This document shows positions 1 through 64,000 of a stretch of DNA of 64,000 bases, piece after piece. Each line of letters opens with the position of its first letter. Positions within the stretch are counted from its first letter, which is position 1. The notes beneath the pieces were generated by a model that searched no databases, was not told where the DNA came from, and was given only the letters and a program-made list of their open reading frames with translations. The position numbers were made by a program, and so were the translations under genes. The stretch comes from an uncultured Parachlamydiaceae bacterium. Its GTDB lineage: Bacteria > Chlamydiota > Chlamydiia > Chlamydiales > Parachlamydiaceae. Where the stretch lies: contig CAVULX010000003.1 in the NCBI GenBank assembly GCA_963742415.1, forward strand, positions 832,001-896,000, read 5' to 3'.

Positions 1-1
1 A

Positions 2-271
2 ATTGAAATGGAATCGGCAACCCTTTTCATGGCAAGCTACAGATATAAGCTGCCCCTGGGAGCGCTTCTCTTGATTTCAGATTTGCCTATGGGCCGCGAC
101 GGAATTAAAACCAAAGCAAGCTCCAACTTTGTTTATGCAAATTACACGGCCGATCACGTGGAAAAGGGGATTAAAATCTTAAGAGCCCTCCATAAAGCCA
201 TTAGCAAACAAGCTAAAGGAGTCTTCCGGGGAATTCGCAGAAGGTTTGAACAAAAATCGCAAAATGAGTAA
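2..271 (+). CDS. amn: AMP nucleosidase, C-terminal part (5' truncated by window edge)
   Basis: IEMESATLF...LPLGALLLISDLP...GIKT is the PNP/UDP-family C-terminal motif typical of the short AMP nucleosidases; frame is open from the window start. Confidence 0.8.
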   Translation: MEMESATLFMASYRYKLPLGALLLISDLPMGRDGIKTKASSNFVYANYTADHVEKGIKILRALHKAISKQAKGVFRGIRRRFEQKSQNE

Positions 272-323
272 TTTCATTTTTTTATATTAGTATAAAAAAA
301 ATCATTACTTACGGCAGGTTTTT

Positions 324-1286
324 ATGGTCAATAGTACAGAAGGTTCTTCTTCTACCTTTTGCAGCACAGGTCAACCCTCAATTAATAGTGCTGAAAGTTC
401 TCCTACCTATTCCCGCATATCCAAAAGCCTCGTCCAACCCCCAAAACTTGAAGGATTTTCAAAAAAGGTACCTTGCCTTAAATGTGGCAATCTAACGTCT
501 CGCGTTTGCCAGTTTTGCAGGTATTCATTTTATTGTAGTCCCAAATGCGAACAAATGAATCTTAAAAATCATCGCCCTGTTTGTCTTGAAATGCAGAGTG
601 GTTTAAGAGCATTGGCTTATGGAAAAACTATATGTAAAGTTTGCAATGTAGCTAGTGCTAAAAAAATATGTACGCGGTGTGAAGCAATCACCTATTGTGG
701 AGAAGAGTGTCAAGAAAAGGATTGGAATAAGCATAAACCCCTTTGCGATATGTTGTATGAGAAAAGTCGTGGGTCTATTATGAACATTGATCCAGAAGTT
801 GAATCTCTTCTTCAAGACATTATAAATGATAATCAACCTAGATTTGAACAGGGTTCAAAATATAAAAAAAATGGGGAGACTTCATCAAAAGAGGAGCCAG
901 TTCTTGAAAAATTGGCACATTTAACAATGACTTCGCAGGATACTAAAAAGAAAGCCTCTTCCTGGAAAATAGGGGAGAAAAAAAGGCCAGGGTTAGAAGG
1001 CCTTTTTGATAATCCCAATAAAATTGTCCGCTCTCCCCCAAGTGAAACAAATGTTGAGCCAGCGCCCACTAATACAAAAACTCCCCCCACGAAGCGCCAC
1101 AATACAACAATGCATGAAACAAAAAAAACAGGAGAGGGAATGTTGTCTCGCCAAAAGTCAGGTCCGGAGATTTTAGAGAGGAAAGGAAAAGGAAATGGAA
1201 TTTTAAATAAAGCGAAGGGATCTATGTTTCTTCGATTTATGAAAAAAAATTCAGAGCCTGCTCTCTTAAAAAAAGACAGAAAATGA
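324..1286 (+). CDS. Tandem MYND-type zinc-finger protein, candidate effector
   Basis: Two CxxC...CxxC...YCxxxC(Q/E)...HxxxC motifs (CLKC...HRPVC and CKVC...YCGEECQEKDWNKHKPLC); Ser/Thr-rich N-terminus; Lys-rich low-complexity C-terminus. Confidence 0.8.
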   Translation: MVNSTEGSSSTFCSTGQPSINSAESSPTYSRISKSLVQPPKLEGFSKKVPCLKCGNLTSRVCQFCRYSFYCSPKCEQMNLKNHRPVCLEMQSGLRALAYGKTICKVCNVASAKKICTRCEAITYCGEECQEKDWNKHKPLCDMLYEKSRGSIMNIDPEVESLLQDIINDNQPRFEQGSKYKKNGETSSKEEPVLEKLAHLTMTSQDTKKKASSWKIGEKKRPGLEGLFDNPNKIVRSPPSETNVEPAPTNTKTPPTKRHNTTMHETKKTGEGMLSRQKSGPEILERKGKGNGILNKAKGSMFLRFMKKNSEPALLKKDRK

Positions 1287-1336
1287 GCTGATGACTGACC
1301 TGGAATTTCTGACTTTTTGATAAAACATCAGTCTCT

Positions 1337-2002
1337 TTACCTTCCTTTTTCATGTACTACAGTAACTTTGGAATAACAGGGCAACGGAAGAGAAAGTACC
1401 CACTTATCAAGAGATTCTTTTATTTTATCATTAAAAAAATCTGCTTTATGGTATTGAATCCATCTCTCCTCTATAGGAGCATCTATAGTTATATCTATCC
1501 TTTCCGAGCCTGTGTTTTGAGGGGCGTGGTTTTCCATGATAATGGAGATTTTATCGCCATTTTTAATCCCGCTTTCATTCTCTATTTTTGTTAGATCATT
1601 TGTAATTTGATCTTCAAAATTTTCAAATAAAACATCTTTCAAAGTATTGGTTTCACTTTGATTTAAAGGCTCAATATCAATGTGATTTAATAATTTTAAT
1701 AATACTATATTTGCAATGGCCATAAGTGCTGGAGTAATAATTGTGCAATAGGTTATGATTTTAGCAATATTCCATGCGTATGGATGGGGAGAAGGCTCTT
1801 CATATGATACCTTGCCTATAATTTTTTGCGCGACTTCGTTACTTTCTTCACTAACTTTACTAGCTTGGCTGCTAAGTACACATACTTCACTATATTCAGA
1901 GTTATCTAAGTGAAAATAGCGGGAACTCATATCAGCTAATTTAGGAATATTAATACCCGAATTTGGATAAGTTACTATTGGTTTGTTAAAAATAATTGCC
2001 AT
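1337..2002 (-). CDS. Hypothetical protein with DUF648-like N-terminal domain; paralog of 4567-5418
   Basis: ATG at 2002 preceded by GAGAGGAAG; MSSRYFHL...EPSPHP...AKIITYCTIITPALMAIAN motif shared with 4567-5418. Confidence 0.6.
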   Translation of the reverse strand: MAIIFNKPIVTYPNSGINIPKLADMSSRYFHLDNSEYSEVCVLSSQASKVSEESNEVAQKIIGKVSYEEPSPHPYAWNIAKIITYCTIITPALMAIANIVLLKLLNHIDIEPLNQSETNTLKDVLFENFEDQITNDLTKIENESGIKNGDKISIIMENHAPQNTGSERIDITIDAPIEERWIQYHKADFFNDKIKESLDKWVLSLPLPCYSKVTVVHEKGR

Positions 2003-2197
2003 ACTTCCTCTCACATTATAATTACAAATAACCTATTTTACATTATATAATTTAACCTATTTTATATTGTATAATTTTATTTAATTTTTAAGCACTGAGT
2101 TCGGCTTATTTTTTTTAAAGTATTTAGAATGAATGTGATAGCTAAAATGTCAGGATCGTGCGACATAAGGCCATTCTTTTACCTTAGCAGTTCTAAT

Positions 2198-2568
2198 TTA
2201 ACGCGAGTTTTGGATAAAGGTCTTTTTTCAATCCTAAACTACTAATAATCAAATAGACAATCTCTCGGAATTTGCTTTGCCTAAACTTTAGTCTCGACAC
2301 ACTTCAGCCGTTAAAATTACCACAGAGCCCACAGAAAACACAGAGAGGGTATTATATCTTCATTCGACGAATGCCTTCTACTAATCGCTTTACATTATTA
2401 ATTAAATAATTCATAAGACCACTCTCTGTGTTCTCTGTGGGCTCTGTGGTAGTTTATTTCATCTAACAACCCGCTCAAAGTCTTTTCACAAGCAAAACAG
2501 CAAAAGCAAGGATTACTATATGCAAGCTGGTATTGAGTTTTCTTTCGCAATCAAAAAACTCGCGTTAA
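2198..2568. mobile_element. MITE-like element with 14-bp terminal inverted repeats enclosing a second palindromic element
   Basis: TTAACGCGAGTTTT (2198-2211) / AAAACTCGCGTTAA (2555-2568), perfect IR; the right arm supplies the stop codon of the 573-aa gene. Confidence 0.5.
2319..2450. repeat. 29-bp inverted repeat of ACCACAGAG-type units
   Basis: ACCACAGAGCCCACAGAAAACACAGAGAG (2319-2347) vs CTCTCTGTGTTCTCTGTGGGCTCTGTGGT (2422-2450), 1 mismatch. Confidence 0.85.
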
Positions 2569-4286
2569 TTCAATTTTTTCTTTAGCCTTTGGATTTCTAG
2601 TGCAACAAGCTTTAAGATGATGACTGAATCTGCTGCCTTTTGCCCCTCAAAAGTCTCTTTTTGAGCTGTTTTGATCAATTCTTGTAAGGTAAAAATTTTT
2701 ATTCTAGTACGGGCCTTCGGATTAGCAAAAATTCCCCTTTCAGCACTACTTATATTGGACTCAACGCAAGTTCCATAAAGTTGCATGCTCTTAAAATTGG
2801 ATTCCCGCTTAATCAGGTCTTTTGTAACTAATGACTTGTTCTTAGATAATGGATTATGTGCCTGGATATAAAGATTATGTAGTGCTTTTTCATTATCAGT
2901 CTTAACAATCTTCCCACCATTATTAATAATAAAATGATTATAAATTAGATCGTATAACGGTTCAATGTCATAGCTATATTGCTTATATGCCACAATTGAT
3001 CGAATAAAATTGTCATTGCTTAAAACTTTTTTTGAAGTTTGAATCCAGACTGTAGTTTTCGTAAACTTTTTATTACCTATCTTAAAATCAATAGGGCCAT
3101 GGAATTTCGTATCTGTGACTCCATCCCCACGATTATGGATAATGAAGAAATAATTTTCCCTAATCTTTCTAAACTCAAAGGTTACGGTATGATCGCGAAT
3201 TCCCAGCGGCACATAAAAGCAGGTTGAGTCTTCGTTTAAATTGACTATTTTACTAGACTGAGGGGTATCTAACATTTCGATCGCATGTTTTATAGTTTTG
3301 ATTTGTTTATTGAGATCCCCCCAGGTCCCACGAGCTATTGACAGCCTATAATTAGCGATATCGATAAGACATTTTTTTTCATTTTCTTCAATTTGTTTAT
3401 TTGGATAGATCGCCAAGCTTAAGATGAATTGATGAGCTTGCAATGCTCTACATTTCACTTGATAGCCTAAGTAAAGGGAACAATTTCTATTTGCAAGCTC
3501 AGAAGTAAGATCAGGATGTTTAACACCTTTAAGACCAACATTGAATAAACAATTGAGCACCTTATTATCGGGAATAAAGTTTAAGGCTGCACAAGTATGA
3601 ACTGAATCAACAATAAATTTTGCTATATCTGGATCGATAGGTTGAGAAACATCTAATAATGTATCCAAAATTTCGCAATATTCTAAAATTTCATAATATT
3701 CTTTATATATAAGCCCATCTAACCCATCTGTTGGCAGCAAATCAAAGTCACGATTTTTGGCAAGATTTTCAATTTCTTGTTCGAGTTGTTCGAATTTTGT
3801 CGATAAAGCTGTGATTTTTTCTTTTATTGGTGGGTCGGCTGTTTTAGTGAGTTCATCAAGGATTTGTTGAAATTCATTTTCGAAAATTTTTTTTTCCCTA
3901 TCGAGGCTTTTTTTCCAATTAGACGTTAACTCTTGATACAGTTTTTTTTCTGAAGAAAAGTGGTTAATGTCAAAATAAGTTAAATTACCTAAACCAAATC
4001 TTTTGTATTTTCTTTTATAAATTTTTTGTGCACAATGGACAATTTTTCTGTCCACAAGGTAAGAAGGGGAAGAAGCTTCGGTAAGAGCTCTATTTGATAT
4101 GAGAAGCATTTGCTCAAAAGATATTTCAGCTTCCTTGACAGTTTGACTTTTTTTCACATATAAAAGTTTTCCGCAACCGCCTTTGTTAATGACTGCAATC
4201 CTACCATGATTTGGATTATCGCTTATGTCTTCTAAAATATCGCCCCATTTCTTGTAATCAATCTTAAGATTTACAACTGAAGACAT
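2565..4286 (-). CDS. Hypothetical 573-aa protein with coiled coil and possible His-Asn-(Gln)-Cys cysteine-protease-like domain
   Basis: Long AT-rich ORF; motifs DHTVTFEF, FIIHNRGDG and MQLYGTC occur in H-N-Q-C order. Confidence 0.6.
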   Translation of the reverse strand: MSSVVNLKIDYKKWGDILEDISDNPNHGRIAVINKGGCGKLLYVKKSQTVKEAEISFEQMLLISNRALTEASSPSYLVDRKIVHCAQKIYKRKYKRFGLGNLTYFDINHFSSEKKLYQELTSNWKKSLDREKKIFENEFQQILDELTKTADPPIKEKITALSTKFEQLEQEIENLAKNRDFDLLPTDGLDGLIYKEYYEILEYCEILDTLLDVSQPIDPDIAKFIVDSVHTCAALNFIPDNKVLNCLFNVGLKGVKHPDLTSELANRNCSLYLGYQVKCRALQAHQFILSLAIYPNKQIEENEKKCLIDIANYRLSIARGTWGDLNKQIKTIKHAIEMLDTPQSSKIVNLNEDSTCFYVPLGIRDHTVTFEFRKIRENYFFIIHNRGDGVTDTKFHGPIDFKIGNKKFTKTTVWIQTSKKVLSNDNFIRSIVAYKQYSYDIEPLYDLIYNHFIINNGGKIVKTDNEKALHNLYIQAHNPLSKNKSLVTKDLIKRESNFKSMQLYGTCVESNISSAERGIFANPKARTRIKIFTLQELIKTAQKETFEGQKAADSVIILKLVALEIQRLKKKLN

Positions 4287-4320
4287 AAAAGGCCTTCCTT
4301 TCTTAAGAAATGGGGCATAG

Positions 4321-4494
4321 TGAGAATATCGACTCTGCCCTTGGCAACCTCTTCCAGGGTTTCACTTGTCTAGGTGTACGGAAGCGGGAAAGGATTCCGA
4401 TATTGAAACGGAAGTTGCTCAATTTCTCAATAAAACTTTCGAAATACCGCATCGGGAGAACTGTTATGGGCACTACAATCGCCACTTGTTTTTG
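4321..4494 (-). pseudogene. Degenerate internal fragment of mfd
   Basis: QKQVAIVVPITVLPMRYFESFIEKLSNFRFNIGILSRFRT aligns with Mfd QKQVAILVPTTVLAMQHYENFIERMSNFPVNIGVLSRFRT (DNA 6908-7085); 4-bp deletion shifts the frame. Confidence 0.85.
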
Positions 4495-4566
4495 TACATG
4501 AGACACTATTTTCAGTAATCCATTTATTTGGATGGTCTTACTGAATATTCGGTTCCGCGCGCATAA

Positions 4567-5418
4567 TTATTTATAAAATCCATATTTGTCCGGTTTTACT
4601 GAATATTCGATTCCGCTCGCATAACCATGTATAAATTTTACGATTTTATTTCTTGCTGCTCTAGGAGAAGCTAAATCTACTGTTGTTGACTCTCTTCTAT
4701 AATTTCTTTTGGCTTCTAAAATAGCTGTTTTTGTTTTAAATTCTCCGGCTTCTTCTAATAAACCATCGGCAATTTTTCCTGCATGATCACTCAATACTTG
4801 AACTTTCCAAAAACAAGGGAAGTCAATTTTTTTTATTATATTCCCAAGTTCTGCTTGGATGTAATGATAATCGATTTGCTCTTTTCCGTCGTCACCTATG
4901 ATTATGACGTCGTTCTTATATCCACCAATATTAATAGTATTGTCTTTATGAGGCCCATGAGTATGCAATTCAATCCCTACTAAATCACCATCAGTAAAAT
5001 CTTTTAAATCTTCTTTAATTTGAACCATTAACTTTTTAATAATATTCTGTTTTAATTTATCAAATTCGCCATCGGTTAATTCGTTTACTTTAACTTTATT
5101 AAAAAATTTAAATGCCACAACATTTACAACTACCATAGCAGCAGAGAAAGGAAACAATAGAACATAAGATAGACATTTAGCACAATTCATAAGGCGTGGA
5201 TGGGAAGAAGGCTCTGTATAAATTACATCGGCGGAAATTGTGTTCTGACCAATTTCGTTAACTGTAGAAACTTTTTCATCATAATTAGTGGGATTTAAAT
5301 GCAAATAGCGGGTACTCATATTAGCCGTTTTTTCAAATAATGTGAGCTTCTTCACACCTTCAAATGCAGAATTGTCTATCGGTGTTGTAAATAATAATTT
5401 TCCTACATAGTTTGTCAT
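4567..5418 (-). CDS. Hypothetical protein with DUF648-like N-terminal domain; paralog of 1337-2002
   Basis: AGGAGG RBS; MSTRYLHL...EPSSHP...AKCLSYVLLFPFSAAMVVVN motif. Confidence 0.65.
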   Translation of the reverse strand: MTNYVGKLLFTTPIDNSAFEGVKKLTLFEKTANMSTRYLHLNPTNYDEKVSTVNEIGQNTISADVIYTEPSSHPRLMNCAKCLSYVLLFPFSAAMVVVNVVAFKFFNKVKVNELTDGEFDKLKQNIIKKLMVQIKEDLKDFTDGDLVGIELHTHGPHKDNTINIGGYKNDVIIIGDDGKEQIDYHYIQAELGNIIKKIDFPCFWKVQVLSDHAGKIADGLLEEAGEFKTKTAILEAKRNYRRESTTVDLASPRAARNKIVKFIHGYASGIEYSVKPDKYGFYK

Positions 5419-5651
5419 AGTTTACCTCCTATATACATCAATAATTATTATATTAGTTTTTTAATATAATTTGAAAAAAATAATTTGCAATTAAAAAACG
5501 AACGCGTCCGAGGGGAGAAATAAATTTAATTCTATCTTTTCGAATAAATATTCAAATGCAGCACTCCAAATTGACCCTGCGCATTTCTTATTCGTATGTA
5601 AATAACCCTTAAATATTTATATCCTTGATATCCTGCTGCTTGCGATCCTGC

Positions 5652-8600
5652 CTATCTTGCTGTTTTTAGATCCTGACGGTCTGACTCTAAGGCTTGAATG
5701 ATTTTGGATTCCAATTCTTGGGGAGTCTTTGGCGGCGAGATGATCACTTTTCTGGTCGTTGTTTGTTTCCCTTTTTGCTGCTCAGCTGTCAGGGACAATT
5801 TTTCATATTTGAGCAGTGTATAACCGTTTAAAGCTCCGTAAACGCGGACGCGGGTGAGATAATAGAGCCACCGGGCAGGCTCAGGTGCAGGCCCAAAACG
5901 GTCTTGTAATTCGCTCCATAGGGCATCCACTTCCTCGAAAGATGCAGCTTCTCCGAGCCTCTGGTAGATCTCCATGCGAAGGCTGACTTCGTTAATGTAT
6001 TCTTCTGGAAGGCGGGCATCAATTGGGAATTCCAATTTTGTGTCGCATACGACGGTTGGAATTTTCCCCTGCATGGCTTGAATTGTCCGCTTTAATAATT
6101 TGCAATAGAGATGGAATCCGATGGCTGAGACATGACCCGATTGTTCCATCCCTAAAATGTTCCCGGCTCCACGGATTTCAAGATCGCGCATGGCTATTTT
6201 CATCCCCCCGCCATAGCCTGAAGCCTCGGAAAGCGCATTAAGCCTTTTGCGTGAGATTTCGGGGAGAGAGCGCAAGCGTGGAACTAAAAAGTAGGCATAG
6301 GCCCGCCGGTTCCACCGGCCGACCCTTCCTCTCAGTTGATAAAGGTCGGCTAAGCCGAAGCCATCTGCTTTTTCAATGAGAATGGTGTTTGCATTCGGGA
6401 TATCGATTCCATTCTCCACAATGGTTGTGGCTATTAAAATGTCTGCATGACCATTTTTGAAGGCGTGGAAGACCAGGTCGATCTCATCAGCGCTCATTTG
6501 TCCATGGCCAACAACGACCCGGGCCTGAGGAAGCAGCTTTTTTATATAGGAGGCTGTATCGAAAATGGATTCGACCCGATTGTGGATGATATAAACTTGA
6601 CCATCGCGGGCCAGTTCCCGCAAGATCGCATTTTTGATGACCTGCTCATTAGGTTCTGTGATGATCGTGGTGATGGGGAGTCGATCTTGCGGGGGAGTAT
6701 TGATGACCGACATGTCTCTTGCGCCTATAAGAGACATGTATAATGTTCGTGGAATCGGTGTAGCTGAAAGTGTGAGACAATCAACACCCGCTTTTATTTT
6801 TTTGAGGTGCTCCTTAGCTTTTACCCCAAACCGCTGTTCTTCATCGATGATCACAAGGCCTAAGTCTTTAAAGAGAACATCTTCGCTGATGATGCGGTGG
6901 GTGCCGATGAGAATATCGACAGTGCCTTTGGCAACTCCTTCAAGAGTTTCTCTGATCTGTTTAGTAGTGCGGAAGCGGGAAAGGACCCCGATATTGACAG
7001 GGAAGTTGCTCATCCTTTCTATAAAGTTTTCATAATGTTGCATGGCTAACACTGTTGTGGGCACTAAAATGGCCACTTGCTTTTGCCCATCGACGACTGC
7101 CTTGAAGGCCGCTCGCATGGCTACTTCTGTCTTTCCATAGCCTACATCGCCGCAAACTAACCGATCCATAGCCTTGGATGAAGACATATCTTCTTTTAAG
7201 TTGGCAATGGCCTGAAGCTGGTCTTCTGTTTCAATATAGGGAAAATCTTCTTCAAAGGCTTTCATATCGGGGCTGTCGGCCGGATAAGAAAATCCCCCTT
7301 TGATTTCTCTCTGTGCATATATTTGAAGCAGATCGGAGGCATATTCTAAAATCGCACGTTCCGTATGCTCCTTGGCTTTTTTCCATCGGTTGCTTCCTAA
7401 TGTGTGCATGCGGGGGACTTCATCGCTTGCGCCGATATATTTGCTGATGAGGTAAGCTTGATTTAAAGGAACGTATAATTTTGTATTTTCAGCATATTCT
7501 AAAACAAAAAACTCTGTCAGGACACCCACATTATTCGGCCTTTTTTCTAATCCTAAATATTTACCGATCCCATGGTTAAGGTGGACCACCATTTCCCCGG
7601 GCGTTAAATCGTAAACTTCGGAAGGAAGTGTGTGGTAGGTGCTTCTCTGCTTTTGCCGCCGGATCTTATAGCGATGGGTGATTTCCGTCATGGGAAAAAG
7701 GGCCAAATTGAAATCCACCGCAACGAGTCCTGAGGAAAGGTAGCCAATATGATAAACGGTGTTGTGGGGCAGCCGGATCCCCGCATCCAAAATCCGTTTT
7801 TGCAAAGTGGTTTGCTCAGCTTCTGTGGAGCAAAGAAAGTGGAGTTGAAAATCGGAGGATCCGAATTTTCCCAAAGAATTTAACAAATCCAGTCCTGAGA
7901 TGTTTTCCCCTTCGGGGAGCAAGTAATCAGCTAACATTTCAAAAGGATGCTGCCAACGTTGAGCCTTCAACGATCTATTGAACATCTGAAATTGGATAGA
8001 ATGTAAGGGAACCGTGGCCGAGTAGTAGCCCTTAGACATTTTTTCTGTCAGATGAACCTCGCTCAATTCTTCGATGGGCTGTACTGACCAAAATATTTTT
8101 TGCAACGGTTCTAGTTTCTGCATCAATTGGTCGATCGTTCCGAAGGTGCGGGAAGAAATCCCTGACATGCTTGTTAAGGAAGCATACCGGTCTTCCAATG
8201 CCAGCAAATCATCAAAGACAACCAGGGTATTAGGCCCTAAATAATCGAGCACCGTCGCCAGTTTCTCTTCCCCTTTGAGAAGCTCTAATTCTTGGGCCGG
8301 GGTAATCGAGATTTTTTGGACAGGCTGAACAGACTTTTGCCCTATAGGATCGTATAGACGGATCGATTCAATTTCGTCTCCCCAAAATTCAATCCGGCAG
8401 GGATCGGGGGAAGACACAGGAAAGATATCGATGATCCCTCCACGCACAGCAAATTCCCCCTTTTCAGAGGCAACGCTTTGCCGCTGGTATCCCATTTTTA
8501 TTAGACGGTTGATCAGCTCTTCAAAAGAGATGGTATCCCCGGTTTTTAAGGTCAAATAAAGGCTGGAAAAATGTTCACGGGGAAGAAGTTTTTGCAAACA

Positions 8601-8960
8601 TGCTTGCAAGCCTGTCAAGATGATATGGGGCTCTTTCCCTTGCAGGATTTCTTGCAAGACACGATACCTTTCACCCACAATATCAGGGCTGGGGGGAATA
8701 TTTTCCGAAGGCAATGTTTCCCAGGCAGGAAAATCGACGATGGGGCGTTCAGTAAAAAAGGCAAAGTCTTGGAATAGCCGAACCTCCTCCTGGCTAGCCC
8801 CTGTTAAAATCAAAATGTGTTTTCCGGTAGCTTGTTGGGCCAAAGAGGCGAGCAAGGCCTTAGGAGCGTTCCATAACCCTTCTATTAAAATTGATTCCCC
8901 ATCTCGCAAGGCTTGTTCGTAAATTGACAGTTTTTCACTTTCTAAAAATTTCTTCAGCAT
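5652..8960 (-). CDS. mfd: Transcription-repair coupling factor
   Basis: UvrB-like N-terminus, RID domain (VVHLNHGIGKY), MDRLVCGDVGYGKTEVA, DEEQRFG, SATPIPRT, QLRGRVGR, TRCF C-terminal domain. Confidence 0.98.
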   Translation of the reverse strand: MLKKFLESEKLSIYEQALRDGESILIEGLWNAPKALLASLAQQATGKHILILTGASQEEVRLFQDFAFFTERPIVDFPAWETLPSENIPPSPDIVGERYRVLQEILQGKEPHIILTGLQACLQKLLPREHFSSLYLTLKTGDTISFEELINRLIKMGYQRQSVASEKGEFAVRGGIIDIFPVSSPDPCRIEFWGDEIESIRLYDPIGQKSVQPVQKISITPAQELELLKGEEKLATVLDYLGPNTLVVFDDLLALEDRYASLTSMSGISSRTFGTIDQLMQKLEPLQKIFWSVQPIEELSEVHLTEKMSKGYYSATVPLHSIQFQMFNRSLKAQRWQHPFEMLADYLLPEGENISGLDLLNSLGKFGSSDFQLHFLCSTEAEQTTLQKRILDAGIRLPHNTVYHIGYLSSGLVAVDFNLALFPMTEITHRYKIRRQKQRSTYHTLPSEVYDLTPGEMVVHLNHGIGKYLGLEKRPNNVGVLTEFFVLEYAENTKLYVPLNQAYLISKYIGASDEVPRMHTLGSNRWKKAKEHTERAILEYASDLLQIYAQREIKGGFSYPADSPDMKAFEEDFPYIETEDQLQAIANLKEDMSSSKAMDRLVCGDVGYGKTEVAMRAAFKAVVDGQKQVAILVPTTVLAMQHYENFIERMSNFPVNIGVLSRFRTTKQIRETLEGVAKGTVDILIGTHRIISEDVLFKDLGLVIIDEEQRFGVKAKEHLKKIKAGVDCLTLSATPIPRTLYMSLIGARDMSVINTPPQDRLPITTIITEPNEQVIKNAILRELARDGQVYIIHNRVESIFDTASYIKKLLPQARVVVGHGQMSADEIDLVFHAFKNGHADILIATTIVENGIDIPNANTILIEKADGFGLADLYQLRGRVGRWNRRAYAYFLVPRLRSLPEISRKRLNALSEASGYGGGMKIAMRDLEIRGAGNILGMEQSGHVSAIGFHLYCKLLKRTIQAMQGKIPTVVCDTKLEFPIDARLPEEYINEVSLRMEIYQRLGEAASFEEVDALWSELQDRFGPAPEPARWLYYLTRVRVYGALNGYTLLKYEKLSLTAEQQKGKQTTTRKVIISPPKTPQELESKIIQALESDRQDLKTAR

Positions 8961-9003
8961 AACTTAGGCTAGCTTAATTGTTTAAATCACATTGAATACA
9001 AAT

Positions 9004-9254
9004 AACAGGATGAGCAAGATCGCCTTTGGCGGCAAGATAAGCAGGATAATATGTTAATTTGGAGTGCGGCGGCTTGCCGCCGCTTTGATAAGCATCGCCT
9101 TGGGGATGCTCTAAAGCAAAGGCATCGTCAAGCCGATGCCTAATAAAGCGGCGTCAAGCCGCCGCACTCCAAATTTTAGGCTGAACCGCCGCACTCCAAA
9201 TTGTGCTCTTATCCTGCTTATCTTGCCGCCAAAGGCGATCTTGCCCATCCTGTT
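9004..9254. repeat. Nested palindromic element: 46-bp outer inverted repeat enclosing a REP-like inverted pair
   Basis: Outer arms 9004-9049 / 9209-9254 (1 mismatch); inner AATTTGGAGTGCGGCGGCTTGCCGCCGCTTT (9056-9086) / AAAGCGGCGTCAAGCCGCCGCACTCCAAATT (9145-9175), plus partial copy at 9186-9202. Confidence 0.9.
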
Positions 9255-9263
9255 CTTTTTTTG

Positions 9264-11900
9264 TTAAACTATAATATCTTCTAAAAATTCTTTTGCTTTT
9301 TTTAAGGCTTCAGGAATCTTGCTCGGAGCCTTGCCGCCTGCTTGCGCTTGATTTGGCTTCCCCCCTCCGCTTCCTTCAATCAAGGGAGAAATTGCTTTGA
9401 CAATTTCGTGGGCTTTGATCCCTTTTGCGACTAAATCATCTGTGACGCGGACAAGGATACTGCATTTATTCCCTTCTGCTGAAGCCAGAACCAATACCAA
9501 GGACGAGTTCTTATTCATGATCTCATCAGCACATGCGCGCATTTCATCTGCAGATAAGGGTAATGAAGAGATCAAAGCAGGAATTTCCCGAATCCGTTCG
9601 ATTTTGCTTTGAAGGGATTCAATCAACGTGCCCAGCTGACCTTTTTTAACTTCCTTCAGTTCTTGAAGAAGCTGTTTATTCTCCTCCAGCAGCTTGTCAA
9701 CACGTTCCATTAATTTCATGGGTTGCGTTTTTAGCGTGACAGCGCATTGTTCCAAAAGTTGTTCATTTTGCCGTGCTAAACTTTCAGCCTCGGAACCTGT
9801 GACAGCTTCGATCCGGCGGATCCCTGCGGCAATGCTGCTTTCTTTTGTAATTTTAAAGAGGCCGATGTTTCCGGTGAATTCAGTGTGTGTTCCCCCGCAG
9901 AGTTCTTTCGAATAATCGATATCGATTACGCGCACTTGTGCGCCATATTTTTCTCCGAAAAACTGTTTAATTTCGCTCCGTTTTTGAGCGTCTTCATAAG
10001 AGATTTCGTACCACTTGACGGGTCTGTTTTCCCTGATTTTGTTATTAATCAAGTCCTCAATTTGGTGTAATTCAGCTGTGGTCATCGCTTTGTGGTGGCT
10101 GAAGTCAAAACGGAGGCGGTGGGGATCAACCACAGAGCCGGCCTGTTTGACATGTTCTCCTAAGACCTGATGCAAAGCCCAATGCAGGAGATGAGTAGCT
10201 GTGTGGTTGTTGGCTATTTTTTGGCGTCGTTGAAAATCGATGTCGGCCAAAACCGGCATCCCCAATTTTAAGGCTCCTCTTTCCACCTTTCCCACATGGG
10301 CGATCACCCCTTTATAGGGGGAGATGCAGTTGTGGACGGTAAATAATTCATTTTCCCCTCTTAAAGTTCCAACATCCCCAACTTGTCCCCCTTGTTCTGC
10401 ATAAAAAGGGGTTTGATCGAGGACGACTAAGGCTTCTTGCCCTTCAACGATCTCATCGACAAATTGTCCATTAAAGACTATTGCAGTGACTTTGCCGACA
10501 GCCTTGTGCAGGGTATAGCCAAGAAATTGGCAAGGGCCTTGGGTCTGAACGTAATTGGCAAAAAGATTTTCAGCTGCGATCTGTTGAGTCATCTTTTGGG
10601 AGCTGCGTGAGCGCTCTTTTGCTTCTTGTTCCAAGGTTTGATAACGGTCGATATCGACGGTGAGCTCCGCATCTTTGGCCAGCAGAGTGATCTCTTCAAG
10701 AGGCAAGCCATAGGTGTCCTTAAGCTTAAAGGCATCTTCACCGGATATTTTTTTATCCTCCCTTTTTTGAGCATGCATGATAATTTGATTGAGGATATTC
10801 CCGCCGCGGCGCAAAGTTTTGAAAAAGGCTTCTTCCTCCGCTGTCATAATTTCAGCGATCCTGTTTTGCCCCTTAACGAGCTCAGTGTAGTCGCTGCCCA
10901 TAGTTTCAACCAAGCGGGGCAAGATGCGCGCCAAAAAGGGCTCCTCGATCCCTAACATTTTGCCATAGCGGACAGCCCGCCTTAACACTTTTCGCAATAC
11001 ATACCCTCGGTCGACATTGCTGGGTTGCACGCCATCTGCAATCGCAAAGGAGAGGCACCGCACATGGTCTGCAATCACCCGGAAGGCTGGCCCTAAGAGC
11101 AGATCGTGATAATCATAGGAGATGCCTGACACATTTTCTACGGCGGCGATCAAACTGCGCAAAACATCGGTTTCAAAGACACTGTCGACACCCATTTTCA
11201 GGCTGAGAATCCTCTCTATGCCTGCTCCGGTATCAATTGAGGGTTTAGGAAGGGGGGTCATGACCCCATCGGATGAGCGGTTGAATTGCATAAAAACCAG
11301 GTTCCAAAATTCCATGTACCGCTCCCCATCTGTATCTTCGCTCGGCTTATTTGCACTGCCGTACTTGGATCCTCGATCAAAATAGAGCTCAGAACTGGGG
11401 CCGCAAGGGCCTGTGTCGCCCATGGCCCAGAAATTGTCTTTTTCATCAAAGCGGGTAATCTTGTGAGCAGGAACGTACTGTTTCCAAAGCTCAAAGGCTT
11501 CATCATCTTCCCGAAAAACGGAGGGCCAAATTTTTTCAGGTTCGAATTCAAATAATTGTGTGCTGACTTCCCAAGCAAAGCGGATCGCTTCTTTTTTAAA
11601 ATAATCGCCAAAAGAGAAGTTCCCCAGCATTTCAAAAAAGGTCAGATGGCGGCGGGTGTGTCCTACGTTTTCAAGGTCGTTGTGTTTACCCCCAACGCGA
11701 ATACATTTTTGGCTCGTGGCTGCCCGCTTGTAATCCCGAATGCTTTTTCCTAAAAAAACGTCCTTGAATTGATTCATGCCGGCATTGATAAACAGCAGGG
11801 TGGGGTCGTCGTGAGGAACTACAGGGGAAGAGGGGATGATGGCATGCTGCTTATCTTTGAAATATTGGAGAAACTGCCGCCGAATTTTTTGTGTTTCCAT
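9264..11900 (-). CDS. alaS: Alanine--tRNA ligase
   Basis: [42 protein letters not shown] editing motif, ELCGGTH, DHHA1 C-terminus. Confidence 0.99.
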
Positions 11901-11999
11901 CGATAAAATCCTTTATTTTTTTATCAAAACCGCCAGGGGAAGAAGCCATGAATGAAGTTGACTTGCAGAGAACAATGCAAGATTTTACCAGGTTTCTCT

Positions 12000-13202
12000 T
12001 TAGACGGCAACGGAATCAAATTCGAGTCGCTTGGGTGGCAGTTTACCTTGTTTTTTAGCTGATCCCAACTTAATTTTCTTATAGGGACTTGTCTTTGTAG
12101 GGGAAGCATCTGCCGGTTGCTTTAGGGCTTCTGGATCAAACATATTTCTTATGTATCCTGGAGATTTATAGACAGCGGCTTCCACTTGGTCGACTTGGTC
12201 GCCGATGCTTTTCCCTTTTGCTTTCTCTCTTTCTTCCTGTTGCTTCCGGTAGGGGCGCAATATGATCTTCTGGTAGGAGATGCTCGGTTTGTTATCCTTT
12301 CTCTCTGCATGGGGATTCCACCAAGAATTGCGATTTACGGGAATATATTTTTGCAAACTTGTGGGAGCTATGTCATGGAGAGCTTTGGCCCCCAAATCGG
12401 TAAAGGCTTCACCACTTGTGGTTGATACATTATCGTACCAACCCAGCCAACTTTCAACTGAGCTAAAGAAAGAATTAAGAGAGGTTTCAAGAGTTTTAAA
12501 GCTGTTTTCTGGGGCTCCGCATGCTTTAAGGGCCTTAGTGGCAAAAGGCTCTATTTGCCTTAGCCGGGATGTAAAAACAATCTTGTTTTTCGAGAGAGCT
12601 TTGAGCACTTTAGGGCCATGAACAGCCCCTTCCCGAAACGCTTGTTCAGCATTCTCTTTTATTTTGTTTGGATCCAGGGTCACCAAGTCCATAAGGTCCA
12701 TCACACGCATTGTCAACTTGAAAAGTTCAAATCCTAAATGGAAAGAGCTGCATGCTATGCGCTGCGTACGAATGAGCCCATGCTTACTTGCTGACATCCA
12801 CCATGTGATTGTAGAGTGTGAGGAAAAGAAAGCCGTTTTTGACTTTTGGATATAAGTGGGATAAGCATTGATAGGATGAACCCCATAGACTGCCTGCTTC
12901 CATTGGCTCCATGCATGAAAACAAGTATCTTGCTGCTTAAAGAGGTCCAAAAGCAAAGAGCCAGCATAAAAACTGATAGCGGGTATTTTAACGAAAGTAG
13001 GTACAACATAGCTTAAAGCGTTTCCACCTATTAACCCTAAAAAATTTTTTGGGTCGCCATAAATTTCCTTGTATCGATACCATTTCCACGAGCGGCGAAC
13101 TTTATAGAAAACACCCGAAAGGGTCCAAATTTCTTTTGTGTCAAATATGGAATTTGAGCTTAACAGCGAGGGGGAAGAAAATATTAAATTTGAACCAAGC
13201 AT
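12000..13202 (-). CDS. Hypothetical protein (~400 aa)
   Basis: Long ORF between alaS and tkt; first ATG at 13202; one hydrophobic stretch; no recognised motif. Confidence 0.6.
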   Translation of the reverse strand: MLGSNLIFSSPSLLSSNSIFDTKEIWTLSGVFYKVRRSWKWYRYKEIYGDPKNFLGLIGGNALSYVVPTFVKIPAISFYAGSLLLDLFKQQDTCFHAWSQWKQAVYGVHPINAYPTYIQKSKTAFFSSHSTITWWMSASKHGLIRTQRIACSSFHLGFELFKLTMRVMDLMDLVTLDPNKIKENAEQAFREGAVHGPKVLKALSKNKIVFTSRLRQIEPFATKALKACGAPENSFKTLETSLNSFFSSVESWLGWYDNVSTTSGEAFTDLGAKALHDIAPTSLQKYIPVNRNSWWNPHAERKDNKPSISYQKIILRPYRKQQEEREKAKGKSIGDQVDQVEAAVYKSPGYIRNMFDPEALKQPADASPTKTSPYKKIKLGSAKKQGKLPPKRLEFDSVAV

Positions 13203-13361
13203 GGTTTTAAATAATAAGAATAATTTTATTAAAATCAATGCAACATGTATACATCTTTACATCTAAATGAGGCAATCAAAAAACGCAAATTTTTTCCTTG
13301 CAGCACCCTAATGGAATCGGCTAAAGTAGCTTTTTAAAAATTGTCAAAGAGTACAAAAATT

Positions 13362-15407
13362 ATGGAAATATCTAAATCTATTGAGGCCAACCCTTCCCTC
13401 AATCAATCCCCCCCCAAAATGCTTGATCCTGACCTAAAACAAATGTTGGTAAAAATAGCCAACACAATCAGGGGATTATCGATCGACGCTGTTCAAAAAG
13501 CAGACTCCGGACACCCGGGCCTTCCCTTAGGATGTGCAGAAATAGGGGCTTACTTGTACGGCTGCGCATTAAGACACAATCCCAAAAATCCCCATTGGAT
13601 CAACCGGGACCGTTTAATTTTATCGGCAGGGCATGGCTCCATGTGGTTATATTCCTGCCTCCATTTATCTGGCTTCGACTTGTCGATGGAAGAGATAAAA
13701 CGGTTTCGCCAGCTCCATTCTAAAACTCCAGGCCATCCCGAATCCCGTGAAACTGTCGGCGTGGAATCAACGACAGGCCCCTTAGGACAAGGTGTCGGAA
13801 ATGCTGTGGGCCAAGCTCTCGCGCTAAAACTGTTAGCGGAAAAATTTAATACGCCTGCTCACAAAATCATCGATTGCAAAGTGTTTTTTCTCATGGGGGA
13901 CGGGTGCGTCATGGAGGGGGTAAGCAGCGAGGCTTCCTCTTTCGCGGGACACCTCCGGATCGATAATCTCATCGGGATCTACGACTCCAATAAAATTTCC
14001 CTCGACGGTCCTTTGAGCGAATCTTGTTCGGAAGATACAAAAAAACGATATGAAGCTTACGGATGGGAAGTTTTTGAGGTGGATGGGCATGACTTGGATG
14101 CCGTGCAAAATGTCATTCAGCAAGCGCGCACAAATCAAGACCGACCCCGATTGATCATAGCTCATACCATCATCGGCAAAGGGTCGCCCAATAAAGCAGG
14201 AACACACAAAGTTCATGGCTCCCCCTTAGGCCCTGAAGAGGTCAAAGCCACAAAAGCTGCGTTGGGAATCCCTGAAGAACAGTTTTTTGTCTTCCCCGCG
14301 GTCTACGAGTTCTTTAAAAAGAAACGGATCCAAGATGCAGCCAACGAAGAGGAATGGCGGAAAACATTCGATGCATGGGGAAAGGGCAATCCTGAAAAAT
14401 TGCGAGAATTTGAAAAAATGGCCCGGCGAGAAATTCCCAACGACCTCGAGCAAAAATTGCAAGCTTTGGAAATTAAAGGGCCTGTTGCTGGCAGGAAAGC
14501 ATCCCAGGATGTCATTAACGTTCTGGCAGATCTTTTGCCTCAGCTATATGGAGGGTCTGCCGATCTTTCCGGCTCCGACCTCACTATGATGAAGAAATAC
14601 CCCATAGTAGCTCCAGGGGTGTTTTCAGGAAGAAATATCAAGTTTGGCGTTCGAGAATTCGGCATGGCCACGATGGCTACCGGAATGGCTGAAACCGATA
14701 TGATCCTGCCCGTAATCGGGACTTTTTTGACATTCTCAGACTACATGCGCAATGCAATCCGGTTGTGTTCCTTGATGAAAGAACAGGTGATCTATCAGTT
14801 TACCCACGACTCCATTTTTCTTGGAGAAGATGGTCCTACCCACCAGGCTGTCGAACATTATGCGACCTTGAGAGCCATCCCCAACTTGCACGTGATCCGT
14901 CCGGGCGATGACTATGAAGTTAAAATGGCTTGGATTGCCGCCTTGCGTTACAGAGGGCCTACAGCATTGCTATTAACCCGCCAAAATCTTCCTTCTTTAA
15001 AGGAAACCCACGTTCCCTATGACCAAGGTGTTGGCCGGGGAGCTTACATCCTAAAAAAAGAAAAAGGGAAGCCCGATTATATGCTGGTGGCAACGGGTTC
15101 GGAATTGCACCTCGCCGTGGATGTTGCCGAAGAATTAGAAAAATTGGGGAAAAACGTTCGCGTGGTCTCCATGCCTTGCTGGGAGCTTTTTGAGTTGCAA
15201 GATGACAATTATAAAAATCAGATTTTTGGGGGAGATTTGGGCAAGCGTGTCAGCATCGAAGCGGGTGTTTACCAAGGATGGCACAAATATATCGGCAGAG
15301 AAGGGATCCCCATCTGCATGCACACTTTTGGATTATCAGCTCCCTATAAAGATCTTGCCCGGGAATTTGGTTTCACTAGAGAGGCTATTTTAGAAAGGAT
15401 TTTATGA
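13362..15407 (+). CDS. tkt: Transketolase
   Basis: SGHPG, RDRLILSAGH, TGPLGQG, GDGCVMEG ThDP motif, FGVREFGM, THDSIFLGEDGPTHQ; start could also be 13341 or 13419. Confidence 0.98.
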   Translation: MEISKSIEANPSLNQSPPKMLDPDLKQMLVKIANTIRGLSIDAVQKADSGHPGLPLGCAEIGAYLYGCALRHNPKNPHWINRDRLILSAGHGSMWLYSCLHLSGFDLSMEEIKRFRQLHSKTPGHPESRETVGVESTTGPLGQGVGNAVGQALALKLLAEKFNTPAHKIIDCKVFFLMGDGCVMEGVSSEASSFAGHLRIDNLIGIYDSNKISLDGPLSESCSEDTKKRYEAYGWEVFEVDGHDLDAVQNVIQQARTNQDRPRLIIAHTIIGKGSPNKAGTHKVHGSPLGPEEVKATKAALGIPEEQFFVFPAVYEFFKKKRIQDAANEEEWRKTFDAWGKGNPEKLREFEKMARREIPNDLEQKLQALEIKGPVAGRKASQDVINVLADLLPQLYGGSADLSGSDLTMMKKYPIVAPGVFSGRNIKFGVREFGMATMATGMAETDMILPVIGTFLTFSDYMRNAIRLCSLMKEQVIYQFTHDSIFLGEDGPTHQAVEHYATLRAIPNLHVIRPGDDYEVKMAWIAALRYRGPTALLLTRQNLPSLKETHVPYDQGVGRGAYILKKEKGKPDYMLVATGSELHLAVDVAEELEKLGKNVRVVSMPCWELFELQDDNYKNQIFGGDLGKRVSIEAGVYQGWHKYIGREGIPICMHTFGLSAPYKDLAREFGFTREAILERIL

Positions 15408-16417
15408 ACAGGCTCCTCCTGGATGCTTTGCAGCACTGCAATACTTCTCGTCCTCCTGTCTGGCTCATGCGTCAAGCTGGACGCTATATGCCCGAATATC
15501 GAAAAATCAGAGCCAAATACTCTTTTTTGAAAATGTGCCATCAGCCCGACTTAGCGGCTGCAGTGACTCGTTTGCCTATTCAAGTGTTTAAGATGGATGC
15601 AGCAATTTTATTTTCCGATATTCTTCTGCTTGTGGAAGCTTTAGGCCGGGGATTGCGCTTTGAGGATGGGATTGGGCCTATCATCGAACGTCCCATCACT
15701 TCTATCGCTGATATCGACCAATTGCCCGACCGCGAAACCCTCCATTCCATGAATTTCGTCCCAGAAGCCATTAAGATGCTTATCGCAGAATTAAAGGTTC
15801 CCTTAATCGGTTTTTGCGGAGCCCCTTTTACGGTCGCAAGCTACATGATCGAAGGAAAAAGCAGCCGCGATCTAAAAAAAACGAAGCAATGGATGTTAAG
15901 AGATCCCGAAAGTTTTCACCGTTTACTTGATCTCATCGCCCGCCATTCGATCGCCTATTTAAAGATGCAAATCAAAGCAGGCGTACATGCGATTCAGATC
16001 TTTGATTCGTGGGCGAATGTTCTGGCACCTTCCCAGTTCAAAGAATTTTCCCTGGCTTACCTGGGAAAACTTGTCAAAGCTCTAAAATCTACCGGCATCC
16101 CAGTTATCCTTTTTTGCCGCGGATCTTCTGTTTTTGCGCCGCTTCTGGATGAATTGAAACCAGCAGGGATCAGCTTGGATTGGAATGCCGATATCGCAGC
16201 AGTGCGCACCAACCTGCCTTCCAAAGTCGCCCTCCAAGGAAATCTCGACCCCGATCTCCTTTATGCCCCTCGAAAAATATTGCAGCAGGAGATCAAAAAG
16301 ATGTTAAAAAGTATGAAACATGATCGGGGCTATATTTTTAACCTTGGCCACGGCATAGCCCCTGATGTTTCACCCGATGCTGTAAAAATTCTTGTAGAAA
16401 CGGTGCAGAATGTCTAA
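15404..16417 (+). CDS. hemE: Uroporphyrinogen decarboxylase
   Basis: PVWLMRQAGRYMPEY, FSDIL, QIFDSW, QGNLDP, FNLGHG; ATGA overlap with tkt. Confidence 0.97.
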   Translation: MNRLLLDALQHCNTSRPPVWLMRQAGRYMPEYRKIRAKYSFLKMCHQPDLAAAVTRLPIQVFKMDAAILFSDILLLVEALGRGLRFEDGIGPIIERPITSIADIDQLPDRETLHSMNFVPEAIKMLIAELKVPLIGFCGAPFTVASYMIEGKSSRDLKKTKQWMLRDPESFHRLLDLIARHSIAYLKMQIKAGVHAIQIFDSWANVLAPSQFKEFSLAYLGKLVKALKSTGIPVILFCRGSSVFAPLLDELKPAGISLDWNADIAAVRTNLPSKVALQGNLDPDLLYAPRKILQQEIKKMLKSMKHDRGYIFNLGHGIAPDVSPDAVKILVETVQNV

Positions 16418-17783
16418 ACATGTTGTTATTTTAGGAGCAGGGATCAGCGGCTTATCCGTGGCCTGGTTTTTAAAAAAACAATACAAGGATTCCCTCCAAA
16501 TTACAGTGTTGGAAAGTTCATCGCGCACAGGGGGATGGATTAAAAGCATCGAAAAAGAGGGATTCCTCCTCGAGCTGGGACCCCATAGCTGCCGCGCAAG
16601 AGGGCCTGGGATCGAAACGTTGCAACTAATTGAAAATCTCGGCCTTCAAGATCAGATAGTTACAGCCTCTCCCGCTGCGAAACAACGTTATTTGTATACG
16701 GAACAAAAATTGCAGATTGTTCCTTCAAGTCTTTTTGATTTTTTTTCATCGCCCCTCACCAAAGGGCTTTTTAAAGCCTTGTGGAAAGACTGGCGGCTCC
16801 CCAAAGGGAATGGGGAAGATGAATCGATCCATTCTTTTGTTTCCCGCCGACTAAATGTCTCATTTGCCGAAAAGATTTTTGACCCCCTTGTGGGCGGGAT
16901 ACATGCTGGGGATATCCATCAACTTTCTGTGCAATCATGCTTTCCTATGCTGTCTGAATGGGAACAGCAGTACGGAGGGATTTTAAAAGGGATGTTGAGA
17001 AAAAAATCTATAGTTCCCTCATCATTATCCCCTTTTGTAAAAAAATTTAAGAGGAAGGCGATTTTTTCTTTTAAAAATGGAATGGAAACGCTCCCTAAAG
17101 AACTAGCTTTAAGGCTGAAAGATCATCTTCATTTAAATGCTTCTGTGATTAAGCTTATTCCTCATTCTAAAGGAACAACCGTGGTCCTGGAAAATGGTTG
17201 GAAATTAGAAGCCGATCATGTGATTTCAACTTTGCCTGGCCATCAGCTTGGCCGTTTGATTTGCCAGATGGCTCCCCAAGCTTTTCAAATGTTGCAAAAA
17301 ATTCCCCATGCTTCACTTTCGATGGTCAGCTTAGGTTATCGTTCGCAAGTGCTAACGAAACAAGGTTTTGGGTATCTAATCCCCTCCCAAGAAAATGAAA
17401 AAATTTTAGGGATGGTGTGGGATTCCAGCGTGTTCCCGGAACAAAATCGGCATGAAAATGAGACCCGGATGACAGTGATGATGGGGGGAATGAGATCCAA
17501 GGAAAAGGAGCCAAAAACAGATCAGCAAACCTTGGATTTAGCTTTAGATACGATTTCTAAGCATTTAAATATCAATAAGCTACCCGATGTCAGCCATGTC
17601 CATGTTGTTCGGGGAGCCATCCCCCAGTACCTCGTTGGCCATGCTAATTTAATCCAGGGAATCAAACAAGAAATCAAGCAGCAATACCCAGCCCTATCTT
17701 TATCAGGTACAACGTTTTCGGGTATCGCAATCAGTGATTGCATCTCCAACGCCAAAAAACTCGCCGCGGAAATAGGCCAGTGA
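16410..17783 (+). CDS. hemG: Protoporphyrinogen/coproporphyrinogen oxidase (HemY-type)
   Basis: GAGISGL FAD motif, GGWI, ELGP, GFGYLIP, IPQY; follows hemE. Confidence 0.92.
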   Translation: MSKHVVILGAGISGLSVAWFLKKQYKDSLQITVLESSSRTGGWIKSIEKEGFLLELGPHSCRARGPGIETLQLIENLGLQDQIVTASPAAKQRYLYTEQKLQIVPSSLFDFFSSPLTKGLFKALWKDWRLPKGNGEDESIHSFVSRRLNVSFAEKIFDPLVGGIHAGDIHQLSVQSCFPMLSEWEQQYGGILKGMLRKKSIVPSSLSPFVKKFKRKAIFSFKNGMETLPKELALRLKDHLHLNASVIKLIPHSKGTTVVLENGWKLEADHVISTLPGHQLGRLICQMAPQAFQMLQKIPHASLSMVSLGYRSQVLTKQGFGYLIPSQENEKILGMVWDSSVFPEQNRHENETRMTVMMGGMRSKEKEPKTDQQTLDLALDTISKHLNINKLPDVSHVHVVRGAIPQYLVGHANLIQGIKQEIKQQYPALSLSGTTFSGIAISDCISNAKKLAAEIGQ

Positions 17784-17902
17784 CAAATTAAGCTCAATAT
17801 AATTTTTTTAACCTCGTCTGATCTTATCCTTTCTCTTGTATGTTTCTGTATTCTATATTAAAATTAAATTTGGGGCAGCAGCTAAACTAGTGAGTAAGCT
17901 TT

Positions 17903-20457
17903 ATGTTTGATAAATTTACCAATCGTGCAAAACAAGTCATTAAGCTGGCCAAAAAAGAAGCTCAACGACTGAACCACAACTACTTAGGAACTGAACATGT
18001 TCTTCTTGGACTGCTCAAGCTCGGCCAAGGCGTCGCTGTCAATGTTTTGCGCAATCTCAATATCGACTTTGAAACCGTACGCAATGAAGTCGAAAAACTG
18101 GTCGGCTATGGTCCTGAAATTCAAGTCTATGGAGATCCGGCACTTACAGGAAAAGTAAAAAAAGTTTTCGAATATGCCAACGAAGAGGCTGCCAACTTCA
18201 ACCACAATTATGTAGGCACAGAACATCTTTTGCTCGGCTTGCTCCGCCAAACCGATGGCGTTGCAGCCCAAGTGCTGGAAAATCTCAATGTCAACCTCAA
18301 AGAAGTGCGCAAAGAAGTTCTAAAAGAACTGGAAACCTTCAACCTGCAACTTCCTCCTATCGGGGCTGCTCCCCCTCCCTCGCAGACTGCCGGCCAAGGA
18401 GCAGGGCCATCGTCAAAATCTTATGAAAAACCCCCTGGTGGGACAAATGATAAAATGCCTGCTCTAAAAGCCTATGGCCACGATCTGACCGAAATGTGCC
18501 GCGAAGGAAAGATGGATCCTGTCATCGGCCGCAAAGAGGAAGTGGAACGCCTAATCCTGATCCTCTGCCGCCGCCGCAAAAATAATCCCGTTCTTAGTCG
18601 GGGAGGCTGGTGTTGGAAAAACAGCCATTGTCGAAGGACTGGCCCAAGCTATCGTCAAAGGGGAAGTCCCCGACAACCTGCGCAAGAAAAAGCTGATCAC
18701 TCTCGATCTCGCTTTGATGATTGCCGGAACAAAATACCGCGGCCAATTTGAAGAGCGAATCAAAGCTGTCATGGATGAAATCAAAAAGAATGGCAACATT
18801 CTTCTTTTCATCGATGAATTGCATACGATTGTGGGAGCCGGAGCTGCAGAAGGTGCCATCGATGCTTCCAACATCTTAAAACCTGCTCTTTCTCGCGGGG
18901 AAATTCAGTGTATCGGCGCAACCACGATCGATGAATACCGCAAACATATCGAAAAAGATGCCGCTCTAGAACGTCGTTTCCAAAAGATTTTAATTGCTCC
19001 CCCCACTGTTGAAGAAACGATCGAAATTCTCAATGGCTTGAAAACCAAATATGAAGAACACCATAAGTGTCATTTACACCCCACGCTTCGTTGCACGCAG
19101 CAGCTATTCTTTCCGACCGCTATATTCATGGCCGTTTCCTGCCCGATAAAGCGATCGACCTGATCGACGAAGCCGGCGCCAAAATGCGCATTTCAATGAT
19201 GAATCAACCTCAAGATATCAGCAACTATGAAGCCGAAATCGAAGAGACACGCATAGCTAAAGAAGAGGCGATCGGCAAACAGGAATATGAAAAAGCCGCT
19301 AAACTTGCGCGACAAAGAAAAAACCCTTCGCGAAAAGTTGCAGCAGATTCGCGCTGAGTGGGAAATCAACAAAGAAGAACATGAAGTGATTGTCGAAGAT
19401 GAAGATGTCGCCAACGTCGTCGCCAAACAAACCGGCATCCCTCTCAGTCGGTTGACGGAAGGGGAAACACAAAAAGTTCTGAAAATGGAAGAGATTCTCC
19501 GCGAAAATATCATCGGTCAGGATGAAGCTGTCAAAACTGTCTGCCGAGCCATTCGCCGCAGCCGAGCCGATATCAAAGATCCTAATCGACCCATTGGCGC
19601 CTTCCTATTCCTTGGTCCTACAGGTGTTGGAAAAACACTTGCTGGCCCGCTTGTTGGCCATCAACATGTTTGGCGGCGAAGATGCCCTCATCCAAGTCGA
19701 CATGTCCGAATACATGGAGAAATTTGCTGTCAGCCGCATGACAGGATCTCCTCCAGGATATGTGGGGCACGAAGAAGGGGGACAGCTCACAGAACAGGTG
19801 CGTCAGCGCCCCTATTCTGTCGTTCTTTTCGATGAAATCGAAAAAGCCCACCCCGATGTCATGGACTTGCTTCTTCAAATTCTGGAAGAAGGGCGTCTGA
19901 CAGACTCGTTTGGACGCAAGATCGATTTCCGCAATACCATCGTCATCATGACCTCCAACCTCGGTGCCGATCTGATCAAGAAAAGCACCGAAATGGGATT
20001 TGGAGCCCAAGAAGGGTCATTGGATTATGATCATATCAAAGAAAAAATCGAAAGCGCTGTCAAAAAGCACTTTAAGCCCGAATTTTTAAACCGCTTGAAT
20101 GATATCGTGATCTTCCGTCCACTGAATCGGGAAGGGCTGCTGCAAGTGATCGCTATCGAACTGAAGAAAGTCCAATCCAGGTTGAATCGTCGCGAAGTTT
20201 ATCTAACTTTGGACGATAAAGCCAAAGACTTTTTGGTCGATAAAGGATTCCAGCCAGAAATGGGAGCACGCCCCTTGCGCCGAACTATCGAACAATATTT
20301 AGAAGATCCTCTCGCTGAAAAATTGCTGATGCATCCCGATGAAGGGCGCAAATGCTTAGTCACAGTAGAAGGGGATCATCTTGTTTTCGTTGATCAAGAG
20401 GTCTTCCCCCAACATAAAGAAATCAAACAAAAAGTCGCCTCCGCCCCAAAAAGCTGA
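17903..20457 (+). CDS. clpC: ATP-dependent Clp protease ATP-binding subunit ClpC, split into five ORFs by frameshifts (probably sequencing errors)
   Basis: Clp-N repeats, [24 protein letters not shown] motif, [18 protein letters not shown] across five frames; removing 5 extra bases (~18596, two near 19070-19085, ~19305, ~19640) gives one ~849-aa ORF. Confidence 0.92.
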
Positions 20458-20503
20458 TCTTAAATTTCCTCAGTGATCTCAACAGCTCCTAGGCACAGAA
20501 AAG

Positions 20504-20657
20504 AAACAGGATAAGCAAGATCGTAAACGGCAGGATAAGCAAGATATTCAATAAAGAGTAAGAATATGCGGATATGATTGAGTTAAGACTGTTCAAAAAT
20601 TTCGTTTTTTCTTTTATCTTGCTTATCCTGCCGTTTACGATCTTGCATATCCTGTTT
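20504..20657. repeat. 43-bp inverted repeat of the same family as the outer arms at 9004-9254
   Basis: AAACAGGATAAGCAAGATCGTAAACGGCAGGATAAGCAAGATA (20504-20546) / reverse complement at 20615-20657, 1 mismatch. Confidence 0.9.
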
Positions 20658-20928
20658 TTCCTTCTCAGTTTCTCCTAAATAACTTCTCTTAAGTAACAGA
20701 TTTTGAAAGTCTAAAATCAAGTTACAAGGGATGTCTGAAGTGAAGAAGAAAATGAGAAAATGAACCGACTACCCTTCACTTCTTCCCCTTAGTGGTTTTT
20801 TTTGAATCACATTCATCTTATATGTATTAATTACTTTAACTTCCGTTTTTTTAATTTATTTGCTATTGTACAAGCGATTTTGTTTTGTTTGAGAACATAA
20901 TTGTTTAATTAACATTACGGAGGTTGTC

Positions 20929-21450
20929 ATGAAAAAACTAATTCTCTTTTTAACTCTCTGTTCTTTTTCTCTTTCAAGTTGCTGTACCGTAACACGTTCT
21001 TCTGAACAAGCCATCACAATTGCTTCTAATCCTCCGAATGCAAGAATCACAATTGATGGGTATGATTGCGGAACGACTCCCCAAATCATTGCGGTAGATT
21101 TAAAACATACTCACCATGTTCTTATAGAAAAAGAAGGGTTTCAGTCAAAAAGTTATACTTTTAAGTCGAGAGTGAGCCCCCTAAAACTAAGTTCTAATGT
21201 TTTATTCCCAATTGGTCTTGGTTTAGTAGGCACGGGGACCGCGCTAGTTTTAATGAGCGGCACCACCGCTGGTCTTGCGGCTCCTTTTGTAATATTTGGG
21301 GCAATTGCCGGAGCATGTGTTGGGGGTGTTGTCGGAGCTGCCGGCACCGGAGTTGATATCTATTCAGGAAAAGGTTGTGAATTTACCTCAAACGCAATTC
21401 AAGCTAATTTAGAGCCAATGCTAATACCTCCCTATAAAATTTCGCAATAA
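20929..21450 (+). CDS. PEGA-domain lipoprotein with C-terminal Gly-rich hydrophobic hairpin
   Basis: GGAGG RBS; lipobox LSSC; SNPPNARITIDG...GTTP...IEKEGF PEGA motif. Confidence 0.8.
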   Translation: MKKLILFLTLCSFSLSSCCTVTRSSEQAITIASNPPNARITIDGYDCGTTPQIIAVDLKHTHHVLIEKEGFQSKSYTFKSRVSPLKLSSNVLFPIGLGLVGTGTALVLMSGTTAGLAAPFVIFGAIAGACVGGVVGAAGTGVDIYSGKGCEFTSNAIQANLEPMLIPPYKISQ

Positions 21451-21535
21451 GAACCGATCTGAAGAATATTCAAAATAAAAATCTTGAAAAAAACAGGAAT
21501 ATTGGCGCACAATGAGCCAAACAAACGAGTAACGT

Positions 21536-21898
21536 ATGCATATAAACAAGATCATTTCAAGCTATTATGAGGAGCTTCAACGTGCTTTTGAGGCAAAGCA
21601 AATAGATTTCTCCAAGCTTCATTTAGCTGATAATATTCGCGTTGTGGGCCCCAACGAAAATTTTGAGGGGCGGCATCATGTTGAAAAAATGTATAAACAA
21701 TTCATTCTGATCGTCGAATATTTTGACATCAAGCATCAATATATCGATAAGGATTCAGCCTGCACGATTTTAGATTGTGTAACCCATACCCCTGCCGGAA
21801 CCGTTTTGACAGCGGAATGGATTCTCGTTAAAGATGATCACATTTCTGAAATTTACCCCATTTATGACTCCGCAGCCTGGGCTAAAATAGGCCCATAG
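21536..21898 (+). CDS. SnoaL/NTF2-like protein
   Basis: 120 aa; LADNIRVVGP...EG...AEWILVKDDHISEI...YD pattern. Confidence 0.7.
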   Translation: MHINKIISSYYEELQRAFEAKQIDFSKLHLADNIRVVGPNENFEGRHHVEKMYKQFILIVEYFDIKHQYIDKDSACTILDCVTHTPAGTVLTAEWILVKDDHISEIYPIYDSAAWAKIGP

Positions 21899-21916
21899 GC
21901 AAGTCATGTTGTCCCA

Positions 21917-22200
21917 CATCAAGCTAAGGAAAACCATTTGTTAGCAGGCTGAAGGCCTGCCATATAATAGCCTGGGGCAGCGCCCCAGGTATTGTAGCAA
22001 TTGGAAGTTTTAATTTTCTAAACATCACGGAATTGCGCATTAATATTGCAGGCTCTCGCCTGCTGGGGCGTTGCCCCAGGCCATTATATGGCAGGCCTTC
22101 AGCCTGCAATGCCTTTAATAACTAAACCTGGGGCGCTGCCCCAGGCTATTATAAACCAGGCCTTCGGCCTGATCAAAAAGGCAATCTGCTTAGCTTGATG
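21917..22200. repeat. Cluster of three REP-like palindromic units inside a 12-bp inverted repeat
   Basis: Outer CATCAAGCTAAG (21917-21928) / CTTAGCTTGATG (22189-22200); units GCAGGCTGAAGGCCTGC..CCTGGGGCAGCGCCCCAGG at 21944-21989, with inverted copies at 22063-22107 and 22127-22171. Confidence 0.85.
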
Positions 22201-22233
22201 CGCATGGGCTTGACGCCGCATTCCAAAAAGCTT

Positions 22234-23787
22234 TTAAGCCAAGCTTTGGAGCAGATGATCTCCCACACGCAAGGCATTTGCAATCACTGTGAGGGAGGGG
22301 TTAACAGCTCCAATGCTGGGAAAGAAACTCGTATCGACCACATATAAGTTGTTGAGTTCATGGGCTTTACAATTTAAATCCAATACGGATGCTTTGGGAT
22401 CTGTTCCAAATCGGCAGGTTCCCGCTTGATGGGCCACCCCGGCAATCGGAATATTTGTTTTAAGGTAGAGATTTCTAGGGATTAAATATTCCGGGTTCAT
22501 CCCTAAATGATTAAGCATTGACTTAAGCTTTTCATATAATTTCTGAGAAGGTATTTGATTATTCGGCTTGTAATTCAAAGTGACTTTTCCCGCTTTGTCC
22601 ACCGTGATCCGATTTTGGGGATCGGGAAGATCTTCGGTCATCAACCAGAAATCAACTGCATGGCGGGAAATTTCCTCTAGTGCCATCTGAGGAACTAAGG
22701 CTGTTTCAAGAGGCTTTTCCCCTCTATACATAGGAGGCAAAGATTTTCCGACCATTTGGATGCTTCCCATGGGGTATTTAAACTCCTCCATTCCGAAGTA
22801 AAAATCGTTCAAGGCTAGAGTTTTTTGAAAAAAAGTTAAATTAGGTTCTTTGGACAAGGCCAATACCGCTTGGCTATTATGAAACATATAGTGGCGTCCA
22901 ACCATGTCTGAACCATTAGCAAGACCTTTCGGATGTTTATCATTGGCTGACATCAAGAGCAGCTTGGCTGAATTGGCGGCCCCGCAAGAAACAACAACAA
23001 CGCCTCCTTTAAAGATCGTCGGCTTGCCTTCGACCTCAACAACCACTTCATTGACAGAAGTTCCTGCAGTATTCGTATTGAGTTTTATCGCTTTTGCATT
23101 TGTAAGCAATTTGAGGTTTGAAAACTTCAATGCCGGACGGACGGCGATCACTTCCGCATCGGCTTTGGCATGGACTAAGCAAGGGAAGCCGTCACATGTT
23201 TGGCACCGGATGCAGGGACTAAAAGGGGGATTTTGCTCATTGAGCATAATTGCGCATGGGGCAGGAAAGGGGTGGTAGCCGGCGCTTTCGAGGTTGTTGT
23301 AGAGCTCTTGAATGCGAGGTTCATGTGAAATGGGAGGATAGGGATAAGGAGTACTTGCAGGAGGCTCTGTAGGATCAATTCCCCGTTTTCCATGGACTTG
23401 GTAAAGCTTTTCCGCTTTGGTGTAAAAGGGTTCCAGTTCTTCATAACGGATGGGCCATGCCGGAGATACTCCATCATAATGCTTAAGCTCGCTAAAATCC
23501 TCTTGACGTAGCCTAAAAAGGGCTGCTCCATACATTTTGGTCGCTCCACCGACGAAATAATGCACTTGCGGTTGAAAGGCTATTCCATTTTTGTCATACC
23601 AAGTATCAGGAGAGATATATCTGTTATCTTCGAATACGGCTTTGGCATCCCAGTTTTCCACTTCCCTCTTTAGCCAGCCCCCCTGTTCTAATAATAGAAT
23701 CCGCTTTCCGGAAGGGGCTAAATGGTATGCTAAGGTTCCTCCGCCGGCTCCGCTGCCAATAATGATCACGTCATAGTTTGTGTCCAT
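22234..23787 (-). CDS. GMC family oxidoreductase
   Basis: GSGAGGG FAD motif, VGGATKMYGA, HQAGTCRFG, LYVVDTSFFPSIGAVNPSLT. Confidence 0.92.
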   Translation of the reverse strand: MDTNYDVIIIGSGAGGGTLAYHLAPSGKRILLLEQGGWLKREVENWDAKAVFEDNRYISPDTWYDKNGIAFQPQVHYFVGGATKMYGAALFRLRQEDFSELKHYDGVSPAWPIRYEELEPFYTKAEKLYQVHGKRGIDPTEPPASTPYPYPPISHEPRIQELYNNLESAGYHPFPAPCAIMLNEQNPPFSPCIRCQTCDGFPCLVHAKADAEVIAVRPALKFSNLKLLTNAKAIKLNTNTAGTSVNEVVVEVEGKPTIFKGGVVVVSCGAANSAKLLLMSANDKHPKGLANGSDMVGRHYMFHNSQAVLALSKEPNLTFFQKTLALNDFYFGMEEFKYPMGSIQMVGKSLPPMYRGEKPLETALVPQMALEEISRHAVDFWLMTEDLPDPQNRITVDKAGKVTLNYKPNNQIPSQKLYEKLKSMLNHLGMNPEYLIPRNLYLKTNIPIAGVAHQAGTCRFGTDPKASVLDLNCKAHELNNLYVVDTSFFPSIGAVNPSLTVIANALRVGDHLLQSLA

Positions 23788-23796
23788 AACTACCTC

Positions 23797-26514
23797 TTAA
23801 ATATGCCCGACCTTTTCTTTTTCGATCGACCTTGGAGATCCTTGCGAAGTGAATTTCCCATATTGTTGAATTAGCTTCGCGACCAAACTTGTCCATCCGG
23901 TTTGGTTGCTTGCCCCTAAGCCTGTCCCATTGTCCCCGTGAAAATACTCATGAAAAAGGATATAATCCCGCCAATGAGGATCGTTTTGAAATTTTTTAAT
24001 TTCTCCGTAAACGGGTCTGCGCCCCTGTTGATCTTTGAGAAAAATGGAAATCAAGCGAAGGGTGATCTCTGAGGCGACCTCCCATAGGTTGATCATGTTG
24101 TTAGAGTTTGGCGGAAACTCGATCTTTAATGTGTCTCCGTAGTAGTAATGAAATTTTTGCAAAGATTCAATAATGAGATAATTCAACGGAAACCAGACGG
24201 GACCTCTCCAGTTTGAATTTCCCCCGAATAAGCCTGTGGTTGATTCCGCGGGTTCATAATCCAGCTCGAATACTTTTTCATCGAAACAAATGATGAAAGG
24301 GTGTTTTTGATGATATTTAGAAACGGATCTGATGCCATAAGGGCTTAAAAATTGGTTCTCGTCGAGAAGTTTTTTCAAGACCTTGATCAATTTTGGACGT
24401 GATGCAAAGGCTAGCAGAATGCGCCCTTCAACGCCTAGCTCTTCGAGGTCCGCTACATTGTGGAGCATTTCCGGCCGATTTTTGATAAACCAAAGAAAAC
24501 GGCGCCGATAGTTAGGATATTGATTGGAGATTTGAGTTTCGTTTGTGGCCACGGCAAATAGGGGGATGACTCCGGCCATATTGTCTTGATGAAATATGTT
24601 TTCTTTTCCATCGGGCATGATCAAAAGGCTGTAATAGAAACCATCTTCCTTGTCCCACAGCCCATCTATGTTGCCTGTCACGTTATTGATGGCATCGGCA
24701 ATATCCACAAAATGTTCAAAAAATTTGGTGGCGAGGTCTTCGTAAACAGGGTTTTTAGAGGCAAGCTCCAGAGCAATTTGAAGGCAGTTAAGGCAATACA
24801 TCCCCATCCAGCCTGTAGCGTCAGGTTGTTCCAGTGTGCCCCCCATTGGAGGCCTGAGCGAGCGGTCAAAAGCTCCGATGTTATCCAGGCCAAGAAATCC
24901 TCCTTCGAAAATGTTCCGCCCTTCGAGGTCTTTGCGATTAACCCACCACGTAAAATTGATAACTAATTTTTGGAATACCCTTTCCAAAAAGGAGCGGTCT
25001 TCCCTTCCATACATCGTTTTTTCTATCTGATAGACCCGCAAAGCTGCCCAAGCTTGCACAGGGGGATTGACATCGGAAAAATTCCATTCGTAAGCTGGAA
25101 TCTGTCCGTCAGGGGTCAGATACCACTCCCTTGTAAGGAGGAGTAATTGTTTTTTTGCAAAGTCTGGATCAATCATTGCTAAGGAAATGGTGTGGAAAGC
25201 TAAATCCCAAGCGGCGAACCAGGGGTACTCCCATTTGTCAGGCATCGAAAATATATCAAAAGCATCTAGATGGGGCCAATGTTCGTTTCTGATTTTGTTC
25301 CGTCCTTCAGGCGGAGGGGGCTGTGTGGGGTCTCCTTGCAACCATCGCTTCACATTATAGTGGTAGCATTGCTTATTCCAGAGCAGACCTGCCAAGGCTT
25401 GCCGCTGCACGTTACGCATATCATCTGAAAGGGGATAAGGGGTAACTTGCTGATAAAATTCATCCGCCTCCTTCTTTCTTTGGGAAAAGAGGTTATCAAA
25501 ATTTTGGCTAAACGGTTGAGACCCATTTTGGGACTGGCCAAGGCGGAGTTTAATGACTTTTGTTTCTCCCGGGGCAATTTGCAGCTTGTATAAAACCGCC
25601 GCTTTGGTGCCTTGATTTTTTGGATTTACAGCCGTTTTATTTCCGTGAATCACATAGTCGTCGATCCCATCTTTGACATAAGGGGATTCATTTTGAGAAT
25701 GGAATAACCGTTGGTTATTAGTTTCATTCTCTGTGAAGAGGATGGCATCGGGGTGGTCGCTATACAGCCAATAATCTCCGAGCTGATTGTGAGAGACTTT
25801 TAATACCTGCAGCTGATTTGTTTTGTTGACGAGTTGGATGGAAGGCTTATGGGTGTTTTTGTCCCATGACCATGTGTTGCGAAACCACAAGGTGGGAAGC
25901 AGATCTAGGGTGGCTGTGTCAGGACCCCGATTGGCAATTGAAATCCGAATCAATAAATCTTGAGGGGTCTCTTTCGCATATTCTGTGAAGACGTCGAAAT
26001 ATCTCTCATCGTCAAAAATTCCGGTATCTAATAGCTCGTATTCGGGCTCGAGTCTTGTTCTCTTCTTATTGGTGTCCACAAGATCTTCGTAGGGATAGGC
26101 TTTTTGAGGATACTTATATAAGTATTTCATGTAGGCGTGGCTAGGAACGTTGTCTAAATAAAAATAATACTCTTTGACATCTTCGCCATGATTCCCCTCA
26201 TGGCCTGTTAAGCCAAATAAACGTTCTTTTAGAATAGGATCTTGCCCATTCCATAACGCTAGGGCAAAGCAGAGCAACTGCTTATCATCGGAAATACCGG
26301 CAAGTCCATCTTCTCCCCACCGGTAGGCCCTGGAACGGGCATGATCATGAGGGAAGTATTCCCAAGCGGTGCCATTGGCGCTGTAATCCTCGCGGACCGT
26401 TCCCCACTGCCGCTCGCTTAAATAAGGTCCCCAAAGGCGCCACGGGGATGTTCCCATGCGTGTTTCTACAAGGCGTTTACCCTCTTCTGTGCTTTCTATA
26501 ACATGATCACCCAT
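23797..26514 (-). CDS. MGH1-like glycoside hydrolase (GH63-related glucosidase)
   Basis: WGPYLSERQWGTVREDYS, MPDKWEYPWFAAWDLAFH, GGNSNWRGPVW, EYFHGDNGTGLGASNQTGWT. Confidence 0.9.
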   Translation of the reverse strand: MGDHVIESTEEGKRLVETRMGTSPWRLWGPYLSERQWGTVREDYSANGTAWEYFPHDHARSRAYRWGEDGLAGISDDKQLLCFALALWNGQDPILKERLFGLTGHEGNHGEDVKEYYFYLDNVPSHAYMKYLYKYPQKAYPYEDLVDTNKKRTRLEPEYELLDTGIFDDERYFDVFTEYAKETPQDLLIRISIANRGPDTATLDLLPTLWFRNTWSWDKNTHKPSIQLVNKTNQLQVLKVSHNQLGDYWLYSDHPDAILFTENETNNQRLFHSQNESPYVKDGIDDYVIHGNKTAVNPKNQGTKAAVLYKLQIAPGETKVIKLRLGQSQNGSQPFSQNFDNLFSQRKKEADEFYQQVTPYPLSDDMRNVQRQALAGLLWNKQCYHYNVKRWLQGDPTQPPPPEGRNKIRNEHWPHLDAFDIFSMPDKWEYPWFAAWDLAFHTISLAMIDPDFAKKQLLLLTREWYLTPDGQIPAYEWNFSDVNPPVQAWAALRVYQIEKTMYGREDRSFLERVFQKLVINFTWWVNRKDLEGRNIFEGGFLGLDNIGAFDRSLRPPMGGTLEQPDATGWMGMYCLNCLQIALELASKNPVYEDLATKFFEHFVDIADAINNVTGNIDGLWDKEDGFYYSLLIMPDGKENIFHQDNMAGVIPLFAVATNETQISNQYPNYRRRFLWFIKNRPEMLHNVADLEELGVEGRILLAFASRPKLIKVLKKLLDENQFLSPYGIRSVSKYHQKHPFIICFDEKVFELDYEPAESTTGLFGGNSNWRGPVWFPLNYLIIESLQKFHYYYGDTLKIEFPPNSNNMINLWEVASEITLRLISIFLKDQQGRRPVYGEIKKFQNDPHWRDYILFHEYFHGDNGTGLGASNQTGWTSLVAKLIQQYGKFTSQGSPRSIEKEKVGHI

Positions 26515-26515
26515 T

Positions 26516-27283
26516 TTATAATCCGGAACTTTGATGCATGAGGCCGCCGTCTACAAATACACTTGTGGCTGTCATATAACTTGCATCATTACTGGCGAGA
26601 AAGGCGACAACTTTGGCAATTTCGTCAGGCTGCGCCATCCTTCCAAGGGGAATGGCTGAATCTAACTTTTGCAATAGTTGAGGATCCTTCATTGTCGATA
26701 CATTGATGGGTGTCGCAACGGCTCCGGGGCCAACTCCGGTGATAAGGATGTTATATTTAGCGAGTTCGATGGCTGCCGTACGAGTGAGCATTCTCATCCC
26801 CCCTTTAGAGAGGCAATAAGGGGTATTATTGGGCATCGGCCAGTCTTCGTGGACGGAGGTGATGTTGATGATCCTCCCTCCCTTTCCTTGTTTGATCATC
26901 TGCTTGGCTGCGATTTGAGTGCCAAAGAAGGCGCTTTTTAGGTTGATGGACAGGACTTTATCATATTGACTTTCTGTTGTGTCCAAGATAGATGTGCGGG
27001 TTTCGACTCCTGCATTGTTGACCATGACATCTAAATGGCCGAATTGTTTCACGGCTGCATCGACGAGTTTTTGTAAATCGGAGACTTTACTGACGTCGGC
27101 CTGAACTCCGACCACTTGATCGCCCAAGGCGAGCACTTTTTTTTCAATCTCTAAGGTGGCGGAAGGATTCACCACGTAATCGATGGCAATGTTGGCCCCT
27201 TGTTTTGCCAATTCAAGAACAATGCTGGCTCCTATGCCTGAGTTTCCTCCGGTGACGATGGCGGTTTTTCCTTTCAAATTCAT
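26516..27283 (-). CDS. Glucose 1-dehydrogenase-like short-chain dehydrogenase
   Basis: TGGNSGIG, NNAG, SVHE, YCLSK catalytic motif, GPGAVATPIN. Confidence 0.88.
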   Translation of the reverse strand: MNLKGKTAIVTGGNSGIGASIVLELAKQGANIAIDYVVNPSATLEIEKKVLALGDQVVGVQADVSKVSDLQKLVDAAVKQFGHLDVMVNNAGVETRTSILDTTESQYDKVLSINLKSAFFGTQIAAKQMIKQGKGGRIINITSVHEDWPMPNNTPYCLSKGGMRMLTRTAAIELAKYNILITGVGPGAVATPINVSTMKDPQLLQKLDSAIPLGRMAQPDEIAKVVAFLASNDASYMTATSVFVDGGLMHQSSGL

Positions 27284-27504
27284 AAGCTTATCCTTGAAAG
27301 GGTGAAAATTGAAGAAGAAGATGTCAAATAAAGAAATATTCTATCTAACCTTTTAAGGTTAAATAGAATATAAATTGCACACCGATTTCTTCTTAATTTT
27401 TTATTATAACTTTTTCTTTTTCAGGTAAAGAAGAATCACATAAGATTGGAGACATCCTCTCTTAAAGGGAAAAAAAGACAATTTTTTTATAATGCACCCT
27501 TAGT

Positions 27505-29286
27505 ATGATCATGGTATTTCTGTTTATCTTTGCTTTAATTGCTTTTTTTTGCGCCGCCTTTGTACTCTACACCCGTTATAGGGTCTATTATTATGCTTGG
27601 TATATCAATTTTCCCAAGCCGAAATACCGCTATGCGGTCGATAAAAATGTCATGGTTCCCATGAAAGATGGGACAAAACTCGCCACAGATATCTATCGTC
27701 CAAAGTCGCACAGAAAATTTCCCGTTATTGTACTTCGAACGCCCTATAATAAATCGGGATCACTGCATCCCTACAGGCCCCTGGCAGAACTCTTTGCTAG
27801 TCAAGGTTACGTCGTGGTTGTTCAAGATGTGAGAGGCAAATTTGCTTCTGAGGGGAGTTTTTACCCCTATGCTTATGAGGCACTTGATGGTCACACAACT
27901 GTGACCTGGGCTGGAGAAGCGCCTTGGTCAAATGGGCGAGTCGCTATTTTAGGAATTTCCTATTTGGGATCATGCGCCTGGTTAGCTGCACGGTATAAAA
28001 GCCCTTATCTTCGTACTGTCGTGCCAATGTTTACCACGCAAAATACATACTCCGTATGGATAGACAAAGGGATCCCATTTCTGAAAGGGCCAATTTTTTG
28101 GTTGGGAAAATATGGGGGGAAAAAAACTAATAACAGGTTGTCGCATGCAGATCTGGTGAACGCTCTTTGGGAATTGCCTGTAAACAATTTGGATATGGCT
28201 TTTGTCAATCACAGAATCCCTTTTTTCAGAGATTATTTAGAACATCTGCAACCCGATTCATTTTGGAAAGAGATTAGCAGCCAACATTGCAGCGATACAC
28301 TCAATATCCCAGCACTTATTATAGGGGGATGGTATGATCCTTTTTTAAATGGGACCATCGAAGATTTTCAATGTATGGTAAAAGCTCCTTTGACTTCAAG
28401 CAATCACCATAGCCGTTTGGTGCTTGGTCCTTGGGGACATAATCCCAATCAAAAATTTAAAGGGATCCATTTTGGTGAGAAGGCCGATTTTAATCCTTTC
28501 ATCACTTCGATGTTGGAATGGTTCGAGGTATGGCTTAAAGAGAATGAGCCTGAGGCCGCACCCTCTAAAAGAATCCAATATTTTGTCATGGGAAAAAACG
28601 AGTGGAAAGAAGCAGAACAGTGGCCCCCTTCTAACGTCGCATATGAGAAGTATTTCCTCTCTATGAAAAAACGGAAATCGCATACCCAACAAGGTCTCTT
28701 ATCCGCTATACAGTCTCAAGATGTTGATCAGACCCATTTTATTTACAATCCTCTCGATCCTGTCCTTTTTAGAGGAACTCGCCTTCTGGATAGTCAGGCA
28801 TGGATTGAACAGACTGAGCAAAGTGAAATTACAGATAGAGAGGATGTTTTGATTTATACATCGGAGTCTCTCGAAAAAGAATTGACTATTGCAGGGACGA
28901 TTAAGCTGATTTTGCATGTGTCTTCAGAAGCTGTTGATACAGACTTCTGTGCTAAAATTTGTGATATGCACCCGAATGGGAAAGCCTACAATTTGACACC
29001 AGGATTTATCAGAATGAGATATCGTCAATCGCTGATGGAGCCTCTATTAATGGAACCTCAGCGCATCTATCGGATTGAGATCTCCTTCAAACCAGTGGCT
29101 AATACCTTCTTAAAAGATCATTGCATTCAATTACAGATCACCTCATCAGATTTTCCTGTGCATGATAGGAATTTGAATACAGGATTAAGTTGCGAAACTT
29201 CGATTGAAATCAAAGAGACCAAGCAAACCATCTACACAGGGGGTCCTTACGATTCCTATCTTCTTATTCCTGTGTTAAATGAATGA
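27505..29286 (+). CDS. CocE/NonD family hydrolase with N-terminal membrane anchor
   Basis: MKDGTKLATDIYRP, RTPY, QDVRG, GISYLG nucleophile, GWYD, GPWGH, PepX-C-like domain. Confidence 0.92.
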   Translation: MIMVFLFIFALIAFFCAAFVLYTRYRVYYYAWYINFPKPKYRYAVDKNVMVPMKDGTKLATDIYRPKSHRKFPVIVLRTPYNKSGSLHPYRPLAELFASQGYVVVVQDVRGKFASEGSFYPYAYEALDGHTTVTWAGEAPWSNGRVAILGISYLGSCAWLAARYKSPYLRTVVPMFTTQNTYSVWIDKGIPFLKGPIFWLGKYGGKKTNNRLSHADLVNALWELPVNNLDMAFVNHRIPFFRDYLEHLQPDSFWKEISSQHCSDTLNIPALIIGGWYDPFLNGTIEDFQCMVKAPLTSSNHHSRLVLGPWGHNPNQKFKGIHFGEKADFNPFITSMLEWFEVWLKENEPEAAPSKRIQYFVMGKNEWKEAEQWPPSNVAYEKYFLSMKKRKSHTQQGLLSAIQSQDVDQTHFIYNPLDPVLFRGTRLLDSQAWIEQTEQSEITDREDVLIYTSESLEKELTIAGTIKLILHVSSEAVDTDFCAKICDMHPNGKAYNLTPGFIRMRYRQSLMEPLLMEPQRIYRIEISFKPVANTFLKDHCIQLQITSSDFPVHDRNLNTGLSCETSIEIKETKQTIYTGGPYDSYLLIPVLNE

Positions 29287-29301
29287 AGTTTCAAGGACAA
29301 T

Positions 29302-29784
29302 TCATTCATATGTAACGATCGGATCTATGACCGCAAAACCACGGGCTTCGAAATTAGGATTCTCATTCTGGTCTTTTCCCTGTTTGCTTGACATAACCAT
29401 TGCATCTTCAAGATTTACGTTAAAAACGGTTGATTTATTAAGGTTTAATTCAACTCTAGTCTTTTTAATACCCTCAAAATTTTCCGCTCTTGTAATTAGG
29501 GAAAGTACTCCTATACCATGAGGGGCTTCTAATGTAATTGTCACAAGTTGTGTTTCGAAAGCAGGTATTGAAACTATTTTATTGTGGTTGGCTTCTTTAA
29601 GTGTCTGCAAATGATTGCTAGTTATGAGGGATACAATCACTTTGTCAAATGTATGATTGGTAAAATTCAGTTTAACTTCCGTAGTAGGAACGGATGCTTC
29701 GTTTTTTGCCTCCTGACTATGAACGGCAGAAATACAAAATAAACTAAAAGCAAATGCAAAAATAGACCAATATAATTTAATCAT
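29302..29784 (-). CDS. Hypothetical exported protein
   Basis: AGGAG RBS; signal-peptide-like N-terminus ending AVHS. Confidence 0.65.
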   Translation of the reverse strand: MIKLYWSIFAFAFSLFCISAVHSQEAKNEASVPTTEVKLNFTNHTFDKVIVSLITSNHLQTLKEANHNKIVSIPAFETQLVTITLEAPHGIGVLSLITRAENFEGIKKTRVELNLNKSTVFNVNLEDAMVMSSKQGKDQNENPNFEARGFAVIDPIVTYE

Positions 29785-29976
29785 GCAAGCTCTTCTCCTT
29801 GCTAGGCTACTTCTAAAAATAATTATAAATATAAATTACTTTGTTAGCAGCAAATTTGCTTTTTTATTCTGATAAAAAATGCAACGTTTTGATTCTCAGG
29901 GCAATACAATTTTGCCGTCCTTGCGAAGGTGTGAAAAATAAGTTTTCAGGAGTTTATTTTCGCTACGGAGTACTAT

Positions 29977-30255
29977 TCAAGAGTTGCAGGGACCTTTAGA
30001 GCTGCCGCAAGGGCAGCAACCCCCACTTCCCTTTGGCTTAGGGGTGGATGATGAAGAATCGTTTGGATTAGGGTTTGAATAATTATTTTTAGCCCATCCT
30101 TCTCCCACAAAAGAAACACCTATGCCGCCGCCAGGGCCTCGCTGCAGGGTGGGCTTATGGCAATTCGGACACTCTTTTTTAGGCTCTTCTGAAATTTTCT
30201 GAAAAATTTCCTGTTTATGTCCACATTGAGTGCAGTGATAGTCATAGGTAGGCAT
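29977..30255 (-). CDS. FmdB family zinc-ribbon protein
   Basis: MPTYDYHCTQCGH...CPNC...FVGEGW; Cys-rich tail. Confidence 0.9.
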   Translation of the reverse strand: MPTYDYHCTQCGHKQEIFQKISEEPKKECPNCHKPTLQRGPGGGIGVSFVGEGWAKNNYSNPNPNDSSSSTPKPKGSGGCCPCGSSKGPCNS

Positions 30256-30279
30256 TATATTTTAGTCTCCAATCAATAC

Positions 30280-30314
30280 AAGAGCGGAGCTTGTCTATCT
30301 CCGCTCTTTTTTTT
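30280..30314. terminator. Hairpin downstream of groEL, possible intrinsic terminator
   Basis: AAGAGCGGAG-N9-CTCCGCTCTT; the long T run is on the + strand and the tail in the groEL direction is weak. Confidence 0.55.
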
Positions 30315-30335
30315 AACTCAGATAAGAAAATGGGG

Positions 30336-32048
<1,713 letters not shown>

Positions 32049-32052
32049 CTAG

Positions 32053-32355
32053 TTAAGATAAGATGCCGAGGATGTCATCTTCGGACATGATGAGATAATC
32101 TTCCTCATCGGAGAGATGTTTAACTTCTGTGCCTGAATAGGAGCTAAACAGAATGCGGTCGCCGATTTTTACGTTCATGGCTTCGGTTTTGCCGTTTTCA
32201 TCCATTTTGCCGGGGCCGACAGCGACTACAACTCCTTCTTTGGGTTTTTCTTGGGCAGTATCGGGCAACAGGATCCCCCCTTTAGAAGTTTGTGCTTTTG
32301 AACGCTGGATCAGTACACGGTTGCCTAAAGGTTTAATATTGTTCTTGCTAGTCAT
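32053..32355 (-). CDS. groES: Co-chaperonin GroES
   Basis: IKPLGNRVL, TSKGGILLPDTAQEKP, VAVGPG, EDDILGI. Confidence 0.98.
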   Translation of the reverse strand: MTSKNNIKPLGNRVLIQRSKAQTSKGGILLPDTAQEKPKEGVVVAVGPGKMDENGKTEAMNVKIGDRILFSSYSGTEVKHLSDEEDYLIMSEDDILGILS

Positions 32356-32389
32356 AATTCCTTGCTCCTTTGTTACATGTCGAAACGAA

Positions 32390-32419
32390 ATTTTAACGAG
32401 ATATTCCGATTTATGTCAA
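32390..32419 (-). promoter_or_regulatory. Sigma70/sigma66-type promoter of groESL
   Basis: TTGACA (32419-32414) - 18 nt - TAAAAT (32395-32390). Confidence 0.65.
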
Positions 32420-32437
32420 GAGGGGAAATGAAAAATT

Positions 32438-32464
32438 TTAGCAATCCGAGGAATTAAGTGCTAA
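32438..32464 (-). promoter_or_regulatory. CIRCE operator (HrcA site)
   Basis: TTAGCACTT-N9-GATTGCTAA vs consensus TTAGCACTC-N9-GAGTGCTAA, just upstream of the groES -35 box. Confidence 0.85.
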
Positions 32465-32470
32465 GAAAGT

Positions 32471-32704
32471 TTATGGCTTAAGGTTTTCCGGAAGCGGACA
32501 GCCCGCTGTTTCCTCGTTGTTGTCTTTGTGAGCAGCTTCCTGTTTTTTTGCGTGATCTTTCAGGTAGTCATCATAATATTCGTAATTATTTTCAGGATGC
32601 ATTCTATTATATTCGCGGACCTCTTCACATTTTTTGCAAACGGCCGGTAGAGGGGAAGAGAGGATAAAGGTTGAAACCAGGGCAAACATTTGAATGTTTT
32701 TCAT
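32471..32704 (-). CDS. Small exported hypothetical protein (CxxC)
   Basis: GGAGG RBS before ATG 32704; signal-like N-terminus followed by CKKC..REYN..HP. Confidence 0.65.
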   Translation of the reverse strand: MKNIQMFALVSTFILSSPLPAVCKKCEEVREYNRMHPENNYEYYDDYLKDHAKKQEAAHKDNNEETAGCPLPENLKP

Positions 32705-32810
32705 CGCAACCTCCTTGAACCTGAGATTTGCCACCTTATTTATACGCTATGCAATTTTTATTTTCTTGTGTATACAAATAATTTATAATTAATTGTAGGG
32801 AGAGGTTGCT

Positions 32811-33467
32811 ATGTGCTTTTCAGCCCAGGCGAGTTTTGCAGGAGCGGCTTTACTTGGAATCACCGGATTGGCCACTTTCCGCTATGTGAAATCAAAGGCG
32901 CAAATTCCCTTGGCCTTGGTGCCCTGCTTTTTTGCCATGCAGCAGCTTACAGAGGGGCTTCTTTGGTTAACATTAGGGGCAGAACGGCCCAATCCGGATT
33001 TGCAGAGTTTCTTGGTTTATTCTTATCTATTTTTTGCTATTTTTTTCTGGCCGATATGGTTTCCGTTTTCACTCTATTATTTAGAAGATCAACCTGTTAG
33101 AAAAAAAATATTATTTGGAATTTTTTCAGTCGGTGTGGTTCTTGGTCTATTCAATTTGTTCTATTCGATGAATCAACACATTGGTGTGGTCGCTATTGAA
33201 CATAGCCTCCATTATACCGGAAAATTACCGGATATAGTCACGTGGCTGTATGTGGCCACCGTATTGACTCCTTGTTTCCTCTCTTCATTTAAAAATATAT
33301 GGCAATTAGGATTGTTGATTTGTGCCACATTTTCAATAGCGATGTACTTTTATGAGGCTACTTTTGTCTCGGTTTGGTGTTTTTTTGGTGCTATCGTCAG
33401 TGTCTACATGTTCAAAATCTTTCGAGACAATGCCTCTATTTCTGATAGGTATTCCTCTCCAAGCTAA
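32811..33467 (+). CDS. Multi-pass membrane protein (DUF6629-like)
   Basis: MCFSAQASF start, QQLTEG, SVWCFF motifs; about 7 TM segments. Confidence 0.75.
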   Translation: MCFSAQASFAGAALLGITGLATFRYVKSKAQIPLALVPCFFAMQQLTEGLLWLTLGAERPNPDLQSFLVYSYLFFAIFFWPIWFPFSLYYLEDQPVRKKILFGIFSVGVVLGLFNLFYSMNQHIGVVAIEHSLHYTGKLPDIVTWLYVATVLTPCFLSSFKNIWQLGLLICATFSIAMYFYEATFVSVWCFFGAIVSVYMFKIFRDNASISDRYSSPS

Positions 33468-34239
33468 AAAATCGTGAGAAGTCAACTTGATCTTTCAATA
33501 GTTGGGGGAAATCCAAAGCTGTCTTTTCTTTCAACCAAGCTGTATTTTTTGTGAGGTCTTCTAACGTCATGGTAGAGTTGGAATAGGGAAAGTTCATCCA
33601 GACGATGTTAGGGGATTCTGAATTGGGCAAAGCAAAAAAAGGTTGTTGAAGAGAGGATTTCATATTTTCGATTATACTCAGTAATTTGCCTTGAGGCCCA
33701 TGCTTCCACGTATTTAAGATAATGAGGCCATTTTCGCTAAGTGCAGAGCGGCATCGGGAAAAAAATTCGGAATGCCCTACCACAGGGGAATTTTGGTCTC
33801 CCAGAAATAAGTCCACAAAAAGAAGGTCATAAGCTGAACGGGAGGACGTTTGTAAAAATTGGAGAGCATCTGAGCAATGGATGTTGAGGCGGAGATCTCT
33901 AGGGATAGAAAAGTGGCGGTATCCCGCATCGATGACAAGGGGGCTCCATTCAACCGCATCGATGCGGCAGGAGGGGAAATGTTTCCATAGGAACTTTTGT
34001 TTTGCTCCTCCGCCGAGTCCTAGAAAAAGAACTTTATGTGGTTCCGGGTTGAACAACAAGGAAAGCATCATGACTTTGCAATATTCCATTTCTAGATCAA
34101 AAGGATCCGCAAGGTACATTGAGCTTTGTTGTATGGGCGTTCCGAAATGGAGGCACCGGATGAAAGGATAATCGACGACTTCTACGACTCCCCGCTCATC
34201 CTCCCCTGTAAAAATTAATTTTCCACCATATTTTTCCAT
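33436..34239 (-). CDS. Spermidine-synthase-like SAM-dependent methyltransferase
   Basis: LHFGTPIQQS, LGLGGG, DAVE, DA, YDLLFVDLF. Confidence 0.8.
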   Translation of the reverse strand: MEKYGGKLIFTGEDERGVVEVVDYPFIRCLHFGTPIQQSSMYLADPFDLEMEYCKVMMLSLLFNPEPHKVLFLGLGGGAKQKFLWKHFPSCRIDAVEWSPLVIDAGYRHFSIPRDLRLNIHCSDALQFLQTSSRSAYDLLFVDLFLGDQNSPVVGHSEFFSRCRSALSENGLIILNTWKHGPQGKLLSIIENMKSSLQQPFFALPNSESPNIVWMNFPYSNSTMTLEDLTKNTAWLKEKTALDFPQLLKDQVDFSRFFSLERNTYQK

Positions 34240-34313
34240 AGATGTTTACAGATTATAATCGGGAACATCATTTTTACTATAGACAATTTCCATGGAAAAA
34301 TGGTTTCAGAAAC

Positions 34314-36038
34314 TTATTGTTTGATATATTGTTCCTGTTTCAGATAGTCCACGATATAGTTGATCGCGTCGTCAATCTCGACTTGCGAGGCATCGATTCT
34401 GATATCAGGATGCAGAGGTTCTTCATAGATATCATCGACACCCGACATCCCTTTTAATTTTCCTTGTTTGGCTTGTGTATACAGACCTTTGGTGTCCCTG
34501 CGCTCACACTCTTTCAGGGGAGTTGATACATAAATTTCGATGTAACCTCCCCGCTCACTTATTAAGTCTCTATTATAGGCGCGGTCTTTTTCATAAGGCC
34601 CGATGAACGCGCAAATAGCAATGCCATGGTTTTTGGTGATTTCTGAGGCAACAAATCCCACCCGCCGCGCATTAATGGAGCGATGCTCTTTAGAAAATCC
34701 CAATTCAGATGACAAATGGGTGCGAATGATATCGCCATCAAGAATAGTGACCGGCCTTTCTTGAATTTCCATCAATTTAATGGCTAAGGCATTTGCTAGG
34801 GTAGACTTTCCTGCTCCAGACAATCCTGTAAAAAGCAAAGTGAATCCCTGCTTTTCTTTAGGAGGGTATACTTTTTGCAGCTCTTCAATCACTTCGGGAA
34901 AAGAAAACCAGGGTGGGATCTCTTTTCCTTCATGCAGCATCTTGCGCAGTTTTGTACCCGAGATCATGAGCTTTGTTTTTCCCGGAGCTACTAGATCGAC
35001 CTGCTGATAGTTATCATCTTCCTTGACGTAAACCATCTCAGTAAAAGGGATAATTTCGATGCCGATTTCTGAAGAATACTCTCTAGCTAATTTTTGGGCG
35101 GCATAAGGATCATAGAAAGGGCGCCCCTGGCTATCTTCTCCTGGACCAGCGTGATCCCTGCCCACAATAAAGTGGGTGCATCCGTAATTTTTTCGAATGA
35201 TGGCATGCCATAAGGCTTCCCTTGGTCCCGCCATTCTCATGGCAATGGGGAGCAAGCTCAAGGTGACGCTCCCTTTAGGAAAATATTTTAAAAGCTTTTG
35301 ATAACATTTGACCCGGGTAAAGTAGTCGACATCACCAGGCTTTGTCATTCCCACAGCCGGCTGAAGTAAAAGATGTCCTTCAATTTGTTCTGAGGCTCTT
35401 TTAGTTAATTCGACATGCGCCCGATGCATCGGATTTCTTGTCTGGAAGGCGACTACTCTTTTTACTCCAAGAACTTCAAAATGGGCTTTCAATTCTTCTG
35501 GTGTTTTTCTTAGAGCGATGAAATCATAGTGTTTCGGTTTTTTTATTTGTTGAACTTTCCCTGCGACATAGTATTCCCCTGTTGAGTTGAAGAGATAGGC
35601 AACGCCTGGATGTTCTGCATTCAAAGTGCCGTAGACTTTTTCAGCTTCTATCGATTTATTTGGCTTCCAAATTTCCGCTACTGTCAATAATGCGACTGAG
35701 AACCCCTCAGGTTCTTTCAGAATGATCTGTTGAGCTCCGGACAGCCTTTCCAGATCTTTTTCTTTGATATCTAAAACGATAGGAATGGGCCATATTTGTC
35801 CATCGGCTAAACGCATTTCCTGGACTACCCTATCGTAGTCTTTGCTATTCATATACCCTTCCAAAGGGTGGAATCCACCATTGAGCAACAATTCTAAATC
35901 GCATAGCTGCCGCTGTGTAAGAACGATCGAAGGGGCATCGGAGGGAATGGCAATGGTTCCCTGCATTCTTAGGGGGAGAGTTAAAAAAATAATGAGTAAA
36001 AGGGAAAAAGTCGATAATTGGCGCGACACGCTTTTCAT
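34314..36038 (-). CDS. sat: Bifunctional sulfate adenylyltransferase / adenylylsulfate kinase with hydrophobic N-terminal extension
   Basis: FQTRNPMHRAH, GPREALWHA, GRDHAG, then TGLSGAGKST, LDGD, RDTKGLY; ATG 36038 has GGAG RBS. Confidence 0.93.
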   Translation of the reverse strand: MKSVSRQLSTFSLLLIIFLTLPLRMQGTIAIPSDAPSIVLTQRQLCDLELLLNGGFHPLEGYMNSKDYDRVVQEMRLADGQIWPIPIVLDIKEKDLERLSGAQQIILKEPEGFSVALLTVAEIWKPNKSIEAEKVYGTLNAEHPGVAYLFNSTGEYYVAGKVQQIKKPKHYDFIALRKTPEELKAHFEVLGVKRVVAFQTRNPMHRAHVELTKRASEQIEGHLLLQPAVGMTKPGDVDYFTRVKCYQKLLKYFPKGSVTLSLLPIAMRMAGPREALWHAIIRKNYGCTHFIVGRDHAGPGEDSQGRPFYDPYAAQKLAREYSSEIGIEIIPFTEMVYVKEDDNYQQVDLVAPGKTKLMISGTKLRKMLHEGKEIPPWFSFPEVIEELQKVYPPKEKQGFTLLFTGLSGAGKSTLANALAIKLMEIQERPVTILDGDIIRTHLSSELGFSKEHRSINARRVGFVASEITKNHGIAICAFIGPYEKDRAYNRDLISERGGYIEIYVSTPLKECERRDTKGLYTQAKQGKLKGMSGVDDIYEEPLHPDIRIDASQVEIDDAINYIVDYLKQEQYIKQ

Positions 36039-36051
36039 AAAAATTTCTCCA

Positions 36052-37272
36052 CTACAATAAAGAAGCTGGATTGCTGATAAGATGACTATAAAAATGGGAA
36101 ATTGCGGCTGCAGCATTTCCATCAATCACGCGATGATCAAAACTCCAAGAAAAATGCATGAGATTCCCGATGGCGATGGCATCTTGCTTTACGATCGGCT
36201 GTTTTTGAATTTTAGCAACAGCCAAAATAGCGACCTCGGGATAATTTATGATCGGGGTCGCCCATAATCCATTACTTTCGGAAACGCCAAAATTGCTGAT
36301 GGTCACCGTCCCTTCTTTCATATCAGCAGGTTGAAGCTTACCATGTATAGCTTTTTGTTTTAAAGCTTCGTATGCCTTGACAATCGATTCTAAATTCATG
36401 GTCTGTACATCTTTTAAAACAGGGACGATAAGCCCTTGTTCTGTCGCCATAGCGACGCCGATATTATGCTTTTTATGGAGAATCACTTTAGTCCGGGCTT
36501 GATTCAAAGAACTATTGATGAGGGGGAACTGGATGATTGTCAAAGATAAAGCGCGGATTAAAAACGGCATGAAAGTTAATTTCAGGGATTTTTCTGAAGC
36601 TTTGTCTTTCAGTTTTTCACGTAGTAGGATAAGCCTGCTGGCGTCAACCTCCTCAAAATAGGAAAAAGGGGGGATCTGTTGATGGGAAATTTCCATTTTT
36701 TTAACCATCAAATGGCGAACTCCCACAAGGGGGACCTCTTCATCCTCAGAAGGGGCAGAAGAGGGGGCAACAGATTGTTTCTCAGAGAACTTTTTCAGGT
36801 CTTCTTCGGTGACCCTCCCTTGTTTTCCTGTTCCTTTAACTTTTGCAATATCGATCCCTAATTCTTTTGCCAGATGGCGCACATGGGGAGTTGCTTGGAC
36901 CTCTCCTTCTTCCATTTGTGCTGGGGAAAGGGATGATGGAAGCGGCGGGGTCTGTTTCTGTTTTCTTTCACGCAAAGGTGGGGCTTCTAAGTCCTGTGCA
37001 GGTGCATTTGACTTTTCAATAGATCCGACTTCCAATTCAATGTCATACAAGGGCTTGTCCCGGATGGCGGTTTCACCGGCCTGATAGTAATGTTTCACAA
37101 TTTTCCCAGGATGGGGCGAAGGCAATTCTACAGTTGCTTTATCGGTCATCAACACAACAACGGGTTCGTCTTGGGCGACGAATTCATCGATTTTCTTCAA
37201 CCATTCGATGACTTCCCCTTCAACAACTCCTTCGCCAATATCGGGCATTTTCACTGTGTAAATTTTATCCAT
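36052..37272 (-). CDS. 2-oxoacid dehydrogenase E2 dihydrolipoamide acyltransferase (branched-chain type)
   Basis: Lipoyl TDKA, E3-binding ATPHVRHLA...GTGKQGRV, DHRVIDG. Confidence 0.93.
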   Translation of the reverse strand: MDKIYTVKMPDIGEGVVEGEVIEWLKKIDEFVAQDEPVVVLMTDKATVELPSPHPGKIVKHYYQAGETAIRDKPLYDIELEVGSIEKSNAPAQDLEAPPLRERKQKQTPPLPSSLSPAQMEEGEVQATPHVRHLAKELGIDIAKVKGTGKQGRVTEEDLKKFSEKQSVAPSSAPSEDEEVPLVGVRHLMVKKMEISHQQIPPFSYFEEVDASRLILLREKLKDKASEKSLKLTFMPFLIRALSLTIIQFPLINSSLNQARTKVILHKKHNIGVAMATEQGLIVPVLKDVQTMNLESIVKAYEALKQKAIHGKLQPADMKEGTVTISNFGVSESNGLWATPIINYPEVAILAVAKIQKQPIVKQDAIAIGNLMHFSWSFDHRVIDGNAAAAISHFYSHLISNPASLL

Positions 37273-37282
37273 GACCTTCCCG

Positions 37283-38260
37283 TCAAAAATTCATGACTTC
37301 CCGAACACAATAAACAACTTTTTGAGCTTCCGGTAAATATTCTTTTTCCAACGTATGGGGAAAAGGAGTATCTAATCCGCAGCAACGCTTTATAGGGGCT
37401 TTGAGGAATAAAAAACATTTTTCGGCGAGCTGTGCAGTTATCTCGGCTCCAAAACCTTGCGTTAAGGGGGCTTCGTGGGATATAACACAGCGTCCCGTCT
37501 TTTGAACAGATAATACCATTGTATTGACATCTAAAGGGTTTAATGAACGGAGATTCAACACTTCGACATCAAGCCCCTCTTTTTCATTCAGCTCCTTTGC
37601 CGCAGCCATATTTTGATGGTGTTGGGCTCCCCACCCGATTAAGGTTAGATCTTTACCTTCTCGTGCCACTTGAGCCTGCCCAAAGGGGATGGTATACATC
37701 TCCTCAGGGACTTCTTCCTTTACTGACCGATAAATTCGCTTCGGTTCCAAAAATAAAACAGGATCTTGCGCTTGCAAGGCCGATATCAACAACCCTTTGG
37801 CTTCGTAGGGGCCTGAAGGGACAATCAAGCACAATCCTGGGATATGCAAAAATAAAGCTTCAGGAGATTGGGAATGATAGTGCCCTCCATGGATTCCCCC
37901 TCCATAAGGTGTACGGATCACTAAAGGGGTGGGATACTGATTTCCCGTTCGATAACGCATCTTGGCGAGTTCATTGACGATTTGATCGTAACCAGGGAAG
38001 ATATAATCGGCAAATTGAATCTCGCAGACCGGCTTTAACCCCTTTTGTGCCATGCCGATTCCAAAGCCGATAATGCCTGCTTCTGAGAGCGGAGTGTCGA
38101 AGCACCGGTGCTCCCCAAAAGCTTTTTGCAGTCCAGAAGTGACCCTAAAAACGCCCCCAAAGGCTCCAGCATCTTCCCCAAACGTGACAAGCCGGCTATC
38201 TTGCGCAAAGGCTTGATGCAAGGCTTGATTTAGGGCTTGAATCATGTTAAGTTGCGGCAT
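37283..38260 (-). CDS. Branched-chain 2-oxoacid dehydrogenase E1 beta subunit
   Basis: GEDAGAFGGVFR, DTPLSE, EIQFADY, GGHYHSQSPE. Confidence 0.93.
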   Translation of the reverse strand: MPQLNMIQALNQALHQAFAQDSRLVTFGEDAGAFGGVFRVTSGLQKAFGEHRCFDTPLSEAGIIGFGIGMAQKGLKPVCEIQFADYIFPGYDQIVNELAKMRYRTGNQYPTPLVIRTPYGGGIHGGHYHSQSPEALFLHIPGLCLIVPSGPYEAKGLLISALQAQDPVLFLEPKRIYRSVKEEVPEEMYTIPFGQAQVAREGKDLTLIGWGAQHHQNMAAAKELNEKEGLDVEVLNLRSLNPLDVNTMVLSVQKTGRCVISHEAPLTQGFGAEITAQLAEKCFLFLKAPIKRCCGLDTPFPHTLEKEYLPEAQKVVYCVREVMNF

Positions 38261-39368
38261 GACCTTTTTCCTTTTTCAAAGCAGCTTCGAGTTCTTCGTA
38301 TTGCCTTTCTAAGGGAGGGGGGACCTCGAAGTACACATGTTCAATGATGCTTCTCAATGGAGGAGGCGGGGTTTCCCGGGCTTCGTTGATGGCCGTATTA
38401 ATCTCTTGCAACTGCTTTTCATGCATCTGCTTTTCTTTTTCTTCGTTCCAAAGTTCTTTTCCTTCTAAATAGGTTCTCAATCGTTTGATAGGACATTTTT
38501 TCCACCATTCGGAAACTTCCTCTTCAGTGCGATACAAAGTGGGATCATCCGATGTTGAATGGGCTCCCAGGCGATAGGTCATTGCTTCGATCAGGACCGG
38601 CCCTTTGTTTTCCAGGGCATGCCTCTTCGCTAAAGTTACAGCCTCATGCACCGCAAAAAAATCGTTTCCATCAACTTTCATTGCGGCGATTCCATATCCG
38701 ACCCCTTTTGGGGCAATCCCATCTGATGCGAACTGTTTATGGGCTGGAGTCGAAATCGCATAACCGTTGTTTCGGCAAAAGAAAATGACAGGAGCTTTTT
38801 TAACCGCCGCAAAATTTAACCCCACATGGAAATCCCCTTCCGATGTGGCTCCTTCGCCGAAGTAGCAGACAGCGACAGCCTTTTCATTTTGCAAACACAT
38901 AGCATAAGCACATCCCGCGGCATGGGGAATTTGAGTTGCAATAGGGGAAGAAACAGGGACGACGTTGTGCTCCCGGGATCCAAAGTGATTAGGCATTTGA
39001 CGTCCTAAAATGAGGTCTTTGCTATTTCCAAACATATGGTGGATATATTGAGCAACAGGAAAGCCGCGCCAGAACATGATTCCTGCCTCACGATATTGAG
39101 GATAAAGCCAGTCTTGGAGGTCTAGAGCTGCGGCGCTGGCGACAGAACAGGCTTCTTCACCTAGTGAGCTGAGCGCAAAAGAGATAGTCCCTTGCCTTTG
39201 CAGGGTGATCATCTTCTCATCCACCAGACGGGTTAATGACATCGTCTGGTATCCCTGAATCAGAATTTTTTCGTCGATATAATGTTTGCAAGCAGGAGAT
39301 AATTCCCCATTTTCATTCAAGTAAGAGAGGGTTGAGAAATGGGTTCGGTGTTGTGATAATAAACCCAT
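38247..39368 (-). CDS. Branched-chain 2-oxoacid dehydrogenase E1 alpha subunit
   Basis: QRQG, QYRE, GRQMPNH, GEGATSEG, NNGYAIST, YRLGAHSTSDD. Confidence 0.93.
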   Translation of the reverse strand: MGLLSQHRTHFSTLSYLNENGELSPACKHYIDEKILIQGYQTMSLTRLVDEKMITLQRQGTISFALSSLGEEACSVASAAALDLQDWLYPQYREAGIMFWRGFPVAQYIHHMFGNSKDLILGRQMPNHFGSREHNVVPVSSPIATQIPHAAGCAYAMCLQNEKAVAVCYFGEGATSEGDFHVGLNFAAVKKAPVIFFCRNNGYAISTPAHKQFASDGIAPKGVGYGIAAMKVDGNDFFAVHEAVTLAKRHALENKGPVLIEAMTYRLGAHSTSDDPTLYRTEEEVSEWWKKCPIKRLRTYLEGKELWNEEKEKQMHEKQLQEINTAINEARETPPPPLRSIIEHVYFEVPPPLERQYEELEAALKKEKGHAAT

Positions 39369-39522
39369 TATGAAGGTCTCCAATTAGCTTATATAAATAT
39401 CAATTAAATAATAGAGAAAGGGTAAAATGTCAAATTGGGTGTTATAAAAATTTATATATAGACTTTTAAAAATGATTTTTATTAATCTGAATTTTTGATT
39501 ATGACTCGGGGTTTAATTGGTA

Positions 39523-39939
39523 ATGTTTACAGCAAAAAATAAAGTGCGCATGCACGATACAGACATGGCGGGCATTCTCTATTTCCCAAGGCAATTCCGC
39601 TTTGCACATGATGCCCTTGAAGATTTTGTAGCCAGTGAAGGAATAGACTTTGATCAGGTTTTTCGCAAAGAAGACTTTGTCTTCGTCATCGTCCATTGCG
39701 AGGCAGACTATTATTCCCCCTTGCGTGTCGGAGATGAGATAACGGTGCAGGTCAGTGTGGAAAGAATAGGATCTTCTTCATTTACAATGCTTTATGAAAT
39801 TTATAAAAAAGACCATACCCACGTGGGAACAGCCAAAACGATCCATGTGACCTTAGAGCGAGTTTCCCGCGAGAAGATCGCAATTCCCGAAAAATTGCGC
39901 AAGCGCCTTGAAAAGCACCTGGTCGAAGAAACAGTCTAA
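39523..39939 (+). CDS. Acyl-CoA thioesterase (4HBT/hotdog family)
   Basis: VRMHDTDMAGILYF motif. Confidence 0.85.
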   Translation: MFTAKNKVRMHDTDMAGILYFPRQFRFAHDALEDFVASEGIDFDQVFRKEDFVFVIVHCEADYYSPLRVGDEITVQVSVERIGSSSFTMLYEIYKKDHTHVGTAKTIHVTLERVSREKIAIPEKLRKRLEKHLVEETV

Positions 39940-39941
39940 AA

Positions 39942-40105
39942 TAGACTTCTTTCGAAATTCGCTTTGATTAGAAAAATGAGCTATTTTTGAGCAGATTTTT
40001 TGAAAAATTTTGAGAGCATATGAGTGCATATGGTCGAAAAATTTTACGAAAAAGATGCTAAAAAGGGCCATTTTAATAATCAAATGGAATTTCGAAAGAA
40101 GTCTA
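39942..40105. mobile_element. 164-bp palindromic MITE-like element with TA-ended 19-bp terminal inverted repeats
   Basis: TAGACTTCTTTCGAAATTC (39942-39960) / GAATTTCGAAAGAAGTCTA (40087-40105); interior continues as an imperfect palindrome centred on CATATG-AGTG-CATATG. Confidence 0.8.
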
Positions 40106-40111
40106 ATACAT

Positions 40112-40876
40112 TTACCAGACGGGCTTCCGCTTCTCTATAAATGCATTGATCCCTTCTAAGGCTTCTTGAGAATGCCTGGCTTGGTGATGATAGGGAAGGG
40201 CTTTGATAAAAGCTTGTTCGAGCTGCAGCGGATCTAGTTCGTGTAAAAGGCGCTTGGTCGCCCGAATCGCTTCCGGAGCTCCTAGTAAAACTTTTTGCGC
40301 CAGTCGATAGGCCTCGGATAGGAGATCAGCCTTGGAGACGATTTGATAGACGAGGCCGATCTCATGGGCACGTTCGGCGCTGATGAGCTCTCCAAGCAAA
40401 AGAAGCTCTCGCAAATGGTGTCGAGCCAGCTCCCTCTTTAATATGACAGCCACTTGAGCCGCTACTAATCCCCGGTGGACCTCTGGAAAGCCGCACATAA
40501 GTTCAGGGGAGGCAATGACAAAGTCAAAGGCTGCCATTAGTCCTGCCCCACCTGCAATGGCAGCCCCATGGACAGCTCCAATGGTCACTTGGGGTGCTGT
40601 GCTGATCGACAATAACGTTTTTTGAAAAAGCAATGCAGAATCCTCTTCAACTTCAGCATTAGTCGCTTCTTGTAAGTCGAGTCCCGCGCAAAACACAGCT
40701 CCTTCACCATGGACAATGATGACACGGATAGAGGGCTGCTGCTTCACATTCTCCATGACCGCGCAAAATTCATTCATCAAATCGATATTAAGAGCATTCC
40801 GCTTTTCGGGGCGGTTCAATTTTACGACGAGAACTTCAGGATCTTCATTGGAGGCAATAACTAAAGAATTTGGCAT
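40112..40876 (-). CDS. Enoyl-CoA hydratase/isomerase (methylglutaconyl-CoA hydratase-like)
   Basis: LNRPEKRNAL, FCAGLDL, VHGAAIAGG, PEVHRGL, EGINAFIEKRKP. Confidence 0.88.
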   Translation of the reverse strand: MPNSLVIASNEDPEVLVVKLNRPEKRNALNIDLMNEFCAVMENVKQQPSIRVIIVHGEGAVFCAGLDLQEATNAEVEEDSALLFQKTLLSISTAPQVTIGAVHGAAIAGGAGLMAAFDFVIASPELMCGFPEVHRGLVAAQVAVILKRELARHHLRELLLLGELISAERAHEIGLVYQIVSKADLLSEAYRLAQKVLLGAPEAIRATKRLLHELDPLQLEQAFIKALPYHHQARHSQEALEGINAFIEKRKPVW

Positions 40877-40886
40877 GATTGCGCTC

Positions 40887-41267
40887 CTAGTTTTTTTTAT
40901 CGAGGGGATCGATCATCTCTTTGATTTTTTCCTGCGGCGCCCAAATTTTCATTTCCAGAAGAGCTTGTCCGAGTGCTTTTCCTTGGGAATCAAAGCGTAA
41001 AGATTGGCTTCCTCCCCCTGCAAGGACTCCATTGAGAACGAAATTGAAAGCCAATAAATGGGGCATTTCATAGCGGCGTGTAGAAATGACTCCAAGCGGC
41101 TTAAAAAAGGTATCTACAATTTCGGCTGTTAGGTTTTCTTTTAAAAAAGTATAGCCTGCTTCTGTGTAGGCTATGACGCCTATATTTGCGTTGGATCCCT
41201 TGTCGCCGCTGCGGGCAAAAGCGATCTGTTTAAGAGTTATCTCGATCTTTTCTAATGTATTTGTCAT
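40887..41267 (-). CDS. AtuA-related small ferredoxin-fold protein
   Basis: IAFARSGDKGSNANIGV...NFVL...LAGGG..SLRFDSQGK. Confidence 0.85.
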   Translation of the reverse strand: MTNTLEKIEITLKQIAFARSGDKGSNANIGVIAYTEAGYTFLKENLTAEIVDTFFKPLGVISTRRYEMPHLLAFNFVLNGVLAGGGSQSLRFDSQGKALGQALLEMKIWAPQEKIKEMIDPLDKKN

Positions 41268-41496
41268 TAATTCATGAAAATGTGCTTATTTTTACTTATA
41301 GACTTTTAATTTATTGATATAGTCTCATATTACAATAAAAATATTTTTATAGGTAGTGATTATGGTGAATATTTTGAGTGTTATAGCTACGTGAGAGCCA
41401 GCTGTTTATTATGCTTCCGAGGAGGCCGCGGGAGCGGCCTTTAGTGGGGAGCCCCGCGTGTAACGAGCGATAGCGAGTGGAACGTGGGGTTCCTGT

Positions 41497-41536
41497 GTTA
41501 TTAATAACCTAGCTGCGGAAGCAGCGACAGATTTAA
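41497..41536 (+). repeat. Left 40-bp direct repeat of the Rhs island
   Basis: GTTATTAATAACCTAGCTGCGGAAGCAGCGACAGATTTAA vs 49678-49717, 4 mismatches; preceded by REP-like hairpins at 41423-41492. Confidence 0.75.
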
Positions 41537-41708
41537 CGATCACTGACCCCGATCACAGGCCTGACCCCGATCATTGTTTCCCAATAATAACTTACTTGTT
41601 TAGGGCGGAACATTGTTTTTGTTTGTTTGGAAAAAAAAATGAGAATTTGCAGACTTTTTGTTTAGATCTAAAATTTATTTTAGATAATTACTTTCCATTT
41701 AGGTTATA

Positions 41709-42056
41709 TTAAAACATCTTTCTTAAGATAGAATCAATACTTTGAATGGTATCTAAATATTCATAACAATTTTTAGCGATTGTTAAATCTTCTTGTTTCT
41801 TCAAGTGTGGTTGAATCTCATTAAGCTTCTTTCGAAATTGAACAAGATCGAACAAGTCTTTCTTTGAAATTTTTTCGCCTTCAGAAATCGAAAGCGATAA
41901 ACCTGCATAATAAGCATCAATTTCTATAAGCTCTTCTATCCAATTAGAAAGATCATTAATATACGAAAACTTAGGAAACTGTAGTCCTTTTAACTTCTCA
42001 TGCAAACTTTTCAACTTTCTTTTTTCTTCATCAAATTTCATCATTGAGCCTAACAT
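41709..42056 (-). CDS. Putative immunity protein for the orphan Rhs toxin CT2
   Basis: Small AT-rich ORF starting 4 nt after the toxin stop. Confidence 0.65.
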   Translation of the reverse strand: MLGSMMKFDEEKRKLKSLHEKLKGLQFPKFSYINDLSNWIEELIEIDAYYAGLSLSISEGEKISKKDLFDLVQFRKKLNEIQPHLKKQEDLTIAKNCYEYLDTIQSIDSILRKMF

Positions 42057-42060
42057 AGTT

Positions 42061-43259
42061 CTAATCCCAATAAGTAACAATTTTTTCATCTTCTGTCCAA
42101 AAACCACCTGCTTTTTGACTATTTTGATTTATTTTAATTGAATAACTTTTTTTTCCATTTTTTAAAATAACATTCATTTTTTTATCCTGATTGGTTTTAA
42201 AAAAATGTAATGCATCCTGAGTGTATTCTTTCATAGTTCTCTCACTACCGTGTTTTTGAAAGTGGTATTGAATTGATTTCATGCGATTTGGAAAAGTACC
42301 TCTATCCCATGAATGGAAAAGAAGTTCTGATGTAGATTTAGTCTCATGCCTTATCACAGTTATGCCTTGATTTGCAACAGTACTGCTGCTCCTCATGACC
42401 ATAGCAGTTCCACCCATGCTACCGGCAATGCTAAGTCCGCTATCAACTAGGATTGCGGTTTGGGCCGACATTCCTGCTTTTTGTAGCAGTTGAGAAGTTG
42501 CTGTTTCTTGATGTCTTCCTGAAATAACTGCACCGACTCCAGTGAAAAAATGATCTGAGCCGTGCATCATAATTGGTACTCCAGCTGCAGCACCTACTCC
42601 TGAAATTGTCAATGTTAATACACCACCAATACAAGCTTCTGAAAAGCCTCCAACAACTTGCAATCCTCCCTGAACACGAGGATTGCGAAACATATCAGCA
42701 ATGGTTCCAAATATTCCGCGATCATCCTCACGTTTTTTTTCTTGAACTCGATTCGGATTGCGGAAATGCTCGATGATGCGGTCGGCTTCATATTCATGAA
42801 GGGCGTCGATTTCGGGGGAGAGGCCGAGCTGGTCAAAAAAGGCGAGGGGGTTATTAAGGACATAAGCATAGAGGTTGGGGCCGCCCTCTTGAGCAATAGG
42901 GTCAGGAGTAATCCAGACAGCAGTTGCAGGATTATAATAGCGCAGGCCGAAATAGATGAAGCCGCTTTCAGGATCATGCCGCTTGCCGGCATAACGCCAA
43001 GGATTTAGCGAGCTCATCTGCAGCTGCTGCTCAGCATCATAAATGTTCTCCTCACCAAATGCCGTATACCGATAGGTCTCCACAATACTTCCAGAATGAT
43101 CCAGCAAACAACTGACATGGCCTAGATGATCATGAAGAGGAAAATAAATATTTCCATTCAACTCCATCGCCACTGCTGGATTGCCTCGACCGAATCCCAA
43201 AACACGCAATTCGTTAATAGCACCATCCGCCTGACATGATCCCAATTCGAAATGATCCA
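42061..43259 (-). CDS. Orphan Rhs core fragment plus C-terminal toxin CT2
   Basis: 42761-43259 is near-identical to 45129-45627; PNLYAYVLNNPLAFFDQLGL; Gly-rich hydrophobic pre-toxin segment; tip WDRGTF...SIQYHFQKHG...IVTYWD. Confidence 0.85.
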
Positions 43260-43390
43260 TCACTTCGAAAATAAGCACCTCTGCCATCAGAAGTGTAAAT
43301 TTCAAATCCTTTTTTATCTTCCTTAATAATGATTTCAGGATGCGTCAAAATATCATCCAAGTGGTATTGACCTTGGGCTTTTTTGTAGCG
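43255..43390 (-). pseudogene. Truncated toxin tip paralogous to CT1
   Basis: KAQGQYHLDDILTHP...DGRGAYFRSDGSFR; DNA similar to 44557-44605. Confidence 0.75.
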
Positions 43391-43427
43391 ACATGCCGGT
43401 TGTTCTAGGAAAAAAACTCCCATTTCT

Positions 43428-43922
43428 CTAAGGTTCATCAGAAGAAGGTTTTTGCATTTCCCATAGAGCATTTTTTGCAGAATTCAGTGCTGCCTCAAAT
43501 TCCGAAAATTTAAAAATCCAAAATTTTTGATTTGGCGGAGAATGTATTTCAATTTCCAAATTCTCAAAACCTCGTTCCTGAGTAAGAATTCCAACAAATT
43601 GATCTTCGAAAAAAAATTCTGCACAAAGCTCATTATAATCTAAATCGCTAGATATTAAAATTTTAAATGGATGTTCTTTTGGAATTTTCTCATAATACGA
43701 AGCCAACGACTCGGACAACGAGGAAGATTCATCTGTTCTTTCATAAACGCCTTCAATATAACTACCACCTCTATAAATAAATTGGATTGCATTAACAAAT
43801 TTAATCTCTATAATTTTATCATCCCAAGAATTAAGATAAACTATTAAGTCATCATTACTTTCGCCTGTACAAGATTTATAGGAAGCGTCTGCAAAATCCA
43901 CATTAGGTGCAACTTCTTTCAT
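43428..43922 (-). CDS. Putative immunity protein, apparently a chimera of two immunity genes
   Basis: C-terminal half (FKILISSDLDYNELCAEFFFEDQFVGILTQE...LEIEIHSP...W...EFEAAL..AKN.L) resembles the whole 77-aa ORF at 44181-44414. Confidence 0.7.
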   Translation of the reverse strand: MKEVAPNVDFADASYKSCTGESNDDLIVYLNSWDDKIIEIKFVNAIQFIYRGGSYIEGVYERTDESSSLSESLASYYEKIPKEHPFKILISSDLDYNELCAEFFFEDQFVGILTQERGFENLEIEIHSPPNQKFWIFKFSEFEAALNSAKNALWEMQKPSSDEP

Positions 43923-43976
43923 TTACAACCTCTTTAAAATCCCGGAAAAAATTCATCGGGTAAAAATCCTGTACCT

Positions 43977-44107
43977 GAACCAGCCGTCCCATGCTGTCAT
44001 ACTCCCATACCGTGTGCATTTCACGGGTAGAAACATCAGGAGTGAAGACCGTTTCGGTCAGATGGCAGCAGTTCCCATTGAGGTCATAACTATAGGCGCT
44101 TTTTTTA
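43977..44107 (-). repeat. 131-bp copy of an internal rhs YD-repeat segment
   Basis: Near-identical to 46294-46424. Confidence 0.9.
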
Positions 44108-44180
44108 ATGACCTTTCCACATATTGTTTGTTTATTTAAAGATGTTCGAAAAGGCCAGAATTTTGTTAGAATTATTTTTT

Positions 44181-44414
44181 TTAGCTCGTGTTTTGACCAA
44201 GTAAGTAATTTTTACCATCTTCTAAGGCTTGTTGAAAATCTAACAAAGAAACTTCCCACCATTTTTCCTTCTGAGGGGAATAGATTTCTAACATCAGTAC
44301 ATCAGTTTCTTGAGAAATTTCTGCTATGATTTCATTCTTGTAGGTAATCTCACAGGTTAATTTTTCTCGATCATACGCACTAACGATTGTAAATTCAAAT
44401 AATCCTTTTATCAT
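44181..44414 (-). CDS. Cognate immunity protein of Rhs toxin CT1
   Basis: 77-aa acidic ORF immediately downstream of the rhs stop. Confidence 0.75.
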   Translation of the reverse strand: MIKGLFEFTIVSAYDREKLTCEITYKNEIIAEISQETDVLMLEIYSPQKEKWWEVSLLDFQQALEDGKNYLLGQNTS

Positions 44415-44431
44415 AATGCATGGAATGTTTG

Positions 44432-47400
44432 TTAAGGATTTAAAAAACCAATAAACTCACCCTCTTTAGAAAATCTTGCCCCTGGGCCATTCGCTATTTT
44501 AACATCGATAACATCGCCACCATATCTCTCTCGATAACTTCGTACAATAATACTATCAGGATGTGTCAAGATATCATCCAAGTGGTATTGACCTTGAGCA
44601 TTTTTGCTAGCAGCATTGCCTGTAGCTTTAGGAAAAACACTACCAGGACGGCCTCCATGCTTATCTAATGCGCGTCCAGCTTTGTTTAAGCCTCCTCGGT
44701 CCAAAATCTGACCAGCTTTGGATAACGTATTTACACATGGCAGTGATTGTTTTGCAAGGATTTTTGTCGCACTAAACGATCCGATCTTTATCGCATTGCT
44801 TAAGCAGGGCAATTCTCCCCGAACTAAATTATTGTTGAATTGGTTCCTTAAAAGAACATTTTCAGAATATCGTTTGGTTAAATCTGGGGTAACATCTAAT
44901 GCCCAATCGCAAACATGACAGGCAAAACTAATAGGATCAACACCTTCAAAATCTAAATTATTACGACCTCCCAGACACTTATAGTCAAAATATCCAAAAA
45001 TACCAAGCCGAACATCCCTATATGCTTCAGTAATAGCCCTACAAGCCCTTCTTAAAAAAGATGGATTTTGTTCCCGGTTAGGTTGCAAACGCTCTTTTTC
45101 TATCGATTTATTACAGCTTTCCTGACTTCGGAAATGCTCAATGATGCGGTCGGCTTCATATTCATGAAGGGCGTCGATTTCGGGAGAAAGACCGAGCTGG
45201 TCAAAAAAGGCGAGGGGGTTATTAAGGACATAAGCATAGAGGTTGGGGCCGCCCTCTTGAGCAATAGGGTCAGGAGTAATCCAGACAGCAGTTGCAGGAT
45301 CATAATAGCGCAGGCCGAAATAGATGAAGCCGCTTTCAGGATCATGCCGCTTGCCGGCATAACGCCAAGGATTTAGCGAGCTCATCTGCAGCTGCTGCTC
45401 AGCATCATAAATGTTCTCCTCACCAAATGCCGTATACCGATAGGTCTCCACAATACTTCCAGAATGATCCAGCAAACAACTGACATGGCCTAGATGATCA
45501 TGAAGAGGAAAATAAATATTTCCATTCAACTCCATCGCCACTGCTGGATTGCCTCGACCGAATCCCAAAACACGCAATTCGTTAATAGCACCATCCGCCT
45601 GACATGATCCCAATTCGAGATGATCCACATAGAAAAAGAGCTGCTTGAACTGAAGCTGCCAAACATCCCCTTGCTTCTCATAAAAGGTTTTCGAAAGACG
45701 ACGATTGGCTTCGTCATAGGCATAAACGACTTTAGTATCCCCATTCAATATCTCTCTCAACCTATCCTGAGCATCATATTGATACTCCGTATGCCCTGAA
45801 GTTGTATCTGCTGCTATACGATTGCCATTAAGATCATATCCATAATCTCCTTGATCGCTCTTCAGCAACTGGTTAAGGGTATTAAAGTTATAAGAAGCTT
45901 CATCCTTTTGAACATGATTGTAAAGGGAATCATTGAGGTACTTATGTGAAACAGTTCCTGATTCTTCAATCAACTGATACAGGTCATCATAAGCAAATCT
46001 TAATTCCAGACCATTGGCTTGCATCTCTTTGACAACCCTTCCTAAAGGATCATACTCTTTTTGCGTTGTGGTCTGTGAAATGCTTTCATGGACTGAAAGG
46101 GTGTTGTCATTGTGGTCATAAGTGTAAGCATAATGGAATGAGTCGGAAGAAAATGTCTGCAGACGCCCCAGAAAATCATAAGTATGGGACAATGCAGTGC
46201 CATCGGCTTTGGTGATTTTTTCCAATTGCCCATAAGCATTAGAACTTCGATGCACACTCTTTTGTTCAGGGGTTCCAGCCGCTTCAACCGCCAGAACCAG
46301 CCGTCCCATGCTGTCATACTCCCATACCGTGTGCACTTCACGGGTAGAAACATCAGGAGTGAAGACCGTTTCGGTCAGATGGCAGCAGTTCCCATTGAGG
46401 TCATAACTATAGGCGCTTTTTTTAGTGATTTGCCCATATGCATTTTTATAGACTTCTTCCGTCTGTCTCCCTAAAGCATCATAAATTTCAAGGATGCTAT
46501 TGCCATTGGGGTCGATGGTTTCTTTTGAAGGGATGGCATAGTCATAGCGGATATAAGTTACCCTTCCCATCGGGTCGGTCATCTGAATCGGCTCGTTGCG
46601 GAAGTTATAGACTGTGGAGCTGACCGCAGACTCCCTCTTCGCGAAGTTGCACCGTTTGGATTTTATTGCCTGCTTCGTCGTAGACATAGCTTGTTTGACT
46701 GTAAACAATCTCTGCTTGATCTTGGACCTTTTCTTCTACAACTTTTCCTAAGAAATCATACTGGAAATGGGTGGCTAAATAATCAGTAGCGGACGAGTAT
46801 TGACGCGTTTCGGCGATGAACCCTTGCCGATCGTAAAAATGCTCTGTCCGTTGCCCCTCTTTTTCTGTTCTAATGAGGCGTCCAGCCCCGTCGTAGGAAT
46901 AATAGGTAGTGATCCCTTCCGGATCTGTTTCGCTAGTCAGGTGGAACGGATTGTAGGTGCGGCTTTCCACCGTGAGCAGTTCACCTGCGGGGGAGTAGGT
47001 CTCTTTTTTGATCAAGCGAGCGAGGTAATCGTAGTTATACAGGGTATAGACACCATTGGCTGCGACCGATTTGCTTAGCTGCCCTTTGACCGTATATTCG
47101 AACCGCTCTTGTGTGCCATCGGGGTGGCAGACATAATAAGGCTTTCCCAGAATTGTGGAGCGGGTGGTTGCCGTATGGCCGCAAGGATCTGTCACCGAAG
47201 TGACATGCCCCAAGGGGTCGTATGTTTTAGACGCTACCGCTGTGACACATTTCCCCTTTTCGTTGAGAACTTCAGGAAAAATCGTTTGAACCACTCGATT
47301 GAAATCATCGTACACAAAGTGGGTGGTCTTACCGTGAATATCTGTTGTCGACGTTCGATTGCCAAGTAGATCGTAAGCGTGGAGTGGTGGTCAGCCTTTG

Positions 47401-49510
47401 GGAACCCTTCTCTTCCCGGATGAGGCGGTTCATGTAATCGTAGGCATATGTGCGGATCATCTCAGGAAGCGGGCCCTGTTCACGAATCGTATTGCCGTTG
47501 CCGTCATAGCTGCGCGAAATCTTGTGTCCTAGGGCGTTAGTCTCTTCGAGAACATGCCCCATAGCGTCATACACCCAAGTCAAGGTATAGAGTTCTTGCC
47601 ATTGGCTATCGTAATGGGTTTGACGGATCAAATGCCCTTGATCGTCGAAGGTGTTGACTAATCCCTTTAAAAGACGCTCTTTACCTGTTGCCAAGTTGAG
47701 GCATTTTTCTCTGACCTCGCAAGGCAAGCCTACAGGAAAAGTCGAAGTATTTTTTATCCGGCGGATTTTTCGCTCAGTAACCCCTGTCAGATTGTCTCTA
47801 TCTAAGGTGGTGCCATCATCGCTGATTTCCAGGGTCACGGCTCCATTTTCATCATAAGAGAAAAATTCCCGCATGCGGATATTTCCCACATCCATCGTAT
47901 AACGGGCTTCAAGCAGATCGGTGCCCTCGATATAACTGTATTTGAAATTATGGGGTTTATCGGGGCAGTTTTCATAACGGACAAGATTTCTGTCGTCATT
48001 GGTGTATAGACGTCCGATGTAAAGGTGATCGCACCCATTTTCGATCCCTTTCCCTTGTGGATCTAAAGCCACAGCCGGCTGTTCTTTTCCCGTGAGATTG
48101 CCGTAGAGATGTTCATGTAAAACATTTCCCCGGTCATCATATACATAATTGCGGCAAAAGAGGTTGCTTCCTTTGGAAGCAAAAACTTTGGACATGAGGT
48201 TGCCGCAATCGGGAGTGCCGGGTTCACCCCAGACGAACCGCTCCTCAGCATAAGAAACACGGGGAGGGGTGCCTGCAAAATGTTCAATCTTGGTCAGCCG
48301 TTCCCGAGAGCTATAGTGGTAGATTTTGCATCGATCGTAGGCATCATAGACTTCGGTGCGCAACGAAGATAAATCATACAAAAAGCGGTAGATCGGAATC
48401 GGCGTCTCATCGCTGCCTGCCGGGGCTCTGAGCTGCATGACACGACCTACAACATCCCCTTGAGCGTGGGTTATAGAGTTGGGCCAAACCCGATTTCCCC
48501 CTTCGCTGAAGTAACCGATCTCCAAGCAACGCCCTTCGGGAAGATCCTTGCGGACCATTTTTTGGTGTCCAGGATGATGGATGAGGATGGAGGCATAGAT
48601 GTAAGACTCTTCAGGAGATTGCTCTCTCTTTGCTTTGGTTAGGATCCAATGGGTGCTTTTTTCCCATCTGCTTGGAAAGTCATCGAGGCCGTCGCTCCAA
48701 GACTTATATTTCACGCGACGATATTCCAACTGCGCTAGCTGCTTACCATCTTGCAGCACAGAATAGGTGCGGGCATGGTCAGCCCCTTTGGTTAGCGAAA
48801 ACTGGAGCTGATTTATGACTTTGCCTTGGCTATTTAAAGCTTGAATCTGATCGAAGTAACTGTAGTTAAAATTTTTATATGAATCATCCTTAAAAGTGTA
48901 GGTCAATTGATTCCGGTTGGGTTTTACCGTCTTTTTGATGTAGTGGGTTGAATGACTATCAGAGGGAGTGGTAAAATAGTGTGCTGTCCCTGTGCCCTCT
49001 TTAGCGATGGTTTCTCTTTTTTCAATCGCGAGCCGTTTATAGGTTGTAGCGGCCGCTCATCACCCCTCTGGGAGTATTGGTGACCCCTTTATGGAGAGCC
49101 TCCGGCTTGACGCCGAGAAAGGCGTTGCGGCGATAGCGATCCCCTTCAAAAGGGAATTCGGCCCCAAAAGCATCCCGCTGGACAATGGTGATGGAATTTC
49201 CGTAAGTACTTTCCCGGTAAAGACTGATGTCGTGGTTAAAGCTCCAGGCTTTAAAGAAAGTACTATCCCGCTCATCGGAGCTGCAGTAGAAACGTTGCAG
49301 CATTAAAGGCTCGATGCCAGGCAGCACTACATCGGTTTGCATGTCGACGTAGTCGCCGGTGATCACGTTGACGGAATGGTAGACCAGAGTATTTGGATCC
49401 CCCTCCAAGCTTGTCAGGGCATTTTCAGCGCCGAAGAAGGTTCTGTCTTCGTTTTGACCAAAAGCAAAGGCATGGATAACAAGAAGGCAAAGTACAAAAA
49501 TCGGTTTCAT
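44432..49510 (-). CDS. Rhs/YD-repeat polymorphic toxin with signal peptide, split by three +1 frameshifts (~1691 aa if repaired)
   Basis: Signal peptide MKPIFVLCLLVIHAFAFG; VNVITGDY...LQRFY..W DUF6531-like segment; many YDxxG repeats; Rhs core ending NNPLAFFDQLGL; tip GRALDKHG...GPGARFSKEGEFIGFLNP; shifts near 49039, 47385, 46635. Confidence 0.88.
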
Positions 49511-49677
49511 GTGTAATTTCCCATTTGGACAGTTTCACAATGCAAATGGGCGAGGTGTTAACGGAAAAGTGTTTCAAAAACAAGATATTTTTGAAATTTA
49601 TTAAATAAAAAAATTATTTTTCATTATAGCAGGAGAGCGTAGCCTTGGAAGTTTCTATTGTTTAACTCCGCAGCTAG

Positions 49678-49717
49678 GTTATTAATAACCTAGCTCTGGA
49701 AGAAGCGACAGGTTTAA
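49678..49717 (+). repeat. Right 40-bp direct repeat of the Rhs island, overlapping a perfect 24-bp palindrome
   Basis: GTTATTAATAACCTAGCTCTGGAAGAAGCGACAGGTTTAA; AGCTAGGTTATTAATAACCTAGCT at 49672-49695. Confidence 0.75.
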
Positions 49718-49719
49718 TT

Positions 49720-50886
49720 TTATAAAAAGTAAAGATATGTCGAGAAAGCAAACGCAGCAAAAACAGGCACTTTGATCGGTGTAAAATTTTTAAGGCGATA
49801 AAGAATATTTAAGACTGTAAGGATAATCAAGCCTGGATAACAAATTTGTAAAATCGGCGAAAGAAATTTGGAAATCCCTGTAAATTCAAAAGTCGATACA
49901 AAAAATGTCAAAAGCAATGACCCAAGCAGCGTCCATTCGTAACTTATTTTTTGCTTAAAAACCTCTTTTTGAATGAAGTCTGTAAAGGCAGATATCAATG
50001 CGATAGCTGTTGTTAAACAGGCCAAAGCAATGGTAATGCATACAAGAATTCCCGCCTTAGCGCCTGCAATCCTCATCGTAATAGCTGGGAGCAATTCATC
50101 TTTTCCACTGATATCGAGATAACTTCCATGAAAAGCTGCAAGGTAACTGAACCCTACATAAATGAGGGCAAGTAAACAAGCTCCAACAATGCTAGCGCGA
50201 AAGGCTGTTTTTATATAACTATTCGAGGAGTGCTCAGTGGATTCATCTTTCTGTAAGCGCACTCTCAAAAGATTTAATATTGTCGATGAAAAGAAGAACG
50301 CCGCTAATAAATCCATCGTATTATAACCTTCCTTTAGTCCATGCAAAAACATGGCGGAATTGGTTTCATTGACGTTCTGCATATTTGGTTCAGCAATTAG
50401 CCCCATGATAATGATAGAAATAAGAGAAATTAACAAGGCCGGGGTCAAAACCCATCCTAGAAGAGTTAAGATTTGATTTTTTCTAAAGGTGAAAAGAAAA
50501 ATAGTTCCACAGGCTAACGCACTAAACAGAACAGGAGGTATGTTCATAAAAGAACTTTTCAATGTTGTGTAAGATAGTGCAATACACCTCGGAGTAGACC
50601 CTAAGGGGCCCAAAAGGCTAATGATGATGAGGGCAAGCAAAAATCCGGGGATCTTTCCTAACCTTCCAAAAAATTGCCGGTAATTCCCATCAAACAAAAT
50701 CATGGCAATGACACCGGCTATAGGCATGATAGCAGCTGTGAGGATCAACCCGGACATCGCATAAAAGTTTTTATCTCCCGCATATTGCCCGACAGCTAAC
50801 GGAAAAATAATATTGCCTGCTCCAAAAAACATCGAAAACATGGCTAGCCCGATTGCTAGTGATTGTGATTTTAATAATTTATTCAT
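49720..50886 (-). CDS. brnQ: Branched-chain amino acid transport system II carrier
   Basis: GLAMFSMFFGAGNIIFP, GPLGSTPR, GWVLTP, EGYNTMDLLAAFFF, LACLTTA; ~12 TM segments. Confidence 0.95.
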   Translation of the reverse strand: MNKLLKSQSLAIGLAMFSMFFGAGNIIFPLAVGQYAGDKNFYAMSGLILTAAIMPIAGVIAMILFDGNYRQFFGRLGKIPGFLLALIIISLLGPLGSTPRCIALSYTTLKSSFMNIPPVLFSALACGTIFLFTFRKNQILTLLGWVLTPALLISLISIIIMGLIAEPNMQNVNETNSAMFLHGLKEGYNTMDLLAAFFFSSTILNLLRVRLQKDESTEHSSNSYIKTAFRASIVGACLLALIYVGFSYLAAFHGSYLDISGKDELLPAITMRIAGAKAGILVCITIALACLTTAIALISAFTDFIQKEVFKQKISYEWTLLGSLLLTFFVSTFEFTGISKFLSPILQICYPGLIILTVLNILYRLKNFTPIKVPVFAAFAFSTYLYFL

Positions 50887-51014
50887 GGTTTTTATTTATT
50901 TACCTCTATTGTGGTTTATTTCCATCGCATGCCACAGGCACGATGAATTAGGTCAGGTTGACTCTGCTGACTTTGTTTTTGTTAGTTCGAATGATGATGT
51001 ATGGGTGGAATAAA

Positions 51015-51080
51015 TTATATGTGCGCGAAGCGCACGACGACGACGGCAGACACAACCACGGCAACAAAAGAGGATAGCAT
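51015..51080 (-). promoter_or_regulatory. Putative valine-rich leader peptide (MLSSFVAVVVSAVVVVRFAHI) / attenuator of brnQ
   Basis: 8 Val codons in an 11-codon stretch, 128 nt upstream of brnQ; coding region complementary to 50903-50927. Confidence 0.7.
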
Positions 51081-51230
51081 AGTAATAGAGCCTTCATGCT
51101 CCAATGCTTCGCTAATAATGTTACTATTTTTCTTTAAATAAGACATAAAAAAACAAAATTCCCCTTTTGTGAAAGTAACATATTTCACCCATTTTTTGCA
51201 AACCAAAAAATGAAGAGCTTCAATTTAGAG

Positions 51231-51266
51231 AAAAACAAAGCTCAGGTTAAAGTTTGCCTGAGCTTT
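51231..51266 (-). terminator. Intrinsic terminator of the TauD-like gene
   Basis: AAAGCTCAGG-N10-CCTGAGCTTT followed by GTTTTT on the minus strand. Confidence 0.75.
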
Positions 51267-51275
51267 ATTCCAGGA

Positions 51276-52877
51276 TTATTGAACCATTGAGGCTAAAATG
51301 CGGCGTTGGCCGACGTAAGGATTGCGTCCATGGCATGCTTTGCGGTTGTGCAAAAGCAACAGATCCCTTTCTTGCCAGTCGAATTTGACTGTGACCCCAT
51401 CCAGAGCATCGTAAATTTCATAGACAACATCTTTGGGGATCTCGGTCTCATCTTCAAATTCAATTTCATACTGTCTGGTTGAAGGGGCAATATAAAGGAG
51501 GTTAGCCATTAAGTGATTGACCCAGCCATTGCGAATACGGGGGTTTCCATGATAAAGATAGGCTTGGTTGAACCAATATGGGTGGTCAAAATATTCGTCG
51601 GGGCCCTGAGTTGCCGGAACATGCCGGATGACCTCTATCCAATCGCCGGTCCATTCGCATTCATATCCTTTTCGTTCACATATTCTGGCGACTTCATCTT
51701 TATCTGTTGTTTCAAAAGCTTGAGGCCATGTTTTATGCGTCGGATTTACACGAGAGAAAAAATTCCCTTCAGAAGGATGATGAGTAATATAATTGAGGGT
51801 TTTCCCATAAAACATATTCCAGATGTGGGGCTTCTTCATGATCTCTCTAGTGACATCTTCGGTTTTTGCGAGAATTGTTTCCCCTGAACCTGGATCCGGG
51901 GCTATTTCACAATAGAAGCAAATATAGTCTACAGGATTAAGAGTGCAGCTCAGCTCATTATGCAGAGGGATTTTGAATTCGGGAGGCGCTTCTGTAGACG
52001 TATACACCCCTTGGGTTATTCTTTTTCGGGAACCTTCCCCTTTATAATCGATCAGTTCCCGTCCTGTAATTGTTCGAACAATTGCACCGAAATCGTCTGC
52101 ACTATTAATGGGGAAGTCCCGCAATAAAATTCCTCCTGCGGAATCGATGTAAGATTTTAGTTCTTGCTGATGGATTTCGGCCCATATTTTAAAATTCTCA
52201 AGGGTGATATCTTGGCTTTTTGGGGAGAGGACAAAAGGGAACATTTCTCGATTAACAAAATAGCCGTTAACTTCATCATTTACAAAATCAAGGGAACCGA
52301 GGGAAGACAAACTTGATTTTATTTGTGGTTCCTCTTCAACAGAGTCTCCCACACACACGTCCACAATAGAGGTTTCCATTTGGGGTGAATTTGCTTCAGA
52401 AAGTTGTGTCGATTGATCCTCGAACTGAAGTTTGGCAAGTACATCATGGACTTGAGACTTATCGTAAGAAGAAACTTCTGTGGTTTGATAAAGGGCCTGA
52501 AAAGAAAATGGGGATAAATCGAGCGACGTTAACTCACAGATGTTTAATTTTGAACTTCCCTCTTGAGATAAAATTTGAGTGCATTGACCGTCGTTTAGGC
52601 ATAAGATGACACCCTGAATATCTTCTTCCGATGACCCTACAAAAAGGAGGGTTCCCGGCGGCAAGCCATCGGCTCCAATCCACTCGGGTGTTGAACCATC
52701 TAAATAAGTCAGGGTGTATTGACCTTTCATCCTGTTCTTTTCCACGTTTCGATAGAGTTTCCTAATCAGTTTTTGACTATCATAAGAGGCTTGAATCGTA
52801 TAGGAATCCACTTCTTGAATAGTTGTGTCATTTGAACCTGTAAACCCTATTATCGTGGCAAGCAAAACCATCATCAT
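51276..52877 (-). CDS. TauD/TfdA (SyrP-like) Fe(II)/2-oxoglutarate dioxygenase with ~200-aa N-terminal extension
   Basis: GGAGG RBS; GILLRDF, VYTSTE.PP...IPLHNE, WFNQ, W...DLLLLHN...HGR.PY.G.RRIL; hydrophobic N-terminus. Confidence 0.85.
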   Translation of the reverse strand: MMMVLLATIIGFTGSNDTTIQEVDSYTIQASYDSQKLIRKLYRNVEKNRMKGQYTLTYLDGSTPEWIGADGLPPGTLLFVGSSEEDIQGVILCLNDGQCTQILSQEGSSKLNICELTSLDLSPFSFQALYQTTEVSSYDKSQVHDVLAKLQFEDQSTQLSEANSPQMETSIVDVCVGDSVEEEPQIKSSLSSLGSLDFVNDEVNGYFVNREMFPFVLSPKSQDITLENFKIWAEIHQQELKSYIDSAGGILLRDFPINSADDFGAIVRTITGRELIDYKGEGSRKRITQGVYTSTEAPPEFKIPLHNELSCTLNPVDYICFYCEIAPDPGSGETILAKTEDVTREIMKKPHIWNMFYGKTLNYITHHPSEGNFFSRVNPTHKTWPQAFETTDKDEVARICERKGYECEWTGDWIEVIRHVPATQGPDEYFDHPYWFNQAYLYHGNPRIRNGWVNHLMANLLYIAPSTRQYEIEFEDETEIPKDVVYEIYDALDGVTVKFDWQERDLLLLHNRKACHGRNPYVGQRRILASMVQ

Positions 52878-52992
52878 AAAAACCTCCAAAACATACTGTC
52901 AAATTCAAAAAAAAATTAGCGAGAAGAATGTGTTTTATGCGTAAAAGCGATAAAAGTCAAGAAGGCATATGAAATTTTATAATATATCTTTT

Positions 52993-55163
52993 TCAAGGGG
53001 ATTTCTTCAGCCTTAAAGCATTCAGAATGACTGAAACGGAGCTGCAAGCCATGGCGGCGCTGGCAATCATGGGGTTTAAAAGCAGGCCGAAGAATGGATA
53101 TAAAAGGCCTGCAGCTATAGGGATTCCGGCCATATTGTAGATGAAGGCAAAAAACAGATTTTGCCTTATATTCCGCATAATGGCTTTACTTAAGCGGATG
53201 GCTCTTACAATTCCTGTAAGGTCCCCCTTGACTAAAGTGACCCCAGCACTTTCCATAGCCACATCGGTGCCTGTGCCCATGGCGATCCCGACATCGGAAA
53301 CAGCTAATGCGGGCGCATCATTAATTCCATCTCCTGCCATTGCGACAATGAGGTTTTTATTTTTGAGATTCTGAACCAAAACATTTTTGTCTTTCGGATC
53401 AACGTTGGCGTGAACGTCGTCGATGTTCAATTTTTCAGCAACAGCTTGTGCAGCCTGCACATTATCTCCTGTCAACATGATGACCTTAAGGCCGAGCTGA
53501 TGCAGATCGGCAATGGCATTGGGGGTGGAAGCCTTGATGGGATCAGCGACCGCGATGCAGCCGATAGCTTTCCCATTGGCGGCTACAAAAATGGCTGTTT
53601 GAGCTAGTTCTTGAGGAATTCTTGCTTGAGCTTGCAAATCGGCCATTCCATCGACCATGTTCGCTTCTCCATGAAATCGACCTTGCCGATCAAGATCTTT
53701 CGATTTTCTACGATCCCTGTCACTCCTCCACCTGTGATCGAATTAAATTGCTCGACTTGAGGAATACTTAAATTTCTTTTTTGAGCTTCTTTTAAGATAG
53801 CTGCAGCGAGGGGGTGCTCGCTATTTTTTTCAACTGAGGCAGTCAATCTTAAAACTTCATTTTCTTGCCAATGGGGCGCTGTGATAATCTGGGTGACTTT
53901 GGGCATCCCTTCAGTAAGGGTTCCCGTCTTATCCATAACAATGACATTGACCTTTTCAAGTTTTTCAAGAGCTTCCCCATTTTTAATTAAAATCCCCATT
54001 TCTGCCCCTCTGCCTACTCCGACCATTACAGACATTGGCGTTGCCAAGCCTAAGGCGCAGGGGCAAGCGATGATCAGCACGGCAACAGCGTTGACTAAGG
54101 CATAAACAAACCGGGGTTCAGGCCCGAAAACTCCCCAAACAATAAATGTAATCAGCGCAACTAAGATGACGGCAGGAACAAAATAACTTGAAATCTGATC
54201 GGCGAGTCTTTGAATGGGTGCTTTACTTCTTTGGGCTTCGGATACCATCTGCACAATCCTTGATAACAAGGTTTCACTGCCGACCCGTTTAGCTTCCATT
54301 AAAAAACTTCCGGTTTGATTGATTGTGCTTCCGGTGACTAGATCGGGAGCTTTTTTTTCAACAGGAAGAGGTTCCCCAGTAATCATCGATTCATCCACAA
54401 AGCTCGAACCCTCGAGGACGACTCCGTCAACCGGAATTTTTTCTCCAGGCTTTACTCTCAAAAGATCTCCCACTTTCACATGATCAATGGAAACCTCTTG
54501 CTCATGTTGTTCGTGACCCAGACCTATGGCAACGAGATGAGCTGTTTTAGGGCCCCGCCCAAGCAGGGTTTTAATTGCTTGACTAGTCTTGCTTTTGGCC
54601 TTAAGTTCCAAAACCTGTCCTAAAATGACAAGCACTGTAATTACAGAAGCTGCTTCAAAGTAGATGAAAAGCTCTCCTTTTTCTTTGAAAGAATCTGGAA
54701 ACAGGTTAGGAAATACAACAGCGATGGCACTGTACAGATAAGCCGTTCCCACACCTAAGGCTATCAAAGAAAACATGTTTAAAGAGCGGTTCAACAATGA
54801 ATGCCAAGCTTTTTCAAAAAAGGGCCATCCAGCCCAAAACACTATAGGGGTGCATAAAATGAATTGCAGCCAGCGTGAAAGGGGGGCGGAGATCTGTGAT
54901 AAATAGGGGACATCGCGGCTGGCTGCTAATATCAAGACAGGGATCGCCAGAGCGGTTCCGATCCAAAATCTGCGCAGCATGTTCCGAAATTCTGAATCGT
55001 CTTCTTTTGCGGTCATGACGATAGGCTCCAAAGTCATTCCGCAAATGGGGCAATCTCCAGGATGGTCTTGCTGCACTTCGGGATGCATCGGGCAAGTGTA
55101 AAGGGCAGCCGTTGAAACATTCACTTTTTGGGGGTCTTTTTGACAACAATTCGGATGATCCAT
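52993..55163 (-). CDS. copA: Copper-translocating P1B-type ATPase, split by one frameshift near 53660
   Basis: YTCPMHPEV...[36 protein letters not shown]...IP, MACSS. Confidence 0.92.
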
Positions 55164-55164
55164 G

Positions 55165-55671
55165 TTATCTCATCTGGTTTGGTTGATTTTTCATGTTTGA
55201 ATAATCATCATTCATGGTGGACTTTTGTCCACAATGATAATTCAAAGCATTTTCATTGATTTCAGAAAATCTTTTTTCGCATTCAGCTTTTGATATTTTG
55301 CATTCAGCTCCGGATATTTTAAATTTCATCATTGCTGCAATTTTTTCCCAATTCACTTTATTTTCTGCAGACATTTCTTTCACCAATCTAATTAAAGCTA
55401 AATCCTGCTCCTTGTTCCAAGAATTATCCCTAATTTGTCTATATTTTTGCTGACATGCACCTTCCGTACGCTGCAACGTTTTAGCAATGTCTGGCCAATC
55501 GATTTTTCTGTCTAAGCGGCGATAAATGTCGATCTGGTCAATAAGAACCTGTTCTTCTTCATCTTTCCAAAATTGTCTCGACTTTGTCAAATTCTCACCG
55601 GGTTGCTGAGAACGAGAAGCGTTCCTCTGTGGATTGATATCAAAGGCAAAATGGTAATTATCTGTTTGCAT
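55165..55671 (-). CDS. Myb/SANT-like repeat protein
   Basis: WKDEEEQVL...IDWPDIA...[10 protein letters not shown] and WNKEQDLAL...VNWEKIA...SKAECEKRF, two Myb-type repeats. Confidence 0.8.
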
Positions 55672-55736
55672 GAATGATCCTTGTCCTGTTTGAATATTCG
55701 ATTAAAAATTTGGAAAGATGCACTTTATATTTTTAA

Positions 55737-55874
55737 TCAGATATTTGCAACTTTAATGGGGCAATCTCCAGGATGGTTTTGCTGCACTTCGGGATGCATC
55801 AGGCGAGTGTAAAGGGCAGCCGTCGGAACATCCACTTTTTGGGGGTGTTTTGGACAACAATTTGGATGATTCAT
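55737..55874 (-). pseudogene. Truncated duplicate of the copA N-terminus
   Basis: MNHPNCCPKHPQKVDVPTAALYTRLMHPEVQQNHPGDCPI matches CopA residues 1-40 and ends at the duplication junction. Confidence 0.85.
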
Positions 55875-55875
55875 G

Positions 55876-56361
55876 TTATCCCATCTTGTCCGGTTGATTT
55901 TCCATTTTCGAATCATCAATTTTCCTGGTAGACTTTTGTCCACAATGATAATTCAAAGCATTTTTATTAATTTCAAAAAATCTTTCTTGGCATTCAGCTG
56001 CTGATGTTATTCTATATTCCTTCATCCTTGCCGCAATTTTTTCCCAATTCAATTGATTATTTGCAGACATTTTCCTCACCATTCCAATTAAAGCTAAATC
56101 TTGCTTCTTGCTCCAAAGATCATTCGTAATTTGTCTATGCTTTTGCTTACAAGCATCCGTATGTTTCAACGCTTCAGCAATGATTACCCAATCGATTTTT
56201 GAACTGGAGCATTGATAAAGTTTATCATTCCCAGGTTGTCTTGACATTGTCAAATTTTTACTGGCTTGCTGATCTGGAAAAGTGCTCATCTGTGAATTCT
56301 CACCAGGAACGGCATGGAATTGAATATCATGGCCTCTTCTGGAGGTATCGCCTACTTGCAT
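55876..56361 (-). CDS. Myb/SANT-like repeat protein, diverged paralog
   Basis: WSKKQDLAL...LNWEKIA...SAAECQERF intact; first repeat partly deleted. Confidence 0.75.
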   Translation of the reverse strand: MQVGDTSRRGHDIQFHAVPGENSQMSTFPDQQASKNLTMSRQPGNDKLYQCSSSKIDWVIIAEALKHTDACKQKHRQITNDLWSKKQDLALIGMVRKMSANNQLNWEKIAARMKEYRITSAAECQERFFEINKNALNYHCGQKSTRKIDDSKMENQPDKMG

Positions 56362-56488
56362 GAATATACCTTCTTCTGTTTGAATATTTGATCATAAATT
56401 TAGAAAAGCGTACTGTATATTTTTAATCAGATATTTGCAACTTTCACTAACCAAAAATATCAAACTCGAGATGCCGTTCGGTATAGTT

Positions 56489-59400
56489 TTATGTTTTTAT
56501 TTCATTTTGTAAAACGATTGAAACGAGATGACTTTTTTGATCATCGATTAAAGGGATTTCTGATGTCGAATACAGAGTCCCATCAATCGTAACGCATGCG
56601 CTTCCTTTATTCAAGTGTTGGGGATTGGATACAATGATGTCGTAAAATGTGGATTGATATTTATACCGTATTTTAAAGCTGTCCCATTCCTTTGGAATTG
56701 TGCAGTCGATCTTCAAGATATTGCCTTTCAATTTGAAGCCCAGAATTTCTTCCAGCCAAATTCTATACATCCACCCTGTCGATCCGGTATACCAACTCCA
56801 ACCTCCTCTTCCTAGCTGGCTCGAAAGTGAATAAACATCCCCTGCTGTTACATAAGGTTCAATTTTATACTGCGTTAATTCTTCCATCGTATGGGTATGA
56901 GAGCTTGGGTGCATCATCTTCAATAAGGAGACCGCTTTGTTGCCATCCCCTTTTCTTGCAAAAGCCATGGCTAACCAGATGGAGCCGTGGGTATATTGCC
57001 CCCCATTTTCTCTCACGCCGGGGGGATATCCTTTGATATAGCCCGGATCCATCGGAGCCACGTTAAATGGGGGCGTCAGCAATAAAACAAGTCCCTCTTT
57101 GGGAAGGACAAGATGCTTATCTGCTGAGCTTAGTGCGGTAGAGCTTCGAATGGGATCTCCCAAACCGGAAATCACAGACCAAGATTGAGCTATACAATCG
57201 ATCATACACTCTGTATTGCTTTTAGATCCTAAGGGGGTTCCATCATCAAAATACGCTCGCCGATACCACTCCCCATCCCAACCCCCTTTTTCAACAGCTT
57301 CCGCGAGTCGCTTTGCCTGAGTCCTAAATCCTTGGCTTGACTCCTGTTGTCCGGCATAGGCAAGCAAATCGGCAAAGTCGTTCATCACATGAATGAGAAA
57401 CCAAGCTAGCCAAACGCTTTCCCCTTTTCCTTTGATCCCAACGCGGTTCATTCCATCGTTCCAATCTCCCCCTCCAATTAAGGGAAGGTCGTGAGGGCCA
57501 GTAGCAAGGCTTTTGTAGATAGAGCGTCGGCAGTGTTCCAATAGAGAACCCACTTCACTGGAAATTGTGGGAACCAGATAAACCTCATGTTGATCTTCTG
57601 TCAATGTTGGAGCTTGTAAAAACGGAACTGTTTCCTCCAAGATAGAGGTGTCGCCGGTGACCCGCACATAGTGGGCTGTAGCAAAGGGGAGCCATAAGAG
57701 GTCATCGGAAATCCGTGTGCGCACGCCGCCGCCTGAAGGGGGATGCCACCAATGCTGCACATCCCCTTCGATAAACTGACGTGATGCAGCTTTGAGTATA
57801 TGCTCCCGGGCAATTTGAGGAGCGGTATAGATCAATGCCAGGACATCTTGAAGTTGATCTCGAAACCCATAAGCTCCGCTGGATTGATAAAAAGCGGATC
57901 GTCCCCATATTCGGCAGCTGAGGTTTTGGTAGAGCAGCCAACGATTCATCGCAAAGTTCATAACCAAGTCGGGCACTTCTACCTGGACCGCTCCTAGGAT
58001 TTTGTCCCACCAAGCTTGTGTTTCGGAGAAAAGTTGATCAATTTTTCCTTCGATCCGGGATTGCAAAACTAATTTTCTAGCCTCCAAAATATCGGGGGAA
58101 TAGCCCATGATAAATACGACTTCAGCAGATTCTCCAGGCTCAATTTCAACGTTTACTTGGATGGCCGAACAAGGATCTGAGGCAGCTCCGGTATGCCCTG
58201 ATAAAGACTTTCGTCTTAATGCCGCAGGATCATTTGTGGAGCCATTTCTTCCCAAAAATTCTTTTCGATCTCCGGAAAACGAGCTTGCCAATGGAGTAGA
58301 GGCTGTAAAAGCCACGCAGTTGCTATAGTCGGGATGATAGTGATTATAAGCAAAAAGGGCTTGGCATTCGGGGTCCCATTCGGTGATTATATGCATTTGC
58401 GTTTCTTCTCGGTTTGTTCCTAGAACCCACTCAGAATAAGCTGTGACAGTAAGCTTGCGGCGGTGGGAAGAGCTATTTAGCAACCGCAGACGTTGAATCC
58501 GAAGGGGAAGCCCCCCATTGTCATCCACAGGGACAAATATGAGGAGATCCTGCTCAATCCCATGGCTGTTGTGTTCAAAACGGGTGTATCCTTGGCCGTG
58601 ATGGATCCGATAAGCATCTAATTCACGAATAGGCGATGGGGTAGGCGTCCAGAATGTCCCTAGCTCTTCGTCTCGAATGTAGATAGTGTCTGCAATAGGA
58701 TTTATCAAGGGATCATTGGACCAAGGGGTTAGCCGATTGGTTTGGCTATTGCCGTACCAGGTGGAACCTAAGCCTGTTTCTGAGATTATTGTTCCGAATT
58801 GAGAGTTAGCAAGGACATTAATCCAGGGTGCAGGAGTATTGGTGTTTGGACCCAAGTAAATGACGTAAGATTTGCCATCGGGAGAGTACCCCCCTAATCC
58901 ATTGAAGTAAGGAAGTTCTAAAAAAGGCAATGGCTTCGAAGGCTCTTCTTTCGCTTTTCTATTGACAATAAGCCTTTTTGGGTAATTTATCGAAGGCATC
59001 GGGGAAACGAGCTGCTGTCTCAAGGAACCCCGCGCTGCTACAAGCACGGCCCTTGCCGCTGAAAGTATCAAGGTTAGATCTGCAGGTGAAATCTCTTCCG
59101 TATTCCTGAGATAAACTCCCCCCGGGATTTCAATTTGCCCCCGATGGGCATAGGCTTGAATCATTCGTTGTAATTGTTCTCTAAGCGGGTGCTCGTAGCC
59201 GGGGGCTTCTTCATTCAGAATGATTAAATCTACACTTAAGCCTCTAAGGCTCCAAAAGGCATGAGCGACCAGCACTTGCTTGACAAGATCGACATCATAG
59301 ATGTCGCCGACAGAAACGGCGACAATAGGCAAATCGCCCGAAATGCCTTGCGCCCATAAGCTTGATTGACCCAAACGATTGCTTCGTAGACGGTCAGCAG

Positions 59401-62400
59401 AGGGCCTAAGTTGTTCATGAGGATATAAAATTCGGCTTGCTAATTTTTGAAAAAGTTGAGTTTCTTCTTCATGAATGCGCAGATGGCGCATCTCAAGTTG
59501 TGCATATGTCCAGGCTAATTCTATTGCACGTTGACTGGCAGAAAAATCTTTATATTTTTCCATTAGAACCATCACATTGCTGCGTTGATCGGCAAGGGCG
59601 GTAACAAAAGAAAATTGGATCCGTTCCCCGGGATTTAAGGTAAATCGCTGCCGAAGGCTAAAAATGGGATCTAAGACAGTTCCTGTAGTATTTGATAAGT
59701 CCCCATTCAGAGCGATCGGATTTTGAAGAGTTCTTCCTCGTCCGATGAAGCGAGTTCTATCGGTCTCGTGCTGCACTTTTTCATCTGGGGTTATGCTTGA
59801 AGCTAGGACATGCCCCGCCCAGACAGGGGCGTCGTCAGCTGAGCGGAGACGTCGAAAAGCCAAGAGACCTGAGAGTTGTGTCAAAGCTTCAGTCTCGATA
59901 AAAAATTTATTAAAACAAGGGTGAGCGCGATCCGTGTTGTGAGGGGCTAAGGCCAGTTCCATGTAGCTTGTGAGTTCCAACGAACGGACTTTATCTGATT
60001 GATTACTTATAGTAATAAGACGGATTTCTGCATTGTCTTCGGGCGAAACTACAATTTCTGTCACCGTTTCAATCTGATTGTCTTTTCGGCGGAATTCCGA
60101 TTTATCGGCTTTAAAACTGACTGAATACTGCGGTCCCTTTTTTAATGTGGGATGGTAGGCGTTAGACCAAATCTCTTGCGACTGTAAATCTTTGATGTAG
60201 AAAAAAGCTCCATCAGCATCCCGGGTGGTATCGGCCCTCCAACGGGTCACATCCATGTCTCGCCAGCGGCTGTAACCCCCTCCTGCATTAGTGACCATCA
60301 AGGAATAGGTTCCATTGGAGAGCAGATTGAGTTTTGGTATTTCACTTTGGGGCGTTTCGGCAATTCCCATAATCGGATTTTGTGAAAAAGGCTTTAGCCT
60401 GGTCATGGTGATTTCCCGATGGAACCGGCTGACTTTAATTGGAAGAGATGAAGGAATACGTTCATAGAGGAGGGAGTCAACTCCGCATATATAAGGATCG
60501 CTGTGGAAACGGTTGGGCAGGATATCGTGGTTGAGGATGTTATTGATGGAAGCGAGGATCATCCCTTGATGATGGGCCATGAAAGTGTAAACGGTGACAC
60601 CCCGTTCTCCACGAGGGTTTCTTTGTCGTGTGAAATCGATCGATTCGTAATATCCATAAGGGCCTAGCATATTGAAATGGGGTTTTTCGGCTAATTTCTT
60701 CAAATTTTGGATTGCCTTCACTGGGTCTACGGCCAAGGCCAGGGCTGAAGAATAGGGGCTTACGACGAGATCCTCTTCTAGGCCACGCTTAAGGCCAGCT
60801 CCAGGGATCCCAAAGCTGCGGTATTGATATGTTTTATGTGCATCGATGGCGCTAAAAGCTGCTTCAGAAATCCCCCAAGGGATGCCCCGTTTTTGACCAT
60901 ATTTCATTTGGCAAATCACGATCGAATTGCAAGCCTCTCCTAGCAAAGAATCTTTGTGGCATTTGTTGAACAATAAGGGCATTAAATATTCAAACATCGT
61001 TCCGCCCCAAGACAACAGAATTCTTTTCCCATCCAACTTTATGTAGGATCGGCCGAGGGCCCACCAGTGGTCTATTGAAAGGTCCTCTTTCGCAATGGCG
61101 AGGAGGCTGGCAATCCGGGCTTCGCTGGCGAGAAGATCGTAATGGGACGAATCTAGTTTTCGTTCATCTACATTGTAGCCGATGACAAACAGTTTTCTTT
61201 CGGGATTATACAAAAATTTCATGTTCATTTCATCGGAGAGCTTTTGCAGGTCCCCCATCATTTGGTGAGCTTGGCCTAATTTTTCACCTGCGAACCATTG
61301 AGCTGTTGAAATGGCTTCTTTGAGTTTTAGACCCCATTCTTTAACTTCTGCAGGCATATCGGCCCGTTGGGAATTTTCAATGAGTTTGGCCATTGGAGAA
61401 AACAACTCTTCGTTTGTTAACATTTGGAGAGAGGGGTGCAAACTTAAGGCTTCATTTATCCATATGGCGGCGTTCTCGCCCAACAGATGAACGTTTTCTG
61501 GAGAAACTTCGGAAAGGATGAAAACCCAACTGAAATAACGGGAAATAAGGGTATTCCACTCATTTAATTGCTTTTCAGTGTGCATGAGCCAATAGGGGCT
61601 TTGCAATCCACCCTGCGTTTCTTCATCTACGATTTCTTCGATAAGCTGCAACGCTTCCATATAAGTGAAAACTAAAGTGATGAGATCTCTTGGATGCCGT
61701 TCAATGACTTCATGTAATTTCGCAATTTTAGGATTGCTGATATTTTCGTTAAGAAGCAATTCATAGGTGTCTTTAACCCCTTCTAGGCTGTTCATCGGCA
61801 AAAGAGGGGAAGAAATTATTTCTTCAATTCCCTGCTGAAGAGTTAGCATAGAGGCCAATAGATTGCCGCTATCCACTGTGGATATATATTGGGGATACAA
61901 CGGGTCTAATGTTTCGGTGTTGTACCAGTTGAGAAAATGCCCTTCAAACTTTTTAAGTCTTTTTAACTCTTCTATTGTGGCTAAAATTTTATCGATCATC
62001 GCATCGCAGGTGATATATTTTAGATCATACGCAGACAATACAGCCAGCAGCCACAAGCCGATATTTGTTGGGGAGGTTCTTTGGGCGATTTCGATTTTTA
62101 AGGCTGTTTGGTAGTTATCAGGAGGAAACCAGTGGGTTTGAGGACCAACAAAATCATCAAAGTAACGCCATGTTTTACGTGCAATGAGTCTTAAAAATTT
62201 TCTATCTTGATCGGTAAGGTCTCGATCTCTTCGTGTATCCCTTGGCTTGTCGATAAAATTGACGATGAAAGGTGCTGCAATCCAAAGAGAGCAAAAAGGG
62301 ATGGCATAAATGAGTTCCGGAGGGTCGATATAATAAACCGCAGCAAAAGTAAAGATAGCAAAGAATGAACTCAACCCCATCCGGTAAATGAATCTTTGAT

Positions 62401-64000
62401 GGTGATAGGTAGAACAGCGGGTTCCATAGCCGGAAGTGATCCATTGCAAGAGTTGACGATGGGAAACAGTTCTGCGATAGATGACGCGGATCAAGGCGTC
62501 TAACGAGATTAAAGATTCATGAAGCAATAAAGACGCAGTCACCACGGCACGCAACAGGTCCATTTTCAACTCATCCCAGGACCATTGAATTTTCTGAAAG
62601 GGGAGCATACAAAACTTGTTTGCCAAGGATGAAATAAATGCTTTAAATAAAACTAACAGAGCTAACCCCGTATACAGATCAGAAAGTGGAGAAAAAAGCC
62701 ACCCGCAGATCAATAAAATTACCAGTGATACAGGGATTAGGGCCCGTCGTAAATTATCGAAAATTTTCCAACGATTGATCAAAGATAGGGGATTTTTTTC
62801 CTTTTTTCCTTTGTCTGTTTCGATGTAGGGAAACAGCCAGCCGGTGATTTGCCAGTCTCCCCGCATCCACCGATGCTGCCGGTTTGACCAGGATAAATAA
62901 TCTTCGGGATGGAGGTCATATAAACAGACATTGCTTGCAAACCCTACTCCTGCGTAGGCTCCTTCGAGAAGATCATGGCTAAGGATAAGTTCTTCGGGAA
63001 AACGGTTTGTTAAAATTTGGTGAAAGGCTTCCACATCATAAATGCCTTTGCCATGGTAGGTCCCTTCCTTCGTTAGATCTTGATATAGATTAGAAACGGC
63101 CTGCGTATAGGGATCGAGTGCGGAAGGATCGGAAAAAATTTGGGAAAATAAAGAAGCTTTGGTGTGTGAAAAATCGGTGCAAACTCTAGGTTGAATGATG
63201 GTATACCCTCGGAGGATGTTTCGTCTATCGGTTGAAAGATAGGGCTGGTTTAAGGGATGGGATAAAACTTCAATTAAGGCTCTGGCTTGGTTTTTGGGAA
63301 GTTGAGTGTCGGAGTCCAAGGTGATGACGTAACGGATCCCTTTTAGTGCATCTCCTTGCCCTGCGTAGAGAATATTTTCCGGCAGTGTTTCCCCCATCAA
63401 AAAGCGGTTTAAGCACTCCAATTTGCCCCGTTTTCTTTCCCAGCCTATCCAGGCATTTTCACTTGGAGACCAAATCCGCTGCCGGTTAAAAAGGAAAAAT
63501 TTATTATCTCCATATTTGCTCTTCAAGGCTTCTATTCCCTTCATAGCAACTTCAAGCAGAGGGGCATCCTCTTCCATCTGCTGCTGAGGGGAATCAACAT
63601 AATCGACAAATAGCCCAAAGAATAATTGGGGGGCTTCGTTGGCCAAATAACGGATTTCCAGCCGATCCAAGTCCTCTTGGATAGCTTCAGGAGAGGATAG
63701 CATCGTGGGCACAATCACTAAAGTTTGGCAGTCGGATGGAATTTCATCTTCATATGACATTTTAGGTAAAACTGTAGGGGGAAGAAGATGAGTTAAGAGC
63801 AGATCCATAAACTGGATGACCAATTCGCTCAGCGGCGACAGGGTAAGAATACCAAAAAAAATCGATTGGAGTGGACTAATTCCATAGGATAAAGAAAGAT
63901 AGAATATCCCTAACTCGAGGATCAAGATGAGAGTGGAAATCCCTCCCAAATAGACCAAAGAGGGATTAGAAGTGATTCCCCGCCGAATTCTTTCGGAAAA
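56489..64000 (-). CDS. ndvB: Cyclic beta-1,2-glucan synthase (Cgs/NdvB), 5' truncated by window edge
   Basis: >2489 aa; GWERKRGKL, ITLDSDT, SHDLLEG, RQHRWMRGDWQ, TM block, SWGGTMFEYLMP, GH94 phosphorylase (YQSSGAYGFRDQLQD, GDWNDG, RENGGQYTH). Confidence 0.93.
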   Translation of the reverse strand, partial: FSERIRRGITSNPSLVYLGGISTLILILELGIFYLSLSYGISPLQSIFFGILTLSPLSELVIQFMDLLLTHLLPPTVLPKMSYEDEIPSDCQTLVIVPTMLSSPEAIQEDLDRLEIRYLANEAPQLFFGLFVDYVDSPQQQMEEDAPLLEVAMKGIEALKSKYGDNKFFLFNRQRIWSPSENAWIGWERKRGKLECLNRFLMGETLPENILYAGQGDALKGIRYVITLDSDTQLPKNQARALIEVLSHPLNQPYLSTDRRNILRGYTIIQPRVCTDFSHTKASLFSQIFSDPSALDPYTQAVSNLYQDLTKEGTYHGKGIYDVEAFHQILTNRFPEELILSHDLLEGAYAGVGFASNVCLYDLHPEDYLSWSNRQHRWMRGDWQITGWLFPYIETDKGKKEKNPLSLINRWKIFDNLRRALIPVSLVILLICGWLFSPLSDLYTGLALLVLFKAFISSLANKFCMLPFQKIQWSWDELKMDLLRAVVTASLLLHESLISLDALIRVIYRRTVSHRQLLQWITSGYGTRCSTYHHQRFIYRMGLSSFFAIFTFAAVYYIDPPELIYAIPFCSLWIAAPFIVNFIDKPRDTRRDRDLTDQDRKFLRLIARKTWRYFDDFVGPQTHWFPPDNYQTALKIEIAQRTSPTNIGLWLLAVLSAYDLKYITCDAMIDKILATIEELKRLKKFEGHFLNWYNTETLDPLYPQYISTVDSGNLLASMLTLQQGIEEIISSPLLPMNSLEGVKDTYELLLNENISNPKIAKLHEVIERHPRDLITLVFTYMEALQLIEEIVDEETQGGLQSPYWLMHTEKQLNEWNTLISRYFSWVFILSEVSPENVHLLGENAAIWINEALSLHPSLQMLTNEELFSPMAKLIENSQRADMPAEVKEWGLKLKEAISTAQWFAGEKLGQAHQMMGDLQKLSDEMNMKFLYNPERKLFVIGYNVDERKLDSSHYDLLASEARIASLLAIAKEDLSIDHWWALGRSYIKLDGKRILLSWGGTMFEYLMPLLFNKCHKDSLLGEACNSIVICQMKYGQKRGIPWGISEAAFSAIDAHKTYQYRSFGIPGAGLKRGLEEDLVVSPYSSALALAVDPVKAIQNLKKLAEKPHFNMLGPYGYYESIDFTRQRNPRGERGVTVYTFMAHHQGMILASINNILNHDILPNRFHSDPYICGVDSLLYERIPSSLPIKVSRFHREITMTRLKPFSQNPIMGIAETPQSEIPKLNLLSNGTYSLMVTNAGGGYSRWRDMDVTRWRADTTRDADGAFFYIKDLQSQEIWSNAYHPTLKKGPQYSVSFKADKSEFRRKDNQIETVTEIVVSPEDNAEIRLITISNQSDKVRSLELTSYMELALAPHNTDRAHPCFNKFFIETEALTQLSGLLAFRRLRSADDAPVWAGHVLASSITPDEKVQHETDRTRFIGRGRTLQNPIALNGDLSNTTGTVLDPIFSLRQRFTLNPGERIQFSFVTALADQRSNVMVLMEKYKDFSASQRAIELAWTYAQLEMRHLRIHEEETQLFQKLASRILYPHEQLRPSADRLRSNRLGQSSLWAQGISGDLPIVAVSVGDIYDVDLVKQVLVAHAFWSLRGLSVDLIILNEEAPGYEHPLREQLQRMIQAYAHRGQIEIPGGVYLRNTEEISPADLTLILSAARAVLVAARGSLRQQLVSPMPSINYPKRLIVNRKAKEEPSKPLPFLELPYFNGLGGYSPDGKSYVIYLGPNTNTPAPWINVLANSQFGTIISETGLGSTWYGNSQTNRLTPWSNDPLINPIADTIYIRDEELGTFWTPTPSPIRELDAYRIHHGQGYTRFEHNSHGIEQDLLIFVPVDDNGGLPLRIQRLRLLNSSSHRRKLTVTAYSEWVLGTNREETQMHIITEWDPECQALFAYNHYHPDYSNCVAFTASTPLASSFSGDRKEFLGRNGSTNDPAALRRKSLSGHTGAASDPCSAIQVNVEIEPGESAEVVFIMGYSPDILEARKLVLQSRIEGKIDQLFSETQAWWDKILGAVQVEVPDLVMNFAMNRWLLYQNLSCRIWGRSAFYQSSGAYGFRDQLQDVLALIYTAPQIAREHILKAASRQFIEGDVQHWWHPPSGGGVRTRISDDLLWLPFATAHYVRVTGDTSILEETVPFLQAPTLTEDQHEVYLVPTISSEVGSLLEHCRRSIYKSLATGPHDLPLIGGGDWNDGMNRVGIKGKGESVWLAWFLIHVMNDFADLLAYAGQQESSQGFRTQAKRLAEAVEKGGWDGEWYRRAYFDDGTPLGSKSNTECMIDCIAQSWSVISGLGDPIRSSTALSSADKHLVLPKEGLVLLLTPPFNVAPMDPGYIKGYPPGVRENGGQYTHGSIWLAMAFARKGDGNKAVSLLKMMHPSSHTHTMEELTQYKIEPYVTAGDVYSLSSQLGRGGWSWYTGSTGWMYRIWLEEILGFKLKGNILKIDCTIPKEWDSFKIRYKYQSTFYDIIVSNPQHLNKGSACVTIDGTLYSTSEIPLIDDQKSHLVSIVLQNEIKT

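Follow-up and report, generated by a model that had tools for sequence, protein, structure and literature searches.

Among bacterial leader peptides, trpL, hisL and ilvL/ivbL are the classical transcription attenuators. In erm and cat, ribosome arrest in a leader ORF alters access to the downstream ribosome-binding site (RBS), and in tna it alters access to a Rho loading site; the signal is a drug for ermC/cat and free tryptophan for tnaC, and it acts on the nascent peptide.

Terminator-less designs come from the Actinobacteria. At several mycobacterial loci, leaderless polycysteine small ORFs (sORFs) carry stalled ribosomes that block an RNA structure sequestering the RBS of the next gene (Canestrari et al., bioRxiv 10.1101/834739). 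In the LEU element of actinobacterial leuA, the regulatory codons of a candidate leader pair with the Shine-Dalgarno box, and there is no terminator (Seliverstov et al., 2005, PMC1262725). Its authors doubted on the basis of mutation data that the leader is translated and suggested a protein binder (PMC1262725).

Here, we describe a leader upstream of brnQ in a stretch of 64,000 nucleotides (the window; all coordinates refer to it) from an uncultured Parachlamydiaceae bacterium. It combines a Val-rich upstream ORF (uORF) with a compact hairpin, and with a probability of about one half we read it as a leader-peptide sensor of valine, or more broadly branched-chain amino acid (BCAA), supply that controls brnQ after transcription. 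With the polycysteine sORFs, it shares a short 5' ORF in which codons for one amino acid follow each other, and a logic common to several loci. It differs from them in the amino acid (Val or BCAA), in having an importer as target, in its phylum and in a near-invariant hairpin that abuts the codon run, with the stop inside or just past it. For the chlamydial leaders, a leaderless start is a prediction (10/24 instances) that does not extend to the leader of the window. The likeness to the LEU element lies in a candidate leader peptide and a predicted basal stem that encloses a compact conserved structure, with no terminator. The inner structure is a pseudoknot there and a 6-bp hairpin here, and sequence similarity to the element was not seen.

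Like the classical attenuators and an Ile-type leader of the same genome, the Val-type leader is a short ORF in which codons for the amino acid that is transported or synthesised are clustered, its regulatory codons lie in or adjoin the 5' arm of a hairpin, and the stop falls in the loop or on the 3' side. Its GUGCG/CGCAC core also resembles the GGUGCGG/CCGCACC arms of the Ile-type leader. Unlike ermC/cat and tnaC, the leader probably senses how much charged tRNA is available at the repeated codons. An Rfam search of the region returned only noise at E values up to 10, far below the gathering scores, and in 18 related loci the only match at the gathering threshold was an unrelated tRNA. A literature search for a chlamydial brnQ leader or attenuator found no description.

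The brnQ leader and its genomic context

The locus comprises the following features.

49720..50886, minus strand: brnQ, branched-chain amino acid carrier, 388 aa (PF05525)
50946..51014, minus strand: G-poor, C/A/U-rich spacer past the uORF stop
51021..51035, minus strand: RNA hairpin GUGCGC-UUC-GCGCAC (-9.6 kcal/mol)
51033..51065, minus strand: run of candidate regulatory codons, with Val at 8 of the codon positions 6-16 of the short uORF form
51080 (ATG) to 51017-51015 (TAA), minus strand: short uORF of 21 codons, encoding MLSSFVAVVVSAVVVVRFAHI
51015..51146, minus strand: long leader ORF form, 43 codons plus stop (MSYLKK...VVVVRFAHI), with in-frame ATG at 51146
51177..51206, minus strand: weak candidate promoter, predicted from TTGGTT (51206-51201), an 18-nt spacer and TATGTT (51182-51177)
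51231..51266, minus strand: intrinsic terminator of the upstream gene (51276-52889), -19 kcal/mol, 8-bp core stem, followed by TTTGTTTTT

A first-pass annotation of this DNA had proposed that the downstream gene is a branched-chain amino acid importer and that a terminator insulates the leader from the upstream gene. Both proposals were borne out, the former by the PF05525 match at an E value of 3.6e-61 and the latter by the stem-loop at 51266-51231 with its T-run. With about 16 nt, the spacing between the Shine-Dalgarno (SD) sequence of brnQ and its ATG is long. Neither KARI nor IlvD was found in the genome, and valine therefore probably must be imported. Two further brnQ paralogues are present, one with an Ile-rich leader and a canonical terminator and the other with a Thr-rich leader; that each of the three paralogues has a leader of different codon bias hints that the carriers are specialised for different substrates. 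In C. trachomatis, valine relieves the competition for BrnQ by Leu, Ile, Met and Phe (PMC11140210, citing Braun 2008).

A Val-rich uORF that is GC-rich within an AT-rich intergenic region had also been noted before, and this description holds: 8 of 11 codons encode Val, and the GC content is 53% for the uORF and 66.7% for its Val/hairpin part compared to 33.7% for the remaining intergenic region. Among the 5,380,268 windows of 11 codons in all six frames of the genome (2.69 Mb), at least 8 Val occur at 3 places; the two outside the uORF were rejected as leaders and look like off-frame readings of other sequence. The run ends in GUC GUC GUC GUG. Amplification of the signal by rare codons was rejected, GTC accounting for 30% of the Val codons in long ORFs and tRNA-Val with GAC and UAC anticodons both being present.

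The previously proposed length of 21 codons is probably too short. In-frame ATGs lie at -111 and -45 relative to the hairpin, and the start region at 51146 can be aligned with the two closest relatives, L112 and L085, which suggests that the uORF probably starts at 51146 and has 43 codons. A consensus promoter search of 50700-51500 found none. The candidate promoter is placed like TTGAAA-17-TATTTT of L112, a 92% relative, the -10 element ending 30 nt before the first uORF ATG in the window and 26 nt before it in L112.

The most conserved feature, the hairpin at 51035-51021, was missing from the first-pass feature list. Its 5' arm consists of the last Val codon and an Arg codon, the uORF stop lies 6 nt past its 3' arm, and the pattern GUGCGC-N3/4-GCGCAC occurs once in the genome.

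Conservation of the Val frame and the hairpin

An alignment of the regions upstream of brnQ in relatives had been proposed as a check, and it revealed a conserved BCAA-rich uORF. Homologues of brnQ were present in 35 of 41 related genomes, and 12 of the best 30 BrnQ loci in these genomes carried both uORF and hairpin, including all eight with at least 60% identity. Within the order, the exact hairpin pattern was detected in 109 of 401 genomes, and Val-rich uORFs upstream of brnQ homologues were distributed over at least 14 family codes. Among 30 fetched hairpin sites with a preceding GTN, 24 were located 54-149 nt upstream of a brnQ homologue (34-100% identity; 23 sites plus L032, which was read on the other strand), and without the GTN requirement a further 6 of 40 sites were placed likewise. 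In a contig search with GTCGTCGTGCGCNNNGCGCAC, one of 119 loci among the matches listed (median GC 72%, mostly high-GC genomes) adjoined brnQ, namely L137 from a Chlamydiae MAG, and the listed matches are uninformative on the distribution outside the chlamydiae.

For the frame analysis, a set of 32 instances was used; L012, L037 and L056 carry the leader and were left out by the filters on the brnQ start. The Val frame was open from an ATG (at least 10 codons upstream) in 32/32 instances, compared to 3/32 and 0/32 for the other two frames. In all 32, the uORF stop was found at one of four positions relative to the hairpin start: +6, which is in the loop (10 instances), +15, +18 or +21. A T at the second codon position recurs over about 30 nt upstream of the hairpin. 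The Val codons in this segment vary synonymously among relatives (GTC, GTG, GTA or GTT), and distant relatives have Ile or Leu instead of Val.

The hairpin arms were invariant in 30/32 instances, with a loop of 3 or 4 nt that is free in sequence. Three variants retain pairing via G.U on the sense strand, and in L102 the arms are rearranged and still complementary. The near invariance of the arms is not accounted for by a model of RBS unmasking.

Sigma-70-like promoters were predicted across the family at 4.6 per kb upstream of the uORF, compared to 0.3 per kb within the uORF and 1.6 per kb in the spacer. Among the 24 instances with a predicted site, 10 have a -10 box whose end lies 6-8 nt ahead of an in-frame ATG. 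In many relatives, the first nucleotide of the transcript is probably also that of the uORF.

Predicted pairing of the leader with the ribosome-binding site

The first-pass annotation had described a two-state RNA switch formed by the following elements.

51041..51073, minus strand: 5' strand of a long-range pairing, located in the uORF (CCUCU 51073, GUGGUU 51059, CCGUCG 51046)
50903..50927, minus strand: 3' strand of this pairing (CGAUGG 50927, AACCAC 50916, AGAGG 50907)
50923..50945, minus strand: local hairpin competing with the innermost long-range helix for CGAUG (-10.8 kcal/mol alone)

Two of the three 5'-strand segments consist of Val codons, and the 3' strand includes the SD-like AGAGG of brnQ. 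The segments are indeed nested as claimed and the local hairpin is part of the minimum free energy (MFE) structure, but the pairing in the window is not individually significant, since its three-helix duplex of -22.3 kcal/mol was matched by 20 of 200 shuffled partners. With the pairing enforced, the fold reached -41.1 kcal/mol, 3.1 above the MFE of -44.2. The fold of the whole leader was not unusually stable (z -0.93, 34/200 shuffles), and neither the RBS pairing against shuffles (z -1.2, 34/300) nor the expected base pairs between leader and RBS (2.07 vs 2.35 in shuffled sequences) stood out.

Across the family, we observed species-specific complementarity. For the 30 nt before the hairpin, the pairing energy was -12.5 kcal/mol when the RBS window was the cognate one and -9.5 kcal/mol for non-cognate windows (0/10000 permutations), whereby the genomes compared are kin and this and the other p-values are therefore overstated. 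The tests on 37 instances leave out L091, in which brnQ is 430 nt away, and L107, which lies at a contig end and lacks the ATG; three further rows were not used, as L103 and L110 duplicate L002 and L109, and L108 has a degenerate hairpin. In this set, the pairing beat shuffled RBS windows in 15/37 instances at the 5% level and in 9/37 at the 1% level, and in 22/37 the complementarity did not exceed that of shuffles. The best partner of the pre-hairpin segment overlapped the RBS in 27/37 instances compared to 19.5 expected, a moderate excess, and the expected leader-RBS base pairs amounted to 9.55 versus 6.02 with a shuffled leader. The folds of L003, L044 and L087 consist of a basal stem plus the hairpin, with z values of -4.0 to -4.5 (0/200 shuffles each), and the fold of L112 has a z of -2.35.

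Folding with a blocked ribosome footprint had been suggested as a check as well. With a ribosome modelled on the Val codons of the window, the opening of the SD increased modestly from 0.36 to 0.40-0.57, and across the family the unpaired fraction of the RBS only changed from 0.38 to 0.42 (p 0.06), a weak effect. For single instances, RBS accessibility rose by more than 0.1 in 8/37 and fell in 3.

Proposed mechanism, alternatives and meaning

Taken together, conservation supports the core of the stalling sensor that had been proposed from the window, namely through the open frame and the species-specific RBS complementarity, but the switch in the window itself did not reach significance. The mechanism that we infer starts with translation of the short ORF that the brnQ mRNA carries at its 5' end. 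Its final codons ahead of the hairpin would be the Val codons, replaced by Ile or Leu codons in distant relatives, and the same RNA stretch would pair with the brnQ RBS to form a basal stem with the hairpin stacked on top. If Val-tRNA is plentiful, ribosomes would pass, terminate in or just past the hairpin and depart, so that the stem folds again and brnQ translation is low; Rho may subsequently shorten transcription. If Val-tRNA is scarce, a ribosome dwelling on the Val codons would cover the 5' arm of the hairpin together with the strand that pairs with the RBS, and the RBS would stay open. The hairpin may be a cap that folds fast and thereby resets the stem, or it may slow the ribosome at its entry channel like a speed bump.

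Between leader and gene, the window had been described as free of a terminator, and this is true for the family: a hairpin with a U-tract terminator was found in 0/37 instances, none of the 37 has a proper U-tract directly after the stem of the conserved hairpin, and a further terminator-like hairpin in the spacer was found in 0/37. As an antiterminator partner, a complement of at least 5 nt to the 3' arm was present in the spacer of only 4/37. Lacking both an intrinsic terminator and an antiterminator partner, the leader is therefore not a classical transcription attenuator, unlike trpL-type leaders and the Ile-type leader of the same genome, and this reading was rejected.

The same Val-codon sensor could nevertheless have a transcriptional output, which we regard as unlikely although worth weighing. 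In one version, Rho would load on the leader, which is poor in G and rich in C, and would terminate transcription ahead of or within brnQ if neither a stalled ribosome nor renewed translation of brnQ stops it; in the other, the hairpin and its A/U-rich tail would act as a pause or weak termination signal. The genome encodes Rho, and the C-rich, G-poor tract noted earlier after the leader is real, with 14 C and 5 G in the 60 nt past the hairpin, a composition matched by only 0.96% of genome windows (family mean 12.2 C and 5.2 G). However, this C-rich stretch is short, and a ribosome stalled before the stop would leave the spacer where Rho would load uncovered. A YACAUYUU box 18-25 nt past the hairpin in 9/37 instances, compared to 0.8 in shuffles, speaks for a transcriptional output. 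By a loose criterion, 11/37 hairpins, the one in the window included, have a T-rich tail, again in its favour, but the other 26 have none and the consensus tail is A/U-mixed. Moreover, a passing ribosome would mask the hairpin as much as a stalled one, and the hairpin alone therefore cannot discriminate between the two states. A transcriptional output also leaves the cognate RBS complementarity unexplained.

Alternatively, the dyad GTGCGC-N3-GCGCAC could be the site of a dimeric protein, with the uORF being secondary: either a DNA operator, which may lie between the elements of a promoter that has the TATAAT past the dyad as its -10 element, or an RNA hairpin bound by a regulator. Arms that are near-invariant across very divergent genomes around a free loop are unusual for a purely structural hairpin, and TCGTCG-18-TATAAT scores 9/12 in the window and in L112. 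We rejected the ATATAAT past the hairpin as a -10 box, because its TAA is retained only where it is the uORF stop; instances with the stop in the loop depart from the box. The loop length of 3 or 4 nt, the G.U variants, which fit only a sense-strand RNA, and the differing arms of L102 also argue against such a site, and an operator would leave the open frame in 32/32, the 3-nt periodicity and the promoters upstream of the uORF unexplained. An RNA-binding protein may still be the partner; overall, we hold a protein site to be distinctly improbable.

A functional small hydrophobic peptide, acting as a membrane partner of BrnQ or like a type I toxin instead of a sensor, is very improbable: many versions have 15-17 hydrophobic residues ahead of the Arg, but N-terminal length and sequence are not conserved, several versions (e.g. 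L046, L106, L107, L051 and L053) contain charged residues in mid-peptide, the residues after the Arg are lost in the 10/32 with a stop in the loop, and conservation is confined to the codons adjoining the hairpin.

Few regulators are known in chlamydiae, and how they sense host-derived nutrients is poorly understood. If our preferred reading of a leader-peptide sensor is true, a conserved cis-acting valine/BCAA sensor on an importer would directly tie the host amino acid supply to chlamydial uptake, and it would add to what is known of BrnQ competition, to which chlamydial growth is sensitive and which valine relieves. Tentatively, one may think of an amino-acid import 'ribulon' in environmental chlamydiae, in which each BrnQ paralogue and some unrelated carriers possess their own leader peptide (Val, Ile or Thr). 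The Val type would then form a distinct terminator-less class, with the invariant hairpin as an active part of the sensor, be it a speed bump, a reset device or a docking site for a factor, and thus more than a structural cap. Leader peptides that unmask an RBS are so far known for mycobacterial cysteine genes and proposed for actinobacterial leuA. The chlamydial leader would extend this terminator-less design to a new phylum and to transporters, and adds to it an unexplained invariant hairpin.

The valine-rich leader of brnQ and its distribution

Upstream of brnQ lies an intergenic region of 389 nt, in and around which the following features were identified:

51266-51231, minus strand: stem-loop with T-run ending the upstream gene (-19 kcal/mol)
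51080-51015, minus strand: short-form uORF, MLSSFVAVVVSAVVVVRFAHI, as delimited in the first-pass annotation
51035-51021, minus strand: hairpin GUGCGC-UUC-GCGCAC (-9.6 kcal/mol), spanning the last Val, the Arg and the next three codons
50886-49720, minus strand: brnQ, BrnQ-family carrier gene (PF05525, E 3.6e-61)

A density of at least 8 Val per 11 codons, as in the uORF, was found at three places among 5.38 million windows in the six frames of the genome, and the other two are no leaders. The GC content is 53 % in the uORF compared to 33.7 % in the remaining region. These values and the stem-loop confirm the Val-rich uORF, its GC-rich composition within an AT-rich region and the terminator of the upstream gene, all described in the first-pass annotation, which overlooked the hairpin. 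The uORF had probably also been drawn too short: the in-frame ATG at 51146 and the first codons align with L112, a 92 % relative among the metagenome loci, and with the related locus L085, so that the real uORF probably comprises 43 codons. Its stop codon is located 6 nt past the hairpin, and no Rfam family matched the leader region. Elsewhere in the window, two overlapping minus-strand ORFs (53604-55163 and 52993-53658, together 52993-55163) read as the N- and C-terminal parts of a single heavy-metal P-type ATPase, pointing to a frameshift or to a fault in the assembly.

A BrnQ protein search of 41 related genomes resulted in 30 loci (one best match per genome). At 12 of them a uORF in the same orientation ends in ...VVVVR-x-AH-x-stop or ...VVVR-stop, and all 8 loci with a BrnQ at least 60 % identical to the window's carry the leader uORF. 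What stays constant in the nucleotide sequence is the hairpin GTGCGC-N3/4-GCGCAC directly 3' of the Val codons, with a free loop (TTC, TAG, AAA, ATC, AGC, TGC, TAA or TAGC). The pattern GTGCGYN{3,4}GCGCAC has a single match in the window's own genome. In a sample of 401 genomes of the order it is present in 109, being much commoner than a reversed control. When GTN was required before the hairpin, 24 of 30 fetched sites preceded a brnQ homologue on the same strand at a distance of 54-149 nt (one of them, L032, counted after reading on its other strand); the products of these homologues are 34 % to 100 % identical to the window's BrnQ. The remaining six are two repeat-family copies in genome G252 and four sites resembling coding sequence. 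Without this requirement, 6 of 40 further sites lie upstream of brnQ (runs LVCVR, SSFVR, FFLVR, VIIVR, IRIVR and VILVR), and searching metagenomes with the BrnQ protein yielded 15 loci, 10 with the leader or a variant. Altogether, the comparison of brnQ upstream regions proposed in the first-pass annotation revealed that a Val/Ile/Leu-rich uORF is kept, with brnQ-linked leaders in 14 families as counted by family code; the two pattern matches fetched from family f35 (1.0-1.4 Mb genomes) do not adjoin brnQ.

At four more of the 40 sites the same leader design precedes other genes:

L069, 1351-2542, plus strand: hydrophobic uORF and hairpin before a non-brnQ gene
L072, 731-1650, minus strand: hydrophobic uORF and hairpin before a non-brnQ gene
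L074, 1351-2321, plus strand: hydrophobic uORF and hairpin before a non-brnQ gene
L078, 1351-2304, plus strand: hydrophobic uORF and hairpin before a non-brnQ gene

These uORFs end in LILVR, VLIVR or LLIVR, with the stop in the loop or shortly past it. One gene is mitochondrial-carrier-like (PF00153); the other three products (235-247 aa) had no Pfam match.

The same palindrome occurs about 40 times in G252 (including L036 and L060), inside a repeated element and not adjoining brnQ; one frame reads …PHVPSVVR[FM]AH[TA]LGHAGL…. Another sequence, GTGCGTTATAGCGCAC, recurs in several genomes with one genus code (L065, L070, L071, L073, L075 and L076) with a second partial copy close by. In L075 it is directly upstream of a gene whose product start resembles a helix-turn-helix regulator, and it may be an unrelated operator.

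Probable translation of the leader ORF

Frame tests were performed with 32 non-identical brnQ-linked instances. The GUG CGC frame runs without a stop from an ATG 10 or more codons upstream in all 32, compared to 3 and 0 in the other two frames. Counted from the hairpin's first base, the next stop in this frame is at +6 in the loop (10 instances), +15 (6), +18 (15) or +21 (1); those of the other frames are scattered from +7 to beyond +1000. The information content 5' of the hairpin repeats every 3 nt: codon position 2 is mostly T to about -30, position 3 is variable, and the last four codons before the hairpin carry G at position 1. Val codons vary across instances (GTC, GTG, GTA, GTT). The frequency of Val at codon -1 is biased because the search pattern imposed it in 24 of the 32 instances; among the 12 found through BrnQ alone, it is Val in 10. 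Taken together, the open frame is strong evidence, at the sequence level, for translation of the uORF. GTC is not rare, accounting for 30 % of Val codons in the genome, which encodes both tRNA-Val GAC and UAC.

The sequence ATATAAT after the hairpin resembles a -10 box. Its TAA is kept only where it serves as stop codon, and leaders with an in-loop stop diverge from the -10 box at this position; we therefore rejected the promoter reading and regard it as stop codon context.

Predicted sigma-70-like promoters number 27 upstream of the uORF (4.6 per kb), 1 inside it (0.3 per kb) and 5 in the spacer (1.6 per kb). Such a site is present in 24 instances. In 10 of these, including L051 with a perfect TTGACA-17-TATAAT, 6-8 nt separate the end of the predicted -10 box from an in-frame ATG, which would place the transcription start on the ATG and make these uORFs leaderless. 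No consensus promoter was found in the window, where the -10 box of a weak TTGGTT-18-TATGTT ends 30 nt upstream of the first uORF ATG. This distance is similar in L112, which has a better promoter (26 nt).

The hairpin and the pairing of the Val codons

Of 32 instances, 30 share the same hairpin arms, and the loop has 3 or 4 nt. Most arm variants preserve pairing: GTGCGT..GCGCAC in L013, GTGCGC..GCGCGC in L104 and GTGTGC..GCGCAC in L109 form a G.U pair only on the sense strand, and the arms of L102 are different yet complementary (GCGTGC-CCC-GCACGC), while L015 has one mismatch. The variant statistics are weak because variants are so few; pair-keeping variants and variable loop length favour an RNA structure over a DNA operator. 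The invariance of the arm sequence is not explained by this structural reading, and the hairpin is possibly a site for an RNA-binding protein. Preceded by a short patch rich in C, a YACAUYUU box lies 18-25 nt past the hairpin in 9 of 37 leaders (L002, L004, L013, L015, L034, L045, L085, L087 and L112) compared to 0.8 expected from shuffles; at this position (50998-50986), the window reads AUACAUCAUCAUU.

Most instances have an MFE fold in which the stretch directly before the hairpin is paired to the Shine-Dalgarno (SD)/AUG region of brnQ, for example GUCGUC with GACGAC beside the SD or CU-rich codons with AAGGA. For 37 instances, we calculated duplexes of the last 30 nt 5' of the hairpin with positions -25 to +10 of brnQ, all statistics being computed over related genomes with script-assigned gene starts. 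Cognate pairs reached -12.5 kcal/mol compared to -9.5 kcal/mol for non-cognate ones (0 of 10000 permutations), with the cognate RBS as best partner in 8 of 37. Shuffling the RBS window at the dinucleotide level, 15 of 37 instances exceeded chance at 5 % and 9 at 1 %; the pairing of the other 22 was not beyond shuffles. Partition functions gave 9.55 expected pairs between the regions versus 6.02 with a shuffled leader segment (Wilcoxon 1.4e-5, kinship ignored). Counted against RBS pairing, 27 of 37 segments have a best partner that overlaps the RBS, versus 19.5 expected. The folds of L003, L044 and L087 contain a basal stem that closes on the SD and on whose 5' strand the hairpin is stacked (z -4.0 to -4.5; 0 of 200 shuffles), and L112 folds alike with SD and AUG both covered (z -2.35).

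For the window, the duplex search returned exactly the three helices of the previously proposed switch (-22.3 kcal/mol), two of whose leader segments consist of Val codons (GUG GUU; GCC GUC GUC). The helices are present, but not significant on their own, being equalled by 20 of 200 shuffles and lying 3.1 kcal/mol above the MFE. Blocking the Val codons with a ribosome footprint, as the first-pass annotation had suggested, had only a small effect in the model: SD opening rises from 0.36 to 0.40-0.57 in the window and RBS accessibility from 0.38 to 0.42 in the family (p 0.06).

Mode of regulation and paralogue leaders

A classical attenuator was rejected: none of 37 instances has a second hairpin with T-run between the conserved hairpin and brnQ, in line with the missing U-tailed terminator noted in the first-pass annotation, and only 4 contain a spacer complement of at least 5 nt to the hairpin 3' arm. 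At least 5 T within 8 nt follow the conserved hairpin in 11 of 37. The C-rich, G-poor tract noted after the leader is a family trait (mean 12.2 C and 5.2 G in the first 60 nt of the spacer). The genome contains three brnQ paralogues, with the hairpin only at the window's copy; two leaders lie outside the window:

G000:C3:556216-556136, minus strand: Ile-type leader before a brnQ paralogue (38 % identity)
G000:C1:42054-42155, plus strand: Thr-rich uORF (…STRTATATTGRGRTSTR) before the third paralogue (42 % identity)

The Ile leader is a textbook attenuator, with the uORF MFCSYHIEMITIQIIVIHAQWRCGPM (MITIQIIVIH...) followed by CCGCAC...GGUGCGG and nine U, and recurs in relatives (L244, L246-L249), sometimes as two in tandem (…IRIIVAIHVKTRCGP…). 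As this organism uses terminators, their lack in the Val leader is a real difference. The Ile leader arms GGUGCGG/CCGCACC resemble the GUGCGC/GCGCAC of the Val leader. The Thr-rich uORF is followed by a conserved CCCGCTYRRATYC box, whose partner for long-range pairing lies close to the start of the gene; this type recurs in L240, L113 and L114 and may represent a threonine-type leader.

Translational attenuation by ribosome dwell time fits best, and we assign it a probability of about 0.5. The Val-codon segment would act as anti-RBS strand, and a lack of Val-tRNA would hold the ribosome on the Val codons and keep the brnQ RBS open. Given its fixed position, the hairpin would be at the ribosome entry channel during Val-codon decoding and re-form once the ribosome departs. 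Rho is encoded in the genome; a purely Rho- or pause-based output is a less probable alternative, and Rho polarity on untranslated brnQ may strengthen the effect of translational attenuation. The same mechanism has been shown for mycobacterial polycysteine leaderless sORFs, in which a ribosome held on the codon run keeps the RBS open (10.1101/834739), and the actinobacterial LEU element as presented in PMC1262725 has the same architecture, a basal stem of codon run and SD that encloses a compact structure.

Neither KARI nor IlvD was found in the genome (84 % complete). Growth of C. trachomatis is blocked by an excess of Leu, Ile, Met or Phe, which compete at BrnQ, and valine relieves this block (Braun et al., 2008, as reported in PMC11140210). 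Neither literature searches aimed at a leader or attenuator of chlamydial brnQ nor Rfam yielded a description of this element.
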